From: Candidatus Bathyarchaeota archaeon
Lineage (GTDB): Archaea > Thermoproteota > Bathyarchaeia > 40CM-2-53-6 > RBG-13-38-9
Assembly: GCA_963807605.1 (NCBI GenBank)
Contig: CAWECG010000001.1
Span: forward strand, 64,001 to 128,000
Direction: 5' to 3'
Length of the DNA: 64,000 nucleotides
Shown: positions 1 to 64,000 of the stretch, piece after piece
Layout of the letters: every line of letters starts with the position of its first letter
Numbering within the stretch: position 1 is the first letter of the stretch
Made by a program: the position numbers and the translations under genes
Notes under the pieces: model-generated
The model's database searches: none
The model's input: only the letters and a program-made list of their open reading frames with translations
What the model was told of the DNA's origin: nothing

Positions 1-1277
1 CTTTTCGCTTTGCCTTCAGACCGGGGTATGCTCCCTGGCTCCACCAATTCGACGTCGACTGACAAGTTCAAGGCATTTCTTAAGGCTCTGTCAACTCTAT
101 GCCTGATTGGTGTGAGATCTGATCTTGCAACTCTGTAGGTCTCTTCCGCCACTTCTACCTTTACAGTCATCCTATCGAGTTCATGTTCTCTATCGATGAT
201 TAGTTGGTAATTGTCCCCAAGCTCAGGAATTTGCATTAGGACAGATTCAACTTGACTTGGAAAGACGTTTATTCCTCTTATCTTGACCATGTCGTCTACT
301 CTGCCACGGATCCTCATTATTCTGGGATGGGTTCTGCCACACTTGCACTCTTTAAAGTTCAGGACACTTATGTCTCCAGTCTTGTACCTCACTAGCGGCA
401 GCGCTTCCTTAGTCAAGGTTGTTACTACGAGCTCGCCCCTTTCGCCCTCGTCCAGGATCTCCCCGGTATCGGGGTTTATCACTTCTAAGAGGTACTGGTC
501 CGCCCATACATGGATGCCATTCTGATACTTGCACTCCGTAAACAATGGCCCGCTTAGTTCTGAGGATCCGTAGATGTCATACGCCTTTATGCCGGTGGAA
601 TCTTCAATCCGATGTCTCATATCTTCAGACCAGGGTTCAGCTCCGAACAGGCCGGCCTTCAGCCTCGTATCCTTTTTGAAGTCGACGTCCATGCTCCTTG
701 CAACTTCGGCGAGATGAAGGAAATATGATGGCGTACACGCAATTATGGTGGAGCCCAGATCCCGCATGAGCTCCAGCTGCCTTTCAGTTCCCCCAGCACT
801 GGTCGGAAGCGTTGTCGCCCCGATCATCTCAGCCGCGTAATGGATGCCCAGCCCACCGGTGAATAGCCCGTAGCCATAACTGTTCTGGATTAAGTCGGTC
901 TTGCTAATTTCAAGCGATGTCAACCCACGAGCCAAGGACGTTGACCATTCATGAATGTCATTCTTCGTATACCCTACAATGGTGCGCTTTCCAGTTGTAC
1001 CTGATGAAGCGTGATAGCGCACTAATTGGTCGGGTGAAACGCAAAACATCCCTGTGGGATAAGTATCCCTGAAATCCTTCTTCACAGTAAAGGGTAGTTT
1101 TTGAAGATCCTCTAGATTCCTTATTTCAAGTGGATCGGTTTTGGCGTCTCTCAATCTTCTATTGTAGAAGCTCGAATGATCTTTGAGGTAAAGCAGTAAT
1201 TGGCGGAGTTTCTTCTCTTGAAGCCCCCTCAAGTCCTGCAACGGCATCGTCTCTATGCGGGAGTCCCAGTATTGCAA
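1..1277 (-). CDS. paaK: Phenylacetate-CoA ligase (3' end runs off the window)
   Basis: Missing from the ORF track because no stop lies in the window. Manual translation from TTG at 1277 (GGTGA RBS upstream) gives MQYWDSRIETMP...RYHASSGTTGK...GLFTGGLG...IYGSSELSGP...PRSEGKAKR, in frame at both ends. Confidence 0.93.
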   Translation of the reverse strand, partial: MQYWDSRIETMPLQDLRGLQEKKLRQLLLYLKDHSSFYNRRLRDAKTDPLEIRNLEDLQKLPFTVKKDFRDTYPTGMFCVSPDQLVRYHASSGTTGKRTIVGYTKNDIHEWSTSLARGLTSLEISKTDLIQNSYGYGLFTGGLGIHYAAEMIGATTLPTSAGGTERQLELMRDLGSTIIACTPSYFLHLAEVARSMDVDFKKDTRLKAGLFGAEPWSEDMRHRIEDSTGIKAYDIYGSSELSGPLFTECKYQNGIHVWADQYLLEVINPDTGEILDEGERGELVVTTLTKEALPLVRYKTGDISVLNFKECKCGRTHPRIMRIRGRVDDMVKIRGINVFPSQVESVLMQIPELGDNYQLIIDREHELDRMTVKVEVAEETYRVARSDLTPIRHRVDRALRNALNLSVDVELVEPGSIPRSEGKAK

Positions 1278-1445
1278 GTCACTCACCTTGAAAGAACACC
1301 GATCCTAGATTGCGAGCTAAAAAAATAACATCAGATACTTAAAAGACTTCATTCAGCAGGTCAAGATGCATATCTATAGTATCGCCTTTTTCTTGGTGGA
1401 GAGGAACTATATATCGCAACTAAGGAACTTTAGGTTGATGGATCT

Positions 1446-1880
1446 ATGCCGTTACTACAATTGAGTGTCTTTGCCGAGAACAAACCTGGAGCCATGGCCA
1501 AATTAGCTTCTGTTCTGGACAGAACAAAAGTCAAGATCTTCGCCCTTTCTATAGCGGAAGCAGGAGAGGTAGGGTTGGTTAGGATGGTGGTTAACGATGT
1601 CGAGACTGCTGTCCGGGAGCTGGAGTCTGCTGGATTCTCTTTAGCCAAATCTAGCAAGAATGTGGAGGTTATAGCAGTCCTAGTGACTGAGAAGCACACC
1701 CTATCAGAGATCACAAAGCTTCTGAGTTACAATGAGGTAAATATCGACTACGCCTACTCTTCGTCGATTCATTTGGATGGCAAATCCGCTCTGATATTGC
1801 GAGTGAGCGATCCCGATAAGTCGGAGAAGATACTTCAACAGAACGGTGTCAGAATCCTCGGCGTAAAGGACTTACAATAA
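1446..1880 (+). CDS. Tandem ACT-domain amino-acid-binding protein (COG4747-like, usual paaK neighbour)
   Basis: QLSVFAENKPG and NIDYAYS ACT motifs; lies between two paaK genes. Confidence 0.88.
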   Translation: MPLLQLSVFAENKPGAMAKLASVLDRTKVKIFALSIAEAGEVGLVRMVVNDVETAVRELESAGFSLAKSSKNVEVIAVLVTEKHTLSEITKLLSYNEVNIDYAYSSSIHLDGKSALILRVSDPDKSEKILQQNGVRILGVKDLQ

Positions 1881-1993
1881 TACACTTGTCAGCAGTTCGA
1901 TCTTATTTTCATCGTCAATGACCATTTTTAACTGGGTCCTTGTGTGGAAATATAGAAAGTAGTTTCTTCAGCGCTACTTCAATTTAGAATAGT

Positions 1994-3313
1994 CTATGTG
2001 CTTAAGTTCCTTGAGTCAATGACTCTAATTGCCTTTCCTTCAACCCTTGGTATGGCCGCGGGATGTAAGAGCGTGACTTGGGCTTTCAAGCCGATCATGC
2101 TTTCTATTCCGGATCGTAGTCTTTCTCTTATGTTCTTTAATGCGGCATCGCCTTTGTCCCATACATATTTTTCCGCTTCTACATTGACTGTGATCTCATC
2201 AAGGAAGGCTTTGTTCGATAGAAGAATTTGATAGTTATTTCCAACCCCTTCCAATCCCATTATCGCAGACTCAATTTGACTAGGAAAGACATTGACCCCC
2301 CTAATTTTCAACATGTCATCGCATCTTCCTCTAATCCACCCAATTCTTTGATGTGCTCTGCCGCAATCACACTTCCCACCCAGGAGTCTCGTAAGATCTC
2401 TAGTTCTATACCTCAACAAGGGCATTGCCTCCTTGGTCAGCGTTGTCAAAACGAGTTCTCCATCTTCCTCAATCCCTGCCTGCTCGCCTGTTATTGGATC
2501 TACTATCTCTGCCAAGAAATAGTCGTTCCATAGATGCATGCCCACTTGTTTAAAACACTCGAAGGCTACTCCAGGGCCGCACATCTCTGACAAGCCATAT
2601 GAATTGAAAACACGACACCCAAACTCCTTCTGGATCCGTTTTCTCGTGTTCTCGCTCCAAACCTCTGCACCGCAACTGATCGACCGGATCTTAAGATCTT
2701 TGGCTGGGTCTACGCCCGCATTTTTCGCCGCTTCAGCAAGATGGAGAGCATATGATGGAATGCTAGTAAAAGCGGGCACTTTCAAATCGTGCATTAGTTT
2801 GATTTGCCTTTGAGTATTGCCTGTAGATGACGGAACCACAGTTGCACCAATTTTTTCAGCTCCGTAGTGGAAGCCTAAGCCGCCAGTGAACAGGCCGTAA
2901 CCTAAAATGACCTGAAAGATATCGCGCTTAGAGACACCGGTCATGGTCAGGCACCTAGCTGCACATTCTGACCATACCTCAAGATCGTTCCGCGTATATG
3001 CTACAACCGTCGGATCTCCAGTTGTTCCCGATGAAACATGCAGCCTAACGACGTCTGCCAATGGTGATGCCAAGAGCCCTAAGGGATAGTTGTCTCTAAA
3101 ATCGCTCTTCGAGGTGAAGGGTATCTTTCTGAGGTCATCAATTGTTCTTATTGAGTCCGGTCTCAGTCCCTTTTCGGTGAATTTTCGTCGGTAGAACGGG
3201 CTGTTTTCATAGGCATACTTGACTGTGGATCTTAATCGTTTGGTTTGCAGTTTCTTCAACTGGTTAAGCGTTAACTTTTCAACTGAAGGACGCCAGAACC
3301 GGTTCTTGAGCAT
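1994..3313 (-). CDS. paaK: Phenylacetate-CoA ligase, second paralog
   Basis: HVSSGTTGDP, GYGLFTGGLG, YGLSEMCGPG, RYRTRD and GRCDDMLKIRGVNVFP motifs. Start placed at ATG 3313 (ORF open to 3352). Confidence 0.93.
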   Translation of the reverse strand: MLKNRFWRPSVEKLTLNQLKKLQTKRLRSTVKYAYENSPFYRRKFTEKGLRPDSIRTIDDLRKIPFTSKSDFRDNYPLGLLASPLADVVRLHVSSGTTGDPTVVAYTRNDLEVWSECAARCLTMTGVSKRDIFQVILGYGLFTGGLGFHYGAEKIGATVVPSSTGNTQRQIKLMHDLKVPAFTSIPSYALHLAEAAKNAGVDPAKDLKIRSISCGAEVWSENTRKRIQKEFGCRVFNSYGLSEMCGPGVAFECFKQVGMHLWNDYFLAEIVDPITGEQAGIEEDGELVLTTLTKEAMPLLRYRTRDLTRLLGGKCDCGRAHQRIGWIRGRCDDMLKIRGVNVFPSQIESAIMGLEGVGNNYQILLSNKAFLDEITVNVEAEKYVWDKGDAALKNIRERLRSGIESMIGLKAQVTLLHPAAIPRVEGKAIRVIDSRNLST

Positions 3314-3492
3314 ACCAATCCTCGACCAATTTGCAGGTTTGTAACAGAACAAACAGGCTCTAAAGCTTAAGGCCCTATGTCCATGCCACCGACACCAATC
3401 ATTCCTTGGATCTGCGAAAGGATGAAGTCGTAAGATAATTGGCTTTGAAATGCTTTGTGAATCAGATGGACTAGCCCAGGGCTTGCTGAAAG

Positions 3493-4281
3493 TTATTTCT
3501 TTTCGTGTAGTTTCTTCTCAAGCTGTGCTATGCGCTCTTCAAGAAGTAGAATTCTCTCCATAAATGGATCTGGGAGTTCACCATGCGCCAAGTCTATCTT
3601 CGGTAGTCTCTTGCCTTTTCTGGCGATTACTATCCCTGGAACACCGACGACTGTGCTGTCAGGGGGGACGTCCTTCGTAACAACGGAGTTCGCGCCTATC
3701 TTTACTCTATCTCCAACATTAATTGGACCCAGAATCTTTGCGCCCGCACCAATCACGACATCGCTGCCAACTGTTGGGTGACGTTTTTCCCCACGACCAC
3801 CGCCGGTTCCGCCCAGAGTAGCTCCCTGATACATCGTTACGTTGTCTCCTACCTTTGAGGTCTCCCCTATGACTACGCCTGTACCATGATCGATGAAGAA
3901 TTCTCTCCCAATCTCCGCACCCGGATGGATATCGATCCCTGTCATCTGGCGACTCACAAGGTTGAGGTAGCGCGGAACATATGGGAGTTTAAGATCCCAA
4001 AAGAAGTGGGCTATTCGGTGAAGTAACAGCGCTTGGATTCCAGGATAGTAGAGAACCTCCATGAGTGAGCCTGCTGCCGGGTCTTTCTTGAATGCTGCTT
4101 CGATATCGGACCCCAGGTACTCTACTATCTTTTCAAGCTCGTTCTTGAGCCATTTAGGGTCTATTGTTCGGTCTAGAACCCGGAGACCTCCAAGGCAGCG
4201 CACGCAGATAGCTCCGTTCTCTGTGAACTCTCCACACTTGAGGCAAATCAGTTGTTCAGACCTTTTTTCTCGCGAAGACAT
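3493..4281 (-). CDS. cysE: Serine O-acetyltransferase with N-terminal Cys4 extension
   Basis: KDPAA, GIDIHPGA, FIDHGTGVVIGET, KRHPT and hexapeptide repeats; C-terminal HGELPDP. Confidence 0.92.
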   Translation of the reverse strand: MSSREKRSEQLICLKCGEFTENGAICVRCLGGLRVLDRTIDPKWLKNELEKIVEYLGSDIEAAFKKDPAAGSLMEVLYYPGIQALLLHRIAHFFWDLKLPYVPRYLNLVSRQMTGIDIHPGAEIGREFFIDHGTGVVIGETSKVGDNVTMYQGATLGGTGGGRGEKRHPTVGSDVVIGAGAKILGPINVGDRVKIGANSVVTKDVPPDSTVVGVPGIVIARKGKRLPKIDLAHGELPDPFMERILLLEERIAQLEKKLHEKK

Positions 4282-4447
4282 ATTTTCATTTCAACCTTGG
4301 TTGAATTCATTCGACTTTGGAAGATCGTAATGCTCGGACTGTTGGATGTCAATACAAGGTTTCTTAATCTTAATCGGTGGCGTTTGCTATAACGCCGTTA
4401 TGCGAACATACTTTGGGATTCGTCTACTTAAATCATTCGTGAGTCCC

Positions 4448-5302
4448 CTAGTCGTAGATAATGCCCTTCTCAATTATCTCCAATACTCTGAGTCCATCAT
4501 GGACTGATGGGCTAGGCGCCTTCTGCTCTCTTATACACTCGACAAAATACTCGAGTTCGAGTTGGAGAGGCATATGCCAATCGATAGGAACCTCTACGTT
4601 GTTCATGTATAGCCTCCATCGATTATTCTCAAAGTAGGCGAAGATATTGTCTTGAGCATAAGTGAGAACCCATCTCCTGATCTTGGGTCCGAGGCAATCA
4701 GATATCACTATGACCTCAACATCCCCGAATGTTGCCTCGACTTGGCTTAAGTAGAAGGCTTCCTTCGACCTTATCGTTACATTGTTTGGTTCACCGAGAT
4801 ACCACCTCAAGAGATCGAGATCGTGCACCGCCAAGTCTTTCAGAACTCCCGTGTTTTTTGCAACGAGTGTCGGTGAGCCCGATCTCTGGCAGAAGATCTT
4901 TCCCGGTCCTTGAAGTCCGCCGATAATTGAATGAAGCTTAACAAAAACCGGGTTGAATCTCTCTATGAACCCGACCATAGCGACTTGGTCTCTATGCGAA
5001 TCTGAAATCCTCACCAGTTCTCTTGCTTCTTTCAGACTTGTTGACATGGGTTTCTCGACTAGGACGTGTTTAGTAGATTCTAACGCGGAGATAGCAACCT
5101 CCGCCAGGCTATTGGCAGGAACGGCTATATCGACCGCATCGGCAATCTCCAGCAGTGATCCCAGAGACTTCTGAGCGAGCCTTCCTTCGTAGGCCGGATC
5201 ATAGATTCCAACAACTTCAGCTTCCGGAATCTTGCTCCAGCTCTCATAGTGCCTCTTGCCCCAACTTCCCAATCCGACAAGCCCAATCTTGATTATATTC
5301 AA
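4448..5302 (-). CDS. Gfo/Idh/MocA family oxidoreductase
   Basis: GLVGLGSWG Rossmann motif, HVLVEKP, GFIERFNP, DLAVHDLD. Confidence 0.9.
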   Translation of the reverse strand: MNIIKIGLVGLGSWGKRHYESWSKIPEAEVVGIYDPAYEGRLAQKSLGSLLEIADAVDIAVPANSLAEVAISALESTKHVLVEKPMSTSLKEARELVRISDSHRDQVAMVGFIERFNPVFVKLHSIIGGLQGPGKIFCQRSGSPTLVAKNTGVLKDLAVHDLDLLRWYLGEPNNVTIRSKEAFYLSQVEATFGDVEVIVISDCLGPKIRRWVLTYAQDNIFAYFENNRWRLYMNNVEVPIDWHMPLQLELEYFVECIREQKAPSPSVHDGLRVLEIIEKGIIYD

Positions 5303-5847
5303 GCGACTTCCAAACCCTCTTTCCTTCTCCTATCTAATACGTATCGGATGGCCCGTTCGCCAAGAATCCTGTCATCAATCCCAAGCTTGAGCACCTCATC
5401 GCTCTTAACGTTGAGGCTGCACACGGCAACAACAGGGCCGTTCAGGCTCGCAAGGTACCTGTCTTTCTCAGCTACTTCTCTTATGCAAATGACCTTCCCG
5501 ACTCTTTCTTCGCGAAGTAGTCGAGAAGAGAATCCCTCAAAGATAATTGCATCAATCTTGTCGGCCCACAGATCAAAATCACTCAGATCGGTTTCATCAC
5601 CATTCTTCACCATTATGGCCTTCTCAGAATCCGAAACCGTTGAGACTATTCTGGCCCCCGCCTTCCAGTGTCTCCAAGTATCCGTACCTTCCTTATCTAG
5701 GGTGAATCCATTCTGGCTGACGTGCTTGACGGTCATGATTGATAGATCTTTGCTTGTCAGGAACTTTACGACTATCTCTACTGCAGTAGTCTTTCCTGAA
5801 GCCTTTCCACCTAGAACTGCCAGAGTAGGAATGATCGGTTTGAACAT
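5299..5847 (-). CDS. mobB: Molybdopterin-guanine dinucleotide biosynthesis protein B
   Basis: GGKASGKTT P-loop, TVKH, DKEGTDTWRHWKAGA, IFEGF. Confidence 0.9.
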   Translation of the reverse strand: MFKPIIPTLAVLGGKASGKTTAVEIVVKFLTSKDLSIMTVKHVSQNGFTLDKEGTDTWRHWKAGARIVSTVSDSEKAIMVKNGDETDLSDFDLWADKIDAIIFEGFSSRLLREERVGKVICIREVAEKDRYLASLNGPVVAVCSLNVKSDEVLKLGIDDRILGERAIRYVLDRRRKEGLEVA

Positions 5848-5921
5848 CTCGCATCCATCTTCGCTACTGTAGCTATCGAATCAAACATTGAAGGTAAAGA
5901 TTACGATCAGCCCGTCACGTT

Positions 5922-6173
5922 TGGTGGGGCCGAAGGGATTTTCATGGCCTCTGAGGCCATTTTGAACCCTCGACTTCCGCCACGTCTTTGTCTACGGGTT
6001 TCTTCCCGCGCTCCTGAAGTTCTTCATTCCTCGGTAGGTCAGCAAACCCTTATTCAGGTCTCTTCTGGAGCCCTTGGCGGTCGACTTCCAACAATCCTTG
6101 TTGGTTCGACTGTCGTCATCCCTGACTAGAATCCGTCGTGACATGCCCAGTAGCATGATCTATCTACGGCCCC
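5922..6173 (-). tRNA. trnW: tRNA-Trp(CCA) with five BHB-type introns and encoded CCA end
   Basis: Exons 6173-6164, 6130-6112, 6073-6065, 5999-5992, 5974-5961, 5938-5922. Joined: GGGGCCGTAGTCTAGTCAGGGATGACGACGGGCTCCAGACCCGTAGGTCGAGGGTTCAAATCCCTTCGGCCCCACCA (77 nt). Acceptor GGGGCCG/CGGCCCC, anticodon stem ACGGG/CCCGT, loop CT-CCA-GA, T arm GAGGG-TTCAAAT-CCCTT. Each junction falls after the 2nd nt of a 3-nt bulge next to a 4-bp helix. Confidence 0.9.
6000..6064 (-). ncRNA. Canonical 37/38 intron of tRNA-Trp carrying a box C/D guide RNA (predicted Cm39, Cm34)
   Basis: Guide GGGTTTG followed by CTGA (6042-6039), small hairpin, ATGAAGA box (6027-6021), second guide CTTCAGGAGC. The D+5 rule points to C39 and C34, as in the known archaeal tRNA-Trp intron guide. 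The second D box is degenerate. Confidence 0.7.
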
Positions 6174-6207
6174 TTTGGGATGATCGACCCCAACCAGATG
6201 ACCGCAC

Positions 6208-6221
6208 TTAATTTAATTAAA
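6208..6221 (-). promoter_or_regulatory. Probable TATA box of the tRNA-Trp gene
   Basis: TTTAATTAAATTAA on the minus strand, 35-48 nt upstream of the mature 5' end. Confidence 0.5.
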
Positions 6222-6389
6222 CTTTGCTGGGGACCTGAAGGAGCTCTAAACTATTTTGTCAAAGGATGAACGTCACGTTTTTTGGAGTTCATTGTTAAGA
6301 TGCGAGCCTCCGGCGTACTATTCAAAAGACTCGGAAAGACTTAATGCAACCATAAAGTCAATAGTGACGCCCAGACGGTCTGAAACAAG

Positions 6390-7928
6390 ATGATAAAACG
6401 CGAAGCCACGACAGAAGAAGCCATCACTCTTTCTAAGATGGACCTATTCTTCAATCCCAAGTCTGTGGCCGTGGTGGGCGCCTCTAGGCACCTCAACAAG
6501 GCGGGAAATGTAATCTTCTCGAACTTTGCAGAAAATAAGCGGCGTGGTATCTTCAAAGGTGACCTATACCCTGTAAACCCAACTGATGATAGCGTTCTCG
6601 GCTTCAAATGCTATCCATCATTGAAGAAAGTCCCCGCTGACGTAGAGTCAGCGGTCATAGTTGTTCCAGCTAAATTCGTTCCAGACGTTATGCGCGAAGC
6701 AGCGCAGAAGAGTGTCAGCGTAGCCGTCATAATCTCAGCCGGGTTCGGTGAGATCGGGAATCATCAGCTGGAAGATGAGGTTAAACAGATTGCCAAGACA
6801 GCCGGAATAAAAGTGCTTGGGCCAAACTGCCTAGGGGTCTTCGATTCCTATTCAGGCGTAGACATGTTGTTTCTGCCTGAAACGAAGGTAGTCGGCAGCG
6901 GGGATGTTATGGTCGCGACCCCAAGACCGATGCAAGGCATCATAGCGATGGTCAGTCAGAGTGGAGCCTTCGGAGCTGCCGCACTCGACTATCTCACCGG
7001 AAGAGAGATGGGGATAAGTAAGTTCGTCAGTTTCGGAAACAAGAGCGATGTTGGGGAACCTGAGATGCTCTATTACCTCGGTCAAGATGAAAAGACGAGA
7101 GTTATCCTTCTCTACGTGGAGAGCATCGATAAGGGAAGGCAATTCATGAACGTGGCCAAAGAAGTCACGAAGAGTAAACCTATAGTGGCGCTTAAGTCTG
7201 GAAGAACTAATGCAGGAGCGAGGGCGGCAGCATCACATACAGGAGCCATGAGCGGCACAAGTGCGATATATGATGCGGCTTTCTCTCAGGTTGGCATAAT
7301 AAAGTCCCTAAACATGATCGAGTTCTTCAACGTCGGGAAAGCCCTCGCATTCCAGCCTCCTGCAAGAGGTAAGAATATTGCGATCGTGACAGATGCAGGA
7401 GGACCAGGAGTCATGGCTGCAGATGAATGTGAGTCTCGTGGAATCAATGTCAAGGTGTTTTCAGACGAGACCCTTACAAAGTTTGAGGAGCTGAAAAGAG
7501 AAGGTGTTATCCCTCCATTTGTTCAGAATCGAAACCCGGTCGACCTTACCGGCTCAGCAACTTCTGAGATGTTTGAGAGCGCTATGAACATAGTTGTCGC
7601 GGATGAAGAGGTACATGGAGTAATTGTCGTTGGTATACATCACCTTCCGGCAATCCAAGAGGACTTCGTCGACCGTATAGGGAAAGTGTGTACTAAAACG
7701 TCAAAACCAATTGTAGCATGTGATATCGGTGAAACAGAGATGGCCCTGTACATCAGATCTCGCTTTGAGAAACTCGGTATCCCGGCCTATCCGGCTCCAG
7801 AGGACACAGCGCAGGCGATAGCTGCTTTAGTCGCCTACGGGAAATACCTTGATAACAACAATAACTTTGACGATTATCTGGATAGCTTCTTATCTTGGCA
7901 AGGGAAGAAGCCGCTCAATAGAACCTAA
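6390..7928 (+). CDS. acdA: ADP-forming acetate/acyl-CoA synthetase alpha subunit
   Basis: FFNPKSVAVVGAS, GPNCLG, SQSGAFG, SFGNKSD, ASHTGA phospho-His motif, NPVDLTG. Confidence 0.9.
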   Translation: MIKREATTEEAITLSKMDLFFNPKSVAVVGASRHLNKAGNVIFSNFAENKRRGIFKGDLYPVNPTDDSVLGFKCYPSLKKVPADVESAVIVVPAKFVPDVMREAAQKSVSVAVIISAGFGEIGNHQLEDEVKQIAKTAGIKVLGPNCLGVFDSYSGVDMLFLPETKVVGSGDVMVATPRPMQGIIAMVSQSGAFGAAALDYLTGREMGISKFVSFGNKSDVGEPEMLYYLGQDEKTRVILLYVESIDKGRQFMNVAKEVTKSKPIVALKSGRTNAGARAAASHTGAMSGTSAIYDAAFSQVGIIKSLNMIEFFNVGKALAFQPPARGKNIAIVTDAGGPGVMAADECESRGINVKVFSDETLTKFEELKREGVIPPFVQNRNPVDLTGSATSEMFESAMNIVVADEEVHGVIVVGIHHLPAIQEDFVDRIGKVCTKTSKPIVACDIGETEMALYIRSRFEKLGIPAYPAPEDTAQAIAALVAYGKYLDNNNNFDDYLDSFLSWQGKKPLNRT

Positions 7929-7934
7929 TCTGCT

Positions 7935-8189
7935 TCACTGCCTCTTATACACAAGGTCATCTTCTCTAACTTTTCCATTAACCTTCAGACCCACCGATTG
8001 ACCTGACTCGGCTGTCTCAACACTCTTGTGTTCCATCTCCATTGAATCAATCTTCTGCTCGAGGTTGGTCGTAGAACCCTTGATTACGATTGTATCGCTA
8101 ATCTTCAACTGCCCTTTCAAATGGATAACGGCAACTCCGATCTTTGAATAAAAGTGTGTAATTCTCCCTATCTCTATAAGGTCCTCCAT
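7935..8189 (-). CDS. Small EF-Tu domain II-like beta-barrel protein (translation elongation factor-like)
   Basis: IGRITHFYSKIGVA...QKIDSMEMEHKSV...GQSVGLKV...VREDDLVYK; GGTGA RBS before ATG 8189. Confidence 0.8.
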   Translation of the reverse strand: MEDLIEIGRITHFYSKIGVAVIHLKGQLKISDTIVIKGSTTNLEQKIDSMEMEHKSVETAESGQSVGLKVNGKVREDDLVYKRQ

Positions 8190-8393
8190 AAAATCACCCT
8201 CCACTAAATTGTTTTTTGTACACATCTAAGACTTTCTAACGCAGGTAAACTAGTCCTAGCCCTTGAAGAGACTCGAACCGCGTCGCTAACTCATTCTATT
8301 TAGTCGATCCATGCGCCATTCTTTTATCATACTTGTCTTGGAGTATGAGGAGACGCCTTCAACTAAATTGTCCAAAGCTCAGCCCAAAGGTCG

Positions 8394-9911
8394 ATGATCA
8401 TGTCGGCTTTACGAGAAAACGAAACTAGAGTTCTGTCAACTATCAAGGAGTTTGGTCAGAGAGTGACTATCCCGGAGATTATTGATAGAACAGGCCTTCA
8501 GGATGCGGCTGTAATGCGGGCCGTTTTAGCTCTCTCAGAAAAAGATCTCGTCAACATTCGTGAGAGAACTACCCGATTGGTCCAGCTTAATCAAGAGGGG
8601 ACATCATACGCACAACTCGGACTTCCAGAATCCAGACTTGTCAAGGCAGTTCTCTCACTTGGAGGCGAAGCAAGCCTCAACGAGGCTATCTCAAAGGCCC
8701 ACCTAGGAGAGGACATCATCCCAATAGTCTTGGGCTGGATTCGCAGAAAACGTCTAGCTGAGATTCAAAGACGAGAAGGCCTGATCTACATAAGGAGCAG
8801 CGGACAAGTACAACAGGATCCGGATGAGGTAACTTTACGCGTCATATATGAGAAAGGCGAAGTTAACATTGAGGAACTGCCTCCTCAAATGAAAGAGACA
8901 GTATCACGGCTTAAGAGCCGCAACCTTCTAGAACTCCACGACAAAGTCTATCGAGAGGTAGAACTGACCTCCAAAGGTCTCCAGACCCAAGAGTTAGAGA
9001 CTAAGACTGCAAAAACCATCACCGCATTGACCGCAGAAATGATAACAAGTGGCGAATGGAGAGACGTCGAGCTAAGACAATACGATGTGAGTGCCTCACC
9101 TCCAACTATCTACCCGGGGAAGAAGAACGCATATGTAGAATTCATGGAAGAAGCCAGGCGGATTCTCCTCACAATGGGATTCGCAGAGCATGAAGGCCCA
9201 CTGGTTGAGGCTGAGTTCTGGAACTTCGACGTTCTATTCCAAGCTCAAGATCACCCAGCCCGCGAGATACATGACAGTTACATCCTCAGAAATCCCACCA
9301 CAGCAGATCTCGACGATGAAGAGTTAGTTGAGAGGGTGAGAAGAACTCATGAGAACGGCTGGAAAACTGGATCAACAGGATGGGGTTACACATGGAATCA
9401 AAAAATTGCTGAAAGACTCATCTTGCGAACCCAAACAACCGCTGTTTCGATGAGGTATCTATCCTCGCACAAAGATCCTCCAGTGAAGATGTTCTGTCTA
9501 TCAAAGGTCTTCAGGCCTGATGTTCTCGATGCAAAACACTCGATGGAGTTCACGCAACTAGAAGGCATAGTTGGCGATAGGGGAATCAACCTGCGTCATC
9601 TGCTAGGTTTTCTTGAGACGTTCGCTTCCGCCATGAGACTTGGCAAGATTAGATTCAAACCAGGATACTTTCCCTTTACAGAACCGAGTGTTGAGTCTTT
9701 TATCAAACATCCGACCCTTGGTTGGGTCGAGTTTGTCGGTGCCGGAATGTTTCGACCCGAAGTGCTGAAGCCTCTAGGTATTGATTTCCCAGTAATTGCG
9801 TGGGGCATAGGCTTCGATAGACTTGCAATGATCGCACTTGGTATCAACGACATTAGGGACTTGCACTCGAAAAGACTCGAATGGCTAAGAGAGAAGCCGA
9901 TTAGGTGGTGA
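8394..9911 (+). CDS. pheS: Phenylalanine-tRNA ligase alpha subunit
   Basis: FWNFDVLFQAQDHPAREIHD, LRTQTT, YFPFTEPS, GAGMFRPE; N-terminal winged-helix region. Confidence 0.97.
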   Translation: MIMSALRENETRVLSTIKEFGQRVTIPEIIDRTGLQDAAVMRAVLALSEKDLVNIRERTTRLVQLNQEGTSYAQLGLPESRLVKAVLSLGGEASLNEAISKAHLGEDIIPIVLGWIRRKRLAEIQRREGLIYIRSSGQVQQDPDEVTLRVIYEKGEVNIEELPPQMKETVSRLKSRNLLELHDKVYREVELTSKGLQTQELETKTAKTITALTAEMITSGEWRDVELRQYDVSASPPTIYPGKKNAYVEFMEEARRILLTMGFAEHEGPLVEAEFWNFDVLFQAQDHPAREIHDSYILRNPTTADLDDEELVERVRRTHENGWKTGSTGWGYTWNQKIAERLILRTQTTAVSMRYLSSHKDPPVKMFCLSKVFRPDVLDAKHSMEFTQLEGIVGDRGINLRHLLGFLETFASAMRLGKIRFKPGYFPFTEPSVESFIKHPTLGWVEFVGAGMFRPEVLKPLGIDFPVIAWGIGFDRLAMIALGINDIRDLHSKRLEWLREKPIRW

Positions 9912-9915
9912 AAGG

Positions 9916-11616
9916 ACGCCGACTCTGAACGTGGGATACAACGATATCTGCAAACTGATAGGAAAAGAAATGCCAATTGAGCTTCTAGAGGAGAAACTAT
10001 TCCTAATGAAATGTGAAGTTGAGAATGTCTCTGGCGACGAGATGCTTTTGGAGGTAACCTCAGATAGGCCAGATCTCCTTTGCTCAGAGGGAATTGCCAG
10101 GGAATTGCGAGGCCTACTCGATGCAGAAACAGGCCTGATAAAGTACAAAACTGCTCCGGGGGACATGAGGGTTAACGTTGATCAGTCAATAAAGAGGATC
10201 CGACCGTATATCGCAGGGGCCATCGTCAGAAATCTAAGGCTCACAGACGATTCTGTCAGACAAATAATGCAGCTCCAGGAGAAACTCCATCTAACATACT
10301 GCAGAAACAGAACAAAAGTCTCAGTAGGAGTGCATGACGCAGACAAAGTGACACACAAGCTAACCTACGCTGGTATTGCTCCTGGCAAGATAAGGTTCAG
10401 ACCGTTGGGAGAAGAGAGGGAGATGAACGGGAGCCAGATACTTGAGTCTACCCCCAAAGGAAGGGAGTACGGATGGATAATCAAAGACTTTCCCGCGTAT
10501 CCCCTACTTTACGATTCGAATGGAAACATACTCTCTCTGCCTCCCATCATAAATGGTGTAGTGACGCAGGTCACGTCCGGAACCACCAATCTACTAATGG
10601 ATGTGACGGGAACGGATTTGAAACTCGTCAACTTCGTCAACAACATCATAGTCTCAACTCTAGCAGAGCGAGGGGGAGTAGTAGAGTCAGCGAACGTGAT
10701 GTATGGTAATCGAGAAATTCGAACACCCGATCTGAAACCATCTACGGCGTCACTGAACCTCTCATCCGCCAATGATATGTTAGGCCTAACTCTCAAGGTC
10801 AGCGATGTCGTTACCCTTCTTAAGAGAATGAGATACGGAGTCAAGTCAACCTCAAAGAGAGGTGTCACAGTCCTAGTCCCTCCCTATAGAGCTGACATAA
10901 TGCATGAAGCTGATCTAGTCGAGGATCTAGCTATCGCTTATGGGTACAATAAGCTTCAGCCTATAATGCCTTTTACAGCAACCATCGGCTCCGAGAGAGG
11001 AATAACGAAGTTGAGCAGGAAGATACGTGATTTGATGGTTGGGCTTGGCTTTATTGAGGTCTTGAATTACGTGATGACGAGCACGCAATTGATTTCAGAG
11101 AAGATGGGTACGCTTTCCGATGGCGTGGTGGAGGTGGCCAACCCATTAAGTTCGGACTTTGCCGTGCTGAGAAACTGGCTTCTACCAGGTTTACTCAGCT
11201 TCTTGAGCTGCAACAAGCATGTTCCGTATCCACAAAAAATCTTCGAGTGTGGAGACGTGGTCTTAGTAAGCGAAGTTATGCCTACGAAGAGTGTGGCAAA
11301 AAAAAGAGTTGGCGCGGTGACGTGCGACTATAAGACCAGTTACGAAGACATCCAAGCCTCGCTCTACAGTCTCTTAAAAAATGCGGGGAGCGATGATTGG
11401 CAGCCACAGAGAGTTGAGCATCCCTCCTTCATCAAGGGACGCGTTGCAGCAATCACGATCTCAGGTAAGGAAGTTGCTCTTCTCGGTGAGATACATCCAC
11501 AACTTCTGGAGAGGTTCGAAATAGAGAATCCAGTCACAGCGTTCGAGCTGGATCTCGAGGCCGCCTTCAAGAGTGTAGACTCTAACGCTGATTACGTGGC
11601 CTCGACGAGACAATAG
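9916..11616 (+). CDS. pheT: Phenylalanine-tRNA ligase beta subunit (probable ACG start at 9916; first canonical start GTG 9931)
   Basis: DRPDLLCSEGIAR, QLQEKLH, SLPPIIN, PPYRADIMHEADLVED. In-frame (M)PTLNV N-terminus directly after a GGTGGTGA RBS. Confidence 0.95.
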   Translation, partial: TPTLNVGYNDICKLIGKEMPIELLEEKLFLMKCEVENVSGDEMLLEVTSDRPDLLCSEGIARELRGLLDAETGLIKYKTAPGDMRVNVDQSIKRIRPYIAGAIVRNLRLTDDSVRQIMQLQEKLHLTYCRNRTKVSVGVHDADKVTHKLTYAGIAPGKIRFRPLGEEREMNGSQILESTPKGREYGWIIKDFPAYPLLYDSNGNILSLPPIINGVVTQVTSGTTNLLMDVTGTDLKLVNFVNNIIVSTLAERGGVVESANVMYGNREIRTPDLKPSTASLNLSSANDMLGLTLKVSDVVTLLKRMRYGVKSTSKRGVTVLVPPYRADIMHEADLVEDLAIAYGYNKLQPIMPFTATIGSERGITKLSRKIRDLMVGLGFIEVLNYVMTSTQLISEKMGTLSDGVVEVANPLSSDFAVLRNWLLPGLLSFLSCNKHVPYPQKIFECGDVVLVSEVMPTKSVAKKRVGAVTCDYKTSYEDIQASLYSLLKNAGSDDWQPQRVEHPSFIKGRVAAITISGKEVALLGEIHPQLLERFEIENPVTAFELDLEAAFKSVDSNADYVASTRQ

Positions 11617-11680
11617 TGCAGAGATCTGATCCAAGTTTCATAGGCAGTTCTAATCGACGATGCGAAAAGGGTAGATTTCG

Positions 11681-12142
11681 TTGGATAAAATGCCAGTTAA
11701 GCCGATAGGATTTGTCAGAACTGAACTTGAAGAAGATGAACTAAGAAAGCGGCGCTACAATTCAGACTTGGTGATAAACCCCATTTATGAGGATGCTTTG
11801 GAAGGGATTGAGGGCTTCTCACATCTCAACATTGTTTTCTGGATGCACCATGTATCCAAGGAAGAGAGAAGCAATTTGAAGGTTCGACCGAGGGGTCGCC
11901 GAGATATGCCCCTGCTTGGTGTCTTCGCAACTAGGTCTCCACAACGTCCCAATCCGATTGGTTTGACACTTGTAGAGTTAATTGAACGGCGAGGAAATAT
12001 CGTGACCGTCAAAGGGCTCGACGCTATTGACGGCACCCCGATCTTGGATTTGAAACCATACGATGCATGGGATAGGGCTGAAAAGATACGAGTCCCAAGT
12101 TGGCGAAGGAGACTTGAGAGGGACGGCACTCACAAACAATAA
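11681..12142 (+). CDS. tsaA: tRNA m6t6A37 methyltransferase TrmO/TsaA
   Basis: GVFATRSPQRPNPIG, GLDAIDGTPILDLKPY. Confidence 0.93.
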   Translation: MDKMPVKPIGFVRTELEEDELRKRRYNSDLVINPIYEDALEGIEGFSHLNIVFWMHHVSKEERSNLKVRPRGRRDMPLLGVFATRSPQRPNPIGLTLVELIERRGNIVTVKGLDAIDGTPILDLKPYDAWDRAEKIRVPSWRRRLERDGTHKQ

Positions 12143-12244
12143 GAGCATCTGGATCCGTCTCTTTCCAAAAGGCTTTTTTGTCGACTCCTAGCCTTTCGTA
12201 AGGATAAACGCCGGAATGAATAGCAACCCATAGAGTGATGAGAA

Positions 12245-13159
12245 TTGGACAAGACCGAGAAGATTTGGATGGATGGGAGGTTTGTTGACTGGGATGAGGC
12301 TAAGATACATGTGTTGACTCACGCATTACATTATGCCACCGCGGTTTTCGAAGGCATAAGATGCTACAACACAGTCAAAGGCCCAGCCGTCTTCAGGCTT
12401 AAAGATCACGTCAATCGCCTCTTCAACAGTGCAAAGATGCACATGATGAAGATACCTTACTCAACTGAGGAGATTACCAAAGCAATCAAGGATACTGTCA
12501 AAATCAATAAGATCAAGGAATGCTACATCAGACCAATCGTCTACTACGGATACGCTGAGATGGGCCTAAACCCGCGCAAGAATCCTGTCAACGTTGCAAT
12601 AGCAGCCTGGCCTTGGGGAACCTATCTCGGTGAGGACGGCCTAAAGAAGGGCGTCAGATGCAAGATATCATCTTGGATTCGTATCGATACTCGCACACTA
12701 CCCCCGTTGGCCAAATCTACTGCAAACTACTTGAATTCAGTATTTGCAAAACTGGAGGCACTCGATTGCGGCTACGATGAAGCCATACTGCTCAACATGG
12801 CAGGTCAAATCACAGAAGGCCCAGGTGAGAACATATTCATAGTCAAAGATGGTTGTCTAGTCACACCTCCAAGGAGCTCTGGAGCCCTGTACGGTTACAC
12901 CATGGACTCCGTCAAAGAATTGGCTGCAGACTCCGCCATTCCAGTTATGGAACGAGAAATTATTCGTGACGAACTGCTCATGGCAGATGAAGCCTTCTTT
13001 ACGGGAACAGCTGCAGAGCTAACTCCTATAAGGGAAGTCGATGGGCGGACAATCGGTTCGGGCTCTATAGGACCCATTACAAAGAGGTTACAAGATAGAT
13101 TCTTCAACGTCGTACGAGGCAAGGAATCCAGATACGAGAAATGGGTTGATCTGGTCTGA
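12245..13159 (+). CDS. ilvE: Branched-chain amino acid aminotransferase
   Basis: HALHYATAVFEGIR, AKSTANY, EGPGENIF, EAFFTGTAAE. Confidence 0.96.
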   Translation: MDKTEKIWMDGRFVDWDEAKIHVLTHALHYATAVFEGIRCYNTVKGPAVFRLKDHVNRLFNSAKMHMMKIPYSTEEITKAIKDTVKINKIKECYIRPIVYYGYAEMGLNPRKNPVNVAIAAWPWGTYLGEDGLKKGVRCKISSWIRIDTRTLPPLAKSTANYLNSVFAKLEALDCGYDEAILLNMAGQITEGPGENIFIVKDGCLVTPPRSSGALYGYTMDSVKELAADSAIPVMEREIIRDELLMADEAFFTGTAAELTPIREVDGRTIGSGSIGPITKRLQDRFFNVVRGKESRYEKWVDLV

Positions 13160-13165
13160 GCGGAG

Positions 13166-16063
13166 CTATTCTATGTATATCCCAGGTCGATGAGGCTTTG
13201 AAATGCTGGCTCTGTCCTTCGGGTCGTACCGTTGGTCATCATCTTCCTTGTAAATCTCCACGTCTGCCTTGAGTTCTTTAGATAGGAACTGTGTTGAACT
13301 CTCTAATGCGTTGAGTTCATCGACAATTCCTGCCTCAAGCAGCCTTTTCTTAGATTCGGGGGCCATCTTTGCAATCTCCTTTGAGACTCCTTCGACATAT
13401 TTTGCAATGTCCTTCATGTGAGTTTTGAGATTCGGATCTGATGCAAACTCCTTCATGATCACCTTGATCTCTGTGGAACCAGTCCTTTCCTGTTCAAGAA
13501 GCTTCAGGAGGCCTCTCCATTTCCACTCTGAGGCGACATAGAGTATAACCCGCGTGGGAGTTTTCGCCGTTACCCGAACAATACTACTGATATCTTCAAG
13601 TGTCTTCCGAACTGTCTCCTCGATGATCTCTGCCTTTATGGCTTTCTTGAATTTCTCATGCTTTGGCCATTCTGCCGTTGATACAAAACCGTTCTTCCCA
13701 AGACGTTCCCATAATTCTTCGGCTAGGTGCGGCGCGAACGGTGCCATAAGTCTAATCCAAGCATCGAATACTGCGAATGCGGCATCTCGATTGATATTCT
13801 GCTTTCTTCTCAAATACCACCTGAAATCGTTCGAGATCTCATAAATTACGTTCTCTGCTGCTGCCCGAGTTCTGATCTCTCTAAGATTCTCCGTAATCAT
13901 TCGGATCCTTTCATGCATTCTGCTGGTGAGCCAATCTTCAAGATGACCAGTTCCCTCATCTCCCTCAAGATCAAGCATGTCATCAGCTAGATTCATGAAC
14001 GATTCCAGCTTGTTCCTGACATCTCTAAGGTTCTCTATTCTCCAGTCAGGGTCGTCCATGTCATCTGCGCCTAGGAGCAGAGCGCACCTTGTCACGTCTG
14101 CTCCGTAGTCCTTAATAGCCTTCCGCAGTGTGACTATGTTACCTTTAGATTTCGACATCTTCTGACCCTCTATCATCAACATGCCATTTACTCCTATCCC
14201 CTTTGGCCAGTGTTCCTGCCTGAAGAGGGCTGCATGCTGGAAGAGAAAGAAGGTCAAGTGGTTTGGAAGAAGTTCTTTGGCTGAGACTCTCAGGTCCACC
14301 GGATACCAATAGAGGAACTCTTCACGCATGGCGCTCAGAGTTTCGCGGTTGATTCCGGCTTTCAGGGAGACGGTTTTCTCGTCTCCGATTCCTTGGAATA
14401 TGTAATCGAAGACCTCGTTTGTTAATTGCTGGGGAGAGAGACCGTGTCTGCGTATCTCGTTGTTTATTGTATAGAAAGCCATGTACACTGTCGAGTCGCT
14501 CAGTGTCTCGACAATCCAATCCTTGCTCCACGGAAGAGGAGTGCCCAGACCTGTCTTCCTAGCACAAGGCCACTCACGATACCAATCAATCACGTCGAGA
14601 AACCATTGCCTAGCTGATTCAGGATAGACGCGGGCTCCGGAAAGGAGAAACTTGGTTTTCTGCTTCCACGCATCATCTGAGTATCTTAGGAACCATTGTC
14701 CTTTGATCTTCTTGACTCTGCAGAGGGTTGTGCAACGACATACGACGCGTTGAGGCAGATCAAACATTGAATCGATTATCTTGGATTGTTCAAAGTCCTT
14801 AACTATGGTATCTTTGACTTCCCGAACCTTCATTCCAGAGTACTGGCCGCAGTTCTCTTTGAGCACTCCCGTGTGAAATTCTTTCTTGTATACGATCTTC
14901 GTTGCTTCTTCACATTTTGGGTCGTTCTGATCTACCACCCCCAGTCGATCTGAGATCTCTATCGCGGGGAACTCACCGTGGCCTTCCACAGAGATCATAC
15001 CGATCGGCCTAATGTTCTCAATTTGGGATCTTGAGATTCCATACTTTTCGGCCAACTCGGGGTTTGCTCTGAGATCTCTGAGGGCTATCCAGTCAAATGG
15101 GGCGTGCGCAGGGACACTGTATACAATACCGCTACCGTTAGCTGGGTCCACAAACCACCCTGGAAGGATGAGTAGGGGTCGACCAGCTATAGGGTCTTTG
15201 CATTCTCTGCCAATCAGCTCGCTTCCTTTTAGCTTCCTGATAATCTCAACATTCCTTAGCTGCTCTCTCAGCTTCTCTGTAGCTTGCCAGCTGACAATCC
15301 AATCTTCCCCATCGATTCGGGCTTGAACATAGTCCGCGTCAGGATTTATCCATAGATTTGTGACTCCGAAGATTGTCTCGGGTCTGAAGGTGGCTGCCAC
15401 GAGAAAGGCATCATTCAGGCGGAACTTCATCAGTACGTATTCTTCGGGCGAAACGCCCTCTCCCTCAAGCCTATCATGATCGCCCGTGGGACTTTCGCAG
15501 TGAGGACACCAAACAACTGGGTGCGTACCCATGATGACATAGTTTCCCTCGCGAAGTTTGTGGTACTGCCACTCCACAAACCTGTTGAAGGTCGGCTCGA
15601 GAGAGGTTGTGTGAAACTCTCTCCTCCAGTCTATCGAGAAACCGATGCTCTTAACAGTCTCTCTGTTCTGGTTGGTGTAGTACTGGGCTACGTAGGCGGG
15701 GTCACCGAATTTCTTAAGCTCCTCTTCTGGCACACCGTCTATTTCTCTGAACTCTTTGACGATTGCTGGGTCGCCCTTCTGTAATCTCTCAGAAGCCCCT
15801 GCTATGGTCTCTCCGGTCCAATGCCAAGCCCATGGGAATAGGACATTGTATTGTTGCATTCGCATGAATCTGGCGTATGCATCTACCTTTGCAGCAGTGA
15901 ACCCATGGCCCACATGGAGAGGGCCGTTCATGTATGCGAAGGGGAATGTGACAAATACTTTTCGGGTATTTGGATTGCGGTTTGCTTCGAAGAGCTTGGC
16001 TTCGCTCCACTTCTTCTGCCATTTCTTCTCGATCTTATCCCAGCCTACTCTCTGGTGGCTCAT
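13166..16063 (-). CDS. leuS: Leucine-tRNA ligase (archaeal type)
   Basis: YMNGPLHVGH and KMSKSKGN class I motifs, ATFRPET editing domain, ETLSDSTVY. Confidence 0.97.
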   Translation of the reverse strand: MSHQRVGWDKIEKKWQKKWSEAKLFEANRNPNTRKVFVTFPFAYMNGPLHVGHGFTAAKVDAYARFMRMQQYNVLFPWAWHWTGETIAGASERLQKGDPAIVKEFREIDGVPEEELKKFGDPAYVAQYYTNQNRETVKSIGFSIDWRREFHTTSLEPTFNRFVEWQYHKLREGNYVIMGTHPVVWCPHCESPTGDHDRLEGEGVSPEEYVLMKFRLNDAFLVAATFRPETIFGVTNLWINPDADYVQARIDGEDWIVSWQATEKLREQLRNVEIIRKLKGSELIGRECKDPIAGRPLLILPGWFVDPANGSGIVYSVPAHAPFDWIALRDLRANPELAEKYGISRSQIENIRPIGMISVEGHGEFPAIEISDRLGVVDQNDPKCEEATKIVYKKEFHTGVLKENCGQYSGMKVREVKDTIVKDFEQSKIIDSMFDLPQRVVCRCTTLCRVKKIKGQWFLRYSDDAWKQKTKFLLSGARVYPESARQWFLDVIDWYREWPCARKTGLGTPLPWSKDWIVETLSDSTVYMAFYTINNEIRRHGLSPQQLTNEVFDYIFQGIGDEKTVSLKAGINRETLSAMREEFLYWYPVDLRVSAKELLPNHLTFFLFQHAALFRQEHWPKGIGVNGMLMIEGQKMSKSKGNIVTLRKAIKDYGADVTRCALLLGADDMDDPDWRIENLRDVRNKLESFMNLADDMLDLEGDEGTGHLEDWLTSRMHERIRMITENLREIRTRAAAENVIYEISNDFRWYLRRKQNINRDAAFAVFDAWIRLMAPFAPHLAEELWERLGKNGFVSTAEWPKHEKFKKAIKAEIIEETVRKTLEDISSIVRVTAKTPTRVILYVASEWKWRGLLKLLEQERTGSTEIKVIMKEFASDPNLKTHMKDIAKYVEGVSKEIAKMAPESKKRLLEAGIVDELNALESSTQFLSKELKADVEIYKEDDDQRYDPKDRASISKPHRPGIYIE

Positions 16064-18822
16064 CTCTTGCTCAACTGTTTGGAGACTATTTTCGGTGCGA
16101 GGCGAATCATCTTCTGGAGTTTGTCTTTTTCCATTCCGCCGCCCTGTCCGAAGTAGTTCTTTCCACCGCCTCCTCCTCCGATGATCGCTGTCAGTTCCCT
16201 AGCCAGTTCTCCGGCGTCTATTCCGGCTTTTATCGCATCTTTTCCTGCAAAAACGAAGAGTCTGATAGTCTTCTTTACAAGAAATATGATCGCTACCGCC
16301 TTGGGTTCGGCGTTGGTCGTCTTGCTTCCGAGCACTATGATTTCTTCCTCGTCAGCTTCTTCCTCTTGGCTTACGATCAGCTTGGTTCTGCCGATCTTTC
16401 TGGACTTGGCCAGAAGAGTTTCTGCTTCTCTTGTTGCAAGTTCTTCTCGCAGACGTGAAATCTTCTTAGTTAAAGCGTCCATATCTTTTACGACAATCGC
16501 AGCAGCACTTGAGAGATTTTCAATCGGTGTATTCAGCGTCTTGGCTGTCTCGGAAAGTTCTAGCTCTCTCTCTTGGATCTTCTTGAGAGCTTGCGGGCCC
16601 GAGGCGAAGATGATCCTTTCAACTCCGTCCTGAATTCTCTCCGTGCGTAGGATCTTGATTATTCCGATTTCACCGGTAGAGCGTACATGTGTTCCTGCGC
16701 ATGCCTCGACGTCCCAGTCGCCTATCTTGACAATGCGTATCACTGTTCCTGGGACGGCTCCACCTTGGTAGAGTCGGTATCCGTATTTTCTTTCCGCCTC
16801 ACCTCGGGATATCCACGCTGTCTCAACGGGAATGTTTCTCGTGATCACCTGACATGCCAGATCCTCGATCTTTCTTACCTCTTCTGTGGTGAGATGTTTG
16901 AAATGTGAGATGTCCAGACGACTTGTCTCGACATCCTTAGCTGCCCCTGCCTGCCAAGCGTGTTCACCGAGAACTCGTCGCAATGCTCCGATCAGTATGT
17001 GGGTGGAGGTGTGATGCCTCATAAGGCTTAGGCGTCTCTCCCAGTCTATAATACCCTTAATCTCTGAACCTACCGCAGGTGTGTTTCCTTCGATGATATG
17101 CTCCACGACATCTCCTAGAGACTGAACATTGACTATCTTTGAAGTTTCTCCGTCGAACTTGATGAGTCCTATGTCGGCGAGTTGCCCCCCGCCTTCAGAG
17201 TAGAAGCATGTTTGGTCCAGGATGAGGTGCCTTCCATCAATGACATCGAGAACTCTTGCGGTGAACTTCGTAAGATATGGATCTTCGTAGTAGAGCTTTC
17301 TCGTCTTTGGGAATGTCGAGGCCTTCTCCTTGAGTATCGTCATCTCAGATGGTTCTTCGGCTTGTTTGGATTGTAGGTGTCTTTGCGCAACTTTGCCAAA
17401 GAAATCTTCTGGAGCTGAAACAGCTATCGATTCCGTCTGTAGGAATTCGCGCACCATCTCGGGAACGAGACCGTGAGAATCGTAAAGTTCGATTAATGTC
17501 TTCTCAGGGATTTCTTTGAGTCCGGACTTCTTGATATCTTGTGATATTCTCTTGACAAGCTCAACACCTTTGACCAGAGTTCTATTGTACTTCTCCTGTT
17601 CCACTTTCAGTTCCTCAATGATCTCGTCCTTCATGATCCCTAAGTTTGGAAAGTTGTCAGACCAATAAGCTATCTGTCTCTCAACTATGTTGAGGAAGAG
17701 TTCCCCGATGCCGAGTGCTCTCAGAATTCTGTAGGCTCGACGCACAAGAAGCCTGGCGAGATAGCCTTCCTGCATGTTCGAGGGCACCACGCCTTCAGAG
17801 AGCAGGAAGCAGAGTGTCTTTGTATGGTCTAGGACTGTGCAGATATTTTGGAAATTTGAGATTGTTCTCTCGAGTTCTTCGGCAGAGAAACCTAAGCTCT
17901 CAGTGCTTCTCACTTTAGTGGCAATTGCGCTGGGGGCTGTTTGGCCGGTCATCGTTGAGGAGATTCTAGCACTTGCTGCGATGATTCTTTCGTCAATCTT
18001 CAGTCCGGCTAGGTCGGCTACGGTGTCCAGTAAGGTGCCGTAGGTCGCGTGGAACCCTGTCGGTGAGCCCTGTGATAGCCAAGTCCACCTCTCAATACCG
18101 TATCCTGTATCTACCGTTTTTATCGGCATCTCGACCAGTTGTTCACCAACATATCTGTACATCATGAATACGAGGGTGGAGATCTCCAAGCCTGAAACGC
18201 ATGCTTCGACACAAGGGCCGGCGTTGCCGCCGCCTGACCAGAAATCTTCCTTGTAACAAACTTCCTCTGAATCTACGCCTAGCCCTTGCGTAAGCAGCTC
18301 ATGATGAAACCTAACGGTCTCATCTTTCCAGTAGATCTTTTTCTCGGAGGAGTTGAAGGCGTGTGCCCCTCCCATCTCAAAGATTGTCATATGCCTTCCG
18401 AATGTCTGGCCTACTTTGTCAATGTCGGTGAATCTGATGCAAGGTTGGCTTATCACCAGTGGGTTTGCGGGCGGTGGTATCCTACCTTCCGTTACGTACG
18501 GCTGGAAGTTGTAGATGGAGGCACCAACAAGGTAGACATCGTCCCTCCATCGGGCTATCACAGGGTAGGGGCTGATTATTGTGTGGTTATTCTTTTCAAA
18601 AAATTTCAAGAAAAGCTCTCTAAACTGCGGGAGAGAATAACTTCGTTTAGACGGTGAATCTCCGATGAAGGCGTATTCTTGGCATGGAGCGTCTCCGCAA
18701 TTCTTGCTTTCAGCATTCTGTGTCCAATAGTGGACACCGCAGACTTGGCATTTTCTCCTATTGAAACCGTTCTCCTTGAAGAAGGAGAGTTCAAATTCAC
18801 CATCAAGGCTGACCAAACTCAA
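16060..18822 (-). CDS. alaS: Alanine-tRNA ligase
   Basis: SQPCIRFTD, HMTIFEM, VDTGYGIER, HxxxH and CAGTH editing motifs, C-terminal DHHA1 GGGGG. Confidence 0.97.
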   Translation of the reverse strand: MSLVSLDGEFELSFFKENGFNRRKCQVCGVHYWTQNAESKNCGDAPCQEYAFIGDSPSKRSYSLPQFRELFLKFFEKNNHTIISPYPVIARWRDDVYLVGASIYNFQPYVTEGRIPPPANPLVISQPCIRFTDIDKVGQTFGRHMTIFEMGGAHAFNSSEKKIYWKDETVRFHHELLTQGLGVDSEEVCYKEDFWSGGGNAGPCVEACVSGLEISTLVFMMYRYVGEQLVEMPIKTVDTGYGIERWTWLSQGSPTGFHATYGTLLDTVADLAGLKIDERIIAASARISSTMTGQTAPSAIATKVRSTESLGFSAEELERTISNFQNICTVLDHTKTLCFLLSEGVVPSNMQEGYLARLLVRRAYRILRALGIGELFLNIVERQIAYWSDNFPNLGIMKDEIIEELKVEQEKYNRTLVKGVELVKRISQDIKKSGLKEIPEKTLIELYDSHGLVPEMVREFLQTESIAVSAPEDFFGKVAQRHLQSKQAEEPSEMTILKEKASTFPKTRKLYYEDPYLTKFTARVLDVIDGRHLILDQTCFYSEGGGQLADIGLIKFDGETSKIVNVQSLGDVVEHIIEGNTPAVGSEIKGIIDWERRLSLMRHHTSTHILIGALRRVLGEHAWQAGAAKDVETSRLDISHFKHLTTEEVRKIEDLACQVITRNIPVETAWISRGEAERKYGYRLYQGGAVPGTVIRIVKIGDWDVEACAGTHVRSTGEIGIIKILRTERIQDGVERIIFASGPQALKKIQERELELSETAKTLNTPIENLSSAAAIVVKDMDALTKKISRLREELATREAETLLAKSRKIGRTKLIVSQEEEADEEEIIVLGSKTTNAEPKAVAIIFLVKKTIRLFVFAGKDAIKAGIDAGELARELTAIIGGGGGGKNYFGQGGGMEKDKLQKMIRLAPKIVSKQLSKR

Positions 18823-18881
18823 CAGCCACCGACGTGCAGGGAAGAGTGAAGAAGGATATGTGTAGGATCTTTGGGTTTGAC

Positions 18882-19202
18882 TCAGCCGAAGAGAGCACCG
18901 AGACCGGCGAGAGCTTCCTCTTCTTTCTTCTCCTCAGTCTTCTTTGCCTCTGCAGCGGGTGCAGTGGGTGCAGCGGCTGAGGGTGGCGCTGCTGGGGCAT
19001 AAGTAGCAGTTGACGCCTGTTTTAGAACCTCATCAATCTTTACCTCTGAGAGTGCAGCTGTGAGTGCCTTCACTCTTGTTTCGTCAACGTTTATTCCCGC
19101 GGCTGTAAGGATCTTCTTCAAATTAGCCTCGTCGATAGGTTTTGAGGCTGAGTGCAGCAACAGCGCCGCATACATGTACATCAAATTCCTTTCCTCTGTC
19201 AA
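18882..19202 (-). CDS. rpl12p: 50S ribosomal stalk protein L12/aP1
   Basis: YAALLLH, Ala-rich hinge, [13 protein letters not shown] terminus; true start probably near 19184. Confidence 0.96.
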
Positions 19203-19267
19203 TTGTTACGGAATTCTTACACGTGCTATGAAACTTCACACTTAAGGGTTTCCTTTTGCAATTGATC

Positions 19268-20158
19268 TCAGCTTGCGCCTAAATTCGGTGCAGCTTCTTT
19301 ACTTATTGCGGCTACTCTATTTGTCAGAGTGGCCATCTCGGTGTAGGCAGTTCTAAAGATCTCTTTGACAGTATCTGGAGTCACGTATTCGGACTTGACC
19401 GCTAGGGAATGGGCTTGCCGCCAAGCTTTTCCGATGATCATTAGGGCGGTTTCAGGCGTTAGGTAGCCAGCCTCACTGGCTAGAATTAAGGCTTGCATAT
19501 AGGTACTTGCAATGTTCTTCTTGAAATCTTCAAGATCAAATGCCAATGCATCTCGGTTAAGGATTGACCCTTTATCGTAAGCAGCTACGATCGATAGTCC
19601 CGCCTCCATAGGCTTCATTCCGAGACGAGTTAGAACTGATGCGAGCTTTGTTGGGATCGTGTCGCCTTTTCTGGCTACCAGAGTGTCTTTTGCGACCCAT
19701 ATGCTTCCCGACTCAATCTTTGTGGGAATTTTGACTTCGCCAAACTCGCTGATTATGGGTCCGGGAGGAAGACCAGTGTTACCCGAAGGAATGGTGATGC
19801 TGCTCGTCGCGATGTCTCCTCCTTTTGCGGGAACCTTGACTTTGTTCTTATTCAAAAAGAGTATCAACTGAAAGGGATTCATATCAGTAAAGAGCAGAAC
19901 CAAAGGTCCTCTGATCGATTCTGCGAACTTGCTGATGTTTTTTCTTTCGGGCTCGAGCTCTTGACTTGCCTTTCTGAAGATCGTATTTTTTGTCACAAGC
20001 ATCGTTGCCTTGTCCCTCAGCGTCTTTCGAATCTCTTGAATTTGCATTGACCTAACACCCCTTAGGTCAGCTGCGGCTACGACGTCATGCATCTTCATGA
20101 CCCCCTTCATTTTTTCAAGAGCTTCTTTCTTCCATGGCTGGACTTTCCTTGCAGGCAA
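19268..20158 (-). CDS. rplP0: 50S ribosomal protein L10/P0
   Basis: WK, KNT, PAKGGDIA, GNTGLPPGP; conserved operon position. Confidence 0.95.
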   Translation of the reverse strand: MPARKVQPWKKEALEKMKGVMKMHDVVAAADLRGVRSMQIQEIRKTLRDKATMLVTKNTIFRKASQELEPERKNISKFAESIRGPLVLLFTDMNPFQLILFLNKNKVKVPAKGGDIATSSITIPSGNTGLPPGPIISEFGEVKIPTKIESGSIWVAKDTLVARKGDTIPTKLASVLTRLGMKPMEAGLSIVAAYDKGSILNRDALAFDLEDFKKNIASTYMQALILASEAGYLTPETALMIIGKAWRQAHSLAVKSEYVTPDTVKEIFRTAYTEMATLTNRVAAISKEAAPNLGAS

Positions 20159-20171
20159 TCATGTTACACCT

Positions 20172-20828
20172 CTAAAATGAAAGGCTCACAGGCTCTCCCA
20201 TAGAAGTCTTGAGGAGTATGGCTGAGACATTGCGTAGTCCCCGCTCAAGCTTACCCTCTAGGGTCGAGAAGACCGCTTGAATATTCTCTGAGAGGTCTTC
20301 GTTGGACATTTCGTCGCTGCCGACTCTGCATTGGATGACGGGTTGATCCCTAACCCGAATCTTTACCGTTCTCTTGCCCTGGTCTATGATCTCGGCTATT
20401 GGCGCATTCGGACTGATTGGGCTAGGCATTTTTCCTCTTGGACCTAAGACTGGACCGATCGTTTTACCGACTAAAGGCATGAGGCTAGCCTCGGCGATGA
20501 AGAAGTCGCAATCGTTCTGCAGCTTTCTGGAAGCCTTCTTATCTTTTGCCATTTCATCAAGTTGATCTCTCCCGATAACAAGGTCTGCATTAGCCTCCTT
20601 CGACCTTAACGCGAGATCGCCGGTGGCGATTACACAGACTCTGACTGTCTTGCCTATTGGGTGTGGAAGTATGACTGCTTGGTTAATCCTGTTCTCGGGT
20701 TTCTTTAAGTCGAGATCCTTGAGTTTGATTATGAGTTCTAGCGATTGCTTGAACTTGCGTTTCTCCTGTTTCTTTATGTCCTCAAGGGTTTTCTGAATAT
20801 TCTCTTTTGTCAACGGCAAGCGTCTCAC
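20172..20828 (-). CDS. rpl1: 50S ribosomal protein L1
   Basis: RKFKQSLELII, LGPRGKMP, KTSMG. Confidence 0.96.
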   Translation of the reverse strand: MRRLPLTKENIQKTLEDIKKQEKRKFKQSLELIIKLKDLDLKKPENRINQAVILPHPIGKTVRVCVIATGDLALRSKEANADLVIGRDQLDEMAKDKKASRKLQNDCDFFIAEASLMPLVGKTIGPVLGPRGKMPSPISPNAPIAEIIDQGKRTVKIRVRDQPVIQCRVGSDEMSNEDLSENIQAVFSTLEGKLERGLRNVSAILLKTSMGEPVSLSF

Positions 20829-21009
20829 CCATGGTTACTGTGGTGATCTTGAAAGTGTCTATTACCCTCCAACTAATGGCGTTAATTAGTATTTCGTACT
20901 CTACAAAGTGATGTCTTCTGGTTTGGTCTCACATTCCGGTCTGTACTCTTTAGGGGGGAATCTAAGCGAATAAATCCAGAGTGCCTTTACAGGTTCATCT
21001 GGTTGAGGT

Positions 21010-21501
21010 TTACTTTAGTAACGTGTTGTGTTTTCCTTGATCCACTTCTCTCTGTACTTCTCGCGGATCCTTGTTGTCAACGGTCACTCCAATACTTACG
21101 AAGGTCCCCAGCACTTCCTTCAATGCTGCTTTGGAATCTTTGGAGTACGTGTCCTTCATCTTCATCTGTGCGATCTTCAGCGTTTGCTCAATTGAAAGGT
21201 TCCCGATCTTCTCTAGCTTTGGATTTCCTGAGCCTTTCTCTGCGCCAAGTTCCTTTATTATCAGGGCCGAGGTTGTCGGAGTCCCTATCTCTACGTCAAA
21301 CTCCTTTGTCGAAACATCCACCGAAATCTTGACAGGGACTTTCATTCCAGCGTAGTCTTTCGTCAATTCGTTTATGCGGTTCACTATCTGCAGTACGTTG
21401 ACTCCTAGAGGGCCCAGTGCTGGACCCAGAGGAGGACCTGCGGTAGCTTCTCCGCCGTTGATCAGAGCTTCAATCTGTTTCTTTTCTGCCAACTCCTTCA
21501 C
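21010..21501 (-). CDS. rpl11: 50S ribosomal protein L11
   Basis: GGEATAGPPLGPALGPLG, GMKVPV. Confidence 0.97.
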   Translation of the reverse strand: MKELAEKKQIEALINGGEATAGPPLGPALGPLGVNVLQIVNRINELTKDYAGMKVPVKISVDVSTKEFDVEIGTPTTSALIIKELGAEKGSGNPKLEKIGNLSIEQTLKIAQMKMKDTYSKDSKAALKEVLGTFVSIGVTVDNKDPREVQREVDQGKHNTLLK

Positions 21502-21961
21502 CTCTGCCGGCGCCTATTCGTCTAACATAGTCTGCATGCACAGTTATTGGCAGAGTTGCAAAACCCTCTTCAAGCAACTCTATCGTGACTTCTTCCTTCA
21601 CCTTGTCCATGTGCGTGATCTTAGCCCTAAGTCCTCTGAATGGTCCAGCAATCACCTCGACCAGGTCAGAATTGCTGAGATCCTCTATAGTTGGCTTCGT
21701 AACGATAAAGCGTTCGATTGTTGAGAGTGGAACCGAACCTTTGGTTTTGGCTCGTGCATGTTTTATGCCCGACATGGCTTCGTCGACTACGTGAGGGCCG
21801 GAAGCCTCTACAAAGACGTAGCCTTTGATAGCTTCGGATACTAGGACAGAGAAGACGGGCAACTTCTTCATCAATGATCTTGATGTAAGAACTTCGGCAA
21901 CGGTTCTTTCTTGTCCGCCTGTTGTTCGAATTGCAAAGATCATATTGCTTCCTTCAATCAA
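21470..21961 (-). CDS. spt5: Transcription elongation factor Spt5/NusG
   Basis: RTTGGQE, KGYVFVE, KOW motif VIAGPFRG. Confidence 0.95.
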   Translation of the reverse strand: MIEGSNMIFAIRTTGGQERTVAEVLTSRSLMKKLPVFSVLVSEAIKGYVFVEASGPHVVDEAMSGIKHARAKTKGSVPLSTIERFIVTKPTIEDLSNSDLVEVIAGPFRGLRAKITHMDKVKEEVTIELLEEGFATLPITVHADYVRRIGAGRGEGVGRKETD

Positions 21962-21971
21962 CGATTATCGC

Positions 21972-22151
21972 TTAGGTGGCGGATCCTGTGCCCAAGAAAA
22001 GAAAGAGAATCTTAACCATGAATCCTATCCCCCCGATCAAGGCTATCCCCAGCAGAGAGATTCGCAACAAAAGCCACACTTCCTCTCGAGTAGGTTTGGA
22101 GGAGGCGTGGACCAGTCGTCTCGTTGATTTGATGAACTGTCCTATGCTCAA
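21972..22151 (-). CDS. secE: Protein translocase subunit SecE/Sec61-gamma (59 aa)
   Basis: Below the ORF-track cutoff. Manual translation MSIGQFIKSTRRLVHASSKPTREEVWLLLRISLLGIALIGGIGFMVKILFLFLGTGSAT: KP.REE motif plus one TM helix, in the canonical position upstream of spt5. Confidence 0.92.
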   Translation of the reverse strand: MSIGQFIKSTRRLVHASSKPTREEVWLLLRISLLGIALIGGIGFMVKILFLFLGTGSAT

Positions 22152-22241
22152 CCCTATAGCCTCAACACCTTAGACTTAGATCTATCATGTGCCTTATCTT
22201 TAACGATTCAACGTAGACAGATGAACTGACGCAAATTAAGT

Positions 22242-22391
22242 TTACCTTTTTGGTATCTGTTTCTTTCGGAGAGCTTCATATAGTGCAGGACTGGTAATTC
22301 TCGTGTGAAGTCTACGACGTCTCTGATGAGACTCGACTTTTCTCGCTGGTACTGGATCGCTGACTTTGACGATTAACGCGTGCTCTTCCAT
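22242..22391 (-). CDS. Possible small basic protein (49 aa), unknown function
   Basis: ATG-TAA ORF MEEHALIVKVSDPVPARKVESHQRRRRLHTRITSPALYEALRKKQIPKR filling the dtdA-secE gap in the same orientation; no recognised motif. Confidence 0.3.
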   Translation of the reverse strand: MEEHALIVKVSDPVPARKVESHQRRRRLHTRITSPALYEALRKKQIPKR

Positions 22392-22426
22392 CTAATGCGA
22401 ATAGTCTGTGGTTTGAACGCACGCTT

Positions 22427-23239
22427 TCAGACTCTCACGAGACTAATGTTCATCTTTTCAAGCGTTGAGACTAGCTTCTTCCTAGCCTGGGATTTGAGAC
22501 CCTTCCAGTCGATCACAGCCGTATCACAACCGCCAAGCGTTCTTCTGAAAGCTTGATCGACAACATACGAATCATACTCTTGAAAGAAGTAGTCTGGGAG
22601 TATGTGGCCAATGGCAAAGTCTCCCTCGGCAACGGTGGCTGTATGTTTTGGTGAGTAGTGACCGCCACCGAAGCCTACTGCTGACTTGCCTAGTCCGCGT
22701 TCGCTGGCGGCCTTTAACGCGGCTTCGGCCGCAACCTCGGCTGCTTTTACACTTATCCACTGCTGGTTGGTACTGCCGATCTCTACGAATAGGACGGGCG
22801 TATGAAGTTCAGTCGGTCCATGATGTGTCGCCTCTAATGAGACGGAGTATTCTCGAAGTCCCAGTTGGTTGGTCGATTCCAAGAGTGCATTGAGGGCGGA
22901 CTGCAGTCTCTGAGGGTCGGCCCAAGCCAGGGCTCTCGGAAAGCCTCCAAACCGGTTGCTGCGTCCCGTGTTACCCGGCACGTGAGCTGTCAAAGTGGGC
23001 CTGCCGCTCCCGCTACTGTGACGTGAGATGCAGACTATGGCTTCAGCATGGTAACTCAAATCGGCATCGCGCATGTCAAGAACATCTCCGTCTACCTGCA
23101 AGAGCAGGAGATCCCCTTTTTCAAAGACGGTTTTCTTTCCATTCTCTGTCCGGTATTTGAATCCGAAATTGGCAACTAGTCTTTCGGCGATGTTCGTTGC
23201 TGCTGGGTCAGACTTCGATCCCACTATTAAGACAGGCAA
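22427..23239 (-). CDS. dtdA: D-aminoacyl-tRNA deacylase (archaeal DTD2/GEK1)
   Basis: SRHSS, LTAHVPGN, EATHHGPT, FVEIGS, GFGGGHY, IDWKG. Confidence 0.95.
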   Translation of the reverse strand: MPVLIVGSKSDPAATNIAERLVANFGFKYRTENGKKTVFEKGDLLLLQVDGDVLDMRDADLSYHAEAIVCISRHSSGSGRPTLTAHVPGNTGRSNRFGGFPRALAWADPQRLQSALNALLESTNQLGLREYSVSLEATHHGPTELHTPVLFVEIGSTNQQWISVKAAEVAAEAALKAASERGLGKSAVGFGGGHYSPKHTATVAEGDFAIGHILPDYFFQEYDSYVVDQAFRRTLGGCDTAVIDWKGLKSQARKKLVSTLEKMNISLVRV

Positions 23240-23272
23240 GTCCTCGCCTCGTAGTTCAGGTTCGTTCTCGAA

Positions 23273-24221
23273 TCAAAGAAGCAAAGCTAGGAGGCTTTTC
23301 GTTGTGTGTAGTCTGTTTTCAGCTTGATCCCAAACCACGGATTGAGGGCCGTCGATAACCTCTCCTGTGACTTCCTCACCTCTTCGACAAGGAAGTGGAT
23401 GCATAAAGATGGCTGCGCTGGATGCTGAAAGCATTAATTCGGAATTGACTTGGTATTCCGGTAGGAAAGATCTCAGTCTCTCCTCTCTCTCAGCCTCCTG
23501 TCCCATGCTCACAAAGACATCCGTGTAGACAATGTCTGCTTCTGCAACTGCGTGCTTAGGGGATGTGGTGATGTCAACACTCGAACCTGTAGTCTCAGCG
23601 TTTTTTTTGGCTGTTCTCACGAATTCGGGGTCAGGCTCGTATATGGCTGGGCAGGCGACTGCTATGTTTATGCCCATCTTTGAACAGCCGATCAAGAGAG
23701 AGTTGCAGACGTTGTTACCATCTCCGACATAGGCTAAAGTGAGGTTTTCAAGGGTGCGTTTCTTCTCCCAGATTGTCATAAGATCTGCGATGGTCTGCAC
23801 AGGATGTTCCTTATCGGACAGACCATTTATTACTGGTACAGCCGAGTATCGGGCCAACTCATCCAGTGTGCTGTGTGAGGTCACTCTGGCAACTATTCCG
23901 TCAACATACCCGCCAAGTGTTCTGGCCGTGTCGGCTACAGTCTCTCCCCGGCCAAGCTGCAAGTCTAGCCAATTCAGATAGAGCGCATGCCCGCCAAGTT
24001 GACGCATAGCCACTTCAAATGAGGCTCTTCTCCGATCACCAAGGTTAGACCTCAGGTGATGTTCGGGTAGAGGGCTTCTGAAAGATCATAGCCAGACTCT
24101 TACTTGGAAGTAGCTTGGACATCCGTCTCCTCTTAAGATTCCTTGCAAACTTCAGGGTTCGCCAAATTTCACTATTCCCGTAGTCCTGCAGTGAGAGGAA
24201 GTCCCTTCCCTTTATCGACAT
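23273..24221 (-). CDS. argF: Ornithine carbamoyltransferase, interrupted by a 31-nt BHB intron (24030-24060); spliced product 305 aa
   Basis: ATG 24221 with AGGTGA RBS gives MSIKGRDFLSLQD...IFQKPSTRT. After removing 24060-24030 it continues RASFEVAMRQLGG...HPVQ...GDGNN...SMG...HPLPCRRG...QAENRLH. 949-31=918 nt = 306 codons. Confidence 0.93.
24030..24060 (-). other. Predicted archaeal BHB intron in argF mRNA
   Basis: CCGA-AC|A-TCACC-TGAGGTCTAACCTT-GGTGA-TCGG-AG|A: perfect 4-bp central helix CCGA/TCGG, two 3-nt bulges, inner stem TCACC/GGTGA; contains an in-frame TAA. Confidence 0.85.
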
Positions 24222-24388
24222 ATTTTCACCTGAGAATAGTGGTGAGGTGGCAGTATATAGTCGCTAAGGAAGCGGATCTGTGGTCGCGTTGAATTGGCAT
24301 ACGAAAAAGAAAATGTTGTGATATCCGCCTAGATAAAAAGGGGTATGACTCGCCGTTGCGTTAGTGGATGCTCCCCCAGGTCTCTACA

Positions 24389-24922
24389 TCACGTAGCTTC
24401 AAACTCTATTCTCAAAGTCATGCCGCTGATCTCCTTTGCAAGTCTTCTGGCAAGCTCAAAGTCAACGGGCATGTGTCGAGGTCTTCTTCCGTGAAGTATG
24501 ACTTTAGTCTCAGTAATCTCGCCAGGCAACCAGACAGTGTTGATCGTCAGAATTGAGATTGGACTGAAAAGATCCTCTATGAGTTGCCTTGAGTCGCCAC
24601 TATAGCCGAGAACCTTGATTCTACGACCCGTCTTCTCTCCTACGGCACGCACAATCTTCCCACCAGAGCTAAGCACCTTGCCAACATCCTGTTTGTTAAC
24701 TAGTATGGCTAGAACCTCCCCGGATTCAATAGCTCGTTCAAACGAGACGTCCTGCAGTATTGGAAACTCTTTCTCCAACTCATATAGGATTCTAACGATC
24801 CTTAGGTCTAGGTCTGTTATCTGGCCTTTTCTGAGTTTCTCCTCGCACCTTGGACATAAGACTCCGCTCTTGACACAGAAGTTGTCCAGAGTGGTCTTCA
24901 CCAAGATGTTTTCCTCCAACAA
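24389..24922 (-). CDS. Archaeal NusA-like KH-domain protein with N-terminal Cys motif
   Basis: CVKSGVLCPRC, KH-like segment, NTVWLP motif typical of the archaeal NusA-like family. Confidence 0.8.
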   Translation of the reverse strand: MLEENILVKTTLDNFCVKSGVLCPRCEEKLRKGQITDLDLRIVRILYELEKEFPILQDVSFERAIESGEVLAILVNKQDVGKVLSSGGKIVRAVGEKTGRRIKVLGYSGDSRQLIEDLFSPISILTINTVWLPGEITETKVILHGRRPRHMPVDFELARRLAKEISGMTLRIEFEAT

Positions 24923-25345
24923 GGAAGGAGCCGTCTGGACTCATGGATATAGTGTTGGTCCTTTCTTGAAAACATCCTCACGGCTATCCTACTGCTCTTC
25001 TACTGTTTTTGTGTACGCTACATTGAAACGGACAATAAATGCGTTATGGTTTCAAAATTCCGCGATAGCTGAAAGCACCTAGCTATTCAGATTCGCATAA
25101 GAACTGGTTCTGAATTACACTGAGCGGTTATGCAATTGTCCACTGGGAAAGGGAGAGATTTAGTCAAGCTCAGGGTGAAATCGTGTTGGCAAACCTCCAC
25201 GATTTTGATTTGTTAATGGTGGTTACAAGCCGAGGGATCGAAGAAGCGCATCGCGGGCTGTCCCAATGAATCTGATCTGCGTTCCGACAAGAATCGGTTT
25301 CTTATCGGACTTTCCGGTATTTGAGCACAATGTGCAAATCTTAAA

Positions 25346-26710
25346 ATGAAATACAATGCCCAGAAGTACAAGAGTTGGGATAAGAACGTGAAAATCGAGC
25401 CTTTGGACTCTTGGCGAAGGACACATTACTCAAGCATGGTTACGCCTGACCTCGATGGTAGCGAAGTGACGATTTTTGGCTGGATCCAAGACATACGTGA
25501 CCTTGGAAACATAGTCTTCATCACTTTGAGGGACAGAGAAGGTATTCTTCAGGTCACTGCAACGTCCAAGAAAGCTGACCTTGATACTTTTCAGAAACTC
25601 AAGAGCTTGGGAAAGCAATTTGCGGTTGGAATAAAAGGCATTGTCGCCAAGAGGGACGAGGCTCCGCGTGGCGTCGAGCTGATTCCAAGAGAAGTCAAAG
25701 TCCTAGGGCTGGCGAGTTCCCCTCTGCCCTTGGATCCAACTGGAAGAGTGCCGGCCGACGTTGACGTTCGACTGGATGCCCGGATTCTAGACCTGCGGAG
25801 ACCCGAGCCGCAGGCTATCTTCAAGGTCAGGCATGAAATTGTTAGTGTGATCAGACAATTCCTAAGTGAGAGGGGCTACCTCGAGGTACACACCCCGAGG
25901 ATAATAGCTGCTGCTGCTGAGGGGGGTGCATCCCTCTTCCCAGTTGAATACTTCGACGAGAAAGCCTACTTGGCGCAGAGCCCTGAGCTGTACAAGGAAG
26001 AGTTAATCTCAGTCTTTGAGAAAGTCTTTGAAATAGGGACCTTCTTCAGGGCTGAGGAATCACACACCAGAAGACATCTGAATGAGTTCATCTCCGTCGA
26101 TGTTGAAGAAGCCTTTGCAGAAGCAAAAGATGTCATGACCCTTCAGGAAGAACTCCTAGCAAGCATACTGAAGAGGCTTGAAAAGAGATGTGCGACCGAG
26201 CTTGGCATACTTAGCCTAGAACTTCCGTCGATCAGATTGCCTCTTACCAGATACACCTACTCCGAAGTTATCGATCAATTACAAAAAAGTGGCTTCGAGA
26301 TTCGGTGGGGCGACGATCTATCTACGCCAGCGTCTAGAGCTCTCGGGCAACTTCACAAGGACGAGTTCTACTTTGTGACTGAATGGCCAACCAAGACCCG
26401 GCCCTTCTACATCAAGCCAAGAGCCGATAAGAAGGAGATCTGTGAAGCTTTTGACTTCATGTTTGAATGGATTGAGATAACATCAGGTGGTTCAAGAGTC
26501 GATGACAAGCAGCAACTAATCGAGAGACTTAGAGAACAGGGACTCTCACCTGCAAGTTTTGATTTCCACCTTAAGACTTACGATTATGGAATGCCCCCTC
26601 ACGCTGGATGGGGTATGGGCCTGGACAGACTTGTCATGGCCATCCTGAGAAGAGAGAATATCCGGGACGTGGTCCTCTTCCCAAGGGATAGATTCAGACT
26701 CAGACCTTGA
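25346..26710 (+). CDS. aspS: Aspartate-tRNA ligase, probably non-discriminating (Asp/Asn)
   Basis: RTHY, RLDARILDLR, LAQSPELYK, FRAE, YGMPPHAGWGMG, FPRD. Pro in the anticodon-domain loop (EAPRG) suggests the non-discriminating type. True start probably near 25388. Confidence 0.95.
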   Translation: MKYNAQKYKSWDKNVKIEPLDSWRRTHYSSMVTPDLDGSEVTIFGWIQDIRDLGNIVFITLRDREGILQVTATSKKADLDTFQKLKSLGKQFAVGIKGIVAKRDEAPRGVELIPREVKVLGLASSPLPLDPTGRVPADVDVRLDARILDLRRPEPQAIFKVRHEIVSVIRQFLSERGYLEVHTPRIIAAAAEGGASLFPVEYFDEKAYLAQSPELYKEELISVFEKVFEIGTFFRAEESHTRRHLNEFISVDVEEAFAEAKDVMTLQEELLASILKRLEKRCATELGILSLELPSIRLPLTRYTYSEVIDQLQKSGFEIRWGDDLSTPASRALGQLHKDEFYFVTEWPTKTRPFYIKPRADKKEICEAFDFMFEWIEITSGGSRVDDKQQLIERLREQGLSPASFDFHLKTYDYGMPPHAGWGMGLDRLVMAILRRENIRDVVLFPRDRFRLRP

Positions 26711-26726
26711 AGGTCGGGTTGTTGAT

Positions 26727-26891
26727 CTACTTCGCTCCGAGTTCGCGTTTCTTCCATCTGAGATGCCCGCCATGACATTTTCTACATCTGTATGCGGCGG
26801 CTGAATTCTTGACTCCGCAATCTCTACAAATCTTATAGAATAGCCTATGTTTTTGTGCCAACTGTTTCTTAGCTATGTCTGTTATGGGCAT
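26727..26891 (-). CDS. rpl40e: 50S ribosomal protein L40e
   Basis: MPITD...KICRDCGVKN...RCRKC...LRWKK. Confidence 0.95.
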   Translation of the reverse strand: MPITDIAKKQLAQKHRLFYKICRDCGVKNSAAAYRCRKCHGGHLRWKKRELGAK

Positions 26892-27074
26892 TCCCGATGA
26901 CCTCGGACAACACAAGGGACTGATTCGGGCAAATATGTCTTTTGGATAAGACTTGCGTTAATTTTGAGAGAACCTTAATACAATAGGCTTCCGGATAAAA
27001 AGGCCAAACAATGATTCGTCGAAGGTGTCTTTGCAAGCAGGCTTAGCTTTGAAAACACATGGCTGGTTGATTGG

Positions 27075-27497
27075 TTGAGGCTGGAAAAGATCCTAGGAAT
27101 TGTACTGAGCGCAGCTGGCCTCACATGCCTAGCTCTAGGAATCTTCTCAGTAAGCAGATTGATGAACATCTTCATCCCGAATATGGAGGAGGCAACAAGC
27201 AATGAGTTGGCATCATTCTTCTATATCTCAACACCGCAGACGATTCTCTGGTCTATAGCCTTTGTAACCTTCTTTGCCTCGGGGATGTTCCTGACGACAA
27301 GAACTGCCGGATTAACTGAAGAAGTAGATGAGCTCTCAAAAGTCTTGAGAGAGAGCGGAGACCCAGAAATCCTTGCTGCGAGCCAAGATTCAGAGGAACA
27401 AGTGAAAAGCGAGGCAGATAATAGGGTACTAACCATTAAGGCCGAGGTCCTTAAGGCCATTGAACGACTTGAGAAACTGGACCAGTCAACTGATTGA
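27075..27497 (+). CDS. Hypothetical membrane protein (two TM helices, acidic helical tail)
   Basis: Two hydrophobic segments followed by a charged C-terminus. Confidence 0.7.
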   Translation: MRLEKILGIVLSAAGLTCLALGIFSVSRLMNIFIPNMEEATSNELASFFYISTPQTILWSIAFVTFFASGMFLTTRTAGLTEEVDELSKVLRESGDPEILAASQDSEEQVKSEADNRVLTIKAEVLKAIERLEKLDQSTD

Positions 27498-27507
27498 TTA
27501 AACGCGC

Positions 27508-27748
27508 ATGTTTCTTCTGCTTCACTCCCAAATCCTGCAAAAGGCAAAGATTGTCTGCTGCTCCGATGGTCTAACTAAGGCCGACGAAGAGGCTTCGAAG
27601 TTCAATCATGCTGAGAGTCCGCAAGAAGCCCTTCAGATGACTTTAAAAGAAACGGGGACAAAAGAGTAAAGTCGGAAACGCGAAATGTGGAGAGATACTT
27701 CTAATAATCACCTCGTTCCTAAAGATGATGAAGAAAGAAGGGGTTTAG
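27508..27748 (+). pseudogene. Possible decayed C-terminal fragment of a LarA (lactate racemase) family gene
   Basis: SQILQKAKIVCCSDGLTKADEEASKFNHAESPQEALQMTLKETG, then after a frameshift KSKVG...GEILLII; resembles the LarA C-terminus from memory only. Confidence 0.4.
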
Positions 27749-27819
27749 CAAAGCCTGGACAGGACGCCATGCGAAAGCTTTACTTAACCCATTCTAAAAT
27801 TATAGTTGGAGAGTGACGA

Positions 27820-29088
27820 TTGTCTATGGGCCAAGAACCCTATTATCCTTATGATGAGGAGAGAAGGAGAGCGGCCGCGCGTGCTATGGGCCAAGAACCC
27901 TATTATCCTGGTGATGAGGAGAGAGGGAAGAGAGATAGACAGAGGGATGAGAGTGGTGCTACTTCTAAAAGGCAGATTTATGCCCTTGTCGGACTGTTCA
28001 TGATAAGTGTTCTGGTAATCGGTGTAGTTCTAGCTCTCTTGTCCAGCGGAGTAGGTCAAAGCAGCGGCAACGGGAGTTGGTGGCAGAAGGTCTCCATAAC
28101 ACACACACCCATCACAACATCATCACTCGGCACGGATATAGTGGTAACCGCCAACGTCATCGGAACCCCCAAAAATGTCACATTAAACTATCTAATCATA
28201 CCTAACAATGCCACATATTCAATAATTCGGACCGTTGCACCAGAGACCGTTTATATGCTCTTACTGTCGCCTGGAGGTACTCAGTATTCCTATACGATTC
28301 AAGGCACTGAGGTGCTGGGGGACGTGACCTATTACATATCGGCTGCTGATGCCTATGGAAACAGCGCGGTAACACCACAATATAAAATACTGGTCGATGA
28401 TTACAATATCCAAACTTCGCTTAAACTGATGACTGTCTATGTGTCGTATCCTGCAACGACAACGGTTTACGTGAATTCCCTTAACAATTGGGTCTCTCCA
28501 ATCTCATTGAGAGCCACCGTGCTCGGTCTGCAAGCACTACCGGGAGGATTGGAAGCGGACTTTACCCCGCAGACTGTGTCACCACCTAAGGGTGGAACAG
28601 TGACCGCAACAATGACAGTAAGGGCTACATCAAACCAATTCGTTCCAGGTGGCATCTACTATATGAGAGTGGAGGGGCTTGCTTCTACTCCAAGAGGGTC
28701 CTTCATGAGAAACGGTTCAGAAACACAACTTGAGGTTCCTGACTTCAATTTCACAGTGACCCCGACAGCCCAGAGCGTGGTAAGACAAGTCGTCAACCAG
28801 ATAGTCGAGCAGATAACACCCTTCAATCTCACAATAAATATAAATCAGGGATTCGAGTCAACGCTAGCCTTCCGTACTTCCGGTCTGCCCACAACTGGAT
28901 TATTCATACGTTGGCTTAATGCAAATTCTACTATTCACACGAACGGAAGAACCATTGTGACTCTTCAGATCGTAACAGATACCTCGGTTGAAACAGGCAG
29001 TTATACGTGTACTATTTACGTTTCAGCTGGAGGGCTCGAGAAGTGGCAACAAGTCTCATTCGTTGTATTAGCGACCACGCAATCATAA
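27820..29088 (+). CDS. Membrane-anchored extracellular protein with beta-sandwich (Ig-like) domains
   Basis: Charged N-terminus, single TM helix, ITHTP...YYISAAD.YGN module, two Thr/Val-rich modules, many N-x-S/T sequons. Confidence 0.8.
   Translation: MSMGQEPYYPYDEERRRAAARAMGQEPYYPGDEERGKRDRQRDESGATSKRQIYALVGLFMISVLVIGVVLALLSSGVGQSSGNGSWWQKVSITHTPITTSSLGTDIVVTANVIGTPKNVTLNYLIIPNNATYSIIRTVAPETVYMLLLSPGGTQYSYTIQGTEVLGDVTYYISAADAYGNSAVTPQYKILVDDYNIQTSLKLMTVYVSYPATTTVYVNSLNNWVSPISLRATVLGLQALPGGLEADFTPQTVSPPKGGTVTATMTVRATSNQFVPGGIYYMRVEGLASTPRGSFMRNGSETQLEVPDFNFTVTPTAQSVVRQVVNQIVEQITPFNLTININQGFESTLAFRTSGLPTTGLFIRWLNANSTIHTNGRTIVTLQIVTDTSVETGSYTCTIYVSAGGLEKWQQVSFVVLATTQS
27824..27924 (+). repeat. 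Direct repeat, 60-bp period, 41-bp core with 2 mismatches (encodes MGQEPYYPxDEER twice)
   Basis: ctatgggccaagaaccctattatcct(ta/gg)tgatgaggagaga at 27824 and 27884. Confidence 0.95.
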
Positions 29089-29250
29089 ATGGAGTATTAA
29101 CGCTCGCTTCTTATGAGTTGTCCTTGCAGGATCTGAACAGATCAGTATAGGCTACATTAGCCTGACATCCAACTAAAGATTATTTCATGGAGCGGTAGCT
29201 AGCGCCTTCACAAGAAAGGGAATAATATCCTTTTAGAGTGACATCTCGGG

Positions 29251-30618
29251 ATGCTTGGGTCAAAGACAATTCGCTGGGACGACTGGATCGGGAATGCAAG
29301 CCCTACCCCCTTTGGGGGCACAGGCACTAGCGGCGAAATGATGTTGACCCGAAGTCCAGGGTCAAAAATATGCCTTCTTTGCAGAGGAGGTAAGATGCTG
29401 TGTGGAAAGTTTCAATGCCCAGTAGTCGCTCGAGCTGAGGCTTTAGTCAAACTGCGTGGATTGATTGACAAGGAGATTATAGCGGGTTCGACACCACCAG
29501 CAGTCTTTGTAGGACGTTTTGGGTATCCAAGAGTCAACATTGGACCGATGATCCCTCCCTATTATGGGGATACCGAAATACTAGATACTCCTGAACTGTG
29601 GATGGGAAAGTCGATAGAGGAAGTGATCGATTATCGATTCTCTCTGGTAAGAGGAAAGTCTAGGTCACATGTTTTTGAGGTACAAAAGCCCAGTAGACTT
29701 CTGGAGACGCTCCAAGAGCTCGCCATGGGGGAGAAGCCTGCTGACACAGAAGCAGTCTTCACAAGGAAACCCCGAAGAATGTTGGTCTTGAGTGACGATG
29801 CGCAGCCTTTTGGTCCATCTGCTCCTATGAAGAGTTTCATAACGTCCAACGTTTCAGTCGATAGGAGAATCGAGAAATCTTTCTACGACAGGGATATGAA
29901 AGCCTCTGAAGCTATTTTATCCCTATACAAGGCTGGAGTACTTGTAACAAGGATTCAACGCTCCTTCAGCCTTGGAATGTTCGGTGTCTCCTCAAAGAGA
30001 CGTCTGGTGCCAACTAGATGGGGAATTACTGCTATAGACAGCACCATATCTTCGAAGCTCATCGAAGAGGTCAAACAGTTGCCCACCATCGATGAGTATC
30101 TCGTGTATACTTTCCGAAACATCGGAAATATCTATACCGCCATACTATTCCCTGAAAAGTGGAGTTTCGAATGGATAGAGGCATGGTTTCCCAAGACCTT
30201 CTGGAACCCCTCAGGTTCACGCCCGGAGCTCATGGGAGATTTTGAACCCTACGAGGGCCGAACTTCATATGCAAGTGTTGGTGGGTGCTACTACTCAGCC
30301 AGGTTAGCACTTGCAGAAAAACTCAGTCGTGAGCGGCGACAAGCGTCAGGCTTGCTTCTAAGAGAAATACATCCAGAGTACATTCTCCCAGTAGGAGTCT
30401 GGAATGTGAGAGAAAGCATTCGAGAATTGTTAAAGATTAAACCAGCGAAGTTTGACACATTCCAGAAAGCCTTTGGCCACGCCCTGAGAGCCCTCACAAT
30501 TCCTTATAGAAGTTGGGTTGCAAGTAGCACATTAGCCAGAGAAGCCGTGTCCCAAAGAAAGCTTACACACTATTTTCATCAAGAGAGGCTTCCACGAGAT
30601 GTCGCCGAAAGCAGCTAG
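29251..30618 (+). CDS. nreA: Nre-family archaeal DNA repair protein
   Basis: CxxC-RG-xxLCG-xxxCP, GSTPPAVFVGRFGYP, RRLVPTRWGITA, GGCYY, PVGVWNVRE; C-terminal PIP box QRKLTHYF. Confidence 0.92.
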   Translation: MLGSKTIRWDDWIGNASPTPFGGTGTSGEMMLTRSPGSKICLLCRGGKMLCGKFQCPVVARAEALVKLRGLIDKEIIAGSTPPAVFVGRFGYPRVNIGPMIPPYYGDTEILDTPELWMGKSIEEVIDYRFSLVRGKSRSHVFEVQKPSRLLETLQELAMGEKPADTEAVFTRKPRRMLVLSDDAQPFGPSAPMKSFITSNVSVDRRIEKSFYDRDMKASEAILSLYKAGVLVTRIQRSFSLGMFGVSSKRRLVPTRWGITAIDSTISSKLIEEVKQLPTIDEYLVYTFRNIGNIYTAILFPEKWSFEWIEAWFPKTFWNPSGSRPELMGDFEPYEGRTSYASVGGCYYSARLALAEKLSRERRQASGLLLREIHPEYILPVGVWNVRESIRELLKIKPAKFDTFQKAFGHALRALTIPYRSWVASSTLAREAVSQRKLTHYFHQERLPRDVAESS

Positions 30619-30778
30619 AATGTTTCGAAAGCTGTCTTTCAACTGTGAATCGATAGCCGCTTCAGCTATGTCCTAGCTTCATCCTCCTCCAGTGTTTTGG
30701 ACTGAAGTCTTAATTGGCCGTCAACGACAAGATAATTTGCTCAGATTTCGATCGCACAACAAATCCGTGGTGATATGC

Positions 30779-31813
30779 TTGGGCGTTGATCTCGGGGGAA
30801 TAATTGAGAAGAAGAAAATTAGTCTTGATGATCTTCGAGGGAAAGCACTCGCCATAGACGGCTACAATGCTCTCTACCAGTTTCTCGCAATCATAAGAGG
30901 AGAGGCGGGCGAACCTCTTATGGATGGGACCGGAAGAGTGACCAGTCATCTCAGTGGGCTGTTCTACCGAACCGTGAACATGATCGAAAAGGGGGTCCGA
31001 GTAGTGTACGTCTTCGATGGAACCCCACCGATATTGAAGGAAATCGAGATCAAGCGAAGAACGCAGATTAAAGATGACGCTCTGATACGGTATGAGGAAG
31101 CTCTCAAACGCGGTGCCATGGAAGAGGCAAGACGCTATGCTCAGATGACTTCCCGGCTGAAGGATGATATGGTTGATGACGCCAAGAGATTGCTGAGCAG
31201 CATGGGTGTTCCATGGGTACAGGCACCCTCAGAAGGCGAGGCACAAGCCGCCTACATCGTGTCAAAGGATGATCTATGGGCTGTGGCAAGTCAAGACTAC
31301 GACTCTCTGCTATTCGGTGCTCCCAGACTGATACGTAATCTCACACTAAGCGGGAAAAGAAAACTCCCTGGGAAGAATGTATACGTGGAGGTAGAGACCG
31401 AACTCTCTGAGCTTAGTAGGGTATTGAAAGATCTCGGGCTCACAAGAGAACAACTTATCGACTTGGCTATACTTCTCGGGACAGACTATAACCCCGGTGG
31501 GGTCAAGGGTATTGGTCCAAAAACTGGTCTTAAACTCATCAAAGAACATGGAGATTTCGAAAGCGTAATCAAGCATCTACCAGATCTAGCGCCAATTGAA
31601 GACCTTATGACTATCCGACAGATCTTTCTCAGACCTAACGTTACTAGCGATTACAAGATCGAATGGGGAAAGCCTGACATCGATGGTATAATCCAGTTTC
31701 TCTGTAGAGAAAGAGACTTCTCAGAGGAGAGGGTCAGAAATGCTATTGACCGTATTCTGAAGAGTGGGAATATCGGAGATCGAATGACCCTCGAGAAGTT
31801 CTTTGGAGGTTAA
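30779..31813 (+). CDS. fen: Flap endonuclease 1
   Basis: (M)GVDL start at TTG 30779 after GGTGA; AIDGYNALYQFL, APSEGEAQAA, SQDYDSLLFG, GTDYN. Confidence 0.97.
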   Translation: MGVDLGGIIEKKKISLDDLRGKALAIDGYNALYQFLAIIRGEAGEPLMDGTGRVTSHLSGLFYRTVNMIEKGVRVVYVFDGTPPILKEIEIKRRTQIKDDALIRYEEALKRGAMEEARRYAQMTSRLKDDMVDDAKRLLSSMGVPWVQAPSEGEAQAAYIVSKDDLWAVASQDYDSLLFGAPRLIRNLTLSGKRKLPGKNVYVEVETELSELSRVLKDLGLTREQLIDLAILLGTDYNPGGVKGIGPKTGLKLIKEHGDFESVIKHLPDLAPIEDLMTIRQIFLRPNVTSDYKIEWGKPDIDGIIQFLCRERDFSEERVRNAIDRILKSGNIGDRMTLEKFFGG

Positions 31814-31815
31814 GC

Positions 31816-32316
31816 TCAAGTAGACTTTCTTCTCAAGTTCAGCCTCAGACTATCAAGGGATAAACTCATCTTGTTTAGGACGTTCTCGCTGGCCGCTACA
31901 GCATTTATCAGCTTCTTTATCTCAGCGCATTGGTTTGCGTACATCGACGCGAGATGCTCATCCTTCGCCATCTGGGCCTGAACGCATTTTTCAAACGTCT
32001 CTTTGGCTCTTTCCTGAAGCCGCCAGATCGTCTTTTCGAGTTTGTCTCTTCCCTCTTCTAACTCTCTGTCGACAACCCGATAATCTCCTCCAACCTCTAC
32101 GGTGATGACTGGGAAGTATCTGCTCAGGACTTGGCCGGTCCTCTCAAGCCTTCCGAGGACCAGTCTGACGCTTCTGGAAGTCCAGCCTAGACGCGTTGAA
32201 ATCTCTTCTACGTCGAGTCCTGGGTTTCTCGAAATGAATTGTAGTAGCTCATTCGACTTTGTTTTTCTTGCGGGACCTCTTTTTACCATTCTGAGTCTTC
32301 CTCCAGAAGCCTTCAC
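31816..32316 (-). CDS. Winged-helix HTH fused to a CdvB/Snf7 (ESCRT-III)-like helical hairpin
   Basis: N-terminal LLQFISRNPGL..EEISTRLGW...VRLVLGRLE..G wHTH; C-terminal FEKCVQAQMAKDEHLASMYANQCAEIKKL resembling the CdvB alpha1-alpha2 turn. Confidence 0.7.
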   Translation of the reverse strand: MKASGGRLRMVKRGPARKTKSNELLQFISRNPGLDVEEISTRLGWTSRSVRLVLGRLERTGQVLSRYFPVITVEVGGDYRVVDRELEEGRDKLEKTIWRLQERAKETFEKCVQAQMAKDEHLASMYANQCAEIKKLINAVAASENVLNKMSLSLDSLRLNLRRKST

Positions 32317-32337
32317 TTCAGTGGCTGAATCCAGCTT

Positions 32338-33021
32338 TTACTCCTTCCATCCTGCCTTGCCCCTCATAGGTACGAATGCGACTCCCCCCAACTCATCTCT
32401 CGCAACGCTCCCATCAGAGTACTTTCTAATTCTAAGCAATGTCTGGTAATGATAGATTCCGCCAACGGGTATTAGAAGGCAGCCACCCAGATTTAGTTGG
32501 CCTATCAGCCCCTGAGGAATGTCTGGAGCTGCACTTGTGACTATAATGGCGTCATAGGGAGCATACTCTTCCAAGCCCAAGGAGGCGTCCTTACATAACA
32601 GGTCAACCCTATCCGCGTATCCGCATCTGTTAATGTTCTCTTTACCGAACTTTGCTAGACCCTCGATTATTTCAACTGACCAGACATGCCCCCACTTGTC
32701 TCTTGGCTCGGCGCCCGAGGCTACAATCTCAGCATACACACAGCCCATGTAGCCGCATCCTCCTCCAATCTCGAGAACCTTCTCTCCAAGAGTCAGTTCG
32801 GAATATTCGCAGAACATTGCAGTCATGTGAAGAGCACTTGTAGTCTGTCCATACCCTATGGGCAAAGGGGCATCAACATAAGCCTCTGATCTAACCTCCT
32901 TGGGAAGGAATTCCTCCCTCGCAACCAGCGACATTGCTCTTACAACACTGACAGAACGCAGGATGCCCTCAGCAGCGAGTAGGTCGACAGCCCTCTTTCT
33001 AAGCTCAGAAAATCTCTCCAG
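32338..33021 (-). CDS. pcm: Protein-L-isoaspartate O-methyltransferase (probable CTG start at 33021)
   Basis: REEF, AYVDAPLPIGYGQTTSA, VLEIGGGCGY, APYDAI, FVPM. The expected N-terminal helix (ELRKRAVDLLAAEGILRS) is in frame upstream of ATG 32934, back to CTG 33021. Confidence 0.92.
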   Translation of the reverse strand: MERFSELRKRAVDLLAAEGILRSVSVVRAMSLVAREEFLPKEVRSEAYVDAPLPIGYGQTTSALHMTAMFCEYSELTLGEKVLEIGGGCGYMGCVYAEIVASGAEPRDKWGHVWSVEIIEGLAKFGKENINRCGYADRVDLLCKDASLGLEEYAPYDAIIVTSAAPDIPQGLIGQLNLGGCLLIPVGGIYHYQTLLRIRKYSDGSVARDELGGVAFVPMRGKAGWKE

Positions 33022-33119
33022 CTATCCCCACCATCCTCAGAAATAGTAATTGTTTTCAACAGGATAAAAGTCTGAGACTCCCGGTAAGCCTGCACAAGAA
33101 TTCCGTTGTTGAGAAGCGA

Positions 33120-33551
33120 ATGACACACGAAGTTGTCGAGAAGATTGAAGCTCACGGCCACAGTGCGGTAAGAGCTACGCATAAAACGACTTTCGAGTTC
33201 ACAAAAGAAGAACACCTGACGTCCAAGGGGGACTGCGTCCTTGCGGTAGGAGCGAGTAAGAGTGTTGCCGAACTTTCTGAAAAATTTAGGAAACTAGCTA
33301 CGAGTGACTTCGCCAAAATAGTTATGATGATTGAGGTTGATAAGATCAATGAAATCGCTGTTGGTAGAGGTAGTGCGTCGCTAACTCTTTCGCACGAAAC
33401 TGATATTGTGGCGCGGAAGAGCAGCTTCACCTGCGGTAGAACTGTGATGATTGGATCAAACAGGGCCGCTGCTGACTTCAGTCGGAAACTTGTTGGGAGA
33501 TTAAGAAATCCTGATGCACGGGTAAGTCTCACTTTGATTGTGCGGGCTTAA
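33120..33551 (+). CDS. DUF371 family protein
   Basis: AHGH..VRATHKTTFEFTKE..LT..GDC, RKS.F...RT, AAD. Confidence 0.9.
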   Translation: MTHEVVEKIEAHGHSAVRATHKTTFEFTKEEHLTSKGDCVLAVGASKSVAELSEKFRKLATSDFAKIVMMIEVDKINEIAVGRGSASLTLSHETDIVARKSSFTCGRTVMIGSNRAAADFSRKLVGRLRNPDARVSLTLIVRA

Positions 33552-34633
33552 GCGATCCTGACATCAATTGCAAGTTGCCATTCTCTCGGTGCGATACCCT
33601 TAACAGTCCTGATAGCATCTATCCCAACGATCTTTCTGCTTGCGCTCTCAATCTTCTCTTTCATGATCTCAAGAATGACCTCATGTGAGACTCCCTCTGA
33701 GACGAATGTATAGAAGTGAATAATTCCCCCTTCATGTTTAAGGAGGTTACATGCCTGGGGAATGAAGGCTATCGATTCAGTAGGCAGGTTCATTATTACT
33801 CGATCGGCAGAGTGCGAAAGCAAACGTACTGAGGTCTCTCGAACATCTGCTAGTACCACAGTGATTCTCCCTCGGAGGCGGTTGATTAAGACATTCTGTA
33901 GCATGAATGAGGCCGCCTCGGGATTGATGTCAACCCCGTAGACCTTCGTAGCATTTCCAAGTTTCGCCGTGATGATCGAGAACGGTCCTACACCTGCAAA
34001 CATGTCAACAACAAATTCTTTAGGCTTCATATTGGAGGCGACTCTTCGGCGCTCAAATGAGAGTCTGGGGCTGAAGTACACCTTGCGCGGGTCCAGTCGA
34101 AAAATACAGCCGGACTCTGAATGCTGCGTCAAGGTCGATCGCTCACCAGCCAGTAAATTGTAACTCCTTACGCGGTAAGTACTGGTCACGGGACCTGACT
34201 TAGCCATCACGGTCTTGACGCGAGGGCTCAACTGCATCAAAGCCTCACCAATGATGTGGCCGTAGGGAAGGAGGCCTTCTGGCATTTCCATGATCGCGAT
34301 ATCCCCCATGATATCATAGGAACGTGGAAGAGCTGCGAGCATATGGGGCGGAAGTTTATCATCGACCGCTTCTATGAGATTCGACGCTCGAAGCTTTCTA
34401 CATCTGAATGAATAATTGGAGATCTGAAGGCCTGCAAGTCTTAATTTGAGAGTCGCCAACTCCTTTTCTGATGGTTGCCTAGTCAATGGTATAATCACTT
34501 CGGTATCTGTTGATTCAATCCTAAACTTGCCATCCAGAATTCCAAGTTCCCGTGCTGCAGACAAGGCAACCTCACCGAGGCTCCTAACCACTTTGAGGGA
34601 AGGTCGCTGACTCAAAATAGGTCCAACCTGCAT
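33548..34633 (-). CDS. trm5: tRNA m1G37 methyltransferase, Trm5b type
   Basis: YDIMGDIAI, VYFSPRL..ER, DMFAGVGPF, DINP, VIMNLP. Confidence 0.9.
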   Translation of the reverse strand: MQVGPILSQRPSLKVVRSLGEVALSAARELGILDGKFRIESTDTEVIIPLTRQPSEKELATLKLRLAGLQISNYSFRCRKLRASNLIEAVDDKLPPHMLAALPRSYDIMGDIAIMEMPEGLLPYGHIIGEALMQLSPRVKTVMAKSGPVTSTYRVRSYNLLAGERSTLTQHSESGCIFRLDPRKVYFSPRLSFERRRVASNMKPKEFVVDMFAGVGPFSIITAKLGNATKVYGVDINPEAASFMLQNVLINRLRGRITVVLADVRETSVRLLSHSADRVIMNLPTESIAFIPQACNLLKHEGGIIHFYTFVSEGVSHEVILEIMKEKIESASRKIVGIDAIRTVKGIAPREWQLAIDVRIA

Positions 34634-34691
34634 TCTCTGCCGCTACCAGTGACCGAACTTATACGGCTTTTCTAACATGTCCATTTAGAAA

Positions 34692-35345
34692 CTAGACTAA
34701 GAAAAATAGATAGAGCGCCAGACCTACCAATACAAGTCCGCTAGCTCGCTGGATTTTGGAAGTTGCACTGACTATTTTCTTGAGAAGCAAACCTCTGGCT
34801 TTAGCCACCAGGAGTGTTGTTAAGATCAAAGGAATAATCATTCCAAGAGCAAAAAAGAGGAAGGCAAGAATTCCATCTAGAATATCACCAAAGGTCGAGA
34901 CATAAAACATGATGGATATGAATACTGGAGCTGAGCAAGCTAACGACGCAAGGCCATACGTCAGACCGTAGATGAAAAGCCCATAAAAGCCTCCCCGACT
35001 AGTTGCATGGACCTTCAGGTAGAACCTTGGATAGCCAACTCCAAACAACATGCTGAGACCTAAGATGCCGATGATGACGGCGGCGAAATAATGTGCAAAC
35101 GGAAGAAACCTTAGTAATGAACTTCCAAGACTGTAAGTAATCAAGCCGATTACCGAAAAGATGACTACTAACCCAAGACCACAAGTTAACCCTCCCTGAA
35201 GTGCTCTCTGGCTACTCATCTTGGCGCCAAGATAATAGGCAACATAACCTGGAAGGAGTGGGTAACTGCAGGGAGATAAGAGAACGAAGAACCCGCTTAT
35301 CAGAGCCAAAGAATAATCGATTATATGCACTCTAGGGACCCGCAT
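34692..35345 (-). CDS. ccdA: Cytochrome c biogenesis / disulfide transport protein CcdA
   Basis: SPCSYPLLP and ACSAP Cys-Pro motifs; about six TM helices. Confidence 0.88.
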   Translation of the reverse strand: MRVPRVHIIDYSLALISGFFVLLSPCSYPLLPGYVAYYLGAKMSSQRALQGGLTCGLGLVVIFSVIGLITYSLGSSLLRFLPFAHYFAAVIIGILGLSMLFGVGYPRFYLKVHATSRGGFYGLFIYGLTYGLASLACSAPVFISIMFYVSTFGDILDGILAFLFFALGMIIPLILTTLLVAKARGLLLKKIVSATSKIQRASGLVLVGLALYLFFLV

Positions 35346-35461
35346 CCAACACAGGTAGGCAAAGGTTAATGATTGTTAACCGAAAGCCAAGTCTTATTAC
35401 CTTTTCTCAGCCTTTCAAGGCGAGAAATGTCTCTAACACCGTGAAGACTATTTGCCTGAAA

Positions 35462-36846
35462 TTGACACTCCCCTGCCTAAAGACAGGGGATTCTAGTTTC
35501 TATCATGTTCATCGGTTGATGGGTCATAGCGTTGTTGCGCTCCCACCTCATTCCATCCCACTTTAGAAGGTTAGGGCGTGTCATCGCCCTGTTAATGACT
35601 CCCGCAGGAAGCTTAACCCCCTGAGTGAGTCCTATATTTACAACACCAATAGCATCCCTATGAGCCTCCAATCCACAGTTAAGGCATTTGAAGAGTCTGC
35701 CTTTCCTCTCAATGTTCTCTGAGCCGCATCTTACGCATTTGCTCGATGTTTTGTATTCGCTAACTTCTCTCACTCTTATGCCGTACTCTTGCGCTGTATA
35801 CTTCAGTCTTTGAATAATGTAGTTGAAGCTCCAGAAGTTGTGGATTATGGCGTTGCTCTTCTTTCCTTTATCGTTGCCGTCTCTGATGCCTGTTAGGTCT
35901 CCTATCACAATCTTTGAAACACCGAGATCGTACAGGTCTCTTACCATGACTCTTATCATGGTGTTGATTGCTTGCCTGAATCTCCGTTGCCTTATTCTAT
36001 ACAGTCTACTGAGGCGCTTCGAACTTTTCTTGCCATTAACTGCTTCAAGTCTCCTCTGACATTCCGCTATCCTATTGACCCAGTACCACCAATCAGAGAG
36101 TAGATTTCTCCCACTGTACGATATTGGTTGCCTCCATCCTTCAAGCCAGATGGTGAACAGGTTAATGATACCGATGTCGATGTAGCATGTCTTGGAGCCT
36201 CTCGGCTTGAATAATGGCCTAACCTTAACTGCCTGAAAGACACGCCACTTCCCATCAACCTCATCATAGATGACCTCGGCCTTTCCCTGCTTGCCACCCC
36301 ATCTGGGCTTGCCTCGGATGGGTATCTCCATCTTCTTGGGTAGTTTCATCACTTCATCCTTCAGGCTGTAGATGTCGTTTCTCAGAACCAACATCAGCCT
36401 GTATTTTCCATCTCGCTTCCAGTATCCAGGCATACACACCTTCTCAATGTTCGGCGGAAGTTTGCCTTCTCGCTCCATCTTCTTGAGGGCGAAGAAGCTC
36501 CTCCATGATTCGTTGCTCTTCCTGATGATTTGCTGTGCTGTCGCTGAATCAATCAACGATGAATATTTCTGGTAGAGGTCTTTGCATATCCAATCTATTG
36601 GTTGATAGTTCATGTATGCCTGTCTTTTGCGGTATGTCGCCTCATTCCAAAGTTTGGCACAGTTGGTAGCTTTATCCCTCAGTATCCTCTCTTGTTCCAC
36701 CGTTGGATCAAGGATGAAGGTGTTGGTTCTCCGCATGAAACTACCAGCACTATTATTGAAAAACCAGACATTTAAGCCCCAAACGTCTCACTCTGGAGCG
36801 CAATTCATCCCACCCCTGAAGGAGTGGACTTTCTTGCTAGTTCAAT
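35462..36846 (-). mobile_element. IS200/IS605-family element encoding TnpB only (IS1341-like), with IS608-like ends
   Basis: Left end TTAC|ATTGAACTAGCAAG-AAAG-TCCACTCC-TTCA-GGGGTGG; right end GAAT-CCCCTG-TCTTTAGG-CAGGGG-AGTG-TCAA|; no tnpA. Confidence 0.9.
35477..36736 (-). CDS. tnpB: RNA-guided endonuclease TnpB
   Basis: RuvC-I YIDIG, IVIGDL, VSEYKTSSKC, CxxC..CxxC zinc finger, RuvC-III HRDAIGVVNI; stop codon lies in the right-end hairpin. Confidence 0.95.
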   Translation of the reverse strand: MRRTNTFILDPTVEQERILRDKATNCAKLWNEATYRKRQAYMNYQPIDWICKDLYQKYSSLIDSATAQQIIRKSNESWRSFFALKKMEREGKLPPNIEKVCMPGYWKRDGKYRLMLVLRNDIYSLKDEVMKLPKKMEIPIRGKPRWGGKQGKAEVIYDEVDGKWRVFQAVKVRPLFKPRGSKTCYIDIGIINLFTIWLEGWRQPISYSGRNLLSDWWYWVNRIAECQRRLEAVNGKKSSKRLSRLYRIRQRRFRQAINTMIRVMVRDLYDLGVSKIVIGDLTGIRDGNDKGKKSNAIIHNFWSFNYIIQRLKYTAQEYGIRVREVSEYKTSSKCVRCGSENIERKGRLFKCLNCGLEAHRDAIGVVNIGLTQGVKLPAGVINRAMTRPNLLKWDGMRWERNNAMTHQPMNMIETRIPCL

Positions 36847-36963
36847 GTAAAATTTCACCTTAAGCTACGGATGACGCCACAATGCGTAATGTCCACCCAG
36901 ATTCCCGAAAGACAAATATGTCATCCAAGACTTCTTCAAGACTCCTATGCCTGACAGAGGGCA

Positions 36964-37590
36964 ATGATCTGCAAATGGGTGGATTGCGTGAAGCCAGCGA
37001 AGGAGTCGGCAAAAGATTCTGAGCCGCAGGCTGCTTCAAAGTCTTCGCATAAGGAAACTGACTTGGAGAAGCTCTCAAAGGAGATCGAGTCGCTGAAGGA
37101 AGCCTTGGCCGAAGAGAAAGGAAGATCAGCTGACTATCTGAATCGACTGAAATACCTTCAAGCAGACTTGGAAAATCTGCAGAAGAGAACAAAGAAAGAG
37201 ATTGAGGAGACTATTGCTAGGGCCAATGAACAATTGATCTCAAAGCTTCTAGTCATAATAGATGATATGGAGATAGCGATGAAGGTATCCTCTGAAATTG
37301 AGAACTCGCAAGCTGTAAGGTCAGGATTCGAGCTAATCTTAGGGAAACTCAGAGACCTCCTTGAGAATGAGGGTCTAGCTAGGATTGAAGCCAGAGGTAA
37401 GCCCTTTGACCATGCCATTCATGAAGCCGCCAACCAGACCTCAAGGGAAGATGCCGCGGACGGGACCATCATAGAGGAGCTAAGAGCCGGGTACACTCTA
37501 ACGGGAAAGCTTCTACGGCCGAGCATCGTGATCGTTGCAAAGAACCCTCAGAAGTCGTCCTCTGAAGACAGTGCCAAAAAAAGCGTCTGA
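36964..37590 (+). CDS. grpE: Nucleotide exchange factor GrpE
   Basis: LQADLENLQKR, GKPFDHAIHEA, GYTL...LLRPSIV. Confidence 0.95.
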   Translation: MICKWVDCVKPAKESAKDSEPQAASKSSHKETDLEKLSKEIESLKEALAEEKGRSADYLNRLKYLQADLENLQKRTKKEIEETIARANEQLISKLLVIIDDMEIAMKVSSEIENSQAVRSGFELILGKLRDLLENEGLARIEARGKPFDHAIHEAANQTSREDAADGTIIEELRAGYTLTGKLLRPSIVIVAKNPQKSSSEDSAKKSV

Positions 37591-37716
37591 CTGCAATTAG
37601 CCTCTGCTTCGACCGAAACAGTTCATCGTATTCCAAAATATTTTTCTTCAACCAACCCTCTCCCTTATAAATCCGAGCCACTAAACTATCATGTCAACTA
37701 TTTACAGGTGATTAGG

Positions 37717-39621
37717 ATGGTTGATTCACAAGCATCGAAGATTATTGGAATAGACCTCGGAACTAGCAACTCGGCCGCGGCCGTCCTTCAGGCAGGCAGA
37801 CCAGTCATGATAGCGAGCGCCGAAGGGACCTCTATCGGAGGCAAGGCATTTCCCTCGTACGTCGCATTCACTCAAGACGGCCAGCTGCTTGTTGGTGAAC
37901 CTGCGAGGAGACAAGCTGTCACCAATCCTGAAGGAACGATAATGGCGATAAAGAGGAAGATGGGTACCGATTACAAGGTACGCATATACGGCAAAGAGTA
38001 TACCCCCCAGCAGATATCCGGATTTATTCTCCAGAAAATAAAGAGAGACTCAGAAGCATTTCTAGGAGCCAAAGTCGATAAGGCAGTGATTACTGTCCCC
38101 GCCTATTTCAACGATAACCAGAGGCAGGCTACAAAAGACGCCGGTTCGATTGCGGGTCTGGAGGTCGTCCGAATAATAAACGAACCAACCGCCGCAGCCT
38201 TGGCATACGGCCTTGACAAGGCTGAGAAGGAATTGAAGATCATGGTCTTTGACCTTGGAGGAGGAACGCTGGATGTTACATTGATGGAGATAGGGCGGCC
38301 TAGTCCGTCGGAACCTCCGGTCTTCGAGGTGAAAACGACTAGTGGAGATACGCAACTTGGCGGCACAGACATGGATAATACAATAGTAAGTTTCTTGACT
38401 CAAGAATTCAAGAAGAGCACTGGAATAGACATCAGTAATGACAAGGTCGCGGTTCAGAGGCTTAGAGAAGCAGGTGAAAGAGTCAAGATTGAACTTTCTA
38501 CAACCCTGACAAGTGAGATAAATCTTCCATTCTTGGCATCCGATTCATCAGGTCCTAAGCACTTTAAGATGAGCCTCACTAGAGCAAAGCTGGAGGAGCT
38601 GGTCAATCCAACCATTGAACGATGTAGAGCACCCATGAATAGGGCGCTATCTGACGCCAAGCTTTCTCCTATGGACGTAGACAAGATAATCATGGTTGGC
38701 GGTCCGACCAGAATGCCCATCGTTAGAAAATTTGTTGAAGATTACATGGGCAAAATTGCAGAGCGTGGTGTCGACCCGATGGAATGCGTCGCTATGGGTG
38801 CAGCCGTCCAAGCTGGCGTGATCGCCGGAGAAGTTAAGGAGTTACTTCTACTAGATGTGACCCCGCTTTCTCTGGGCGTTGAGACCCTTGGCAGCGTATT
38901 TACCAAGATAATTGAGAGAAATACGACCATCCCCACCAGGAAGAGTCAGATCTTTAGTACAGCAGCAGACTTTCAGACAAGTGTTACAGTGCATGTCCTT
39001 CAAGGGGAGAGAGCAATGGCTGCCGACAACGTCTCGCTCGGGCAGTTCAACCTAGTCGGAATACCGCCAGCACCGAGAGGAGTGCCCCAGATCGAGGTCA
39101 CTTTCGATATAGACGCAAATGGCATCATCAACGTTTCAGCAAAGGATACTGCTACTGGCAACCAACAGAAGATAACAATAACCGCCTCGACAAAACTCTC
39201 TCAGTCTGAGAGAGAACGAATGGTCAAAGAAGCTGAGAATTATGCTGAACAAGATCGTATCAAGAGAGAAGAGGTCGAGACTAGAAATCAGGCCGACTCC
39301 CTTCTATACACCGTTGAGAAGACCCTGAAAGATCTCGGAGAGAAAATCAGCACAGACCAGAAGGCGAAGTTAGACAAAGCATCTGCAGATTTGCGAGCTG
39401 CTCTAGGCGGCAAAGATGCAGCTGCGGTTAAATCGAGGATGGAAGACCTATCTAAGGTACTGCAAGAGGTCGGCACCGCCGTTTATCAGGAGGCCGCGCA
39501 GAAGACCGCCCAGGCACAATCTGCCACAGGATCCTCTGGTGAATCTAGTGAAACTGGTAGCGAAGATAAGAAGGTAGTGGATGCGGACTACAAGGTTGTA
39601 GAGGAAGAGAAGAAATCCTGA
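37717..39621 (+). CDS. dnaK: Chaperone DnaK (Hsp70)
   Basis: [31 protein letters not shown]; short archaeal/Gram-positive form. Confidence 0.98.
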
Positions 39622-39643
39622 CTATCATTGCCTCGTTTCACTA

Positions 39644-40738
39644 TTGGTGGCCTTGGTGAACCAAAAGGATTACTATGGGATACTTGGAGTCCAGAGAAAT
39701 GCCACCAAAGACGAGCTAAAGAGCGTCTATCGAAAGCTGGCCCTTCAATACCATCCTGACCGCAACAAGTCCCCTGACGCCGAGGAGAAATTCAAAGAGA
39801 TCTCCGAAGCCTACGCAGTCCTCTCTGACGAGGAGAAACGCAAGACCTTTGATCATTATGGTAGCGCAGGTATAGGTGACCGCTACACCCCTGAAGACAT
39901 ATTCAGAGGAGTTGATTTCGAAGACATCTTTAGAGACCTCGGCTTTGGTATTTTCGATCAATTCTTCGGCAGAAGGGGCGGGGGTTGGGCCGCTCCTCAA
40001 AGAGGTTACGACCTGCAATACGATTTAGAGATAGATCTCGAAGAAGCCGCTACAGGTCTAGAAACAGAGATACCTGTAACCCGAGTTGAGAGCTGTCAGG
40101 TGTGTGGAGGAAGTGGAGCCAAGCCGGGGACAGGCCTTAAGACCTGTCCGGCCTGCGAGGGAACAGGGCAGGTTAGGCGACAGTCAGCCCTCTCAGGTTT
40201 CTTTACAGTCACCCAGATAACCACATGCAGTAGATGTGGGGGAAAAGGTCGCATTACCGAAGTTCCGTGCACAGAGTGTAAAGGCGAAGGAAATGTTCGA
40301 CGCAACCGCAGGCTAAGCGTGAAGATCCCATCTGGCGTAGATGAGAATTCAACCCTGAGATTGAGAGGTGAAGGAGATACAGGGCCAGGAGAAGTTCCGC
40401 CTGGAGACCTTTACGTAACCGTTCACATCAGGCCTCACTCTGTTTTTGAGAGAAAGGGCCAGGATCTGCTTTGTGAGATTCCAATATCCTTCACGCAAGC
40501 GACACTAGGCGCGAGGATCCTTGCACCATCACTTGGAGGCCAGATTGAGATGAAAATTCCGCCGGGGACTCAACCTGGAACACTATTCAAGATGAGAGGG
40601 AAAGGGATGCCGAGAATGGATGGTCATGGTAAGGGGGACGAATACATCAAGGTAAGTGTCAAGGTACCAACACATCTGACTAAGAGGCACAAGGAATTGC
40701 TCCTTGAGTTAGAGAAGGAGGACCAGGATGCAGATTAA
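39644..40738 (+). CDS. dnaJ: Chaperone DnaJ
   Basis: HPD motif, four CxxCxGxG repeats. Confidence 0.97.
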
Positions 40739-41215
40739 CCGCACTTGTTCCGGTGGCTATTGATCGGATCCCTTTACTTGGCTTAGTGTAGGTTTCTGGG
40801 GATGCTCTGCCTGTGGGGAATGTTGCAGGTGGTAGGATCCCACTAATACTGGACGAGCGCAACTCAATACTTGATGATTACGTGCAGTCATCTATCAATA
40901 CTGAAGAAGGCCAAGCTTATTTGACAAAAAGCCCGGAAGGACAATGTCCTTTCTAATTTCTCTGTTTGACCGATGGATCTGTGGGCTGCAGAGAAGTAAG
41001 CCGATGGCGTGTTATGGCTATTTCTCGTTATGGAACAACCCAAGTAACGGCATTATGTCTACGCTGACCTCAAGTGCAAAGGCGTAAGGGTATGCAAGGC
41101 CGCAAGAATAACTGCTGAAAAAGTCCTCCCAGAGCTGATTAGGCTAATTTTTGTAACGAGGAGAGCCCAGAGATTGTCTACCTCAATGCTTGGCCATTAT
41201 CCCATAGAAATTTAA
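40728..41215 (+). pseudogene. Decayed YkgJ-like (CxxCxxCC) cysteine-cluster gene
   Basis: Fragments in shifting frames: WGCSACGECCRW*, IPLILDE...GQAYLTKSPEGQCPF*, RWICGLQRSKPMAC, YVYADLKCKGV...EKVLPELI; several stops and frameshifts. Confidence 0.7.
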
Positions 41216-41280
41216 AGAATCGGTGTGAGAAAGCCGTCCCGCAAAGTTAGATTAGAATACGCTCCGTCGGTAAGAAGCTT

Positions 41281-42450
41281 TCAGGGTGAGGATGGAGCGG
41301 GCCTTGCTCCCAGCGCAACCTCAACTGTCAGCGCCTCGTTGTTCCTGATTATGTTTAGAACAACCTTATCCCCAGGATTCTTGAAATACTCAATATAGTA
41401 AAGTATATCCTCAAGTTTGTTCACGTTTCTGCCGTCAATGCCCGTTATCACGTCTCCGCCTATGGTTACATTATTTCCCTCAATGATTGTCATCGTATTT
41501 CCACCGCGTACTCCCGCCTTCTCCGCTGGACTACTGTTCATCACAGATGTGACTAGGAAGCCTCGTGTCTCTGGGAGGTTCAGCTTTTCGGCTATTGAGG
41601 AGGTTACGTCTGTGCCGGCAACTCCCAGCCAAGGATGATCATAATGCCCTGTTCGTATAAGTGATGGTGCGACTCTCTTAACCAAATTCGATGGGATTGC
41701 AAAGCCGACGCCTGAGAACTGCCCTGTCTGAGATTCGATGGCCTCGTTAACCCCAACGACCTCTCCGAGACTATTAAGTAGTGGGCCACCGCTGTTGCCC
41801 GGATTTATGGCAGCATCTACCTGAATTTCGCCAGGTATCACATACCCACCGGTAGTCGGGAGTGACCTCCCAATCTGACTTACAATCCCTTGTGTCAGCG
41901 ACCAACCAAGTCCAAAAGGAGCTCCGACCGCATATATCGCCTCCCCCACGAGCAGCTGCGATGAGTTGCCTAAGGTGACAGGTTTAAGCTCCCCCGGCGA
42001 TGTCTGTACCTTCAAGACTGCTAAATCGGAGTATACATCAGTGCCAACGACTACTGTTGTGATAGTGGTGCCGTCCAGAAAGCCTACCTCCACCGCGTCC
42101 GCTCCCGCTACTACATGGTTATTTGTTATGATGTGACCGTCTCCGTCATAGGTGAAGCCTGTGCCCCGTGCCGAGAGTGTAAGTCCATTAGTTCCCCTCT
42201 GCATATTCAATACTTGCACGACGGACTGTTCTACGCCAACGTAGACCCCATGGGCTCCAGCCCCTTCGCTTTGTGTCTGATTAAGCTTTTCCACAAGTGA
42301 CTGAAGATTATCAAACCTGCCTTGAAGGGTGCTTAGTTGAGATCGAGTCTGAACATAAAAGTATCCTACCATGCCTGCAATCACAAGCATAACTACCAGT
42401 GATATTGATGCAAGGTGAATACGCAATTTGCTAGGCTGAACTTCACTCAT
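41281..42450 (-). CDS. htrA: HtrA/DegP-like serine protease with PDZ domain, membrane anchored
   Basis: ITNNHVV, DLAVL, AINPGNSGGPL; C-terminal PDZ; N-terminal TM. Confidence 0.94.
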   Translation of the reverse strand: MSEVQPSKLRIHLASISLVVMLVIAGMVGYFYVQTRSQLSTLQGRFDNLQSLVEKLNQTQSEGAGAHGVYVGVEQSVVQVLNMQRGTNGLTLSARGTGFTYDGDGHIITNNHVVAGADAVEVGFLDGTTITTVVVGTDVYSDLAVLKVQTSPGELKPVTLGNSSQLLVGEAIYAVGAPFGLGWSLTQGIVSQIGRSLPTTGGYVIPGEIQVDAAINPGNSGGPLLNSLGEVVGVNEAIESQTGQFSGVGFAIPSNLVKRVAPSLIRTGHYDHPWLGVAGTDVTSSIAEKLNLPETRGFLVTSVMNSSPAEKAGVRGGNTMTIIEGNNVTIGGDVITGIDGRNVNKLEDILYYIEYFKNPGDKVVLNIIRNNEALTVEVALGARPAPSSP

Positions 42451-42770
42451 AAAAAACCACTCAAAAAATATTATTTGGTGCGTTCCTTAAAGGCTTTGCC
42501 AGAATGAAGCGACAAAAGTAGTAGTGAAATACAATAAGAATGGACACAAGATAATGTGCTGATTGGTGCAACAAAAACATAGGCAATCTTATTAAAGGGT
42601 CAAATGTGGGGTCAGAGATCCAATAATGTTCACTGAACTTTTTCTGCATCAACCCGAGACAATGTATATCTCCAAGGACTGGATCCGATTATTCAAAAAG
42701 TTGAATTTTCCATCAATGAGTATGATGTGAGTCGAATCAGCGACCTGCAAGACGGGATGAGATCTCTCTA

Positions 42771-43859
42771 TTGAGGACAGTAATTGTTGAATGCAAGCTG
42801 CCACAGAATGTTTCACGTGTGGACGAAGTCTCAACAATGGCCGAGAATATCGGTTACAATGTGATCAAGACCATGGTTCAAAATAGGAACAGTGTACACC
42901 ATGGCCACTGCATAGGCGTTGGCAAACTCGAGGAGCTAAAGAGGCTTGTTGAACAAGAACATATCAGCATTGTAATATTCACAAACACTCTCCCCAGCAG
43001 TCAAGTATTCAAGATACAAAGAAAGATAGGCGATGTAAAGGTCATAGACCGGAACCTGTTGATCTTGGAAGTATTTGACAAGAGAGCCATGACCAATGAA
43101 GCCAAACTCCAGATAGAATTGGCTAGACTCAGATACACGTTTTCATGGGGACGTGAATTCATAAAGCTGAAAGGCATACTGGGCGAACAGGTAGGATGGA
43201 GTGGGCCTGGAGACTATCCTTTCAATGAATACGAGAAGGCTGCAAGGAGAAGAATCAGCAGAGTGAAGATGAGTCTTCGTGATGTTCAAGCTAAGAAGAC
43301 CTTACTACGTGAGAGAAGACGACAACTTGGATTCACAACGGTCGCCTTGGCAGGTTACACACAAAGCGGGAAGACAACTTTTTTCAACAGGGTAGCGTCC
43401 GAGTCCAAGGGAACAGGCGAAGGACCATTTACAACGCTCTCCTCCTACTCAAGGCTAGTGAAATGGAAAGGTTCACAGTTCATGCTGGTCGACTCCATAG
43501 GGGTCATAGAGGATATGCATCCAATGATTGTAGATGCATTCTTTGTGACTCTTGATGAGATAACAAACGCTGACAGCGTTCTTCTTTTCGTCGACGTGAC
43601 CGAGCCAATAGCGACTTTGCGGAGGAAGGTTCAGTCAGTTGACAGTATTACTAGGAAGATTGCGATGCCCTCAAAGGCGTTAATCTGCACAAATAAGACC
43701 GATCTAGTGGACGATGAGACTGCGAGAAACGCTATCGAAGTTATTAGCCAATTGCTGCCTGGCCGAAAGATTTGTCCACTGAGTGCAAAAACCGGTACGG
43801 GTGTGGATTCGACCATCGATAGCGCTCTGGCTGAATTAGAGCTTTCTTGCGTTCAGTGA
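42771..43859 (+). CDS. hflX: GTPase HflX (divergent)
   Basis: IDRNLLILEVF, EAKLQIELARLRY, GYTQSGKT, FTTL, NKTD, SAK. Confidence 0.88.
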   Translation: MRTVIVECKLPQNVSRVDEVSTMAENIGYNVIKTMVQNRNSVHHGHCIGVGKLEELKRLVEQEHISIVIFTNTLPSSQVFKIQRKIGDVKVIDRNLLILEVFDKRAMTNEAKLQIELARLRYTFSWGREFIKLKGILGEQVGWSGPGDYPFNEYEKAARRRISRVKMSLRDVQAKKTLLRERRRQLGFTTVALAGYTQSGKTTFFNRVASESKGTGEGPFTTLSSYSRLVKWKGSQFMLVDSIGVIEDMHPMIVDAFFVTLDEITNADSVLLFVDVTEPIATLRRKVQSVDSITRKIAMPSKALICTNKTDLVDDETARNAIEVISQLLPGRKICPLSAKTGTGVDSTIDSALAELELSCVQ

Positions 43860-44019
43860 CCCTACAGAATTGGTAAGAGACAGTAATCAAGCGTTTTTAC
43901 TTGTCTCGTGATGACATTGGAACTTATCGTATCATTCTTGGTTCTGTTTCAGAGGATAATCGTCGGGTTAAGGCTTGGCAGATGTCGCGCGCGTCTGCCC
44001 GGACTGCAGTCACTCTGGC

Positions 44020-44039
44020 AAAAAAAGAGCAAAGAAAAA
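44020..44039 (-). terminator. Oligo-T tract downstream of the UlaG-like gene
   Basis: TTTTTCTTTGCTCTTTTTTT on the minus strand about 20 nt after the stop. Confidence 0.5.
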
Positions 44040-44058
44040 GGAAAGTAGAGCACAGGCT

Positions 44059-45153
44059 CTACAGATAGGCTGGAAACGGCAGGTCTACCAATTCAGGTCT
44101 GAAGTATTGGGGCGCTTCTACCTGGTGTGGGTAGTAGATACGTTTCTTGTCCTTGTCTTTTGGCCACACGTACCTTGTTCCAGGTCGCATTATGCATACA
44201 TTGAAAGGAGCAAATTTCTTGTTTGCTATCATCTCGACATCTGTAGGATCGCCTTCTACGATTCCCCAGTTTTCGTAATGCATCGGAATCATAACTTTCG
44301 CCTTCAGACATTTTGCTGCTCGGTAGGCGTCGTATGCATTCATCTTGTCGGTCATACCATCGGGATTGTCTCCAAAGGTTATCAATGCTACGTCTATGTC
44401 GTATTGTCTTCCGTGTTTGAAGAACATGTTTGAGTAGTGGGAATCTCCGGCGTCATACACGGTACCGTAAGGTGTCTTCAATACGAAGTTGCAGGCTTTT
44501 TCATCCATAAGTCTAGCAAATTCTTCCATTGACATCTTGTGAATGTCCCTCTGCTCTGTTATCAGAACTGTCCTGTCAAATGACTCCACGGCGCGCACCT
44601 CAACATCCTTTATCTTGACTACGTCACCAGGCTTCACTACGACAATCCTGTCCTTTGGGGTCTTCCATCTTTCGAATATTTCTTTCCCCCGCGGAGGTGT
44701 GACAAATTTGCAGTTTGTGTTTTCTATCAGAGGTTTGACTGTATAGAAATCCATGTGGTCGTTATGTATGTGGGTGGAGAGATATGCGTCGCACTCTTTG
44801 ATTGCCCATGGATCCAAGACATGGGGAACACATCTGACCCAGTACATCTTGTCTGCTCCTGTCATTCTCATCACGCCAGAGTACTTCGCGAAGTCGTTGC
44901 GTTCCGTAAGACCTCCAGAGGCACTGTACTGGTCTATGCAGATGCTTGCACCACCGGCGCTCTTCATCCACCATGACGCGCCACCGAGCCACCATAGCAC
45001 GAACGTATTCTTCTCAGGTTTGGTTTCCTGTATTTCCTTATTTAGTATCGTTCCCCATTCTGGGAACGCGTCTCTTAGCCATTGATCCCTTGTTAGCGGT
45101 TTATCGGGGAGAAGGTTGAGACCTCCGTCCGCCACCCCTTTGATTGCTGACAT
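44059..45153 (-). CDS. ulaG: UlaG-like metallo-beta-lactamase (L-ascorbate-6-phosphate lactonase family)
   Basis: FPEWGT.LN.EI, STHIHNDH, SFDRT, GDSHYSN, GDNP.G.TDKM, IPMHY. Confidence 0.85.
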   Translation of the reverse strand: MSAIKGVADGGLNLLPDKPLTRDQWLRDAFPEWGTILNKEIQETKPEKNTFVLWWLGGASWWMKSAGGASICIDQYSASGGLTERNDFAKYSGVMRMTGADKMYWVRCVPHVLDPWAIKECDAYLSTHIHNDHMDFYTVKPLIENTNCKFVTPPRGKEIFERWKTPKDRIVVVKPGDVVKIKDVEVRAVESFDRTVLITEQRDIHKMSMEEFARLMDEKACNFVLKTPYGTVYDAGDSHYSNMFFKHGRQYDIDVALITFGDNPDGMTDKMNAYDAYRAAKCLKAKVMIPMHYENWGIVEGDPTDVEMIANKKFAPFNVCIMRPGTRYVWPKDKDKKRIYYPHQVEAPQYFRPELVDLPFPAYL

Positions 45154-45442
45154 TTAACTTTCCCTCTTGCTAGGAGATAGCAAGACAGAGAATTTATATT
45201 GTTTTTGTCGAGCAGTTCAGAGAAGTAAAACCCCGCTCGTTTCGCTGGTAGTTACCTCGCCAACTTCTGTGATCGTTCTGAACTCAGGATACTTACGGAT
45301 TCTGAACGTTTTAAATGAAGTTGAAGTTCGCCTAGCTTAAGATCAAATCAAGACACGACTATCGACAAACTAGATAATTCTGGCAGGGGTAATATACTTA
45401 TATTTTCTTGATTTCCAGATTTACAACGGTGTCATTTTTTTC

Positions 45443-45739
45443 ATGTCGACAAAGGAAAAGACCGAGATTCTTCCTTCTGTCAGCGTAGATCATGATGGAG
45501 AAAAGTACCACATCGAGATAGAGTTGCCTGGAGTTGAGAAAGAAAGGATAGAGCTAGAGGTAGGTGAGCAATCCTTCTGCGTACGGGCACCAAGAGAAGA
45601 TGTTGTCTACAATGCCTGTTACACAATAGCACACCCCATAGATCCCGATAAGACGGAAGCCATCTTTGAAGAAGGCCTGCTGAAAGTCACCGCACCACTT
45701 AAGAGTCCTATCAGAGGCCGTCTTGTGATTATAGAATAA
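45443..45739 (+). CDS. Small heat-shock protein (Hsp20)
   Basis: IELPGVEKE, A.F.EGLLKV. Confidence 0.9.
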   Translation: MSTKEKTEILPSVSVDHDGEKYHIEIELPGVEKERIELEVGEQSFCVRAPREDVVYNACYTIAHPIDPDKTEAIFEEGLLKVTAPLKSPIRGRLVIIE

Positions 45740-45842
45740 TCGGGCGTTCAACATATCTTGAGTTGCATTTCCTAAATGAGTTAGGTCTCCTCTACACGGG
45801 AATCGATACTCATGCCTCTCAACATAGTCTTGTTTCGTGAAT

Positions 45843-46619
45843 TCACGGTTTTGAGATCGATTCATAAGTGCTCGGTTTTCTTTCCTTGAGCCTTGCATCT
45901 CGAAGCCTTCGGGCAGTCTGAATGTTCACCTCACCCATTATCGCCCCGGAGGATTCTCCTCCTATCGAGAGAACATTAGGGTAGACTACACCAGTCTTGG
46001 CATCCTCGCTTAGATCCAAGATGATGCTATGACCCAGGAATCGAGGTGGGTACGAGACATTTGCCGCAACAATTGGCAAGCGATTCTCGAGGCAACGTGT
46101 TGTGAGATACAGATGCCAGGGTTGGATTCCGGCCTTCATGATTCGTGATGGAGCGAACAGCATCTCAGCGCCTTCTAGAGCAAAAATCCGGGCAACCTCA
46201 GGGAAAACCGCATCGTAACACACGATAACACCGAATTTCACGTTTCCCGATTCGAATATTGGATACTCGGATCCGGGTTTTGCTATAGACTTCTCATGGC
46301 CAAAGAGATGCACCTTCCTTTGTCGGCCCATAAGTCTACCGTGGTGATCAACTATGGGCGCAGTCACGAAGATACCGTCTGTCAGCCGTTCGAAGAATCC
46401 TCCTGCAATTATAGTGGTGCTGAATTTACGGGCTACGTCTCTCATTAATTCTATCAAGTTGGAGACGCGATCTGGTGTTTCCTCCCCCAACCAATGCTCC
46501 GGAAAGCAGATTATCTCGGATCCTTCATCGGTTGCTTTCCTAACCAGCCTCTCAATATTGTCTTCTAAACTGTCATTAGTGGCCTTGTCTGGGCCGATCT
46601 GGATTGCCGCTACTTTCAG
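45843..46619 (-). CDS. Carbon-nitrogen hydrolase / nitrilase family (probable CTG start at 46619)
   Basis: In-frame KVAAIQ and ICFPE (catalytic Glu) lie upstream of the annotated start 46490; RKVHL and VCYD complete the triad. Confidence 0.9.
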   Translation of the reverse strand: MKVAAIQIGPDKATNDSLEDNIERLVRKATDEGSEIICFPEHWLGEETPDRVSNLIELMRDVARKFSTTIIAGGFFERLTDGIFVTAPIVDHHGRLMGRQRKVHLFGHEKSIAKPGSEYPIFESGNVKFGVIVCYDAVFPEVARIFALEGAEMLFAPSRIMKAGIQPWHLYLTTRCLENRLPIVAANVSYPPRFLGHSIILDLSEDAKTGVVYPNVLSIGGESSGAIMGEVNIQTARRLRDARLKERKPSTYESISKP

Positions 46620-47905
46620 TGAATTCGCAGCCCCTTAATTCCCAGTTTATCGACTAGATAGTCAAGGAGTCGTCTCGCGATTTCTTCCTTACTAGTTCGA
46701 GCTATGTGAGTGGCATTTCCAGAACGATCGACTAGGAATACTTCGTTCTCTTCTGAGCCAAACCCAACGCCTTCAATACCTACGTGATTAGCAACTGCAA
46801 GGTCAGCTCCCGACGAGCTAAGAACCTCCCGTGCTTTTTCAATAAGTTCTGAATCCGATAGGCCATACTCAGCTTTGAAGGCGACTAAACAAGTCTTCGG
46901 GCTGGTCTTCTTCACTTGGTCTATTATCTTAGGTGTAGCTTGGAGTTCGACCGTAAAGCTTTGACTTTCTCTTGTACGAATCTTGGTCTTGTGGGAAATT
47001 GTAGGTTTGTAGTCGACTACGGCAGCACTTCCGATGAATACTTGATATTGTTTGCTTTCAAGCTCTTCTCTAACCGCCTGAAGCATCTCCTCTGTAGTCT
47101 CAACTTTTACTGCTCTCACATTCAGCGGCATCACTGTTTCAACTGGCCCTATTATCAGAGTCGCGGATGCTCCACGCCTTGCGGCTTCGTTAGCGATTGC
47201 GACCCCTGTCTTGCCGGAGCCTTTGTTTGTGATTATCCGAACTGGGTCTATGTATTCTAAAGTAGGCCCTGCAGAAATGAGAAAGTTAAGTCCCTTCAGG
47301 TCGTCATGGGATAGCCTTCTGATTACTGCCTCGACTATGGTTGAAGTCTTTGGAATCTTAGCTTTACTCTCTACGATATACGGATCAAGTACGTTAATGT
47401 CAAAGGTCTTTAGCTTCCCAATATTCTCAAGAACTATTGGATGCTTGTACATGGATTGGTGCATGGCTGGGGCTATGATGATCGGTACGCCAGATCCCAA
47501 TGCGGTAGTGGCTACCGTCGTCACGGTCGTGTCGTCGATTCCGCATGCTATCTTTCCAATCGTGTTGGCTGTCGCTGGAGCTATCAGCAATAGATCCGCC
47601 CTCCCGGCCCACTCGCCCGCCAGCTGAATATGCTCAGTGCTCCCGGTGAGCTCGGTCACAACAGGATTGCCCGTAGCCCATCCCATAAGTTTGGGATTTA
47701 TTAGCTCGCAGGCCGATCGAGAGAGCACCGGGTAGACTTCTGCGCCTCTCCGCATCAGCTCCCTACCAATTTCTGGTGCTTGTGCTGCAGCGACACTTCC
47801 GGTGATACAGAGGATTATCTTCTTGTTAAGAAGCTCTCTTCCTGAAGTGCCCGTTATATCCTTAAGCGGGTTCTGTGACAGATCCTGAATCCCCTTCATT
47901 ATCAA
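46616..47905 (-). CDS. coaBC: Phosphopantothenoylcysteine decarboxylase/ligase
   Basis: TGSVAA, APATANTIGK, APAMH, DPVR.ITN..SGK, FKAE. Confidence 0.96.
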   Translation of the reverse strand: MIMKGIQDLSQNPLKDITGTSGRELLNKKIILCITGSVAAAQAPEIGRELMRRGAEVYPVLSRSACELINPKLMGWATGNPVVTELTGSTEHIQLAGEWAGRADLLLIAPATANTIGKIACGIDDTTVTTVATTALGSGVPIIIAPAMHQSMYKHPIVLENIGKLKTFDINVLDPYIVESKAKIPKTSTIVEAVIRRLSHDDLKGLNFLISAGPTLEYIDPVRIITNKGSGKTGVAIANEAARRGASATLIIGPVETVMPLNVRAVKVETTEEMLQAVREELESKQYQVFIGSAAVVDYKPTISHKTKIRTRESQSFTVELQATPKIIDQVKKTSPKTCLVAFKAEYGLSDSELIEKAREVLSSSGADLAVANHVGIEGVGFGSEENEVFLVDRSGNATHIARTSKEEIARRLLDYLVDKLGIKGLRIH

Positions 47906-48084
47906 ATGGTGCTAGATCTTGATAACCGTGCTCCCGCCTCAACTATGGGCATATGAAGTTAAATATCGGGCATCGAGGGCCTCATGTTGTCATGACAGTC
48001 AGCTCTGACCAAATTATCGCAGGTAGAGCTAAGAACCACAAATGTAAGCATACTAGCAGCACATGATAAGTACGGGTTCTTGAT

Positions 48085-49068
48085 ATGCGTCTGCGGGCTT
48101 TTTTGGGAAAGTGGTCACAGTCTGCAGATGTATTTTTGGTTCCTTTTACCATCCCTATAGTCGCACTTTTTCTCATCGACTCAAATCAGTTCATACTCGG
48201 CTGGAATGAGGGAGCGGGCGGTGGCTTAGTTTTTGCCTTTGTCTTTTTGACAATGGAGTGGTACGACGCGAGGAGATTGCTTGATTTTAGATTGGATGCT
48301 AGGAGATTACTCGGCATAGCTGCTTCTGTATCCATACTCGTGGCATACTTCGTGGTAGTCTACGCCCTTGGCCAGACCAGCCTTGTCGCCAAATTCGGTG
48401 CCAAATTTGGTTATATCAGCACTCCCCAAATCCTGAGTTGGACTAGAATGTGGGATTACATTCTTTATGCTCTCTTTATTCTATCAATTGTCGCATTCTC
48501 CTTTGGTGTTTTCAAAATCAAGTATTTCCCCACTCCGTTAGTCTTCCTCTCAGGCATGGCTTTCATCCTCCTTTTAGATGCCACATTCCCCTATGGTTCT
48601 ATAGAATCGTTACAGGTCCTGATTCAACCTATTCTTGTCGCTACCGTATTTCTACTGAGGGCTGTTGGAGTCAGAGTAGAGCTGGTGGGTTTTGACAGCC
48701 TTGCTGTCTGGGGTCATAAAGGGTTCTTGATCATAGACATGTACTGGCAATGCGCTGGAATACTAAGCATGACCATTTACCTGTTGGTGATCATAATACT
48801 GATGGTCAAGCTGGATACCACCGTTACTAGAAAGTTAGTGTTCGCTACATTAGGAGCGATAGGGACTTTTCTCGTGAACATAATCAGAATATTTCTCATA
48901 ATCTATTATGGCGCATTCATAGACGTGAATCTGAGGATGTTCCACGAATCGATAGGTGAGGTTCTTTTTACCGTCTGGATCGTAATTTATCTGTTGACAA
49001 TAACTGCAATAGAGATTCGTTCAACAAGGAATGCACGACACTTGGATAATATTCCACCGTCTGCCTAA
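48085..49068 (+). CDS. Archaeosortase/exosortase family transpeptidase (thaumarchaeal-type)
   Basis: Multi-TM protein with WQCAG, NIIRI and FHE catalytic Cys/Arg/His motifs. Confidence 0.85.
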   Translation: MRLRAFLGKWSQSADVFLVPFTIPIVALFLIDSNQFILGWNEGAGGGLVFAFVFLTMEWYDARRLLDFRLDARRLLGIAASVSILVAYFVVVYALGQTSLVAKFGAKFGYISTPQILSWTRMWDYILYALFILSIVAFSFGVFKIKYFPTPLVFLSGMAFILLLDATFPYGSIESLQVLIQPILVATVFLLRAVGVRVELVGFDSLAVWGHKGFLIIDMYWQCAGILSMTIYLLVIIILMVKLDTTVTRKLVFATLGAIGTFLVNIIRIFLIIYYGAFIDVNLRMFHESIGEVLFTVWIVIYLLTITAIEIRSTRNARHLDNIPPSA

Positions 49069-49175
49069 ACGACGAATCATCATTTTGGGGGCTTCCTATT
49101 CGCCTTGAAGATGACCATTTTCGCGACTTTTGCGGCAGCAGACCACGAGCGCGTGTCTTGCTCTCTCGTGGCAAG

Positions 49176-49616
49176 TCATTCTGTGGCGATTGCATCTAGG
49201 CCTGCCTGAGAAACCGCTCTGTCTTGTTCAGCGGTGCCTGAGCTGCAACCTATCCCGCCAACGACTTGCCCGCTTATGACTATCGGCAGACCTCCTCCGA
49301 AGATCACGAACCTTCCCTGATTACTTACGTGAATACCGAATGCGGATTTGCCTGGTGACGCAACCTCAGCATACTCATGTGTTCCCCGCCTACTACAGGC
49401 GGATGTAAAGGCCTTGTTTATCGCAATATCGATACCGGTGATCTTCGCACCATCCATTCTCTCGAATGCTAGGAGGTTTCCACCTTCGTCTACTACTGCT
49501 ATATCCATCGGAACACCTATCTCCCTAGCCTTGCGCTCCGAAGCAGCCAAGATAAGTCTAGAGCCCTCTAGCGTCAACTTTATGGAGTTGCTATAGATCG
49601 GAGTCTTATTTGTCAA
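49176..49616 (-). CDS. GlcG/HbpS heme-binding protein
   Basis: IAVVDEGGNL, RMDGA, AINKAFTS, FGGGLPI, GGIGCS.GT.EQD. Confidence 0.92.
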   Translation of the reverse strand: MTNKTPIYSNSIKLTLEGSRLILAASERKAREIGVPMDIAVVDEGGNLLAFERMDGAKITGIDIAINKAFTSACSRRGTHEYAEVASPGKSAFGIHVSNQGRFVIFGGGLPIVISGQVVGGIGCSSGTAEQDRAVSQAGLDAIATE

Positions 49617-50003
49617 CTTGCATCACTAAATGTTAGTCACTAAGAGGATAAATGGATATCGAAGGTTTTGAAGAGTAGTGATTCTAAGTCGTACATTCTC
49701 GTCACACCCGCTACTCCCAAGATGGCATAGTCAAGTCAGCCGTGATGAGACAAGCGTGTGTCGCGTGGACATAATTTGGTAGGGTACGGGAAGATTCCGA
49801 GCTTCCTTCGTCTGCGATTCTCTCGTTTCAGTTTAAGTGCAACCGAAATAAACATATAAAGAAGGCTTACGTCTATACGCTACTCCGAACCGACTGGTAT
49901 CTCAGTCTGACACGGATCGTCATGACTATCTAGGATCACAGGAGTCAATCAAAGAATGAATTCGCGCCAGACCTATTATGTAGCCAACTGAGGTAGGCAT
50001 GAT

Positions 50004-50816
50004 TTGGAGCTATCTGTAATCAAAAAGGACAAAGACGTATTGCGATTCATGGTTAGCGGAGTCACTTCGGCTTTTGCGAATGCATTGCGTAGGACTATGA
50101 TAGCTGAAGTTCCGACGATGGCGATTGACGATGTCATAGTAATAGAAAATACGTCGGTCCTATTTGATGAGTTTCTGGCGCACCGATTCGGGTTAATTCC
50201 TTTGACAACTGATCTCGATGCTTATACACTTCCCGAAAAATGTGATTGCAAGAGTGAGTTGGGCTGCAACAGGTGCAGGGCCTCATTCACAATGGAGGTT
50301 GAGGCAAAAGATAAAACCACAACTATCTATTCCGGAGACCTCGCGCCTGATAACCCCTCCATAAGACCAGTGAGCGAGAAGATACCCATTGTGAAGCTGG
50401 CGCCGGGACAGAGGCTGAAATTAGAAGCGTACGCAAAGCTTGGGCGAGGTCAAGAACACGCTAAGTGGCAACCCGTCTCCGCCTGCACCTACAAATACCT
50501 GCCGACAATCTCTATAGATACAAGCAAATGTGACGGTTGCGGTGACTGCATAAAATACTGCCCCAAATGCGTACTGGAAATGAAAGACAAAAAACTCGTC
50601 GTAAAAGATGTGGAGGAGTGCATTCTCTGCACTGAGTGCATAAAGCGATGTTCAAAGGAACCCTGCCCGATAAAAGTCGGCTGGAGTGAAACTGATTTCA
50701 TATTCCTAGTCGAATCCACAGGTTCGTTGCCTGCAACGAAGATAGTAGAACAAGCAGCTAAACAAATTGGAGAGAAAGCCTCAGAACTCTTGCAGATTAT
50801 CAAGCACGCAGCGTGA
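50004..50816 (+). CDS. rpoD: RNA polymerase subunit D (Rpo3) with ferredoxin-like domain
   Basis: ANALRR, DEFLAHR.GLIP, HAKW; CDGCGDC...CP and CILCTEC...C. Confidence 0.96.
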   Translation: MELSVIKKDKDVLRFMVSGVTSAFANALRRTMIAEVPTMAIDDVIVIENTSVLFDEFLAHRFGLIPLTTDLDAYTLPEKCDCKSELGCNRCRASFTMEVEAKDKTTTIYSGDLAPDNPSIRPVSEKIPIVKLAPGQRLKLEAYAKLGRGQEHAKWQPVSACTYKYLPTISIDTSKCDGCGDCIKYCPKCVLEMKDKKLVVKDVEECILCTECIKRCSKEPCPIKVGWSETDFIFLVESTGSLPATKIVEQAAKQIGEKASELLQIIKHAA

Positions 50817-50820
50817 AAAA

Positions 50821-51177
50821 ATGAAAAACAAGACTAACCTGCAACTTCTCACACTGGCGAGACTTCTGCGTAAAGCCTCCAAGGATAACGGAGCACCAAT
50901 CTGGGTTACAATATCTCGCGCAATTAGCAAGCCGAGAAAGAATATCGCACAGGTGAACATAAAGCGAATTTCGAGATTCACAAAGAATGGAGAGACAGTC
51001 GCCGTTCTGGGAAAGGTATTGGGTACAGGGGTAGTGGATCACAAAGTAACCGTTGCTGCCCTCGGCTTTTCAAATGCTGCAAGAGAGAAGATAAGAATCG
51101 CAGGCGGCAAATGTTTCACCTTCTTGGAACTTCTCGAAAGTAATCCAAAAGGTACTCACGTCAAGATTATGAGGTAA
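50821..51177 (+). CDS. rpl18e: 50S ribosomal protein L18e
   Basis: APIW, VNI.RI, GKVLGTG, NPKG. Confidence 0.95.
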   Translation: MKNKTNLQLLTLARLLRKASKDNGAPIWVTISRAISKPRKNIAQVNIKRISRFTKNGETVAVLGKVLGTGVVDHKVTVAALGFSNAAREKIRIAGGKCFTFLELLESNPKGTHVKIMR

Positions 51178-51185
51178 CGACACAA

Positions 51186-51632
51186 ATGTCGAACAAGCCT
51201 ATAGTTATCGACGCGACAAACTTGATTCTGGGAAGAATGCTAAGCTACGCAGCAAAAAGGGCTATTGAGGGTCAGCAAGTAATTATACTAAACGTTTCAA
51301 AAGCCGTAATATCGGGTGGAAAGAGAAATATAGTCCAAAGAGCGAAGACCAAGCTAAGCACAAGAAGCCTATTGTCGCAAGATAAGGGGCCCATTCACCC
51401 GCGCAGACCTGATAATTATGCGCGACGTGCCCTCAGGGGGATGTTGCCCTTCAAGAAACCTTCTGGAAAGGAAGCTTACAAAAGAGTCAGCGTGTACTTC
51501 GATACACCGAGTCGTTATGCTCAGGAACCGCGACAGACTATTCCCGGCGCTCAAGCTTCGAAACTAAAGTGCCGTTTCATTCTTCTAGAGGAATACTCAA
51601 AAGAGATAGGAGGACGTATTTCAAGTGAGTGA
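51186..51632 (+). CDS. rpl13: 50S ribosomal protein L13
   Basis: IDA..LILGR, GP.HPRRPD, RGMLP. Confidence 0.96.
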   Translation: MSNKPIVIDATNLILGRMLSYAAKRAIEGQQVIILNVSKAVISGGKRNIVQRAKTKLSTRSLLSQDKGPIHPRRPDNYARRALRGMLPFKKPSGKEAYKRVSVYFDTPSRYAQEPRQTIPGAQASKLKCRFILLEEYSKEIGGRISSE

Positions 51633-52035
51633 GAAAAGAAAAGTTCTAACCGTCAGCGGAAAGAGAAAGACAGCAATTGCCAAAGCGGTCGTAAGAACTG
51701 GGAGAGGGCGTGTCACTTTCAACAACTACCCCTTGAACCTTGTGACACCAGAAACCGCACGGGCTAAGATTATGGAACCCCTGGCATTAGCTGGAGAAAG
51801 GGCGAAAGGTATGGACATCAGTGTTGAAGCACACGGAGGAGGGGTGATAGGCCAAGCTGAGGCTGCAAGGATGGCGATAACCCGAGCCCTTCTTCGGTGG
51901 ACGAAGAGCGCTCAACTCAGACGTGTCTTGAGAAACCAAGATAGAACTATGCTAGCCGGGGATCCCAGACGATCAGAATCGAAGAAGTTCGGTGGTCCAG
52001 GAGCCCGAAGAAGGAAACAGAAGTCGTATCGATAG
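51625..52035 (+). CDS. rps9: 30S ribosomal protein S9
   Basis: GKRKTAIA, GGG..GQ, C-terminal QKSYR. Confidence 0.97.
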   Translation: MSEKRKVLTVSGKRKTAIAKAVVRTGRGRVTFNNYPLNLVTPETARAKIMEPLALAGERAKGMDISVEAHGGGVIGQAEAARMAITRALLRWTKSAQLRRVLRNQDRTMLAGDPRRSESKKFGGPGARRRKQKSYR

Positions 52036-52083
52036 ACACGTTTGCATAGCGCAAAATTATGGTGACCATCTGGAGGACATGTT

Positions 52084-52305
52084 ATGATAATGCCTGTTCG
52101 CTGTTTCACCTGTGGTAAGCTGGTAGCCGACAAATGGGAGGAATTCTCGAGCAGGGTAAAGTCTGGAGAGGAACCTAAGAAAGTTCTTGATGAACTTGGC
52201 ATCACCAGATATTGTTGCAGAAGAATGTTCATCTCACACGTGGACGTTATCGATGATATTCTTGAGTATTCTGAAGCTACCGCCAAGAAGTCGCAAGCAA
52301 CTTGA
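52084..52305 (+). CDS. rpoN: RNA polymerase subunit N (Rpo10)
   Basis: [15 protein letters not shown]. Confidence 0.97.
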
Positions 52306-52314
52306 GGATCTAAA

Positions 52315-53568
52315 ATGGATGGCTCGGCGGTAATCGAGAACGTTAAGGCGAGAAGAATCTTCGATAGCAGAGGCAATGAAGCCATCGAAGTTGACGTCAT
52401 AACTAGGAAGAGCATAGGCAGATCATCCGCACCTTCCGGGGCCAGCAAAGGAAGATGGGAAGTCAAATCCTACCCAACTGGCGGTGTTATTCAAGCGATC
52501 AAGATGGTAGAAGACATTGCTGCTCCAAGGCTAACAGGCGTAGCGGTTGATAATCCCAAACAGGTAGACGCCAAGCTCCATCAGATAGATGAATCGCGAG
52601 ATTTCGCTAAGCTCGGAGGAAATACCGCCTACGCCATCTCTATCGCGTCGGCTATGGCGGGTGCAGCTTCAAAGGGAATTCACTTATTCAAACACTTGGC
52701 TGAAACATCAACTTTTGCCCTCCCTTATCCGCTTGGGAATGTAATCGGCGGAGGTCTCCATGCGAAAGGAGAAAGGACCGACATTCAGGAATTTCTAGTC
52801 CTGCCTGCAAGCTCAAGAAACTTTGCTGAGGCAGCTTCAGCCAACATAAGAGTACACAGAGAGGTTGCCGGCCTAATTGAAGATGAAGGGGTTAAGCTAG
52901 CGGGAAGAGGTGACGAGGGCGCTTGGGTAGTGCCCCTAAAGACCGAACAGGTGTTGGAGATACTGTCGAAGGCTTGCAGTCGTATCGCAGACGAGACCGG
53001 CGTAAAACTGGGAATTGGTCTCGACGTGGCATCCTCAACGATATGGAATGAAAAAGATGGGGTATACGCCTACCAGAGAGACAAGAGGCGATTGGACACC
53101 GGCGACCAGATCGACTTCATAGTTAATCTTGTCAGGGACTACAAGCTTGTTTATGTGGAGGATCCTCTCGATGAGGAATCGTTTCAATCATTTTCGGAAT
53201 TGACGGCCAAAGTTCGTGGCACCCTGATTTGCGGAGACGATCTGTTCACCACAAACATCGAACGTTTGAAAAGAGGCATAAAAGAAAAGGCTGGAAACGC
53301 TATTATAATAAAGCCAAATCAGGTAGGAACCATCACCGATGCTTTTGCTACTGCCAAACTGGCAAAGGAAGCAAATTACACCTGCGTAGTCTCTCATCGT
53401 TCAGGAGAGAGTTGCGGGCACGAGATTGCACATATTGCCCTCGCACTTAACGCTCCAGTCATCAAGGCTGGCGTGCTGGGCGGGGAACGAATTGCCAAGA
53501 TAAATGAGTTAATAAGGATAGAGGAAGTTCTTGGTGAACAGGCTAGGATGGCCGATACAAGAATATAG
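52315..53568 (+). CDS. eno: Enolase
   Basis: DSRGN, PSGAS, GDEG, GDDLF, KPNQ.GT, SHRSGE. Confidence 0.95.
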   Translation: MDGSAVIENVKARRIFDSRGNEAIEVDVITRKSIGRSSAPSGASKGRWEVKSYPTGGVIQAIKMVEDIAAPRLTGVAVDNPKQVDAKLHQIDESRDFAKLGGNTAYAISIASAMAGAASKGIHLFKHLAETSTFALPYPLGNVIGGGLHAKGERTDIQEFLVLPASSRNFAEAASANIRVHREVAGLIEDEGVKLAGRGDEGAWVVPLKTEQVLEILSKACSRIADETGVKLGIGLDVASSTIWNEKDGVYAYQRDKRRLDTGDQIDFIVNLVRDYKLVYVEDPLDEESFQSFSELTAKVRGTLICGDDLFTTNIERLKRGIKEKAGNAIIIKPNQVGTITDAFATAKLAKEANYTCVVSHRSGESCGHEIAHIALALNAPVIKAGVLGGERIAKINELIRIEEVLGEQARMADTRI

Positions 53569-53576
53569 GTGTCAAG

Positions 53577-54239
53577 ATGAGCGCAATAGAAAAGGAAGAG
53601 ATACCGAAGGCTGATGACCTCCTTCAACCTTTGGAGGAGCTTCTCGCAGCAGGCCTCCACATAGGAACACGGGTAAAGACAGGTGATATGGAGAAGCACA
53701 TCTTCCGCGTCAGACCTGATGGGCTTTTCATACTGAATATAGGCAAGACTGATGAACGGATTAGATTAGCCTCTAAGTTCATAAGCAGATTCGACTCCTC
53801 ACGGGTGGTCGTTGTCTCGTCAAGACTCTACGGCAGGACGCCCGTGGAGAAATTCTGCGAGTTGACGAGATGTATGCCTATTGTTGGCAGGTTTATGCCT
53901 GGGTTGATCTCAAATCCTCTCCAACCCAAACACACCGAGCCTCAACTTGTAATTGTAACAGACCCAAGGGCTGACTTTCAAGCAATAAAGGAAGCCTCGG
54001 TAGCAGGAGTTCCAGTAATTGCTCTTTGCGACACGGACAATGCGTTGAGCGGCGTCGACCTAGCCATTCCAGTTAATAACAAGGGAAGAAAATCCTTAGC
54101 CATGGTATTTTGGCTACTCGCTAGGCAGGTTCTTCGCGACAGAGGGGAGATACCGGCTGACGGTGGAGTCACTCAGACGGTAGATGACTTCGAAACCAAG
54201 CTTACCGCGATAACGCCCAAGTACGGCGTTGAGGATTGA
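53577..54239 (+). CDS. rps2: 30S ribosomal protein S2
   Basis: AAGLHIG, GRFMPG, DTDN, NNKGR. Confidence 0.96.
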   Translation: MSAIEKEEIPKADDLLQPLEELLAAGLHIGTRVKTGDMEKHIFRVRPDGLFILNIGKTDERIRLASKFISRFDSSRVVVVSSRLYGRTPVEKFCELTRCMPIVGRFMPGLISNPLQPKHTEPQLVIVTDPRADFQAIKEASVAGVPVIALCDTDNALSGVDLAIPVNNKGRKSLAMVFWLLARQVLRDRGEIPADGGVTQTVDDFETKLTAITPKYGVED

Positions 54240-55084
54240 ATATACGCAGGCCTGCGCAAGCAGGAGTATTCTACGCTGGCTCAGCCAGTTCTCTCAGAAA
54301 GGAGATCGAAGGCTGCTTTGAGCATAAATTTGGACCTGGGAGACTGCCCGAAAAACGACAGAATGATTTGACCCAGATAGTGGCGTTAGTCTGCCCACAC
54401 GCAGGCTACGAATACTCCGGCCCGGTCGCGGCTGCAGCGTACTCGGAGCTCGCGAAGCATGGCAAGCCGAAGAAGATAGTTATCATTGGTCCGAACCACA
54501 CAGGGATGGGAAGCGGCATCTCCCTGATGAATGAAGGCAGATGGGAAACACCCCTAGGTGAGGTCCAGATCGACTTGGAGCTAGCAGATGCGATCTTAGA
54601 AAACGCTCCAATAATCGATATGGATTATGAAGCCCATGCTCACGAGCACTCTGTTGAGGTTCAGCTACCGTTCCTTCAATACCTCTACGGGAACTCCTTC
54701 AAATTCGTACCCATCTGTATGATGATCCAAGACCTTCAAACCGGACGAGAAGTGGGTGAAGCAATAGCCAAAGTAGCCCACGAACCCGCAAGTCTTGTGG
54801 TCGCCTCATCTGACATGACACACTACGAGCCTCATGATGTCGCAAGTGAGAAGGACAGAAAAGCTATTCGGGCCATTGAAAAACTGGATGAAGTAGCATT
54901 GGAAGGAATTGTAGAGTCTGACTCGATCTCTATCTGTGGGATAGGCCCAATAATCGCTGCTATAGCATACTCTAAAAAGCGTGGAGCTACAGCAGGAAAA
55001 CTGCTCTCCTATAAGACAAGTGGAGATATTTCAGGAGACTATTCTTCTGTCGTAGGTTACGCGTCGATCTCCTTTTCAACGTAG
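54236..55084 (+). CDS. MEMO1 family protein (AmmeMemoRadiSam protein B)
   Basis: RPA.AG.FY, PHAGY.YSG, GPNH, EHS.EVQLPF, SSDMTHY, CG, VGY. Confidence 0.94.
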   Translation: MNIRRPAQAGVFYAGSASSLRKEIEGCFEHKFGPGRLPEKRQNDLTQIVALVCPHAGYEYSGPVAAAAYSELAKHGKPKKIVIIGPNHTGMGSGISLMNEGRWETPLGEVQIDLELADAILENAPIIDMDYEAHAHEHSVEVQLPFLQYLYGNSFKFVPICMMIQDLQTGREVGEAIAKVAHEPASLVVASSDMTHYEPHDVASEKDRKAIRAIEKLDEVALEGIVESDSISICGIGPIIAAIAYSKKRGATAGKLLSYKTSGDISGDYSSVVGYASISFST

Positions 55085-55109
55085 CCTCGACCAAGTGTGA
55101 CGCTTAGAA

Positions 55110-56090
55110 TTGGTAATCACCTACGCTCCCGCCAAGGTCATAATAACAGGAGAGCACTTTGTAGTCCATGGACAACCAGCTCTGTCTGCGGCAGTCAGCC
55201 TTTATTCAAGAGTGGCTGTTGATGCAGGTACGACAGGCACTATCAAGATATCATCTCCAAACCTCGGAGTCAGCGATATATTTTCAACGGCGCAGATTGG
55301 CGACAAAGACCTTTCGACTTCAGCAAGGTCAACCCTTGAGCCCTTAAGGCGTGTTGTAATGGCTGTGTTGGAAAGAGCTATGCGAACAGATCAGGGCTTA
55401 GTGGTTGAAGTCACCTCCCACATACCAGTGGGGGTCGGCCTAGGGTCGTCAGCATCCACGGCGGTTTCAACTGCCTTCGCCGTGGCTAGGTTTCTAGATC
55501 TCAGAATCGACAGGAGTGAGGTCTGTGAACTCGCTTCCGTTCAAGAGCAAATCATACACAAGAAGCCTTCAGGAATCGATTCTACTACAGCCGCCCGTGG
55601 AGGCGTCATTCTATTCAAGATCGGAGAGTCGCCAGCGAGTCTCCCACAGCGCGATCAGTTCAGAATAGTCGTAGGGAATACCGGAAAGGAAAGATCAACA
55701 GGAGACCTCGTGAGTGCAATAACTAGACGAGTAGAAGTAGGCGACAAGGATCTTGCCAGAATTAGTGAGGCAGCGGGAATGCTAACACATGAAGCAGTGC
55801 ACGCCTACGAGAAAGGAGATTTTCATAGGCTGGGTGAATTAATGGATGCCAATCATGAACTGCTAGTGAAAATAGGTGTCTCTACCCCTCAACTTGACAG
55901 ACTGGTAAAGGTCGCCAAAAGTGCCGGCGCACTAGGGGCAAAATTGACAGGAGCCGGTGGCGGAGGCTGCATGATAGCTCTCTCTCGACCTGAAGACTCC
56001 ACAAAGATTGCAGAGGCTATAGCTGATGCTGGAGCCAAGCCTTATCTAGTTGGTATAGACTGGTCGGGTGTTCGAGAACTATCCCAATGA
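55110..56090 (+). CDS. mvk: Mevalonate kinase
   Basis: PAKVIITGEHFVVHG, P.GVGLGSSA, PSGID, KLTGAGGGG. Confidence 0.94.
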   Translation: MVITYAPAKVIITGEHFVVHGQPALSAAVSLYSRVAVDAGTTGTIKISSPNLGVSDIFSTAQIGDKDLSTSARSTLEPLRRVVMAVLERAMRTDQGLVVEVTSHIPVGVGLGSSASTAVSTAFAVARFLDLRIDRSEVCELASVQEQIIHKKPSGIDSTTAARGGVILFKIGESPASLPQRDQFRIVVGNTGKERSTGDLVSAITRRVEVGDKDLARISEAAGMLTHEAVHAYEKGDFHRLGELMDANHELLVKIGVSTPQLDRLVKVAKSAGALGAKLTGAGGGGCMIALSRPEDSTKIAEAIADAGAKPYLVGIDWSGVRELSQ

Positions 56091-56174
56091 ACAGAAAGAT
56101 AGGTGCCGATAAGACCCACCTCTCAACTTGGCGCTGACCTCCAAGCTACACCCGAATGTACGGTAAGAGCAGAA

Positions 56175-57272
56175 ATGTCGAAGAAGATCGAAAGCAGGAA
56201 GAAGGGTCACCTAGAGATATCCTTGAAAGAGAAGGTAGAGGCGTTTATCAGCGCCGGATTTGAAGACGTGATAATGATACATCGAGCCCTTCCAGAGATC
56301 GCCAGATCCGACATAGATACATCAGTGAAGCTCTTCGGTCACACTCTGGGTGCTCCACTCATACTGGAACCTATGACCGGCGGAGTAACCGAAGCGACCA
56401 AGATAAACAGACTCTTGGGGAAATGCGCCCAACGATACGGACTTGCAGTAGGCGTTGGAAGTCAACGAGCTGCGATAGAGAACCCTAAATTGACGAGGAC
56501 CTACAGCATAGTCAGAGAAAATGCGGCAAACGCATTTGTCTTCGCAAATCTCGGGTGTCCGCAGTTTGCAGCCGGCTACGGGGTCGAGGAAGCTGAGGCG
56601 GCTGTCGAGATGGTTAAAGCCGATGCAATCATGATTCATTCCAATCCGCTTCAGGAATCGATTCAGATAGAGGGAGAACCAGACTTCAGAAGAGTCCTGT
56701 CAAAGTTGGGAGAGCTAACTTCAGCGCTCAAGGTTCCCGTAGTAATCAAAGAGACTGGATCGGGAATCTCAGGTGAGGTTGCATCCCAAATTGAAAGAGC
56801 AGGCGCCAAAGGGATTGACGTTGCCGGCACAGGAGGAACTAGCTGGGCGGCAGTCGAATTCTTTAGAGCAATCAAGAGTGGAGACCAACTACAACAGGCA
56901 CTTGGACGAACTTTCCGAGACTGGGGGATACCTACGTGTGTGAGCATAGTAGAAGCCTCAAGATCGACCAATCTGACAGTAATTGCCTCAGGGGGTCTGA
57001 GAACCGGACTTGATATTGCAAAGTCAATAGCGCTGGGCGCCACCGCTGGAGGAGTAGCCCTCCCTATGCTCAAGGCAGCATCACGCGGCGACAGACACCT
57101 AAATGAGATGGCGGAGACGCTCATCGAAGAGTTGAGAACAGCGATGTTCCTAGTTGGAGCAAGAAATATCGGTGAACTAAGAAAGGTGCCACTTATCCTA
57201 AGCGGAAGGACAGCTCACTGGTTGAATGAACGGGGATACGAGACCAGCGATTATGCACGAAGAAGAACCTAG
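56175..57272 (+). CDS. fni: Type 2 isopentenyl-diphosphate isomerase
   Basis: RK..H, MTGG, GSQR, N.LQE, KETG, G.GGTSW. Confidence 0.95.
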   Translation: MSKKIESRKKGHLEISLKEKVEAFISAGFEDVIMIHRALPEIARSDIDTSVKLFGHTLGAPLILEPMTGGVTEATKINRLLGKCAQRYGLAVGVGSQRAAIENPKLTRTYSIVRENAANAFVFANLGCPQFAAGYGVEEAEAAVEMVKADAIMIHSNPLQESIQIEGEPDFRRVLSKLGELTSALKVPVVIKETGSGISGEVASQIERAGAKGIDVAGTGGTSWAAVEFFRAIKSGDQLQQALGRTFRDWGIPTCVSIVEASRSTNLTVIASGGLRTGLDIAKSIALGATAGGVALPMLKAASRGDRHLNEMAETLIEELRTAMFLVGARNIGELRKVPLILSGRTAHWLNERGYETSDYARRRT

Positions 57273-57363
57273 CCAGTGAACTGAGATCCTTGCTTCTGTC
57301 AGCGTTTTCTATCTCATTTATTAATCGCCACCGATCCATAGGGAAATTGGCGGGAAGACGGTT

Positions 57364-58632
57364 ATGAGAACTTCACAGCTTGCAGGATTCTACAAGCTCT
57401 CTCCAGCTGAACGGTTGAAACTCCTTGAAGAATTTGCTGATCTGGCTGGAGATGAAGCACAAACCCTTCAATCCACAGGCTCACTCGACATTAATGTTGC
57501 AAACCGGATGATTGAAAATGTCGTCGGAGTCACTCCCGTGCCTCTAGGTATCGCCACAAATTTTCTCATAAATGGAAGGGATTACCTTATTCCGATGGCG
57601 ATCGAAGAACCTTCTGTTGTAGCTGCAGCGAGCAATGCCGCAAAGATTGCTAGGCCGAAAGGTGGATTCACCGCGAGCAGTGCTCAACCCGTGATGATCG
57701 GTCAAATACAGGTCCTCAACATTCCCGATCCCCACGGGGCAAGAATGGTCCTACTCTCTCGTAAGGAGGAGATCTTGACTAAAGCGAACGAACAAGACCC
57801 GATCTTGGTATCGAAGGGTGGCGGGGCAAAAGACCTTCGATGTAAGGTTCTCAACACGATTGTCGGACAAATGGTCGTTGTTGAGCTTCTAGTAGACTGC
57901 AAAGATGCAATGGGTGCCAATGCTGTCAACACCATGGCCGAAGCTGTAGCTCCAACGGTTGAAGAGCTGACTGAAGGAAAAGTAAACCTCAGGATCATCT
58001 CCAACTTGGCAACAGAGAGGCTTGCGCGTGCAAAAGCAACCTTCTCAAAGTCTGCACTTGGAGGTGAGCAGGTTGTAGATGGCGTAGTAAACGCCTACGC
58101 GTTCGCATTAGCAGATCCATATCGTTGCGCGACTCACAACAAGGGAATAATGAACGGAATTTCGGCAGTTGTATTGGCGACCGGAAACGATACTAGAGCT
58201 GTCGAGGCAGGTGCGCACAGCTACGCAGCGCTACACGGCGGCTATACCCCGCTTAGTACGTGGGAGAAGAACCATGAGGGAGACCTTGTCGGTACTATCG
58301 AGATGCCCATGGCGGTCGGACTTATTGGAGGCGCGACAGCCACAAACCCTGTAGCGAAGATCGCTGTCAAGATCCTAGGTGTAAGGACAGCGGCCGAACT
58401 TGCCCAAGTTGTTGTGTCCGTTGGTCTTGCACAGAACCTCGCCGCTCTGAGAGCGCTAGCGACTGAAGGAATACAGAGAGGCCATATGACTCTCCATGCA
58501 AGAAACATAGCTTCGATGGCGGGCGCTACCGGCGAGATGATAGACGCGGTCTCCGAGATCATGGTCAAGGAGAGACGGGTCAGAATGGACAGAGCCAAGG
58601 AAATCCTTGAAGAAATAACACGCAAGAAGTGA
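57364..58632 (+). CDS. hmgA: HMG-CoA reductase, class II
   Basis: ENVVG, EEPSVVAA, DAMGAN, THNKGIMNG, GIQRGHM. Confidence 0.95.
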   Translation: MRTSQLAGFYKLSPAERLKLLEEFADLAGDEAQTLQSTGSLDINVANRMIENVVGVTPVPLGIATNFLINGRDYLIPMAIEEPSVVAAASNAAKIARPKGGFTASSAQPVMIGQIQVLNIPDPHGARMVLLSRKEEILTKANEQDPILVSKGGGAKDLRCKVLNTIVGQMVVVELLVDCKDAMGANAVNTMAEAVAPTVEELTEGKVNLRIISNLATERLARAKATFSKSALGGEQVVDGVVNAYAFALADPYRCATHNKGIMNGISAVVLATGNDTRAVEAGAHSYAALHGGYTPLSTWEKNHEGDLVGTIEMPMAVGLIGGATATNPVAKIAVKILGVRTAAELAQVVVSVGLAQNLAALRALATEGIQRGHMTLHARNIASMAGATGEMIDAVSEIMVKERRVRMDRAKEILEEITRKK

Positions 58633-58662
58633 CACTCATATTTGTTATGAAGCTAACCGGCT

Positions 58663-59616
58663 TCACATGTCTCCAACAATGCCCGCTACAAAAGCAAGCA
58701 GACCGAAGCACATCCAGATCAAGACCCTGTTCTTCGATAGTCTGGCGTTACGTTGGTCATATCTTCTAATCAATGAGAAGCTGGAAGTGACGAATCCTAT
58801 GTCAGAGACTGCGACCGGTGGGATGTATCCTATTTTGACCAGTCCCAGCGCTGGTGGTGCGAAACTCATGCTAACTGCGGCCAGGTAAAGCACTGCAGCT
58901 AGCCGAGAGGCGGTTTTGGGACCGTAGACAACAGCAATTGTATTGACCTTTCTTGAACGATCCCCTTCCACATCCACTATGCCCTTCGTCACCTCCCTGC
59001 CGAGATTGGCCGTGAAAGAGTTCAAGGCGAAGAGGATGAGAAGGGGAGCCATCTTTCCTACAACTGCTCCGCCAAATATGAAAGGAAGGCCGATGCATAC
59101 GCTTACAAGCACATTCCCGAAGAAGCCTGTCCTCTTCCCGCGGGTGTTGTAGTAGATCATTAGAGAAAGTGCGAAGGCAGCTATTATCCAGCTACTCACA
59201 TTAAGCCATGCCGCAGTCGCTAAGCCGACTGAACAGGCAATCAAACTTATGGCTAAAACCTCTCGCGAGGTGAGAGTTCCAGATGGCAGCGGCCTTCTTG
59301 GACTATTGATCCTATCTATTTCAAGATCGTAGTAATCATTCATCGCCATTGTTCCGGCCATCAAGAAAAAGCCGGTTAGGAAACCTAAAGCAGAGCTGCC
59401 CAACTGAGGGGCTTCCGCCAGCGCGATGACTTCTCCGATAATTACTGCAAGGCCCATCATGACGCAGTTGATTGGCCTGATTATTTTGAGAGCGGCGATT
59501 GACTTCAAGAACCATGTCCTATCAGAAATAGGAATAAGTGGTGGCTTGGCCAATGTTTGGATGCAACCTAGTGCTGGCTTGAATAAAGTATCAATGGCTC
59601 TATAAGACTGATCCAT
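58663..59616 (-). CDS. Digeranylgeranylglyceryl phosphate synthase (UbiA family)
   Basis: RPIN, NDYYD..ID.IN.P.RPLPSG, REVTKG..D.EGD; true start probably near 59508. Confidence 0.92.
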   Translation of the reverse strand: MDQSYRAIDTLFKPALGCIQTLAKPPLIPISDRTWFLKSIAALKIIRPINCVMMGLAVIIGEVIALAEAPQLGSSALGFLTGFFLMAGTMAMNDYYDLEIDRINSPRRPLPSGTLTSREVLAISLIACSVGLATAAWLNVSSWIIAAFALSLMIYYNTRGKRTGFFGNVLVSVCIGLPFIFGGAVVGKMAPLLILFALNSFTANLGREVTKGIVDVEGDRSRKVNTIAVVYGPKTASRLAAVLYLAAVSMSFAPPALGLVKIGYIPPVAVSDIGFVTSSFSLIRRYDQRNARLSKNRVLIWMCFGLLAFVAGIVGDM

Positions 59617-59790
59617 CAGGTATTCGACACAGTTGTTCCAAATGATGGCAATTCTGCCTGAATGGATCGGGAAACAGATAAATGGGTTGAGTCTATGTGA
59701 GCAGGTTCATATGATTATGGATGGTGATTCAACGGTTGAGTTTCTGGAATTCTAATAAGTGTGAAGACGTCAATAATTGGTGAATCATCA

Positions 59791-60537
59791 ATGATAGGCA
59801 AGACTGAAAAGCGTCTCATGGATGCCGTTGCGACAAACGGTACTATTCATCTATCTTTGATAGATCCCCAAAACCTCACGTCGGAAGCGGCAGGGGAGCT
59901 CGCAATCAAACTCCATGATTTAGGATCCTCTGGGATTATAGTTGGGGGAAGCACTGTTGTCTCTCAACGCGAACTCGATCAAGTTGTGAAAGAGATTAAG
60001 AAAAAGACAAATCTTCCAACGATTCTTTTTCCGAATGGCATAACGGGGATTAGTGAGTATGCGGATGCTATATTCTTTTCAACATTGATGAACTCCTTCA
60101 ATCCCTACTATATAATGGGCGTCCAAGCGCTCGGTGCTCCCTTGGTAAAACGCTACCGCTTGGAGCCAATACCGATGGGATACATAATAGTGGGTTCGGA
60201 TTCAGGCGCAGCAGGATTTGTGGGCCAAGCTTTACCAATACCGCGAGACAAGCCTGAATTGGCATCGATGTATGCGATGGCGGCAGAGTTCCTTGGCATG
60301 CGTTTCGTATATCTTGAGGCTGGCTCAGGATCGGATAGGTCAGTGCCCACAGATATGATCAGACAGGTAAGGAAGTCTACAGGTGTCAAATTGATTGTGG
60401 GGGGAGGAATAAGAACTCCCGAACAAGTACAGGAGATTGCCGGAGCTGGCGCCGACCTTATTGTTACTGGAACAGTAATTGAGCAGTCTTCTATCGAGGA
60501 TACTGGAAAACTCATTGCAAGCCTTCGCAGACGCTAA
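59791..60537 (+). CDS. Geranylgeranylglyceryl phosphate synthase
   Basis: LIDP, VGGS, LFP, YLEAGSG, VGGGIR; GGTGA RBS before ATG 59791. Confidence 0.95.
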   Translation: MIGKTEKRLMDAVATNGTIHLSLIDPQNLTSEAAGELAIKLHDLGSSGIIVGGSTVVSQRELDQVVKEIKKKTNLPTILFPNGITGISEYADAIFFSTLMNSFNPYYIMGVQALGAPLVKRYRLEPIPMGYIIVGSDSGAAGFVGQALPIPRDKPELASMYAMAAEFLGMRFVYLEAGSGSDRSVPTDMIRQVRKSTGVKLIVGGGIRTPEQVQEIAGAGADLIVTGTVIEQSSIEDTGKLIASLRRR

Positions 60538-60592
60538 ACGGGCTCCGAGGCCATTCTTCTTGCATCATCGCAGCTTTTTGTTTACAAGCAAG

Positions 60593-62374
60593 ATGCTACC
60601 TTACTATAAGCTTGTTCGCTCTCTAACCTTTCCGTCGACATCAAAAATCCTCAGTCTTCTTTTTGGTGTCAGCCTAGTTGGGTCTGTGTTAGCATTTACT
60701 CTGGCGGGTAGGAGTTGGGAGGCCGCCGCCCAAGGTTTGGCCTTTGGTTTCATTGTGCTCTTTTTGCCCGCAATCATCACAGATGCGATTTCCTCAATAT
60801 TGTTACTTAGAGATGATCCGCTATTCTACCTCCGGAGATGTTTTGCTTTATCGCTATTCTCCTGCGCCTTATGGATACTAATAATGTGCCTCGGAGGAGT
60901 CGTAAGAAACATTTCCACGGGTTTAGATTTCCCACAACAACCTTTCTTCCTAGCATTGTTCACAGTAATGCCGCTTAGATCATTGGCAGTCACTTCGATG
61001 TCATCCAAGAGAATATCTAACAAAATTCTCTTCGCATTCTTTCAGCCTTTTGCATTCTCACTAGCGGCCATCCTCCTCCTAAATTTGGATGTATCCATCT
61101 TTGTGAAGAGCTTCTGTGCTGCTACGGTATTGTCGTTGGTACCCTTGCTTCTGCTCCTGCGATTCATTGAATCTAGAGGCCACAGGATGGTCGGAGCATC
61201 TCCGTTACGTGTCTTTAGAGCATTCTTAGTTGATTGGCTAAGCAGGAAAAATGAGCTGTTCGAGAGCTTCTTGGAGGAAATCGGATCTGAAGGTAAGGTC
61301 GAAATAACATTGATGAAGTTTCATAGAAAAAAGAGTGGCCAACCTAAAGCTTTGATTGCAGTATCTGATTTTCACCCAGGGCCATTTCTAAATGTCGGCA
61401 GCAGCGAACTCCCCTATCTGATCCAGAGAAATCTAGAGAACAAGAAGGGGCTAGTTGTAGCTGTACCTCACGGTATCTCTGGACATGAGCATAATCTAGT
61501 CTCCCAAGCTCAGAATTCTAAAGTCATTTCAGCAATAATCTCGCTTCTTGAAAATTCTGATTTGAGTAGTAATGCATCAGCTTTCAATGGATTTGAGGTC
61601 GGGTCGGCTAAGGTTGGCGCTCAAGTTTTTGGAGAATGCTTGCTGCTTACACTTACCCAATCGCCTAGAGATATGGAAGACATACCATTTCAATTAGGAA
61701 AGGATCTCGAACAACTTGCCAAAAAGAGATTCAAATATGTAGCGATAGTCGACTCGCACAACTCTATAGCTGAAGCCAGAATGTTTACTGAACAGGAAAT
61801 CGAGAATCTGAGATCAGCCGCATCTCAAGCCATCGAATCTCTTGCTGCGTCAAGAACTGACACGTTTGAAATGGGCGCTGCAAAGAGCATCCTTAGAGGA
61901 TTCGGCCCTGAGGATGGAATAGGCCCGGGGGGTATTATCGCATTTGTATTCAAGACCTCGGATCGACTCACCGCGTATGTGACTGTAGATGCAAACAATA
62001 TGGCTCCTGGCTTGAGGGAGAAGATCATTTCCTCTTTGAAAAGTATCGGCATCACAGGTGGCGAGATAATGACTACTGACACTCACGTCGTCAATGGTCT
62101 TGTGCCTGCAAGGCTTGGATATCATCCTCTGGGAGACGCTGTAAGCCAAGACATTGTCATCGAAACAATAAGAGAGACAGTCAAGAAGGCTAAGGAGGAT
62201 CTCGAAGAAGCGCGTGTTTCATCGTCCTCGATCATTACAGAGGTAAGAAGTCTAGGCTCGCAGTCTCTTGAAAATTTAATATCCTTCATGTATGGTGTCG
62301 CAAAGCTTGTAGCGACCTACATGGTAATCGTGTTTGCAGTCTCAAACCTTGTAGGCTTGGCACTCGTGCCATAG
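60593..62374 (+). CDS. DUF2070 family membrane protein
   Basis: N-terminal TM bundle, HPGPF..VGSS.LP, PHG...H, DSHN, D.NN, TTDTH; start uncertain. Confidence 0.88.
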   Translation: MLPYYKLVRSLTFPSTSKILSLLFGVSLVGSVLAFTLAGRSWEAAAQGLAFGFIVLFLPAIITDAISSILLLRDDPLFYLRRCFALSLFSCALWILIMCLGGVVRNISTGLDFPQQPFFLALFTVMPLRSLAVTSMSSKRISNKILFAFFQPFAFSLAAILLLNLDVSIFVKSFCAATVLSLVPLLLLLRFIESRGHRMVGASPLRVFRAFLVDWLSRKNELFESFLEEIGSEGKVEITLMKFHRKKSGQPKALIAVSDFHPGPFLNVGSSELPYLIQRNLENKKGLVVAVPHGISGHEHNLVSQAQNSKVISAIISLLENSDLSSNASAFNGFEVGSAKVGAQVFGECLLLTLTQSPRDMEDIPFQLGKDLEQLAKKRFKYVAIVDSHNSIAEARMFTEQEIENLRSAASQAIESLAASRTDTFEMGAAKSILRGFGPEDGIGPGGIIAFVFKTSDRLTAYVTVDANNMAPGLREKIISSLKSIGITGGEIMTTDTHVVNGLVPARLGYHPLGDAVSQDIVIETIRETVKKAKEDLEEARVSSSSIITEVRSLGSQSLENLISFMYGVAKLVATYMVIVFAVSNLVGLALVP

Positions 62375-62386
62375 GAGGTTAGTGTT

Positions 62387-63439
62387 TTGCCCCTTCATTA
62401 CATGCAACTCCCTCGTGAGGTGATCGTCGGGACCGACGTGATAGGATCTCTGGGCGAAGTATGCCAGAAACTTGGTTTCCAAGGAAGCGCTCTGATCATC
62501 ACGGGTCCAAGGATGATGGAATTAGCTCGCCGAGATGTTACGCGTTCACTCCAAGAAGCATCGCTCTCCACCGGATACTTGACGGTGGAAGATGCAACAA
62601 TAGAATACGTCAAGATGGCTGAGGAGGAGATCGACAAAGACCGCCCATCGGTTGTGATAGGGTTGGGCGGAGGGAAGGATATAGATATTGCAAAGTTATC
62701 ATCGGCCAGCAGGAAGATACCTTTCATCAGTGTTCCCACCACGGCCTCTCACGATGGAATAGCGAGTTCCCATGCCTCGATTAAAGGGCTCGATAAGCCA
62801 TACTCCCTCAGGGGTCAGGCGCCTCTTGCTATACTTGCTGATATCTCGGTCATTGCCAAATCACCGTACAGATTGATTGCGAGCGGTTGCGGAGACATCG
62901 TAGCGAAATATACGGCAGTAAGGGACTGGAGGCTAGCACGGAAGGTGAAAGGCGAGTATTACGGTGACTATGCCGCTGAACTGGCACTCATGAGCGCTAG
63001 GCTAGTGACGCGAAATGCCGGAACGTTAAGGAGTCTTGGCGAGGGAGCCGTCAGAACTGTCGTCGAGGCATTGATCAGCTGCGGGGTCGCAATAAGCATA
63101 GCTGGAAGCAGCAGGCCCTGTAGCGGGTCAGAGCATATGTTCAGCCATGCCTTAACTATGATAGCGCCAAAACCTGCACTTCATGGTGAGCAGTGTGGTG
63201 TTGGTGCAATAATGAGCGCCTATCTTCAGAAGGGCAATTGGAGGCTCATAAGAGAAGTATTGAGAAAGATCGGGGCTCCCACGAATTCTGACCAGTTGGA
63301 AATAGATGAAAGGTACATAGTAGAGGCCCTCACCATGATCCCTAAGGTTAGGCCTGAAAGATACACCATTTTCGGTGAGAAGGGCCTCACCATTCGTCAG
63401 GCTGAGAGGCTTGCAAAAAGATCGCGGGTCATATCTTAA
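62387..63439 (+). CDS. egsA: Glycerol-1-phosphate dehydrogenase
   Basis: GGG..ID, PTTASHDG, SRPCSGSEH..SH, HGEQCG. Confidence 0.96.
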   Translation: MPLHYMQLPREVIVGTDVIGSLGEVCQKLGFQGSALIITGPRMMELARRDVTRSLQEASLSTGYLTVEDATIEYVKMAEEEIDKDRPSVVIGLGGGKDIDIAKLSSASRKIPFISVPTTASHDGIASSHASIKGLDKPYSLRGQAPLAILADISVIAKSPYRLIASGCGDIVAKYTAVRDWRLARKVKGEYYGDYAAELALMSARLVTRNAGTLRSLGEGAVRTVVEALISCGVAISIAGSSRPCSGSEHMFSHALTMIAPKPALHGEQCGVGAIMSAYLQKGNWRLIREVLRKIGAPTNSDQLEIDERYIVEALTMIPKVRPERYTIFGEKGLTIRQAERLAKRSRVIS

Positions 63440-63469
63440 TTGTGCCTTGAGATTGATGCACAGATCGAG

Positions 63470-63694
63470 TCAGGTACTTGCCAAAGTCTCTGTACTTCTT
63501 ACGCCTTTCATTCCGTTTATCTGAGCGGTGATGGTCTTAAGTTCCTTGTACTCGGTGACCTCCATCAGCGCTACTATATCCCATCGTCCGTAAACCATGT
63601 AGGTCTTCCTGACTTGCTTGAACTTCTTCACTTCTGAAATCGTGTCCTCAATCCTTGTAGGGATAGTCTTGATCAAGACACAGGCGTTCAACAT
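63470..63694 (-). CDS. Lrp/AsnC ligand-binding (RAM) domain-only protein
   Basis: VYGRWDIVA, GV.STETL. Confidence 0.88.
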   Translation of the reverse strand: MLNACVLIKTIPTRIEDTISEVKKFKQVRKTYMVYGRWDIVALMEVTEYKELKTITAQINGMKGVRSTETLAST

Positions 63695-63936
63695 TACTTT
63701 CCACCCGCTGTCTTCATCTCAGGTAACGTCTCAGTGAATACAACGCCGCCGATCTTTCCCATCTTCGTGACTGTGGTTCCCAAGGTATCGTAGTCTGGAA
63801 CTTCGATATCCACGACTACATCATATCTTCCAAGAACAGCCATCACATTCCTTGTTTCTTTGAATTGTTTCATCCTCTCCACGACTTCGTCGAATCTTCC
63901 CCGTTCGGTTCTTATTAATATGCATGCGGAGATCAT
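63694..63936 (-). CDS. Lrp/AsnC ligand-binding (RAM) domain-only protein
   Basis: VLGRYDVVV, GV..TETL. Confidence 0.88.
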   Translation of the reverse strand: MISACILIRTERGRFDEVVERMKQFKETRNVMAVLGRYDVVVDIEVPDYDTLGTTVTKMGKIGGVVFTETLPEMKTAGGK

Positions 63937-64000
63937 GATTCCATCATCCGTATCGTGTGCTGAACGCGCTATAAAACCACTTTCCCCGGCAGCAATTTGC

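Follow-up and report, generated by a model that had tools for sequence, protein, structure and literature searches.

What does a 252-nt archaeal locus encode when five inserts interrupt it, and how could its transcript be spliced when one of the splice motifs borrows bases of the acceptor stem? The locus lies in a 64,000-nt stretch of DNA from a Candidatus Bathyarchaeia genome (the window, whose first letter is position 1 for all coordinates given without a contig). We find that it is best explained as a functional, single-copy tRNA-Trp(CCA) gene, the transcript of which would be spliced in five steps, aided by its own leader, and would bear a guide RNA in one intron (probability roughly 0.85 for this explanation as a whole).

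Six exons and five introns

The locus (6173-5922, minus strand) consists of six collinear exons of 10, 19, 9, 8, 14 and 17 nt and five inserts, which make up 175 of the 252 nt (69%; the initial annotation had estimated about 70%). Removal of the inserts leaves a 77-nt tRNA-Trp(CCA) with an acceptor stem of 7 bp, anticodon and T stems of 5 bp each, and an encoded CCA. ARAGORN calls the joined exons tRNA-Trp(cca). A split or permuted tRNA was ruled out, as the six exons lie in one locus in the same order. The parts of the gene, all exons being taken from the parse of the locus, are as follows.

6164..6173, minus strand: exon 1 (tRNA 1-10)
6131..6163, minus strand: intron 1, 33 nt, position 10/11; central helix of C5-U8 with ACGG, fully paired in 36/36 orthologues
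6112..6130, minus strand: exon 2 (tRNA 11-28, including 17a)
6074..6111, minus strand: intron 2, 38 nt, position 28/29; inner helix of 5 bp with compensatory changes (parse and orthologues)
6065..6073, minus strand: exon 3 (tRNA 29-37; anticodon CCA at 6068-6066)
6000..6064, minus strand: intron 3, 65 nt, canonical position 37/38; putative reduced box C/D guide (parse and orthologues)
5992..5999, minus strand: exon 4 (tRNA 38-45), 8 nt
5975..5991, minus strand: intron 4, 17 nt, position 45/46; helix CCGT/GCGG, found in 61/61 orthologues
5961..5974, minus strand: exon 5 (tRNA 46-59)
5939..5960, minus strand: intron 5, 22 nt, position 59/60; hBHBh' motif with covarying inner stem (parse and orthologues)
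5922..5938, minus strand: exon 6 (tRNA 60-76, with encoded CCA)

The central helices are fully paired (4/4) at 10/11 (CCGT/ACGG), 45/46 (CCGT/GCGG) and 59/60 (TTCA/TGAA), and paired at 3/4 positions at 28/29 (GACG/CGCC) and 37/38 (CTCC/GAAG). Every cut falls two bases into a 3-nt bulge, so that all ten obey the BHB bulge rule, as first proposed. Good flanking helices on both sides are found at 59/60 only. The other four motifs are relaxed rather than strict hBHBh', with one flank absent or weak, and each intron has at least one partial flanking helix. The 10/11 helix pairs C5, C6, G7 and U8, and its outer pairs take G3, G4, C12 and U13. This bears out the earlier observation that the motif needs acceptor-stem bases 5-7, to which U8 is added. 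Because the 10/11 motif uses bases of both the acceptor and D stems, both stems must be open.

We confirmed the parse with a spliced aligner written for the purpose, which combines a general archaeal tRNA profile, stem-pair scores and BHB-scored jumps and was given no parse. It recovered the identical five introns with a score of 102.1, compared with at most 42.3 on the reversed genome; 200 dinucleotide shuffles of the locus scored -16 on average, with a maximum of 30.3. The five-intron parse is not due to chance. The coordinates, intron lengths, helices and tRNA-Trp(CCA) call of the initial annotation were all correct, with ARAGORN and the unguided aligner in agreement. Note that the unspliced gene was detected neither by ARAGORN nor by Rfam (at gathering thresholds or at E<=10). 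Because both miss such genes, the number of tRNA genes recorded for these genomes is too low.

Parses of 6 to 9 introns, obtained for one Trp gene (L007), two Tyr genes (L118 and L123) and Asp, were beam-search errors, and template-guided re-parsing put the count at five in L007 and in each of the 13 Tyr genes. Six introns were seen in none of the 88 Trp and 13 Tyr genes. We also discarded putative introns at 72/73, and those at 44-50 of Ser and Leu genes, taking them for artefacts or variable arms.

The locus is located between a gene for a MobB-like GTPase (5299-5847, minus strand) and a divergent gene for an acyl-CoA synthetase (6390-7928, plus strand), which has relatives at 76-82% identity in Ca. 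Bathyarchaeia genomes. The genes pheS/pheT and leuS are close by, and gene order is kept in family relatives.

The 37/38 intron as a predicted methylation guide

We parsed 88 Trp loci of the class, a hand-picked and unevenly related sample. All 88 have the 37/38 intron, which is the longest and most conserved of the introns, and the pattern of its junction matches 270 of 401 genomes of the class (some of these matches being chance). The intron contains a stretch antisense to the 3' splice junction, boxes D' (CUGA) and C' (AUGAAGA) on either side of a short hairpin, and the element GGAGC, antisense to 31-35. Both boxes are conserved across the class, D' as CUGA or variants. Counting back from box D', the fifth base is paired with C39 in 80 of the 88 genes. 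Furthermore, where AT replaces AA at the end of the intron, the guide base has changed from T to A in 15 genes. Because the guide base covaries with the last base of the intron, the guide would read the unspliced junction. It is thus likely that this intron directs the formation of Cm39.

The closest known counterpart is the euryarchaeal pre-tRNA-Trp intron (Pyrococcus sR50, Haloferax volcanii), a box C/D guide for positions 34 and 39 (reviewed in PMC7994747). The two share the same tRNA, the 37/38 position, antisense near 39 and 34, and internal D' and C' boxes. They differ in that the present intron has no recognizable terminal boxes (no box C at the 5' end, and a box D that is degenerate and out of register in this gene) and in that its C34 element is imperfect in this order, with a mismatch at 36. 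It would also act on a precursor with four further introns, and here the methylation is a prediction only. Because the terminal boxes are unrecognizable, we class the intron as a reduced relative, which would act at position 39 as the euryarchaeal guide does, and not as a full member.

The D'/C' core could instead be a structural element, in the form of a kink to which L7Ae binds and which helps the RNA to fold or be spliced, and not an active guide. The absence of terminal boxes fits this reading, as does the lack of an Rfam match to the 37/38 guide even at E<=10. In part of family f2 (genus g9; L039-L047, L050 and L056), the position-39 antisense has decayed and D' and C' are kept, which also favors a structural role. 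However, such a role would not account for a fifth-base rule that hits C39, the known position of the euryarchaeal guide (PMC7994747), in 80/88 genes, nor for antisense that follows the last intron base, and fibrillarin and Nop are encoded in the genome. We therefore regard a purely structural core as unlikely, though it is the strongest of the rival readings, and continue to favor the methylation guide.

A leader complementary to the acceptor strand

The introns had been seen in the initial annotation, whereas the guide and the leader had been overlooked. The leader, 18 nt long, is complementary to the 3' strand of the acceptor stem as well as to positions 18-24 of the tRNA. Its two modules and the probable promoter element are as follows.

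6185..6191, minus strand: leader module a, GGGGUCG, a spare acceptor 5' strand complementary to tRNA 66-72 (sequence, folding, orthologues)
6177..6183, minus strand: leader module b, UCAUCCC, complementary to tRNA 18-24, i.e., the D-loop and the 3' strand of the D stem (duplex energy, folding)
6214..6221, minus strand: probable TATA box TTTAATTA, which precedes the leader decoy by 30 nt (sequence; AT-rich core)

In ViennaRNA models, the probability of the 10/11 helix goes from 0.00 in the leaderless RNA to 0.98 once the leader is present, and a shuffled leader yields 0.04. The leader raises this probability in 27 of 36 orthologues and lowers it in none; the effect is small or nil in several (families f8, f10 and part of f2). 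Module b forms a duplex of -12.1 kcal/mol, compared with -3.8 in shuffles (none of 50 reached the observed value), and its pairing is present in both the MFE and centroid structures. It is strong in nine f1 genes and most f2 genes and absent from the short leaders of f8-f10. These models make it likely that the leader acts as a chaperone for 10/11 splicing. In a slightly less secure, fuller version, it would be a two-part cis chaperone that replaces the first 13 tRNA bases, enabling the 10/11 site and ordering five splicings and a guided methylation.

The leader copy could also be a by-product, left by duplication of the 5' end or by the arrival of an intron, or it could protect the 3' end, with EndA opening the acceptor stem and the gene still being real and spliced. 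Three observations point this way. First, a decoy-like stretch is kept in all 24 same-order genes with a first intron at 17/17a or 25/26, where it brings no gain in helix probability (in 17/17a genes of other orders, it was found in 0/10). Second, the part that such genes retain most faithfully, GGTGGGG, is complementary to 69-75, including the CC of the CCA end (same-order Trp genes L012, L013, L018, L032, L039-L058 and L076). Third, after full splicing the energy model gives the decoy 0.77 and the true acceptor stem 0.03, so that the decoy would trap the spliced RNA. Since the decoy outcompetes the acceptor stem in the two-dimensional model, release must rest on tertiary folding or proteins outside that model.

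Yet other observations speak against a by-product. The decoy accompanies the 10/11 intron in 36/36 genes and is found in 0/6 same-order genes without a D-arm intron, and intron and decoy were lost jointly in separate lineages (G007 of f1, G024 of f10, and families f3 and f7). It also follows five different acceptor sequences within one genome: in the host, tRNAs Asn, Thr, Lys, Tyr and Trp, which have introns at 8/9, 9/10 or 10/11, each have a leader that matches their own, differing acceptor 3' strand. Their leader duplexes average -16.1 kcal/mol, compared with -5.7 for 30 other tRNAs. Moreover, module b fits the G20 variant of these tRNAs.

The promoter is displaced as well. TATA-like boxes lie at -42 to -52 in these five host tRNAs and at a median of -36 in the others, and the AT-rich core keeps a constant distance from the decoy in family relatives. 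Because the boxes sit further upstream, the leader copy is probably transcribed. A sigma-70 promoter scan, which is not suited to Archaea, found nothing. Given these points, a by-product or a role in 3'-end protection is rather improbable, and we retain the leader as a predicted chaperone.

One exception among the 30 other host tRNAs is tRNA-Gln(CUG) (G000:C4:321470-321502, plus strand): although the first intron in its parse comes only at 21/22, the sequence ahead of the gene matches its acceptor 3' strand.

Conservation, processing and related systems

Five is the commonest intron number among the 88 Trp genes (33 genes), followed by three (22), four (21) and fewer (12); none has six. The same five sites as here occur in 27 of the 88, this gene included, from four families, and 17/17a replaces 10/11 in the other six five-intron genes. 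In Trp genes of the family, exons are 98% identical, compared with 57-84% for introns. The central helices are nevertheless paired in 100% (10/11), 87% (28/29), 78% (37/38), 100% (45/46) and 89% (59/60) of orthologues, whereas slid-helix controls are mostly 13-58% paired, with one 45/46 slide at 88%. Pair type also changes (G-C/A-U/C-G/U-A) within the inner stems of the 28/29 and 59/60 introns. Conserved helices in drifting introns are the pattern of selection on splice structure.

The host genome (2.65 Mb, 5 contigs, 94% complete) has one tRNA with a CCA anticodon according to the spliced aligner. A search with junction-spanning 18-mers and an intact-arm pattern found no intron-free Trp gene in this 94% complete assembly. 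The check for a second tRNA-Trp suggested at the outset has thus revealed neither another CCA anticodon nor an intact Trp arm, and this locus is apparently the only tryptophan tRNA gene of the genome. That it is a pseudogene or degenerate relic, with Trp decoded by an intact gene missing from an incomplete five-contig assembly, is very improbable given the constant exons, the conserved splice helices, the recurrence of the split gene across the class and the failure to find an intact copy. The gene and its splicing are almost certainly real.

Heavy interruption is general in this genome. The 34 well-resolved tRNA genes, a set that leaves out Ile-GAU and some Leu and Ser tRNAs, hold 71 introns (2.1 per gene, after four artefact calls were dropped); 94% are interrupted and 71% have two or more introns. 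The tRNA-Tyr(GUA) gene (L108, C2:53336-53546, plus strand) also has five, at 9/10, 30/31, 37/38, 53/54 and 59/60. Its leader copies its acceptor strand, and the same five introns occur in 12 family relatives. By eye, tRNA-Asp(GUC) (G000:C3:457900-458085, plus strand) appears to have introns in both acceptor strands (about 4/5 and 67/68) and at 24/25 and 48/49, and its 4/5 helix would borrow two leader bases.

On sequence grounds, the host encodes a broad-specificity EndA and a ligase. The catalytic EndA alpha subunit is nearest to crenarchaeal structures (2cv8, E 1e-38; Aeropyrum pernix 3p1z, E 3e-37), and one of its lysines aligns with K44 of the A. pernix loop that confers broad specificity. 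A second, non-catalytic-looking EndA-like subunit is present, as are genes for RtcB, fibrillarin and Nop.

We propose that transcription starts at or just ahead of the leader decoy and yields a precursor of about 270 nt, which would undergo five rounds of cutting and joining by EndA (alpha2beta2, with the broad-specificity loop) and RtcB. Modules a and b would occupy tRNA 66-72 and 18-24, leaving bases 3-13 free for the 10/11 BHB to form and be cut early. The 10/11 intron is probably the first to leave because its leader-stabilized motif is the sole one predicted to be pre-formed, and it is plausible that this step precedes cloverleaf folding, as originally suggested. While occupying 23-24, the leader would compete with the helix of 28/29 (G23-G26), and intron 2 would therefore probably leave after intron 1. 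The 28/29 motif and the helix beside 37/38 also have G29 in common. L7Ae, Nop5 and fibrillarin would bind the C'/D' kink of the 37/38 intron, and C39 would be 2'-O-methylated on unspliced precursors. Because this methylation would need the unspliced junction, removal of this intron is probably late. The true acceptor stem would form last, and RNase P would take off the leader.

The exact order remains tentative, and we would not bet on every step. The helices of introns 2-5 have P<=0.2 in every context of the two-dimensional energy model, so equilibrium folding yields no order for them. Because this model leaves them so rarely formed, introns 2-5 would need protein or kinetic help.

Such an order fits the one seen in Cyanidioschyzon merolae, in which tRNAs also have several BHB introns and cutting begins at the most stable BHB and ends at 37/38 (PMC3728597). 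However, C. merolae is a eukaryote with at most three introns per tRNA, and its order was demonstrated by RT-PCR rather than inferred. The split tRNAs of Nanoarchaeum and Caldivirga likewise have complementary leaders, the pairing of which helps BHB formation (PMC4033280). Those leaders pair in trans and build the motif, whereas the present one would pair in cis with mature strands, outside the motif.

The initial annotation called five introns exceptional. This holds against the older maximum of three in Thermoproteales (reviews PMC4033280 and PMC4090602; Sugahara 2007, 2008) but not against Asgard archaea, in which genes with four introns, including a tRNA-Trp, have been tabulated (PMC11291895, Suppl. 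Data 4, 2024) and up to five in one gene were reported for Atabeyarchaeia and Freyarchaeia/Jordiarchaeia (bioRxiv 10.64898/2026.10.13.758758, October 2026). Nor does it hold within this order, where 33 of 66 sampled Trp genes have five. The count ties the highest reported; it is not a record.

Thermoproteales share the relaxed BHBs, sites such as 45/46 and 59/60, an alpha2beta2 EndA with specificity loop and signs of intron copying. They differ in their maximum of three introns, and 10/11 and 28/29 are absent from the non-exhaustive example positions of PMC4090602. No leader helper is described for them in the literature consulted. The Asgard genes resemble those studied here in their non-canonical BHB sites and up to five introns per gene, and the Asgard load (2.2 introns per gene, with 97% of genes interrupted and 71% holding at least two) is near that of the host. 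They belong to another lineage, and the preprint is silent on Bathyarchaeia, leaders and Trp.

Titles and abstracts yielded nothing specific on Bathyarchaeia tRNA introns or a leader/acceptor helper (subscription journals fell outside coverage), and both the lineage and the leader helper are unreported in the literature searched. Bathyarchaeia, an abundant sediment and soil class, thus join Thermoproteales and two Asgard classes as a further lineage with extreme tRNA interruption. The main interest lies in this unreported lineage and in a well-supported predicted leader chaperone; the count alone is unsurprising. If the leader works as proposed, it explains how introns persist whose splice signal borrows the acceptor stem, and the 270-nt RNA becomes a ready in vitro substrate for studying splicing order, leader function and guided methylation together.

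In family f9 (L027, L080-L083), the 28/29 intron of the Trp gene is 81-91 nt long and forms a long interrupted hairpin with bulges, which may conceal a nested BHB intron. In a relative (G022), the 10/11 and 45/46 introns of the Trp gene (L014, C5, about 25490-25700) match at 16 of 17 bases, and both sites are preceded by the exon hexamer CCGTAG; in the gene studied here, the similarity of these two introns is no higher than background. The G022 match suggests that sequence was recently copied or gene-converted between the two sites of this one gene, and bears on how such introns arrive.

Follow-up and report, generated by a model that had tools for sequence, protein, structure and literature searches.

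A predicted BHB-type intron in the ornithine carbamoyltransferase gene (argF) of a Bathyarchaeia family

An intron in the pre-mRNA of crenarchaeal cbf5 has reportedly been described from Desulfurococcales and Sulfolobales, by Watanabe in 2002 and by Yoshinari in 2006. The cbf5 introns of these two orders were also treated by Yokobori in 2009, cleavage occurs between the second and third residues of the bulges, and both splicing and its dependence on EndA have been shown experimentally (PMC2738675). As of 2020, cbf5 was the only reported archaeal mRNA with a BHB intron besides the case of HVO_1309, in which the motif lies in the 5' UTR (PMC7714728). BHB motifs have been divided into a strict hBHBh' class and a relaxed HBh' class (PMC6379350), and a lysine of the Aeropyrum pernix EndA (K44) is reported to confer activity on relaxed motifs (PMC5829648). 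In the searchable literature, the coverage of which is incomplete, we found no BHB introns in argF or in coding regions of Bathyarchaeia.

Bathyarchaeia of the kind studied here are abundant sediment archaea. Ornithine carbamoyltransferase (OTCase), the product of argF, is an enzyme of arginine synthesis, and its STRTR motif forms the carbamoyl-phosphate loop in the active site. We analyzed a window of 64,000 nucleotides (the whole stretch of DNA under study, to which all plain coordinates below refer) from a Bathyarchaeia genome, here called G000, in which argF lies on the minus strand and is split into two exons by an insert of 31 nt. The reading we favor, at a probability of roughly 0.88, is that these 31 nt are a relaxed (HBh') BHB intron in the pre-mRNA, which would be cut by an (alpha-beta)2 EndA, the exons being joined by RtcB.

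The argF locus and its predicted spliced product

The gene comprises the following parts.

24061-24221, minus strand: argF exon 1, which begins with the ATG at 24221, spans 53 codons and 2 nt, and ends on the AC of the Thr58 codon, matching positions 1-54 of PF02729.
24030-24060, minus strand: putative argF intron of BHB type, 31 nt, with an in-frame stop TAA at 24047-24045; relatives carry inserts at the same site.
23273-24029, minus strand: argF exon 2, which opens with the A that completes the Thr58 codon, continues as RASFE... and terminates at a stop codon (23275-23273), matching positions 54-148 of PF02729 and 2-157 of PF00185.

Read from the ATG at 24221, the frame of exon 1 is MSIKGRDFLSLQDY...LAMIFQKPSTRT; the unspliced frame passes through ...AMIFQKPSTRT into SPEV and ends at the TAA of 24047-24045. 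The remainder of the gene, which starts near 24029 and terminates at 23275-23273, sits in a different frame. This reading of both frames bears out what the initial annotation had reported of the locus, namely an insert at 24060-24030, an in-frame TAA and a change of frame. Excision of the 31 nt (24060-24030) generates a 918-nt open frame of 305 amino acids containing ...KPSTRTRASFEVAM..., in which STRTRASFE is restored and the motifs STRTR, HPVQ, FVSMG and HPLP stand in one chain. The spliced product consequently unites PF02729 and PF00185 with the motif series of an OTCase (STRTR/HPxQ/SMG/HxLP). The predicted exon junction reads ...CCCGAAC^AAGAGCC... in the spliced mRNA, and the predicted junction-spanning peptide is ...PSTRTRASFEVAMR....

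Pfam matches to both exons are significant (E-values of 7e-59 and 6e-31 for exon 2 and of 3e-10 for exon 1). The OTCace_N model (PF02729) is matched over positions 1-54 by exon 1 and over 54-148 by exon 2; since the two halves meet at model position 54, the join is exactly colinear. The Asp/Orn-binding domain (PF00185) lies whole in exon 2. With an open frame and Pfam continuity at position 54, the 305-aa product with STRTRASF that had been proposed from cuts by the EndA rule is upheld. Both bulges of the motif described below end in A, and boundaries of 24029-24059 are therefore equally possible, with an identical product. The gene is the only OTCase gene of the genome, in which the next carbamoyltransferase match is 28% identical, and argininosuccinate synthase (argG) is encoded in the same genome. 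Downstream of argF, on the same strand, lies a D-aminoacyl-tRNA deacylase gene (PF04414; 22427-23239, minus strand); this neighborhood is kept in intron-bearing relatives (L239-L244), and argF stands outside any arg operon.

The initial annotation had expected that standard pipelines would call such a gene a pseudogene. In public collections argF is instead mostly called as a truncated protein with no pseudogene flag. Public gene calls of all close relatives are N-terminally truncated (244-279 aa), some of the called N-termini (e.g., MGDRRRVSFE) read through the intron, and in at least one relative an N-terminal fragment of 58-62 aa is called beside the truncated argF. No spliced full-length form was found among 5.8 billion proteins, where all relatives of at least 69% identity were truncated calls derived from DNA. 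Given these truncated calls, automated metabolic reconstructions may score the archaea of this family (f1) as being without a functional argF, or may alternatively accept an argF protein that lacks the carbamoyl-phosphate loop.

The two called pieces could be taken at face value, as a 58-aa N-terminal peptide and a C-terminal protein of about 246 aa (starting at GTG 24013) that assemble into a split enzyme. Both open reading frames are indeed present, and there is at least one relative for which the two pieces have each been called as genes. The break, however, falls within the STRTR loop, which leaves STRT and SPEV on one piece while Arg59-Ala-Ser-Phe-Glu is lost; the downstream starts are unconserved and the called N-termini differ widely. 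Moreover, an insert of 30-34 nt with its structure kept is needless for an arrangement of two frames, and we give a split enzyme hardly any credence.

Fold, distribution and selection of the insert

The RNA elements of the motif are listed below.

24063-24066, minus strand: exon strand CCGA of the central helix (H), made of the third base of the Thr56 codon and the Arg57 codon CGA.
24032-24035, minus strand: intron strand UCGG of the central helix (H'), with 92.6% of cells paired.
24060-24062, minus strand: 5' bulge ACA, with the predicted cut between 24061 and 24060; invariant in 17/17 sequences.
24029-24031, minus strand: 3' bulge AGA (AAA in two sequences from metagenomes), predicted to be cut between 24030 and 24029.
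24036-24059, minus strand: inner helix (h') and hairpin, in which UCACC (24059-24055) pairs with GGUGA (24040-24036), extended by GAGGU/ACCUU and closed by a CUA loop.
24025-24028, minus strand: 3' strand AGAG of the outer helix (h), with its partner CUCU at 24072-24069; weak and unconserved in relatives.

The minimum free energy (MFE) fold of the region (-20.8 kcal/mol; z = -2.3 versus dinucleotide shuffles) yields the CCGA/UCGG helix, the ACA bulge, the UCACC..GGUGA hairpin and the CUCU/AGAG pairing. Two 3-nt bulges lie on opposite strands with a 4-bp helix between them. The layout of central helix, bulges and inner hairpin given by the initial annotation is thus recovered, except that the 3' site lies in a 2x3 internal loop with no clean bulge, because the AC at 24068-24067 is unpaired opposite AGA. 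The relaxed outer stem CUCU/AGAG that had also been proposed is present in the fold but is unconserved among relatives, and for this reason the insert is assigned to the relaxed (HBh') class; it departs from the strict hBHBh' arrangement in that two unpaired bases separate the outer helix from the bulge. A cut after the second bulge base at both sites corresponds to exactly the 31-nt excision, and the same rule leaves an open OTCase frame in 12 of the 12 spliced genes tested.

Motifs of this kind carry little information. A genome-wide scan for restoration of open reading frames (2.65 Mb; 4-bp helix, 3-bp inner helix, intron lengths of 12-120) returned about 35,000 matches, a number equal to that of controls in which the 3' cut was shifted by 1-2 nt. 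Addition of a codon-usage score still left the signal unseparated from the control; the score of argF was itself close to 0. A BHB-like motif with open frames, taken alone, is no evidence, and the argF case therefore rests on comparative evidence, which we judge to be strong for the putative intron. With the idea of a mobile element in mind, the genome was also searched with blastn-short, and no other copy of the argF intron was found in it.

An insert of 30-34 nt interrupts the same codon (Thr58, phase 2) in 17 distinct sequences, 11 of which are argF loci of family f1, to which the window belongs, and six of which are further metagenome sequences. In a comparison of 40 relatives from the same order, the insert is present in each of the 11 argF loci of f1 (genera g1, g2, g3, g5, g6 and g8), and all 19 loci of nine other families are uninterrupted; genera g4 and g7 of f1 are without argF altogether. 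Protein-based scans of genomes and metagenomes provided two more intron-bearing sequences (L124 and L127) versus 137 intronless OTCase loci, and contig look-ups provided four additional intron-bearing variants. When 401 Bathyarchaeia genomes were searched with a degenerate pattern allowing any insert of 19-49 nt between the flanking codons, 11 genomes matched, 10 of them in family f1 and G000 included, and the reversed control gave 0 matches in the same 401 genomes. The inserts are 30, 31, 32, 33 or 34 nt long; those whose length is a multiple of three carry an in-frame stop and the others shift the frame, such that no version among the 17 sequences can be read through by translation. As with introns of the cbf5 type, the gene is under selection, the position is conserved, and presence and absence are clean.

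The fold could be evaluated in the alignment of the 17 sequences, in which 13 proposed base pairs were scored for standard pairing. Standard pairs occupied 89.1% of cells, versus 26-46% when the 3' partners were slid. In the inner helix, three of the five pairs showed compensatory double changes (18 cells), including A-U to G-C in eight sequences and C-G, U-A and A-U at the fifth pair. None of 500 shuffles matched these 18 compensatory cells, a control that overstates significance given that the sequences are related. RNAalifold, run without a supplied structure, recovered both the central and the inner helix, together with the 3-nt bulge. The outer helix showed zero covariation, and each of its pairs was broken in 3-6 of the 17 sequences. 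The central helix has four pairs in 12 of the 17 sequences and three pairs with a purine-purine mismatch in the other five; it is backed by conservation only, because its coding exon strand cannot covary freely. The comparison of relatives for presence, absence and covariation of the insert, which had been proposed as a check, thus supports the intron, with 17 insert-bearing sequences and a covarying inner helix.

The coding sequence provides an additional line of evidence. We examined 70 alignment columns in which the amino acid is invariant in 12 genes and the degeneracy is at least 4-fold, and the three most codon-frozen were Arg57 (CGA in 11/12), Thr58 (ACA in 12/12) and Arg59 (AGA in 10/12). 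The most frozen codons of argF are exactly those at the predicted splice junction. In intronless relatives, Arg57 is mostly encoded by AGR and Thr58 by any ACN. Taken together, the alignments indicate that the RNA structure of the insert is under selection.

A stable hairpin directly after the break also brings to mind a translational bypass, similar to the hop of T4 gene 60, in which the ribosome would leave before the hairpin and land downstream on an mRNA that is never spliced. The insert contains a stop codon, and a take-off and landing pair could be formed by the Arg codon CGA ahead of it and a CGG close to its end. However, no landing codon matches ACA, the take-off codon is without a following stop, and a hop from CGA to CGG would generate STRRRASF here and STRKRVSF in L124 and L127, with loss of the universally conserved Thr and a residue that depends on lineage. 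The locus therefore holds no matched codons that would yield the conserved protein. A bypass also leaves unexplained the invariant AC|A and the constant complementarity of the 3' end of the insert to exon CCGA, and the same genome carries a cbf5 intron of a kind whose splicing is published for Crenarchaeota. We consider a bypass very improbable. A frameshifting reading of argF was rejected, as were the readings as a pseudogene, a hop or a split enzyme.

The possibility that a disruptive 31-nt insertion marks a dead and decaying gene, or an error of assembly, draws on the in-frame stop and frameshift and on the absence of argF in genera g4 and g7. Against it stands the insert at the same site in 17 distinct sequences, whose assemblies and samples are independent, which also answers the concern about an assembly artefact expressed in the initial annotation; copies of one contaminant are excluded because the loci are 60-87% identical. 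Wherever dS is unsaturated, pairs of spliced argF genes give dN/dS values of 0.06-0.17, far from the value near 1 that had been named as the sign of relaxed selection. The 300 codons are open after excision in 12/12 genes, both exons score in Pfam, and changes in the insert structure are compensatory. Since a gene with open frames, low dN/dS and no second OTCase in the genome is live, decay and assembly error are excluded, and we take their joint probability to be close to negligible.

In phylogenetic reconstructions, the intron-bearing argF genes of f1 form one clade (SH-aLRT 99). Sequences L124 and L127, which bear the intron, group with the intronless L131 in a separate and well-supported clade, and L131 lacks the insert cleanly (TCC ACT CGA ACT AGA GTC). 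The tree requires at least two changes in intron state, for example one gain and one loss. Between the genera of f1, synonymous sites are saturated and the proteins are about 70-80% identical. As saturation holds between intron-bearing genera, the putative intron is dated as older than the divergence of the f1 genera. Note that one intron-bearing argF (L209, G289:C176), identical to the metagenome sequence L124, is located in a 3.4-kb contig of a metagenome-assembled genome binned in genus g23, which belongs to a family different from f1. This genome has 7% contamination, and the other 22 genomes of g23 encode a different OTCase (45-51% identity), a situation that looks like mis-binning or lateral transfer. 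An intron restricted to f1, together with an intronless sister sequence, makes argF a tractable system for the study of intron gain and loss.

Splicing machinery and other interrupted genes

The genome encodes two EndA paralogues and an RtcB (575 bits). The genes of the two EndA subunits lie at L111:1453-2019 (minus strand) and L112:1261-1788 (plus strand). The closest matches of the alpha subunit are the corresponding crenarchaeal subunits 2cv8 (S. tokodaii), 3p1z_B (A. pernix) and 2zyz_B (P. aerophilum), and it aligns gap-free across the Crenarchaea-specific loop, with K41 opposite K44 of A. pernix. The second paralogue is without the catalytic His and resembles structural units. As a supporting point, the EndA of the host is predicted to be of the crenarchaeal (alpha-beta)2 type and able to cut relaxed motifs, so that the gene content would provide both a relaxed-motif EndA and an RNA ligase.

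The tRNA genes provide a similar indication. In this genome, which is 94% complete, ARAGORN detected only 28 tRNA genes, of which 22 contain introns and several are odd calls. A low count with many introns suggests a tRNA gene set that is heavily disrupted by introns, and ARAGORN probably misses many tRNA genes because their introns are multiple or non-canonical. One of the intron-bearing calls has the anticodon CUA (labelled Pyl; G000:C3:1121032-1121168, minus strand), and a Pfam match to an amidinotransferase/ADI-like protein contains one in-frame TAG (G000:C4:2573-3070, minus strand). Decoding by pyrrolysine or by a suppressor is a possibility here.

Other protein genes of the genome are interrupted as well. 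In cbf5, a 19-nt insert (G000:C3:1143681-1143699, plus strand; equal to L115:1483-1501) folds with CCCU/GGGG as its central helix, AGA as either bulge and GGCU-GAGA-AGCC as its hairpin; the catalytic Asp codon is cut after its first base, which yields GGTL-DPMVTG, and the position is that of the published crenarchaeal cbf5 intron (PMC2738675). This gene serves as a positive control within the genome. Inserts with BHB geometry were also found in EF-2 (31 nt; G000:C1:210688-210718, plus strand), where excision restores QIRNIGIIAHVDHGKTT, and in aIF5B (37 nt; G000:C1:148014-148050, minus strand), where it restores VVLGHVDHGKTT, both in the region of the GTPase P-loop. In nadE, the match to the NAD synthase model of Pfam breaks at positions 136/138, where a 35-nt gap lies between frames (G000:C3:875124-875158; L245/L246). 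At least five protein genes (cbf5, argF, EF-2, aIF5B and nadE) are interrupted in like manner, which suggests that splicing of mRNA by the tRNA machinery is common in this lineage.

Taken further, argF may belong to a genome-wide set of tRNA-type introns in protein genes of Bathyarchaeia that prefer the codons of the most conserved catalytic motifs (Asp, STRTR, P-loop), and mRNA splicing by EndA and RtcB would then be a regular layer of expression. We propose this tentatively and rate it somewhat below an even chance. A possible cause of the preference is that constraint on the protein holds the exon strand of the central helix constant. If the proposal is true, mRNA splicing is no curiosity of cbf5, and lineage-specific gains and clean losses could be dated on the tree.

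For argF, the favored reading entails the following steps. Exon CCGA (Thr56/Arg57) would pair with intron UCGG to form the 4-bp central helix, the covarying intron hairpin would provide the inner helix, and the splice sites would follow base 2 of either bulge, ACA or AGA. An (alpha-beta)2 heterotetramer of EndA, bearing the lysine of the Crenarchaea-specific loop, would cut both sites, and RtcB would ligate the exons to give CGA-ACA-AGA (STRTR) and the 305-aa enzyme; the unspliced mRNA would yield a 58-aa fragment at most. We infer cleavage and ligation in vivo by these enzymes at these bonds. The claim of the initial annotation that a real intron is removed at the RNA level receives comparative support from the same-site inserts, covariation, frozen codons, dN/dS of about 0.1, EndA and RtcB, and the cbf5 intron. 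Since an insert of this shape has been preserved at one and the same codon among relatives, the argF mRNA is almost certainly spliced.

Splicing could in addition be conditional, its efficiency gating OTCase synthesis along the lines of the initial annotation, whose coupling of arginine metabolism to EndA/RtcB activity is speculative, or the excised circular RNA could have a role of its own. An unspliced mRNA is untranslatable past 58 aa, and the intron has long been retained though clean loss is possible (L131). However, no sensor-like feature was found in the sequence, the intron loop is unconserved, and like introns in unrelated housekeeping genes (cbf5, EF-2, aIF5B and nadE) favor a passive and constitutive process. 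Such regulation is very improbable, and the predicted argF intron is most simply viewed as a constitutively removed passenger and no regulator.

Comparison with known splicing systems

The closest known system is the crenarchaeal cbf5 intron. Both are short introns in a coding region, interrupt the codon of a catalytic motif and present a relaxed BHB at the boundary; in both, bulge bases 2 and 3 are separated by the cuts (predicted in argF), the EndA of the host is hetero-oligomeric, and the intron is patchily distributed, its gain or loss being clean. The two differ in their genes and hosts, since cbf5 encodes an RNA-modification enzyme of Crenarchaeota whereas argF is a metabolic gene of Bathyarchaeia, interrupted in essentially one family. 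Furthermore, splicing and EndA cleavage of cbf5 have been shown experimentally, whereas splicing of argF is deduced from sequence. The argF intron would consequently represent the same mechanism in a new host gene and lineage, and a conserved intron in a gene of central metabolism would extend BHB mRNA introns to a new gene class and lineage.

The motif also resembles the non-canonical (HBh'/BHL) tRNA introns of TACK archaea (PMC6379350, PMC5829648), with which it shares the 4-bp helix, the 3-nt bulges, one weak or missing flanking helix, the size range, and an EndA of (alpha-beta)2 type with the Crenarchaea-specific loop. Unlike in tRNA introns, the argF exons are mRNA, amino-acid coding fixes the exon strand of the central helix, and an error of 1 nt would destroy the frame. 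The BHB of HVO_1309 in Haloferax volcanii (PMC7714728) similarly makes an mRNA the substrate of the splicing endonuclease, as is predicted for argF. That motif, however, is located in a 5' UTR, its euryarchaeal host has an EndA that is homodimeric, and no frame is interrupted (PMC7714728). Finally, splicing of HAC1/XBP1 by IRE1 and RtcB in eukaryotes is likewise free of the spliceosome and removes a short frame-changing intron from an mRNA in which paired stem-loops mark the cuts, with ligation of RtcB type in metazoans. Unlike argF, it depends on the IRE1 nuclease and on regulation by ER stress and is without BHB geometry, and the likeness is one of analogy only.
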